A stretch of 11,080 nucleotides of DNA from a virus, in UHGV virus genome UHGV-0230593, one strand, 5' to 3'. The position numbers and the translations under genes were made by a program. Below the pieces are notes generated by a model. It had not been told where the DNA came from. It made no database searches and was given only the letters and a program-made list of their open reading frames with translations. Positions within the stretch are counted from its first letter, which is position 1; each line of letters begins with the position of its first letter. Shown piece after piece: positions 1 through 11,080 of this stretch.

Positions 1-5
1 AGGCT

Positions 6-161
6 ATGAAGCAGCAAAAGGCGATGTTAATCGCCCTGATCGTCATCTGTTTAACCGTCATAGTGACGGCACTGGTAACGAGGAAAGACCTCTGCGAGGT
101 ACGAATCCGAACCGGCCAGACGGAGGTCGCTGTCTTCACAGTCTACGAACCTGAGGAGTAA
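6..161 (+). CDS. hokD: Hok/Gef-family type I toxin (small membrane-killing peptide), HokD/RelF-like
   Basis: ATG at 6, TAA at 159-161; 51-aa translation MKQQKAMLIALIVICLTVIVTALVTRKDLCEVRIRTGQTEVAVFTVYEPEE has the single hydrophobic TM segment plus conserved C-terminal Cys and charged tail typical of Hok peptides; I recall it as near-identical to K-12 Qin HokD. The upstream mok/sok regulatory region would lie left of the window. Confidence 0.85.
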   Translation: MKQQKAMLIALIVICLTVIVTALVTRKDLCEVRIRTGQTEVAVFTVYEPEE

Positions 162-230
162 GAGACCAGGCGGGGGAGAAATCTCCAGCCACCTCTGATG
201 TGTCAGGCATCCTCAACGCACCCGCACTTA

Positions 231-250
231 ACCCGCTTCGGCGGGTTTTT
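231..250 (+). terminator. Rho-independent terminator downstream of hok
   Basis: Hairpin CCCGC(232-236)-TTCG-GCGGG(241-245) followed by TTTTT (246-250). Confidence 0.7.
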
Positions 251-262
251 GCATTAGTCTGG

Positions 263-294
263 TTGACAAAAACAGGAAAATGCGAAAATATAAG
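263..294 (+). promoter_or_regulatory. Putative sigma70 promoter for the 327..2061 operon
   Basis: TTGACA at 263-268 (perfect -35), then A/T-rich candidate -10 hexamers (AAATAT / TATAAG, 286-294) at 17-20 bp spacing, about 35 bp upstream of the ATG at 327. The -10 assignment is ambiguous. Confidence 0.35.
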
Positions 295-326
295 GTTTAC
301 GAATTCTAAAAAAAGCGAAACTTGAA

Positions 327-977
327 ATGAATGAAAATCAGTTAGCTCCTTGTTGGGAATTTCAACCTTATCTTGCTGAAAGCAATGTTCGCCAGTTGTT
401 GGCGGAGATCGCTAACGTACTTGAGCAGTTGTACTATCATAAGCACGTATTAGACAGCAACTGGTCTGAAGGTGTAAGGGCTTATGATTGGGTCAGAAAC
501 CATCTTATTCAAAATGAAGGCGCAATTCCTGGTCTTAAGATGATTTCCAAGGGGTTGGACTATGTAGTTGCTTTAAATAAAGTTCCGCTACAATTTACCA
601 AAGATTGCATTAATAACCCCAAAAAGAAACATCGCCTGCGTCGAAATAAAGTAGAGCATGAGCAGCTTTCATTGTTTGGTGATGTTGAGGCTGAGCAAGA
701 TATTACATGGCGAGTCATAGCGGAGCCATTTTTATCCGAAGAGGGAGATGGTGAATTAGAGTCCACACTGCCTCGTTGGGAGGTGGCTCTTGTTGGGTTT
801 AATATCTATGGTGCTCAGATTAGTATGGTTTCTCATCAATCTACAGCATCAATGCCACTTATGCCCCTTGACGGTAACACACTCCCTGGCGAAGCGGAGA
901 TTAATAAGGTGTCTCTTCGTCGGCGTACGAAGGATAAAATTTTGGATGTGAGCAGTAATGGAACATCAGGTGAATAA
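327..977 (+). CDS. Hypothetical protein, 216 aa, no family recognised; first gene of a two-gene cargo module
   Basis: ATG at 327, TAA at 975-977; uninterrupted ORF in a ~40% GC region flanked by ~52-55% GC prophage DNA; its last 20 nt overlap the start of the next gene (likely translational coupling). Contains an R-N-x3-H motif (RRNKVEH, nt 639-659). Confidence 0.7.
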   Translation: MNENQLAPCWEFQPYLAESNVRQLLAEIANVLEQLYYHKHVLDSNWSEGVRAYDWVRNHLIQNEGAIPGLKMISKGLDYVVALNKVPLQFTKDCINNPKKKHRLRRNKVEHEQLSLFGDVEAEQDITWRVIAEPFLSEEGDGELESTLPRWEVALVGFNIYGAQISMVSHQSTASMPLMPLDGNTLPGEAEINKVSLRRRTKDKILDVSSNGTSGE

Positions 978-2061
978 CTTCACTGAGTATCGAGGCGATA
1001 AGCTCAAACTAGCAAGAATGGCTGTTGGGCTTTCATGTGAAGAGTTGGCCGAAAAAATTGGCAAAACAAAACAATTCGTTAGCAAATTGGAGAAGGGATT
1101 TAGGCCATCAGAGCAATGCCTGGAGTTAATAGCCTCAGCTCTTATGATTAAGCCCGATTTTCTATTTACTGAGCGAAAATATGCTCTGGAAAGCGATGTT
1201 TGCCATTTTCGGAGTAAGAAGTCCAGGACTCAAACGCTGACTAATAGTGTCTTGGCCAGGGCTGAGATTCTTAATATTATAATTTCTGCTGTTGAAGGTG
1301 AAATCGAATTCCCTGATGTCAACATACCAGAGCACCCAGGAACTGAATTACTTACCCCGAATGATATTGAGCGAGTGGCAGAAGATTGTCGCCGTGCATG
1401 GAATCTAGGTCTTGGCCCTATATCATCAATGGTGAAATTGGCGGAGAGTTTGGGGGTAATCGTTGCGCATGTTACGGGAGTCGATGATCGTGTTGATGCA
1501 TTCACTGTTCACAATAACAGGCCTGTTATTATCAGGAACAATGTAAAAAAAAGCATATGTAGATTTCGCTCTGATTTAGGTCATGAGTTAGGGCATTTAG
1601 TAATGCATGAGGGCATAACTACTGGTGATAAACTTACGGAATCACAAGCTGATCACTTTTCTAGCGCCTTATTGGTTCCTAGGCTATCTTTCATTAAAGA
1701 ATTTCCACGAATACGAGGTAAGCAATTCGATTGGAGTGCTCTGGTTGAATTTAAGCTTAGATGGAAAATTAGCCTTAAAATGTGTATTTATCGAGCCAGT
1801 GCATTAGGACTATTGACCCAGGAACAGGCAAGAACTGGCTATATGCATCTTAATTCTAGAGGGTACACGAGAGTTGAACCAGGTGATGAACTTTTGCGCC
1901 ACGAAGAACCAAGTATGCTGTCCGAAGCGATTGACATGCTGGATGATGCAACTTGGTTAAGAATTCTTATGAAAACTGGCTTGAGTCAAGATTTAATTCG
2001 TGAGTTGTTCTCCATCAATCGACCTATTACAAATCCAAGAAATATTTTTCAGATTGTTTGA
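958..2061 (+). CDS. Fused XRE-family HTH / ImmA-IrrE (COG2856-type) zinc metallopeptidase, 367 aa
   Basis: ATG at 958 overlapping the upstream ORF; N-terminal HTH_3-like segment (LARMAVGLSCEELAEKIGKTKQFVSKLEKG...); central HEXXH motif HELGHLVMHEG (nt 1582-1596) in a context typical of ImmA/IrrE peptidases; stop TGA 2059-2061. The true start could be an internal Met (M21). Confidence 0.8.
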   Translation: MEHQVNNFTEYRGDKLKLARMAVGLSCEELAEKIGKTKQFVSKLEKGFRPSEQCLELIASALMIKPDFLFTERKYALESDVCHFRSKKSRTQTLTNSVLARAEILNIIISAVEGEIEFPDVNIPEHPGTELLTPNDIERVAEDCRRAWNLGLGPISSMVKLAESLGVIVAHVTGVDDRVDAFTVHNNRPVIIRNNVKKSICRFRSDLGHELGHLVMHEGITTGDKLTESQADHFSSALLVPRLSFIKEFPRIRGKQFDWSALVEFKLRWKISLKMCIYRASALGLLTQEQARTGYMHLNSRGYTRVEPGDELLRHEEPSMLSEAIDMLDDATWLRILMKTGLSQDLIRELFSINRPITNPRNIFQIV

Positions 2062-2066
2062 GCATA

Positions 2067-2090
2067 CCCGCTACGGCGGGTTTTGTTTTT
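2067..2090 (+). terminator. Rho-independent terminator after the HTH-peptidase gene
   Basis: Hairpin CCCGC(2067-2071)-TACG-GCGGG(2076-2080) followed by TTTTGTTTTT; almost the same hairpin as the hok terminator at 231-250. Confidence 0.7.
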
Positions 2091-2163
2091 TCCGGGCTTT
2101 TTGGTTTACAATCCGCACGCCAGCCTGAACAACTGGCACCTGCTGCGCCAGCAGAGAAAAACG

Positions 2164-2442
2164 ATGGCGCACAATACCAAATCACACAATTCTGATAATT
2201 CAGCCGTCTTTGCCAGCAGGCACGGGCGGCGTTTGCACGCATTTAAAACTCGCTGGTATCAGCACCCTCCATGCACTGAAGAACAGGCTGAATGGCTAAT
2301 TCAGAGCTACCGCAGACGTGGCTATGAGGTTCAGAAAGATCTCAGCCTCGACCGACTGCACTGGATAATCTCTGTGAGGCTCCCTTACTCCGAGCGCCCA
2401 CCGCGTCCATCCCGCACATTCCAGCAACGTATCTGGAGGTAA
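2164..2442 (+). CDS. Hypothetical small protein (92 aa) in the position occupied by rem in K-12 Qin
   Basis: ATG at 2164, downstream of the terminator and a weak AGAGAAA RBS; the 2083 start in the ORF track is a TTG inside the terminator T-run and is unlikely. Basic, His/Arg-rich product; no family recognised. Confidence 0.4.
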   Translation: MAHNTKSHNSDNSAVFASRHGRRLHAFKTRWYQHPPCTEEQAEWLIQSYRRRGYEVQKDLSLDRLHWIISVRLPYSERPPRPSRTFQQRIWR

Positions 2443-2443
2443 C

Positions 2444-3493
2444 GTGCGGGTATTACTTCGACCTGTTCTTGTGCCAGAACTCGGGCTGGTGATCGTTAAG
2501 CCGGGCCATGAATCCATGCCGGTATTCCAAAATACCCGGGTACTGGTGGAGCCGGAACCGAAAAGCATGCGTAATCTGCCGTCCGGGGTCGTTCCTGCCG
2601 TTCGCCAGCCGCTGGCGGAGGATAAATCATTACTGCCATTTTTCAGCGACGAACGAGTGATTCGTGCTGCTGGTGGCGCTGGCGCATTGTCTGACTGGTT
2701 ACTGCGCCATGTTAAATCCTGCCAGTGGCCACACGGCGATTATCACCACAGTGAAACCGTCATTCACCGTTATGGCGCTGGCGCGATGGTGTTGTGCTGG
2801 CACTGTGACAACCAGCTGCGTGACCAGACATCCGAATCACTCGGGCAACTTGCTCATCAAAACCTGTCAGCATGGATGATTGACGTCATACGCCATGCAA
2901 TGAATGGCACGCAGGAGCGGGAATTGTCGCTGGCTGAATTATCCTGGTGGGCGGTCTGCAATCAGGTGGCGGACGCGCTTCCGGAGGCAGTATTACGTCG
3001 TTCTCTGGGGTTACGTGCGGAAAAAATCCGCTCGGTGTATCGCGAAAGCGACATCATACCGGGAGAGCAGACCGCCACCAGCATACTGAAGCAGCGCACA
3101 AAAAATATTGCGCCGCCGTCTCACGCCCGCCAGCAACAGAACCCACCACAGGAAAAGACGGTGGTATGCATCACCGTTGATCCGGAGTCTCCGGAATCTT
3201 TCATGAGGCGACCTAAACGTCGCCGTTGGGTAAATGAGAAATATACGCGCTGGGTGAAGACACAGCCGTGTGCGTGTTGTGGTCAGCCAGCCGACGATCC
3301 CCATCACCTGATTGGTCACGGTCAGGGAGGGATGGGAACAAAGGCCCACGATATTTTCACGCTACCGTTGTGCCGGGAACATCACAACGAACTTCATGCG
3401 GATCCGCTGGCGTTCGAAGAAAAGCATGGTTCTCAGATTGATTTAATTTTTCGTTTTCTTGATCACGCCTTTGCAACTGGCGTGCTTGGGTAA
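2444..3493 (+). CDS. ydfU: DUF968-family prophage protein (YdfU-like), 349 aa, with Cys/His clusters
   Basis: GTG at 2444 preceded by GGAGGT (2435-2440); TAA 3491-3493. Length and position (upstream of rusA and Q) match YdfU-type proteins; C-terminal CxCC...HH...C..HH cluster (aa 276-318, nt 3269-3397). Confidence 0.75.
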   Translation: MRVLLRPVLVPELGLVIVKPGHESMPVFQNTRVLVEPEPKSMRNLPSGVVPAVRQPLAEDKSLLPFFSDERVIRAAGGAGALSDWLLRHVKSCQWPHGDYHHSETVIHRYGAGAMVLCWHCDNQLRDQTSESLGQLAHQNLSAWMIDVIRHAMNGTQERELSLAELSWWAVCNQVADALPEAVLRRSLGLRAEKIRSVYRESDIIPGEQTATSILKQRTKNIAPPSHARQQQNPPQEKTVVCITVDPESPESFMRRPKRRRWVNEKYTRWVKTQPCACCGQPADDPHHLIGHGQGGMGTKAHDIFTLPLCREHHNELHADPLAFEEKHGSQIDLIFRFLDHAFATGVLG

Positions 3494-3505
3494 AAGAGGT
3501 GACTG

Positions 3506-3865
3506 ATGCTCATAGATTTGGTTTTACCTTACCCGCCGACGGTGAACACTTACTGGCGACGCCGTGGCAGCACATATTTTATCTCGGAGGAGGGAAAGCG
3601 TTATCGCCGGGCTGTGGCGCTTATTGTTCGCCAGCAGCGGCTGAAATTAAGCCTGTCCGGAAGGCTGGTGATAAAGGTGATTGCAGAGCCACCGGATAAG
3701 CGTCGTCGCGACCTGGACAACATTCTGAAAGCACCGCTGGATGCGCTGACGCATGCGGGAGTGCTCATTGATGACGAGCAGTTTGATGAAATCAATATTG
3801 TACGTGGTCAGCCAGTATCTGGTGGACGGCTGGGTGTGAAGATTTACAAAATTGAGAGTGAGTGA
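3506..3865 (+). CDS. rusA: RusA-family Holliday junction resolvase
   Basis: ATG at 3506 with AAGAGG RBS (3494-3499); 119-aa translation ...LPYPPTVNTYWRRRG...DKRRRDLDNILKAPLDALTHAGVLIDDEQ... carries the RusA catalytic Asp-rich signature and RusA length. Confidence 0.9.
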   Translation: MLIDLVLPYPPTVNTYWRRRGSTYFISEEGKRYRRAVALIVRQQRLKLSLSGRLVIKVIAEPPDKRRRDLDNILKAPLDALTHAGVLIDDEQFDEINIVRGQPVSGGRLGVKIYKIESE

Positions 3866-3873
3866 GCGTAAAT

Positions 3874-4404
3874 ATGATATATCCGGAAATTACAGGCAAA
3901 AGCGGCGAACATTTACGCCTGAACACGCTGGAAGCAGTCTGGAGCCAGGGGAAATTACGGATGTGGGGGCGGTGGTCGTATATCGGTGGGGGTAAATCCG
4001 GAAATATGTTTAACCGGTTACTGGTTTCGAAAAAGCTGACGAAAACAGCAGTTAATGAGGTTTTGCGCAGAATGAAGAAATCCGGGCTGGAAAAACCGGA
4101 ACTTGAGGCATTTTTTCGGGATATGACAAGAGGAAAGCAGAAGAGCTGGTTGTCACATTGTACAGACACAGAGGCGTTGATTATTGATCGCGTTATCAGT
4201 AAGGTGCTTGGGGAATATCCCGGGCTAATCAATATTCTCCGGCAAAGGTACGAAGGACGGGGAATGAGTAAGAGAAAAATGGCAGAATGTTTAAATCGTA
4301 CTCACCCGGAATGGTGTTTCAGCACATGTGAGAAACGTATTGCAGGTTGGTTAGCCGTGGCTGAACACATGCTTTATGTACCTATGCACGATTCATTTCG
4401 ATAA
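3874..4404 (+). CDS. Late-gene antiterminator Q-like protein (176 aa from ATG 3874; alternative GTG start 3862 overlapping the rusA stop)
   Basis: Position immediately downstream of rusA and upstream of a promoter/terminator pair and the late/lysis genes; Cys/His-containing basic protein with a WGRWS-type segment reminiscent of Q proteins. Family assignment is by synteny plus weak motif recall. Confidence 0.55.
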   Translation: MIYPEITGKSGEHLRLNTLEAVWSQGKLRMWGRWSYIGGGKSGNMFNRLLVSKKLTKTAVNEVLRRMKKSGLEKPELEAFFRDMTRGKQKSWLSHCTDTEALIIDRVISKVLGEYPGLINILRQRYEGRGMSKRKMAECLNRTHPEWCFSTCEKRIAGWLAVAEHMLYVPMHDSFR

Positions 4405-4499
4405 AAAAAGCTTGCTTTTTTACGCAGAAACAGCTTGAATTCCTGTAAGCTTCGCAAAGCTGTATCGCGAGGCGAAATGCAAGTTTTTTCGCACAAGGA
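4405..4499 (+). promoter_or_regulatory. Candidate late promoter (PR'-like) / Q-utilisation region
   Basis: Intergenic A/T-rich stretch right after Q with TTGCTT (4412-4417) and TTGAAT (4435-4440) hexamers and a small hairpin AGCTT-CGCA-AAGCT (about 4447-4460), followed by a strong terminator; in lambdoid phages qut overlaps PR' here. Exact -10/-35 not resolved. Confidence 0.4.
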
Positions 4500-4524
4500 A
4501 GCCACCGGAAGGTGGTTTTTTTTG
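4500..4524 (+). terminator. tR'-like intrinsic terminator (target of Q antitermination)
   Basis: Hairpin CCACC(4502-4506)-GGAA-GGTGG(4511-4515) followed by eight T (4516-4523). Confidence 0.65.
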
Positions 4525-4646
4525 TGTCCGTAATATACAGCAGCGCAATAAATTCGCTGGTGGTCATTAATACCGTTCTTTCAGGTTGCTGGCTTTTTCG
4601 ACAAGAGTTATTGGTGTGTCACGTTAACCGGAAAAGGGAAAAAGAC

Positions 4647-4844
4647 ATGCTGAAACAGCAGGATATGACAGAAACCGCCAGAGTGGTGTTTAATGAATTA
4701 AGCGTCACCGAACCGGCGACAGTCGGGGAGATAGCGCAGAATACTTACCTTTCACGCGAACGCTGCCAGTTAATACTGACCCAGCTGGTTATGGCGGGTC
4801 TGGCAGACTATCAGTTCGGTTGTTACAGACGCCTTCCGCAGTGA
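4647..4844 (+). CDS. Small hypothetical protein (65 aa), possible winged-helix DNA-binding protein
   Basis: ATG at 4647 with AAGGGA RBS (4634-4639); translation MLKQQDMTETARVVFNELSVTEPATVGEIAQNTYLSRERCQLILTQLVMAGLADYQFGCYRRLPQ has an HTH-like pattern; the stop (4842-4844) lies inside a terminator hairpin. Confidence 0.55.
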   Translation: MLKQQDMTETARVVFNELSVTEPATVGEIAQNTYLSRERCQLILTQLVMAGLADYQFGCYRRLPQ

Positions 4845-4858
4845 AGGCTTTTTTATTT
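4831..4858 (+). terminator. Rho-independent terminator
   Basis: GCCTTC(4831-4836)-CGCAGT-GAAGGC(4843-4848) followed by TTTTTTATTT. Confidence 0.65.
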
Positions 4859-4871
4859 GTGGTAAATGGGC

Positions 4872-4902
4872 GGCTGGTGGGTGTTAGGGGCACCCACCAG
4901 CC
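4872..4902. promoter_or_regulatory. Perfect 12-bp inverted repeat (stable stem-loop) of unknown function
   Basis: GGCTGGTGGGTG (4872-4883) - TTAGGGG - CACCCACCAGCC (4891-4902); no T-run follows on either strand. Confidence 0.4.
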
Positions 4903-4994
4903 ATCTGCTCATGCGTTGGGTTCACAAGCAAACCTCAGGCCCACTGCTTTGCGCAAAAGCAGAATGAGCCTATCAGAGACAGGCTTAATGATCC

Positions 4995-6053
4995 ATGCTT
5001 AATACTGTAAAAATATCCAGTTGTGAGTTAATCAACGCCGACTGCCTTGAATTTATCCGGTCGTTACCCGAAAATTCTGTTGACCTGATAGTCACGGACC
5101 CGCCGTACTTTAAAGTGAAGCCTGAGGGCTGGGATAACCAGTGGAAGGGCGACGATGATTACCTGAAGTGGCTGGACCAGTGTCTGGCGCAGTTCTGGCG
5201 GGTGCTGAAACCTGCCGGAAGTCTTTACCTGTTCTGTGGTCATCGCCTGGCATCTGATATCGAAATCATGATGCGTGAACGCTTCAGTGTGCTGAACCAT
5301 ATTATCTGGGCGAAGCCGTCCGGACGCTGGAACGGATGCAACAAGGAAAGCCTGCGGGCGTATTTCCCAGCCACAGAGCGCATTCTGTTCGCGGAACATT
5401 ATCAGGGGCCGTATCGTCCGAAAGATGCCGGGTATGAGGCGAAGGGCAGGGCACTGAAACAGCATGTGATGGCCCCGCTGATTGCTTACTTTCGTGATGC
5501 GCGTGCTACCCTGGGGATAACGGCAAAACAGATTGTGGATGCCACAGGAAAGAAAAACATGGTGTCGCACTGGTTCAGTGCCAGCCAGTGGCAGTTACCG
5601 AACGAGGATGATTACAGAAAACTTCAGGTGCTGTTTGCCCGGGTGGCAGAAGAGAAACATCAGCGGGGTGAACTGGAAAAGTCACATCACCAACTGGTCA
5701 GCACATACAGTGAGCTGAACAGGCAGTATGCCAGCCTGCTGGAAGAGTACAAATCACTGCGGCGTTATTTTTCCGTATCGGCAGCCGTTCCTTATACGGA
5801 TGTCTGGACGCACAAGCCTGTGCAGTATTATCCGGGCAAACATCCCTGTGAAAAACCGGCAGATATGTTGCGGCAAATGATTACCGCCAGCAGTCGTCCG
5901 GGTGACCTGGTTGCAGATTTCTTCATGGGGTCCGGTTCGACAGTCAAAGCAGCGATGGCGCTGGGGCGTCGTGCAATTGGTGTCGAGCTGGAGGCTGAAC
6001 GTTTTGAGCAGACCGCAATGGATGTACAGAATTTAATCAGAAAGAGAGAGTGA
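4995..6053 (+). CDS. DNA methyltransferase, beta-class amino-MTase (N6-adenine or N4-cytosine), orphan
   Basis: ATG 4995, TGA 6051-6053; N-terminal catalytic motif IV DPPY (LIVTDPPYF) and C-terminal AdoMet motif I FxGxG (DFFMGSGSTVKAA); motif order IV...I defines the beta class. No restriction endonuclease ORF adjacent. Confidence 0.9.
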   Translation: MLNTVKISSCELINADCLEFIRSLPENSVDLIVTDPPYFKVKPEGWDNQWKGDDDYLKWLDQCLAQFWRVLKPAGSLYLFCGHRLASDIEIMMRERFSVLNHIIWAKPSGRWNGCNKESLRAYFPATERILFAEHYQGPYRPKDAGYEAKGRALKQHVMAPLIAYFRDARATLGITAKQIVDATGKKNMVSHWFSASQWQLPNEDDYRKLQVLFARVAEEKHQRGELEKSHHQLVSTYSELNRQYASLLEEYKSLRRYFSVSAAVPYTDVWTHKPVQYYPGKHPCEKPADMLRQMITASSRPGDLVADFFMGSGSTVKAAMALGRRAIGVELEAERFEQTAMDVQNLIRKRE

Positions 6054-6093
6054 TATTGCTGAATTTATTCTGTAACGTTATCATTATGTTATC

Positions 6094-6169
6094 GGCCCTT
6101 TAGCTCAGTGGTGAGAGCGAGCGACTCATAATCGCCAGGTCGCTGGTTCAAATCCAGCAAGGGCCACCA
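6094..6169 (+). tRNA. ileZ: tRNA-Ile (anticodon CAT, lysidine-type, reads AUA)
   Basis: 76-nt cloverleaf: acceptor GGCCCTT/AAGGGCC, D-arm GCTC...GAGC, anticodon loop CTCATAA (CAT at 6127-6129), T-loop TTCAAAT, 3' CCA. Near-identical to E. coli tRNA-Ile2 from memory; same triad as the Stx-phage ileZ-argN-argO cluster. Confidence 0.85.
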
Positions 6170-6176
6170 TCACATA

Positions 6177-6253
6177 CCGCCATTAGCTCATCAGGACAGA
6201 GCGCCAGCCTTCGAAGCTGGTTGCGCGGGGGTCGGGTCCCCGATGGCGGTCCA
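6177..6253 (+). tRNA. argN: tRNA-Arg (anticodon TCG), atypical T-loop
   Basis: Acceptor CCGCCAT/ATGGCGG, D-stem GCTC/GAGC, anticodon stem CCAGC/GCTGG with loop CTTCGAA (TCG at 6211-6213), T-stem CGGGG/CCCCG with non-canonical T-loop GTCGGGT, discriminator T, CCA. Confidence 0.65.
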
Positions 6254-6266
6254 TTATCGGTATTCA

Positions 6267-11080: not shown

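What the first reader, a model, noticed from the sequence alone, without database searches (positions are those of the whole stretch)
231..2090. Cargo module flanked by near-identical terminator hairpins, suggesting insertion at the hok terminator
Seen in sequence: ACCCGC-TTCG-GCGGGTTTTT (231-250) and ACCCGC-TACG-GCGGGTTTT (2066-2084) are direct repeats of about 19 bp bracketing the AT-rich two-gene module. Inference: the module was acquired by insertion or recombination in or next to the hok terminator, duplicating it, which is the classic moron architecture (own promoter, own terminator, compositional contrast).
Basis: partly seen in the sequence, partly recalled or inferred. Interest (0 to 1): 0.5.

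Follow-up and report, generated by a model that had tools for sequence, protein, structure and literature searches.

The report
RosmerTA defence moron between two terminators
A two-gene anti-phage toxin-antitoxin cassette (RosmerTA) sits as an add-on gene block (a 'moron') in a swap-prone slot of an E. coli lambdoid prophage, bracketed by two look-alike transcription terminators that are a common generic design rather than proof of a duplication; this is an ordinary, if tidy, example of how prophages trade defence genes.

Summary
ACCCGCTTCGGCGGGTTTT (231-249) and ACCCGCTACGGCGGGTTTT (2066-2084) match at 18 of 19 bases and bracket an AT-rich block (41% GC; flanks 52-55%).

The block is a RosmerTA defence/toxin-antitoxin operon: rmrT (327-977) and rmrA (958-2061, HTH plus Zn-peptidase).

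50 of 86 surveyed hok-orf92 intervals are empty, each with one hairpin. Natural empty sites match a 'precise excision' construct at 99.2% over 1665 nt, ungapped. About 10 other cargo length classes use the same slot, so it is a hotspot.

The 'duplicated hok terminator' inference is not needed.
- The exact 19-mer occurs in at least 82 unrelated phage contexts and in many bacterial phyla.
- The same cassette in hok-less positions (other nin-region sites, a tail operon) still ends in its own terminator with the same stem.
- The latest gain or loss went through crossovers in hok's 3'UTR and the orf92 leader.

Verdict: a textbook moron carrying a known defence family. A modestly interesting residue is that terminator hairpins recur as in-register cassette boundaries.

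The parts
6..161 (+). hok (hokD-type) type I toxin gene, left conserved flank of the hotspot
   Evidence: Pfam HOK_GEF 2.6e-22. Annotated hokD in the identical record NZ_CP024127.
231..250 (+). hok mRNA intrinsic terminator: stem ACCCGC/GCGGGT, UUCG loop, T-run. This is the left hairpin.
   Evidence: -15.1 kcal/mol. Present after hok in empty sites and in most cargo variants.
263..291 (+). Cassette promoter-like element: TTGACA (263-268), 17-nt spacer, AAATAT (286-291), ending 36 nt before the rmrT ATG
   Evidence: Coordinates. The same TTGACA-N17-AAATAT is conserved in every hok-less context of the cassette and in the second RosmerTA subtype, L165. The generic promoter scan did not call it because the -10 is weak, so it is inferred and not shown.
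327..977 (+). rmrT, 216-aa RosmerTA toxin candidate
   Evidence: PADLOC RmrT PDLC03929 3.6e-24; phrog_5786 1.3e-81; no Pfam domain.
958..2061 (+). rmrA, 367-aa antitoxin with an N-terminal XRE-type HTH and an ImmA/IrrE (M78) Zn-peptidase domain. HExxH at aa 209 (nt 1582-1596). Overlaps rmrT by 20 nt.
   Evidence: PADLOC RmrA PDLC03943 7e-107; Pfam HTH_3 and Peptidase_M78; motif and overlap.
2066..2091 (+). Cassette terminator: stem ACCCGC/GCGGGT, UACG loop, T-rich tail. This is the right hairpin, 4 nt after the rmrA stop codon.
   Evidence: -15.3 kcal/mol. Terminators with the same stem follow rmrA in at least 6 hok-less contexts.
2085..2163 (+). Conserved leader of the right flank (TTTACAAT ... 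GCCAGCCTGAACAACTGGCACCTGCTGCGCCAGCAG), continuous with the single hairpin in empty sites
   Evidence: Its fold is not better than shuffles (z -0.85).
2164..3493 (+). Right conserved flank: 92-aa ORF (2164-2442, phrog_1212) and a DUF968/YdfU-family gene (2444-3493)
187..2173 (.). Recombinant patch: the cargo plus about 60 nt to its left and about 90 nt to its right. This patch differs from otherwise near-identical empty-site prophages and matches the cargo-bearing strain A10.
   Evidence: Mismatch positions 187, 226, 241 and 2094-2173, against 2 mismatches in the next 1330 nt (binomial P = 1e-8). A10 shares the patch variants at 226, 241, 2094, 2098 and 2113 in an unrelated backbone.

Best explanation
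The region is a moron: a self-contained transcription unit added to a lambdoid prophage. It lies in the nin region of the prophage of E. coli 14EC001, between the terminator of the hok toxin gene and the leader of a conserved 92-aa ORF/DUF968 operon.

The unit runs promoter (263-291), rmrT, rmrA, terminator (2066-2091). It encodes a RosmerTA system. By analogy with characterised members (inferred), the HTH/Zn-peptidase protein RmrA neutralises and probably autoregulates the toxin RmrT. Phage infection releases the toxin, which protects the lysogen population.

The two hairpins are two separate working intrinsic terminators. The left one ends the hok mRNA and insulates the cassette from it. The right one ends the cassette transcript and insulates the downstream operon. 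They look alike because both use a very common design: a CCCGC/GCGGG stem closed on a UNCG tetraloop. The cassette carries such a terminator wherever it goes.

The slot is a hotspot. Cassettes spread between prophages by homologous recombination in the conserved flanks (hok 3'UTR; hairpin, leader and orf92). This is shown for the latest event in this lineage. At the older assembly step, the shared hairpin most likely served as an in-register microhomology joint (inferred).
For: Cargo identity. RosmerTA was described as a defence TA with a Zn-peptidase antitoxin, and a delta-rmrA strain could not be obtained (bioRxiv 10.1101/2022.05.11.491447). RmrA is discussed as an ImmA-protease antitoxin with an HTH in PMC10440598.

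Accessory status and hotspot:
- 237 of 5426 E. coli genomes carry the cargo, while about 4770 carry the flanks.
- 50 of 86 hok-orf92 intervals are empty with one hairpin, and about 10 other cargo length classes occur.
- Other cargos include a second RosmerTA subtype, an HTH+ImmA pair and a PDC-S42 candidate.

Moron criteria (definition: PMC3594210): GC contrast, conserved promoter-like element, terminator.

The hairpin is generic.

The cassette carries its own terminator with the same stem in nin-region and tail-operon contexts, followed by unrelated downstream DNA. Distant relatives with tape-measure and gpM genes adjacent have no hairpin.

Flank-mediated exchange:
- A block of about 6 kb is near-identical to empty-site prophages except for the cargo and a hugging patch.
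- The same cargo allele and patch variants occur in the unrelated A10 backbone.
- L005 keeps a decayed rmrA 3' end next to the right hairpin under a newer cargo, which indicates serial replacement.
Against: Promoter activity, termination, toxicity and defence are untested here. The -10 element is weak, and the generic promoter scan missed it.

The in-register junctions do not distinguish 'the cargo brought its own terminator and crossed over inside the hairpin' from 'the resident hairpin was duplicated'. In these junctions the left copy is continuous with hok and the right copy with the leader.

In three hok-less contexts the cassette is also preceded by a hairpin with the same or a related stem. 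That hints at something more specific than coincidence of a generic terminator.

The direction of the latest event (gain or loss) cannot be told from the sequences.
Confidence: 0.75

Rival explanations
1. The cassette entered by an event that targets the hok terminator and duplicates it. One route is single-crossover (Campbell-type) integration of a circular cassette carrying one hairpin. Another is copy-choice template switching at the hairpin. Either would make the two hairpins a true target duplication.
For: - Empty sites have exactly one hairpin, and both copies in the window align to it. The two blast HSPs overlap by the 19 nt.
- Three cargo frames at this site have two hairpins: window/L008, L165 and L004.
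- The same cassette is preceded by a hairpin with the same or a related stem in hok-less contexts L395, L407 and (decayed) L401.
- Other mini-cassettes sit between identical hairpins: L087 and L122.
Against: - The cargo has no recombinase or transposase and no terminal inverted repeats.
- 19 bp is atypical for a target-site duplication.
- The hairpin is a generic terminator found in at least 82 unrelated contexts.
- Other contexts of the same cassette have different upstream hairpins: CTCGC stem in L400/L403 and an AT-rich one in L396.
- Several cargos at the hok site have only one hairpin (rem, L007, L006, L005).
- At the tail-operon site the hairpin appears only with cargo.
- The documented recent transfer used flank homology.
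Confidence: 0.15
2. Deletion rather than insertion. The cargo-bearing arrangement is ancestral at this slot, and the 'empty' sites arose by recombination or slippage between the two 19-bp direct repeats, which precisely excises the cassette.
For: The empty site is exactly the product expected from repeat-to-repeat deletion. Direct repeats of this length are known deletion substrates (general knowledge). The direction of the 14EC001 versus JMF1/Res13 difference is not resolved.
Against: - Empty sites are the majority (50 of 86) and are themselves diverse, with 16 distinct 60-nt sequences.
- About 10 different cargo length classes, several with unrelated gene content, occupy the slot, so no single cargo can be ancestral.
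- The nearest empty sites differ from the window in a patch extending beyond the repeats. This fits allelic replacement and not simple repeat-to-repeat deletion.
Confidence: 0.07
3. Pure coincidence. These are two unrelated generic terminators that happen to be alike and have no bearing on how the cassette got there.
For: The 19-mer is extremely widespread. The UNCG tetraloop on a GC stem is a convergent, stable design (general knowledge).
Against: - Chance expectation in the window is 0.02, yet two were found, and they are the only two in 20.7 kb of this prophage.
- The junctions are in exact register with the single hairpin of empty sites.
- Independent cargos end in the same hairpin fused to the same leader at two different hotspots.
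Confidence: 0.03

Closest known systems
Morons of lambdoid phages (HK97/HK022; Juhala et al. 2000, reviewed in Cumby et al. 2012, PMC3594210)
   Same: An extra transcription unit absent from close relatives, with its own promoter-like element, its own terminator and deviant GC, placed between conserved phage genes. The same cassette also occurs in a tail operon, as the classic morons do.
   Different: Nothing essential differs. Expression from the repressed prophage is not shown here.
RosmerTA (RmrT/RmrA) anti-phage toxin-antitoxin systems (Millman et al. 2022, bioRxiv 10.1101/2022.05.11.491447; Ernits et al. 2023, PMC10440598)
   Same: A two-gene operon with the toxin gene first. The antitoxin has an HTH, an ImmA/IrrE Zn-peptidase domain and HExxH. 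There are strong PADLOC profile matches to both proteins.
   Different: This RmrT has no Pfam domain, and I saw no obvious hydrophobic membrane segment when reading its sequence (by eye only). It therefore need not act like the membrane-depolarising Kita RmrT. Its activity is untested.
E. coli K-12 Qin prophage hokD-rem-ydfU interval
   Same: Same slot and same conserved flanks: hokD with its terminator on the left, the 92-aa ORF and ydfU/DUF968 on the right.
   Different: K-12 carries rem instead. The rem cargo has no 3' hairpin and replaces the leader promoter region, so K-12 has only the left hairpin.
Defence hotspots of P2-like phages and P4-like satellites (Rousset et al. 2022, PMC9122126)
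   Same: A fixed position between conserved phage genes that holds alternative, unrelated defence cargos in different isolates.
   Different: The phage family and the locus are different. Here the boundaries coincide with intrinsic terminators. I did not find this hok-ydfU slot described as a hotspot in the paper searches I ran, which is not an exhaustive check.
'Linker' or boundary-sequence model of module exchange in lambdoid phages (Susskind and Botstein 1978; Clark et al. 2001, HK620; cited from my own knowledge, not read here)
   Same: Short conserved sequences at module borders act as crossover points. Here the terminator hairpin is the shared right-hand border of unrelated cargos at two hotspots.
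   Different: The conserved element here is a functional terminator, so selection for termination alone could keep it. A role in recombination is inferred.
Integron gene cassettes with attC sites
   Same: Promoter-proximal cargos bounded by imperfect palindromes and exchanged among elements.
   Different: There is no integrase. The hairpin is a 16-nt terminator and not a 57-141-bp attC. The cassette has its own promoter. This is not a member of that family.

Membership tests
Moron (lambdoid phage accessory transcription unit) | Present in one phage and absent at the same position in close relatives | tested here: met
   Natural empty sites are 99.0-99.2% identical to the flank joint over 1665 nt, ungapped. 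A block of about 6 kb is near-identical around it.
Moron (lambdoid phage accessory transcription unit) | Own promoter | tested here: inconclusive
   TTGACA-N17-AAATAT at 263-291 is conserved in all contexts of the cassette. The -10 is weak and the generic scan did not call it. There are no expression data.
Moron (lambdoid phage accessory transcription unit) | Own terminator | tested here: met
   The hairpin plus T-run at 2066-2091. The cassette keeps a terminator with the same stem in at least 6 hok-less contexts.
Moron (lambdoid phage accessory transcription unit) | Base composition different from neighbouring genes | tested here: met
   41.3% GC against 52-55%.
Moron (lambdoid phage accessory transcription unit) | Expressed from the repressed prophage | not testable with these tools
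   Needs RNA data from a lysogen.
RosmerTA defence/toxin-antitoxin system | Antitoxin RmrA with a Zn-peptidase (ImmA/IrrE, HExxH) domain, usually with an N-terminal HTH | tested here: met
   Pfam Peptidase_M78 5e-11 and HTH_3 8e-9; PADLOC RmrA 7e-107; HELGH at aa 209.
RosmerTA defence/toxin-antitoxin system | Adjacent co-oriented toxin gene recognised as RmrT | tested here: met
   PADLOC RmrT 3.6e-24; 20-nt overlap with rmrA.
RosmerTA defence/toxin-antitoxin system | Toxicity neutralised by RmrA, and protection against phages | not testable with these tools
   Experimental. Shown for other family members only.
Transposon/IS-type insertion with target-site duplication | Transposase or recombinase gene, or terminal inverted repeats at the ends of the insert | tested here: not met
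   The cargo holds only rmrT and rmrA. There are no terminal inverted repeats.
Transposon/IS-type insertion with target-site duplication | The flanking direct repeat is specific to the insertion site (absent elsewhere, single in the empty site) | tested here: inconclusive
   It is single in the empty site. However, the repeat is a generic terminator, and the cassette carries one in other sites.
hok/Gef type I toxin locus (left flank) | Hok/Gef family small toxin ORF followed by a structured 3' end | tested here: met
   Pfam HOK_GEF 2.6e-22. The terminator is conserved after hok in empty sites. The upstream mok/sok part lies outside the window.

The most novel reading that the evidence does not exclude
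Intrinsic-terminator hairpins of one common design (ACCCGC-UNCG-GCGGG-Un) may act as portable, recombinase-independent joints for defence cassettes in temperate phages. Cassettes bounded by such hairpins would be captured at any resident terminator of the same sequence, by short-homology crossover or by copy-choice at the hairpin. That would leave a hairpin on each side and make the cassette precisely excisable. It would explain three observations: the same RosmerTA cassette preceded and followed by hairpins with the same stem in hok, nin and other contexts; unrelated cargos sharing the hairpin as an in-register border at two different hotspots; and mini-cassettes sitting between identical hairpins.
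Probability: 0.15. Interest if true: 0.6.

Novelty: new member of a known kind. Interest (0 to 1): 0.3.

Why it matters
It gives a function-level annotation (a RosmerTA defence system) to two genes that RefSeq lists as 'hypothetical protein' and 'helix-turn-helix domain-containing protein' in about 237 complete E. coli genomes.

It identifies the hokD-ydfU interval of Qin-like lambdoid prophages as a cargo-swap hotspot. K-12's rem sits in the same slot. Candidate new defence genes could be sought there, for example the L004, L005, L006 and L007 cargos.

It also documents, base by base, how such a cassette moves between prophages through very short flanking homology.

The caution is methodological. 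Near-identical terminator hairpins flanking a gene block are not by themselves evidence of a target duplication, because this hairpin is a ubiquitous design.

Tried and rejected
- The cargo was searched against INPHARED phages in distant mode and gave no match. Named phages gave only flank information.
- I tried to find empty-site versions of the hok-less contexts L395 and L407. Their flanks are absent from the E. coli genomes. Exact-word scans of viral contigs returned only the source contigs. The Campbell/duplication model therefore could not be tested at independent sites.
- The conserved leader 2100-2170 was folded as a possible RNA element. It is no better than shuffles (z -0.85), and there is no Rfam family in 1-2700.
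- A transposon or IS origin was rejected: no transposase and no terminal inverted repeats.
- An integron-like cassette was rejected: no integrase and no attC-sized site.
- The second half (nearest-neighbour search for the leader) was mis-registered by my own script and is disregarded.
- The generic promoter scan did not flag the cassette promoter. The promoter assignment rests on conservation only.
Full report
**1. The observation**

The window is 100% identical to a lambdoid (Qin-like) prophage of E. coli 14EC001, NZ_CP024127.
- ACCCGCTTCGGCGGGTTTTT lies at 231-250 and ACCCGCTACGGCGGGTTTT at 2066-2084.
- They form the longest direct repeat in 150-2200: 19 nt, 18 of 19 identical, spacing 1835.
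- Chance predicts 0.02 such motifs in the window.
- Both score as intrinsic terminators and fold at about -15 kcal/mol.
- The enclosed block is 41.3% GC, against 52-55% outside it.

**2. What the cargo is**

The block holds two overlapping genes.
- ORF 327-977 (216 aa) has no Pfam domain. It matches PADLOC RmrT (3.6e-24) and phrog_5786.
- ORF 958-2061 (367 aa) has an XRE-type HTH plus an ImmA/IrrE M78 peptidase domain, with HELGH at residue 209. It matches PADLOC RmrA at 7e-107.

This is a RosmerTA system. RosmerTA is a defence toxin-antitoxin family in which a Zn-peptidase protein is the antitoxin. A delta-rmrA strain could not be obtained, and one member was shown to defend E. coli against specific BASEL phages.

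Upstream lies a perfect -35 hexamer, a 17-nt spacer and AAATAT (263-291).

The flanks are hok (6-161) on the left. On the right are a 92-aa ORF, a DUF968/YdfU-family gene, RusA and a Q-like antiterminator. This is the nin region.

**3. The empty-site test**

The flanks occur in about 4,770 of 5,426 complete E. coli genomes. The cargo occurs in 237.

I surveyed 86 hok-to-orf92 intervals (E. coli loci plus IMG/VR contigs).
- 50 are empty, with an interval of 58-60 nt. Each has one hairpin: ACTTA-ACCCGCTTCGGCGGGTTTT-GTTTTTTCC. That is the left flank of the window's left copy joined to the right flank of its right copy.
- The rest fall into about 10 cargo length classes.

I then built a 'precise excision' sequence from window 1-249 plus 2085-3500. 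It finds natural loci at 99.0-99.2% identity over all 1665 nt without gaps. Both window hairpins align to the single hairpin in those loci.

K-12 Qin (rem) has only the left hairpin.

**4. A hotspot with variable boundaries**

- Two hairpins: the window type; the same cargo plus a rem-like remnant (L008); a second RosmerTA subtype (L165), whose RmrA is 32% identical and whose RmrT is unrelated; and an HTH plus ImmA/IrrE pair (L004).
- Right hairpin only: a four-gene cargo with a PDC-S42 match (L006), whose left breakpoint lies upstream of the hairpin. Also L005, where the hok hairpin is truncated and a decayed 3' end of rmrA survives next to the right hairpin. L005 is evidence of serial replacement.
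- Left hairpin only: rem, L007 and L134.

So the two-hairpin layout is one of several outcomes. The hairpin fused to the leader is the commonest right-hand border.

**5. Is the hairpin specific?**

It is not.
- Of 125 occurrences, 102 are unrelated to hok or to this window's flanks.
- They fall into 82 flank clusters, in contigs of 30-67% GC.
- It is also in at least 120 bacterial contigs, spanning Pseudomonas, Burkholderiales, Serratia, Nitrosospira, Saccharibacteria, Alicyclobacillus, Oscillospiraceae and Sphingobacterium.

A GC stem closed on a UNCG tetraloop is a convergent terminator design.

**6. The cassette in other places**

Relatives of the cassette (RmrA 90-92% identical at the protein level, about 80% at the DNA level) sit in hok-less positions.
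- Elsewhere in nin regions: L009/L396.
- After replication genes: L400/L403/L407.
- Between the tape-measure gene and minor tail gene M of a lambda-like tail operon: L401.

In all of these, homology to the window runs from about 12 nt upstream of the -35 element to the rmrA stop codon. Each cassette then ends in its own ACCCGC-loop-GCGGGT(5-7) terminator. The loops are TATAT, CATTG, TGCTT, TTCG, TGCAT and TTCAT, and the DNA beyond is unrelated.

At the tail-operon site, a different cargo of about 260 aa (L077, L052) ends in the same hairpin fused to the gpM leader. More distant relatives with the tape-measure and gpM genes adjacent have no hairpin. There the hairpin travels with cargo.

These data make the right hairpin of the window most simply the cassette's own terminator.

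**7. How it moved most recently**

The cargo-bearing prophage and the empty-site prophages of strains JMF1 and Res13 are near-identical from about -2150 to +4085 in window coordinates. Two things break that identity:
- the cargo itself;
- a cluster of differences at 187, 226 and 241 on the left, and at 2094, 2098, 2101, 2113, 2120, 2158, 2161 and 2173 on the right.

Only 2 further differences occur up to position 3500 (P = 1e-8 for the right-hand cluster).

Strain A10 has the same cargo allele (99.4%), including the TACG hairpin, in a backbone that is otherwise unrelated or 10-19% diverged. A10 shares the window's variants at 226, 241, 2094, 2098 and 2113. At 142-186 and from 2183 onward, the window instead agrees with the empty-site strains.

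The latest gain or loss was therefore an allelic replacement. The crossovers lay within about 45 nt left of the left hairpin and about 100 nt right of the right hairpin. It was not a fresh insertion at the hairpin.

**8. What remains open**

The junctions are in exact register with the single hairpin. Unrelated cargos share that border at two hotspots.

In three hok-less contexts the cassette is also preceded by a hairpin with the same or a related stem: L395 ACCCGCTTTGGCGGG, L407 ACCCGCTGTTGCGGA, and L401 in decayed form. Others have different upstream hairpins.

Small cargos between identical hairpins occur elsewhere: L087 (a 55-aa secreted peptide, 39% GC against 53%) and L122.

This is compatible with terminator hairpins acting as short-homology or copy-choice joints. 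That would be a modern version of the 'linker' idea for lambdoid module exchange (from my own knowledge). I could not test it at independent empty sites. There is no recombinase, transposase or terminal inverted repeat in the cargo.

**9. Verdict**

- Observation: confirmed.
- Interpretation: partly supported. The module is a moron inserted relative to single-hairpin relatives, at a hotspot next to the hok terminator. That the hok terminator was duplicated is not shown and is not needed.
- The system belongs to known kinds: a moron (definition in PMC3594210) and RosmerTA.
- Interest is low to moderate. The main value is annotation, the definition of the hokD-ydfU hotspot, and a caution about reading terminator look-alikes as target duplications.

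Noticed in passing
window 2085-2163 (and the same stretch in L001-L008): The leader between the right hairpin and the 92-aa ORF (TTTACAAT ... GCCAGCCTGAACAACTGGCACCTGCTGCGCCAGCAG) is conserved across most cargo variants and also occurs in hok-less contexts. It contains alternative GCCAG/CTGGC and CTGCTG/CAGCAG pairings just before the start codon. The predicted fold is not better than shuffles (z -0.85).
   Followed up: partly
L005 about 1100-1215 (and the 7 IMG/VR loci of the 724/725-nt class): A 130-aa hypothetical cargo sits where RosmerTA would be. It keeps a decayed remnant of the rmrA 3' end directly before the right hairpin, while the hok hairpin is truncated (ACCCGCTTCGGCG|TTTT). This indicates that one cargo overwrote another.
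   Followed up: partly
L401 1775-3665; L077 and L052 (reverse strand): A second cargo hotspot lies between the tape-measure and minor tail M genes of lambda-like phages. It holds RosmerTA in L401 and an unrelated ~260-aa ORF with an N-terminal signal/lipoprotein-like sequence in L077 and L052. Both cargos end in ACCCGCTTCGGCGGGTTTTTT fused to a 'TATGCCCGGAGG' leader. Similar 'hairpin + TTATGCCCGGAG' strings recur in many unrelated viral contigs.
   Followed up: partly
L087 4388-4686 (+); L122 3610-4213 (-): These are mini-cassettes between two copies of the exact hairpin. L087 has an AT-rich 280-nt insert encoding a 55-aa signal-peptide protein. L122 has a 125-aa ORF. Both look like further morons bounded by terminators.
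   Followed up: no
L239 and L240 about 8231-8249: The closest empty-site prophages carry a mutated hok terminator (ACCCGCTTCGTCGGG, which breaks the loop-closing pair). In L240 the hok ORF is annotated at only 99 nt. hok may be decaying in these lineages.
   Followed up: no
L009 4321-4486: In strain KL53 the cassette's own terminator (loop TATAT) is followed 146 bp later by an exact ACCCGCTACGGCGGGTTTT, after a DNA-methyltransferase gene remnant. Two hairpins with the same stem bracket a dead gene fragment there.
   Followed up: no
L006 716-1453; L004 708-1546; L007 about 560-920: Other cargos of the hok-ydfU slot are uncharacterised. L006 has a PDC-S42 candidate (1.7e-33) with two small ORFs. 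L004 has a split HTH plus ImmA/IrrE pair followed by about 430 nt with no annotated gene. L007 has a 351-nt AT-rich insert with no annotated gene. All are possible new defence or regulatory elements.
   Followed up: partly
window 6094-6645: Three tRNA genes (annotated Ile, Arg, Arg in the source record) are followed by a full-length match to the sRNA family STnc100 (135.7 bits). They lie downstream of a DNA-methyltransferase gene and before the late region.
   Followed up: no
window 282-300 (conserved in L009, L395-L407): The stretch GCGAAAATATAAGGTTTACGAATTC, which overlaps the -10 element, is nearly invariant in all contexts of the cassette and contains an imperfect palindrome (CGAAAAT...GTTTACG). 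It is a candidate operator for the HTH of RmrA. GCGAAAATAT recurs inside rmrA at 1173-1182.
   Followed up: no
L243 6469-10232: In O157:H16 strain 98-3133 the RosmerTA cassette and the 92-aa ORF are followed by type III effector genes (nleB2, nleC, nleH, nleF) rather than by DUF968. The backbone to the right of the hotspot has been replaced there.
   Followed up: no

What the first reader, a model, noticed from the sequence alone, without database searches (positions are those of the whole stretch)
251..2090. Uncharacterised two-gene cargo module: 216-aa unknown protein translationally coupled to a fused XRE-HTH/ImmA-IrrE metallopeptidase
Seen in sequence: two overlapping + strand genes (327..977 and 958..2061, 20-nt overlap) with their own TTGACA promoter-like element and terminator, in a ~40% GC block set into ~52-55% GC prophage DNA. 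The downstream product has an XRE HTH and an HEXXH (HELGH) ImmA/IrrE-type protease motif; the upstream product matches no family I recognise. Established knowledge: ImmR/ImmA and IrrE/DdrO-type HTH-protease pairs act as signal-cleaved switches, and Xre-COG2856 fusions are frequently predicted antitoxins or regulators of toxin and defence modules. Inference: this is a moron encoding a candidate toxin-antitoxin, abortive-infection or superinfection-exclusion system in which the 216-aa protein is the effector and the HTH-peptidase the regulator or sensor.
Basis: partly seen in the sequence, partly recalled or inferred. Interest (0 to 1): 0.85.

Follow-up and report, generated by a model that had tools for sequence, protein, structure and literature searches.

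The report
Rosmer toxin-antitoxin defence cassette in prophage
The two overlapping genes are a real, self-contained cargo cassette of an E. coli lambdoid prophage, but they belong to the already catalogued Rosmer (RmrT/RmrA) toxin-antitoxin/anti-phage family, close to the tested Vibrio pair Vmi480/Vmi470; the one new lead is that the toxin carries a textbook DNA sliding-clamp-binding motif.

Summary
Two overlapping + strand genes (327-977 and 958-2061) form a 41.5% GC block in 52-55% GC prophage DNA, with a TTGACA element upstream and a terminator downstream.

The module is not uncharacterised. PADLOC profiles call the 216-aa protein RmrT (E 3.6e-24) and the 367-aa HTH/M78-peptidase protein RmrA (E 7e-107), which is the Rosmer toxin-antitoxin defence system. 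The pair is homologous to an orthologue of Vibrio Vmi480/Vmi470 (28% and 46% identity). In that Vibrio pair the upstream protein kills E. coli and the HTH-peptidase neutralises it.

Related phages have the same hok-ydfU junction empty, so this is an 1,835-bp insertion flanked by a duplicated terminator hairpin. All 79 assessable viral loci with an RmrA relative carry an RmrT-family gene directly upstream. The cassette also carries a conserved promoter and a tandem-repeat operator.

The new lead is RmrT's conserved QLSLF motif, which is the exact beta-clamp-binding consensus. Another Rosmer toxin, RipA, targets DnaN. I judge clamp binding about 35% likely.

Verdict: a new member of a known kind, of moderate interest.

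The parts
230..250 (+). hok terminator hairpin. It is the left copy of the ~19-bp duplicated sequence ACCCGCT(T/A)CGGCGGGTTTT that flanks the inserted cassette.
   Evidence: Terminator scan. Empty-site phage L002 has a single copy that aligns to both window 231-249 and 2066-2084.
261..320 (+). Conserved promoter/operator leader. It holds a -35 TTGACA (263-268), a 17-nt spacer and a -10 AAATAT (286-291). Two 27-nt direct repeats, GGTTGACAAAAACAGGAAAATGCGAAA (261-287) and GGTTTACGAATTCTAAAAAAAGCGAAA (294-320), lie 33 bp apart and are the putative RmrA operators.
   Evidence: Direct repeat found. The 66-nt leader is 83-91% identical to the Limnobaculum and Serratia cassettes, whose coding DNA is only 63-68% identical. 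Tandem GGTTGACAAA-N10-TGCAC repeats are seen in many of the distant subfamilies examined (e.g. L083-L094; not evident in L065, L067, L077). Binding by RmrA is inferred.
327..977 (+). rmrT, encoding a 216-aa soluble, acidic (pI 5.4) predicted toxin of the Vmi480 family.
   Evidence: PADLOC RmrT PDLC03929, E 3.6e-24. 28% identity (E 6e-15) and hhalign probability 97.4% to the Vmi480 orthologue. dN/dS 0.24 against the E. coli 042 allele. No transmembrane segment: maximum KD19 is 0.98.
663..677 (+). Codons for QLSLF (RmrT residues 113-117), an exact match to the bacterial beta-clamp-binding consensus QL[SD]LF. It sits in a charged segment of lower model confidence.
   Evidence: Invariant in close relatives. 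Q is present in 34/40 and L4 in 32/40 of the non-redundant family. Chance occurrence is 2.9e-4 by shuffling. Consensus taken from PMC9690074. Function is inferred.
958..2061 (+). rmrA, encoding a 367-aa antitoxin/repressor. It has an XRE HTH (residues 13-70, nt 994-1167), a conserved CHFRS linker, an M78/ImmA-IrrE Zn-peptidase (residues 176-281, nt 1483-1800; HELGH at nt 1582-1596) and a C-terminal domain.
   Evidence: Pfam. PADLOC RmrA PDLC03943, E 7e-107. 46% identity (E 4e-121) to the Vmi470 orthologue. 29% identity (E 3e-35) to the verified E. coli OLC-716 RmrA. H209, E210, H213, H217 and the A-x-x-F-x-x-A-x-L-x-P signature are invariant. dN/dS 0.04.
2066..2091 (+). Intrinsic terminator hairpin plus T-run. 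It is the right copy of the duplicated hairpin and the right boundary of the 1,835-bp insertion.

Best explanation
The region is a Rosmer (RmrT/RmrA) type II-like toxin-antitoxin / abortive-infection cassette of the Vmi480/Vmi470 subfamily. It is carried as a moron in the nin region of an E. coli lambdoid prophage.

Proposed working, with each step marked:
1. In the lysogen the cassette is transcribed from its own promoter (-35 TTGACA / -10 AAATAT). (Inferred.)
2. RmrA binds the two tandem GGTT(G/T)AC...GCGAAA repeats through its XRE HTH and autorepresses the operon. (Inferred from the conservation and position of the repeats.)
3. rmrA overlaps the end of rmrT by 20 nt, so the two proteins are made in a fixed ratio. 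(The overlap is shown; the coupling is inferred.)
4. RmrT is a soluble toxin and RmrA neutralises it. (Shown for the homologous pair Vmi480/Vmi470, not for this pair.)
5. Neutralisation probably needs the Zn-peptidase domain and host ClpXP, as reported for other Rosmer systems. (Inferred.)
6. When a superinfecting phage perturbs RmrA, ClpXP or host expression, free RmrT arrests the cell. (Inferred.)
7. My preferred effector mechanism is binding of the DnaN beta-clamp through the conserved QLSLF motif, which stalls replication of host and phage. (Inferred, about 35% likely.)
For: - PADLOC RmrT and RmrA hits. All 48 family members match the same RmrT model.
- Homology to the Vmi480/Vmi470 orthologue located with the paper's own primers. 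That pair is a demonstrated toxin and antidote in E. coli (PMC4671572).
- RmrA is 29% identical to the verified defence RmrA of E. coli OLC-716. Rosmer was defined in 10.1101/2022.05.11.491447.
- Strict pairing is seen in E. coli, Serratia, Limnobaculum, Vibrio, 3 metagenomic contigs and 79/79 viral loci.
- Both genes are under purifying selection.
- Empty sites and alternative cargos occur at the same junction.
- The leader and operator repeats are conserved.
- The Zn-ligand motif is intact.
- Relatives sit in the P2 gpA-portal hotspot and next to Shedu, Fic and integrase genes.
- QLSLF conservation and chance level.
- The Rosmer toxin RipA targets the DnaN pocket and depends on ClpX (PMC12795458). 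RmrA and ClpX are essential in Pectobacteriaceae that carry Rosmer (PMC13566846). clpP is essential in E. coli E101 because of a Vmi480-like prophage TA (10.1101/2020.05.25.114553).
Against: - No experiment exists on this protein pair. Identity to Vmi480 is only 28%.
- Anti-phage activity has been shown only for Rosmer systems whose toxins are unrelated in sequence.
- Rosmer toxins are heterogeneous. The phage Kita RmrT depolarises membranes, so the mechanism cannot be transferred between them.
- The QLSLF motif degenerates to [DQ][LM]F in the 197-213-aa subgroups.
- The motif lies partly in a predicted helix, so its conservation could be structural.
- The promoter's -10 is weak and was not called by the scan.
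- The E101 toxin could not be shown to belong to this family.
Confidence: 0.85

Rival explanations
1. The cassette is purely an addiction or stabilisation module. It would be a TA pair that keeps the prophage, or this cargo slot, from being lost through post-segregational killing, with no anti-phage function.
For: Vmi480/Vmi470 was found on a mobilisable genomic island and characterised only as a TA pair. The neighbouring gene is hokD, another killer/stability module. rmrA is essential in the Pectobacteriaceae strains that carry Rosmer, and the pneumococcal antitoxin ripB can be deleted only when ripA is absent. No defence assay exists for this subfamily.
Against: Relatives lie in recognised prophage defence hotspots and next to defence genes. 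Other Rosmer systems do protect against phages. The slot shows cargo turnover typical of defence morons. The two roles are not exclusive.
Confidence: 0.25
2. RmrT is a PD-(D/E)xK-type nuclease toxin that degrades DNA, rather than a clamp binder.
Confidence: 0.12
3. The HTH-peptidase is an ImmR/ImmA- or IrrE/DdrO-like damage-sensing switch that regulates prophage induction or other prophage genes. On this reading the 216-aa protein would be an accessory factor, not a toxin.
For: The M78 ImmA/IrrE domain and XRE HTH are shared with those switches. PADLOC also gives weaker capP/capH hits.
Against: The HTH and peptidase are fused in one protein, not a separate repressor and protease. The cassette lies in the nin region, far from the immunity region and integrase of this prophage. 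It is absent from otherwise similar phages. It moves as a unit between Q-holin, hok-ydfU and P2 hotspots. The homologous upstream protein is lethal on its own.
Confidence: 0.05

Closest known systems
Vmi480/Vmi470 toxin-antitoxin pair of Vibrio mimicus MGIVmi1 (Luo et al. 2015, PMC4671572)
   Same: Same gene order: toxin first, then a ~365-aa XRE-HTH/Zn-peptidase. RmrA is 46% identical over 347 aa. RmrT is 28% identical, with hhalign probability 97.4% over 179 columns. Both match the same PADLOC RmrT model. Toxin lengths are about 200 aa.
   Different: The genes overlap by 20 nt here, against a 5-bp gap in Vibrio. The carrier is a lambdoid prophage nin region rather than a mobilisable genomic island. 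The motif is QLSLF here and QISLEL in Vmi480. The pair in this window has not been tested.
RosmerTA (RmrT/RmrA) anti-phage system, verified example from E. coli OLC-716 (Millman et al. 2022)
   Same: RmrA architecture and sequence are shared (29% identity, E 3e-35, over about 300 aa). It is a two-gene operon with a toxin of unknown function. Delta-rmrA could not be obtained there.
   Different: The toxins are unrelated in sequence (BLASTP E 6.6; hhalign probability below 2%). The gene order in the OLC-716 record was not checked. Defence has been shown there but not here.
RipA/RipB (Spr1630/Spr1629) of Streptococcus pneumoniae, a Rosmer-family TA
   Same: The antitoxin is an XRE-HTH + ImmA-like protein. 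Our RmrA hits the NCBIfam spr1629 model at E 2e-44 but scores below its cut-off. That toxin targets the DnaN hydrophobic pocket and its control needs ClpX, which fits the QLSLF motif found here.
   Different: It is chromosomal and Gram-positive. Membership of the spr1629 equivalog is not met (152 bits against a cut-off of 335).
SocAB type VI TA of Caulobacter crescentus
   Same: This is a resemblance in how it works only. SocB blocks replication by binding the beta-clamp cleft through a clamp-binding motif (PMC9690074). From my own knowledge of Aakre et al. 2013, ClpXP is needed to keep the toxin in check, which parallels the ClpX/ClpP dependence reported for Rosmer systems.
   Different: No sequence relationship is claimed or tested here. 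As I recall it, SocA is a small proteolytic adaptor rather than an HTH-peptidase. Clamp binding by RmrT is unproven.
PD-lambda-2 (Vassallo et al. 2022)
   Same: It contains an Xre-HTH/peptidase fusion downstream of a toxin-like gene in an E. coli defence system.
   Different: It has three components. The upstream gene is HigB-like, and there the Xre-peptidase itself was the toxic part, rescued by the upstream protein. That polarity is the reverse of Vmi480/470.

Membership tests
Rosmer (RmrT/RmrA) | RmrA has an N-terminal XRE-type HTH fused to a C-terminal M78 (ImmA/IrrE, COG2856) Zn-peptidase with an intact HExxH | tested here: met
   Pfam HTH_3 + Peptidase_M78. PADLOC RmrA PDLC03943 E 7e-107, plus 13 further RmrA models. 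HELGH 209-213 and the downstream signature are invariant.
Rosmer (RmrT/RmrA) | An adjacent co-oriented gene encodes a protein that matches one of the RmrT toxin families | tested here: met
   PADLOC RmrT PDLC03929 E 3.6e-24, covering 5-190 of 198 profile positions. The genes overlap by 20 nt.
Rosmer (RmrT/RmrA) | The two genes are conserved as a pair across genomes | tested here: met
   79/79 viral loci, plus Serratia, Limnobaculum, Vibrio, 3 metagenomic contigs and further E. coli prophages.
Rosmer (RmrT/RmrA) | RmrT is toxic and RmrA neutralises it | not testable with these tools
   Shown only for the homologue Vmi480/Vmi470. Supported indirectly by purifying selection on both genes.
Rosmer (RmrT/RmrA) | The system confers resistance to phage infection | not testable with these tools
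   Shown for E. coli OLC-716 and Gordonia phage Kita systems, whose toxins are different. No data exist for this subfamily.
spr1629-family repressor/antitoxin (NCBIfam NF052239 equivalog) | Score above the curated cut-off of 335 bits | tested here: not met
   152 bits, E 2e-44. Related, but not an equivalog.
ImmR/ImmA or IrrE/DdrO switch | A separate HTH repressor is cleaved by a stand-alone M78 protease that controls element induction or the damage response | tested here: not met
   The HTH and protease are fused. The cassette is in the nin region, away from the immunity and integrase genes.
PD-(D/E)xK nuclease superfamily (for RmrT) | A restriction-endonuclease-like alpha/beta core carrying conserved D...(D/E)xK catalytic residues on the central strands | tested here: inconclusive
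Beta-clamp-binding proteins (for RmrT) | A QL[SD]LF / QLxLxL linear motif that binds the DnaN hydrophobic cleft | tested here: inconclusive
   The motif is present exactly (QLSLF 113-117), conserved, and unlikely by chance at 2.9e-4. Binding was not testable. The motif is degenerate in some subgroups.

The most novel reading that the evidence does not exclude
The Vmi480-type RmrT toxin, and possibly Rosmer toxins more generally, would be a beta-sliding-clamp poison. It would dock into the DnaN cleft through its conserved QLSLF clamp-binding motif and be held in check by RmrA together with ClpXP. That would make Rosmer a widespread prophage-borne analogue of Caulobacter SocAB that aborts infection by freezing clamp-dependent replication. 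It would also explain how the Vibrio counterselection marker vmi480 kills cells.

Two observations support this reading. The sequence-unrelated verified RmrT family of E. coli OLC-716 also has a conserved Q-L-x-[LF]-x-[LF] / NLDLF motif. The pneumococcal Rosmer toxin RipA maps genetically to the same DnaN pocket.
Probability: 0.33. Interest if true: 0.65.

Novelty: new member of a known kind. Interest (0 to 1): 0.4.

Why it matters
As an annotation result it is routine. PADLOC-type tools would label the pair Rosmer, and about 4% of complete E. coli genomes carry it (237 of 5,426).

It still matters in three modest ways:
- It links the catalogued but mechanistically opaque Rosmer family to the 2015 Vmi480/Vmi470 experiments. 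It also defines a coherent gammaproteobacterial subfamily with a conserved promoter/operator.
- It documents the hok-ydfU junction of lambdoid prophages as a cargo slot bounded by a duplicated terminator. Diverged Rosmer alleles, a lipoprotein gene and rem alternate in that slot.
- It gives a concrete, cheap-to-test hypothesis for how this toxin kills, namely clamp binding via QLSLF. This would connect the reported ClpX/ClpP essentiality in Rosmer-carrying strains with the SocAB paradigm.

Tried and rejected
- Megablast and tblastn of the module against the INPHARED phage collection found nothing. The module is seen only in prophages and IMG/VR contigs.
- Pfam and NCBIfam gave nothing for RmrT. 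The PDB sequence search was empty.
- afdb50 was not available.
- The search for related loci with the divergent RmrT alignment failed because no stretch was conserved enough.
- I tried to identify the E. coli E101 toxin (WP_001179380.1), which makes clpP essential, as a member of this family. Its accession and sequence could not be retrieved, and a profile search found no further E. coli members. Subgroup members with T46 in the conserved DxNY-T motif exist, but the E. coli loci examined carry other accessions. The link is left open.
- Remote homology between this RmrT family and the verified OLC-716 RmrT family was not significant (hhalign probability below 2%), although the motifs are co-linear.
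- The membrane-toxin idea was rejected because there is no hydrophobic segment.
- The internal promoter-like site at 1252-1280 is at chance level.
Full report
**1. Observation**

The window contains two + strand ORFs, 327..977 (216 aa) and 958..2061 (367 aa), that overlap by 20 nt. GC content of the block 250-2084 is 0.415, against 0.55 on the left and about 0.52 on the right.

The 367-aa product has HTH_3 (residues 16-69) and Peptidase_M78/IrrE (residues 176-281), with HELGH at residues 209-213. The 216-aa product has no Pfam or NCBIfam match. It is soluble and acidic, with no hydrophobic segment.

A terminator-like hairpin lies at 2066-2081 and a nearly identical one at 230-247. TTGACA is at 263-268. 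The promoter scan did not call it, because the best -10 (AAATAT, 17-nt spacer) matches only 3 of 6 positions.

**2. Context**

The window is 99% identical to a lambdoid prophage integrated next to potC in E. coli 14EC001. The gene order there is hokD, then the two genes, a small ORF, DUF968 (ydfU-like), RusA, a Q-like antiterminator, a DNA methyltransferase, three tRNAs, a SASA esterase and the lysis genes. The two genes are annotated there only as 'hypothetical protein' and 'helix-turn-helix domain-containing protein'.

The 1.84-kb module occurs in 237 of 5,426 complete E. coli genomes. Nine are at least 99% identical and 224 are about 94% identical. In the one 94%-allele genome examined, E. 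coli 042, the module sits at the same hokD-DUF968 site.

**3. It is inserted cargo**

I built a query that joins window 1-250 to 2091-2500. It matches phages Evi, vB_EcoS-640R1 and vB_EcoS-813R8 in one uninterrupted piece. In 640R1 a single hairpin, ACCCGCTTCGGCGGGTTTT, aligns to both window 231-249 and 2066-2084. The module is therefore an 1,835-bp insertion bounded by a duplicated terminator.

Other cargos sit in the same slot:
- rem in the PPompW/Stx2a phages.
- A 130-aa lipoprotein gene in phage 689R5, together with a 100-nt remnant of the rmrA 3' end.
- A strongly diverged allele of the same two-gene system in IMG/VR loci L072-L080, whose RmrA is only 44% identical. It is flanked by the same hok sequence and the same duplicated hairpin.

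This slot is a cargo hotspot.

**4. Identity**

PADLOC-DB profiles match the 216-aa protein as RmrT (PDLC03929, E 3.6e-24, near full length). They match the 367-aa protein as RmrA (PDLC03943, E 7e-107, plus 13 further RmrA models). These are the two components of the Rosmer system.

[quoted passage not shown] Ernits et al. describe RmrA as an ImmA-protease antitoxin paired with many different RmrT toxins.

Our RmrA is 29% identical (E 3e-35) to the verified E. coli OLC-716 RmrA. Our RmrT is unrelated to that system's toxin.

**5. The toxin family and the Vmi480 link**

A full HMMER profile search of 1.84 billion representative proteins found only 51 clusters of roughly 200-aa proteins. They come from Enterobacterales, Aeromonas, Vibrio and Pseudomonas, and all are annotated as hypothetical. 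All 48 aligned members hit the same PADLOC RmrT model, and none has a Pfam family.

The literature cited for Rosmer led to Vmi480/Vmi470 of Vibrio mimicus. This is a 198-aa toxin that is lethal to E. coli, plus a 362-aa HTH/Zn-peptidase antidote, separated by a 5-bp gap. I took the published cloning primers and scanned the genome collection with them. This recovered a Vibrio thalassae locus whose two ORFs match all four primer ends, both lengths and the 5-bp spacing.

Against that orthologue:
- Our RmrT is 28% identical (E 6e-15), with hhalign probability 97.4% over 179 columns.
- Our RmrA is 46% identical (E 4e-121).

The window's module is therefore a member of the Vmi480/Vmi470 subfamily of Rosmer.

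**6. Co-occurrence and selection**

The pair is intact in every context examined:
- Serratia and Limnobaculum prophages, where it sits between Q and the holin.
- Three metagenomic contigs whose toxins are only 23-27% identical to ours, next to integrase, Fic, Shedu-like and NA-iREase genes.
- E. coli P2-like prophages, in the gpA-portal hotspot.
- 79 of 79 assessable IMG/VR loci that encode an RmrA relative of at least 39% identity. Every upstream ORF matches the RmrT family HMM, with E from 1e-22 to 1e-75.

Between the two main E. coli alleles, dN/dS is 0.24 for rmrT and 0.04 for rmrA.

**7. Regulatory leader**

The 66 nt upstream of rmrT are 83-91% identical between the E. coli, Serratia and Limnobaculum cassettes. 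Their coding DNA is only 63-68% identical, and the DNA further upstream is unrelated.

The leader contains two 27-nt direct repeats 33 bp apart: GGTTGACAAAAACAGGAAAATGCGAAA and GGTTTACGAATTCTAAAAAAAGCGAAA. Many of the distant subfamilies examined show the same design, two GGTTGACAAA-N10-TGCAC units. The first supplies a -35 TTGACA, followed after 17 nt by an xAxTAT -10. The second lies just downstream of the -10.

I infer a sigma-70 promoter with two tandem RmrA operators, that is, autorepression. This is not shown.

**8. How the toxin may act**

An AlphaFold model built on the 48-sequence alignment has mean pLDDT 80.5 and pTM 0.71. It shows two long helices followed by a six-stranded sheet.

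The most telling feature is a linear motif. ExxQLSLF (residues 110-117) is invariant in close relatives, and QLSLF is an exact match to the bacterial beta-clamp-binding consensus QL(S/D)LF (PMC9690074).
- Composition-preserving shuffles of RmrT produce such a match in 2.9e-4 of trials.
- In the non-redundant family, Q is kept in 34/40 and the fourth-position L in 32/40, while position 3 varies. That is the conservation pattern expected of a clamp-binding motif.
- The motif lies in a highly charged stretch with lower model confidence.

Independent literature fits this reading:
- The pneumococcal Rosmer toxin RipA interacts with DnaN. It is suppressed by substitutions in the DnaN hydrophobic pocket, and its control depends on ClpX.
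- rmrA and clpX are essential exactly in the Pectobacteriaceae strains that carry Rosmer.
- A Vmi480-like prophage TA makes clpP essential in E. coli E101.
- SocB of Caulobacter kills by binding the clamp cleft through a clamp-binding motif.
- The sequence-unrelated verified RmrT family also has a conserved Q-L-x-[LF]-x-[LF] / NLDLF motif. For a single sequence a relaxed pattern of that kind arises by chance in about 4% of shuffles.

Caveats:
- In the 197-213-aa subgroups the motif shrinks to [DQ][LM]F.
- Part of it is modelled as helix.
- Rosmer toxins are mechanistically diverse, and the phage Kita RmrT depolarises membranes.

I put the clamp-binding reading at about one in three.

**9. Comparison, novelty and verdict**

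The module meets every sequence-level defining feature of Rosmer. Toxicity, neutralisation and defence cannot be tested here.

It does not meet three other memberships. It scores below the NCBIfam spr1629 equivalog cut-off. It lacks the two-protein ImmR/ImmA or IrrE/DdrO architecture. It lacks the catalytic signature of PD-(D/E)xK nucleases.

It is a new, untested member of a known kind, not a new kind of system. What remains of interest is the Vmi480 link, the conserved operator design, the terminator-bounded cargo slot and the testable clamp-binding hypothesis.

Overall interest is 0.4.

Noticed in passing
window 230-250 and 2066-2091; loci L002, L003, L004, L072: The hok-ydfU junction of lambdoid prophages is a cargo slot bounded by a duplicated terminator hairpin. 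It is empty in phages Evi, 640R1 and 813R8. It holds rem in PPompW/Stx2a phages and a 130-aa lipoprotein gene in phage 689R5. In L072-L080 it holds a Rosmer allele whose RmrA is only 44% identical to ours.
   Followed up: partly
L003 1104-1203 (phage vB_EcoS-689R5) versus window 1968-2065: Phage 689R5 keeps about 100 nt homologous to the 3' end of rmrA, next to an unrelated lipoprotein gene. This looks like a scar of cargo replacement by recombination inside the cassette.
   Followed up: partly
window 6819-7694 and 7580-8791: The NanS-p-like SASA carbohydrate esterase is split into two overlapping ORFs in the window. In E. coli 14EC001 it is one intact 1,953-nt gene. Overall the window differs from that prophage by 84 mismatches and 16 gap openings over 10 kb. 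The split could be a frameshift, a pseudogene or a sequencing error.
   Followed up: no
window 6094-6340 and 6448-6645: Three tRNA genes, annotated Ile, Arg, Arg in the near-identical E. coli 14EC001 prophage, and a full-length STnc100 sRNA (Rfam RF02076, 135.7 bits) lie between the DNA methyltransferase and the esterase. This is the position occupied by stx in Stx phages.
   Followed up: no
window 6-161: A HokD-type type I toxin gene lies immediately upstream, so two killer modules sit side by side. The hok terminator is the sequence that is duplicated around the Rosmer cassette.
   Followed up: partly
E. coli OLC-716 RmrT residues 143-148 (sequence from the Millman supplement) and its homologues P0156-P0197: The experimentally verified Rosmer toxin family is unrelated to ours by hhalign. 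It nevertheless has a conserved Q-L-x-[LF]-x-[LF] motif (NLDLF in distant members) that resembles the hexapeptide clamp-binding motif. In a forced global alignment its motifs are co-linear with those of the window's family.
   Followed up: partly
L097 (E. coli ABWA45) 2129-3858; L098 2040-3769: Another subgroup of the same RmrT/RmrA family occupies the P2-like prophage hotspot between the replication endonuclease gene and the portal gene in a few E. coli genomes.
   Followed up: partly
window 940-977: The RmrT C-terminus (...DV..NGTSG[ED]) is unusually conserved among Enterobacterales homologues. The reason is most likely that these codons overlap the start and first codons of rmrA (ATGGAACATCAGGTGA).
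   Followed up: no
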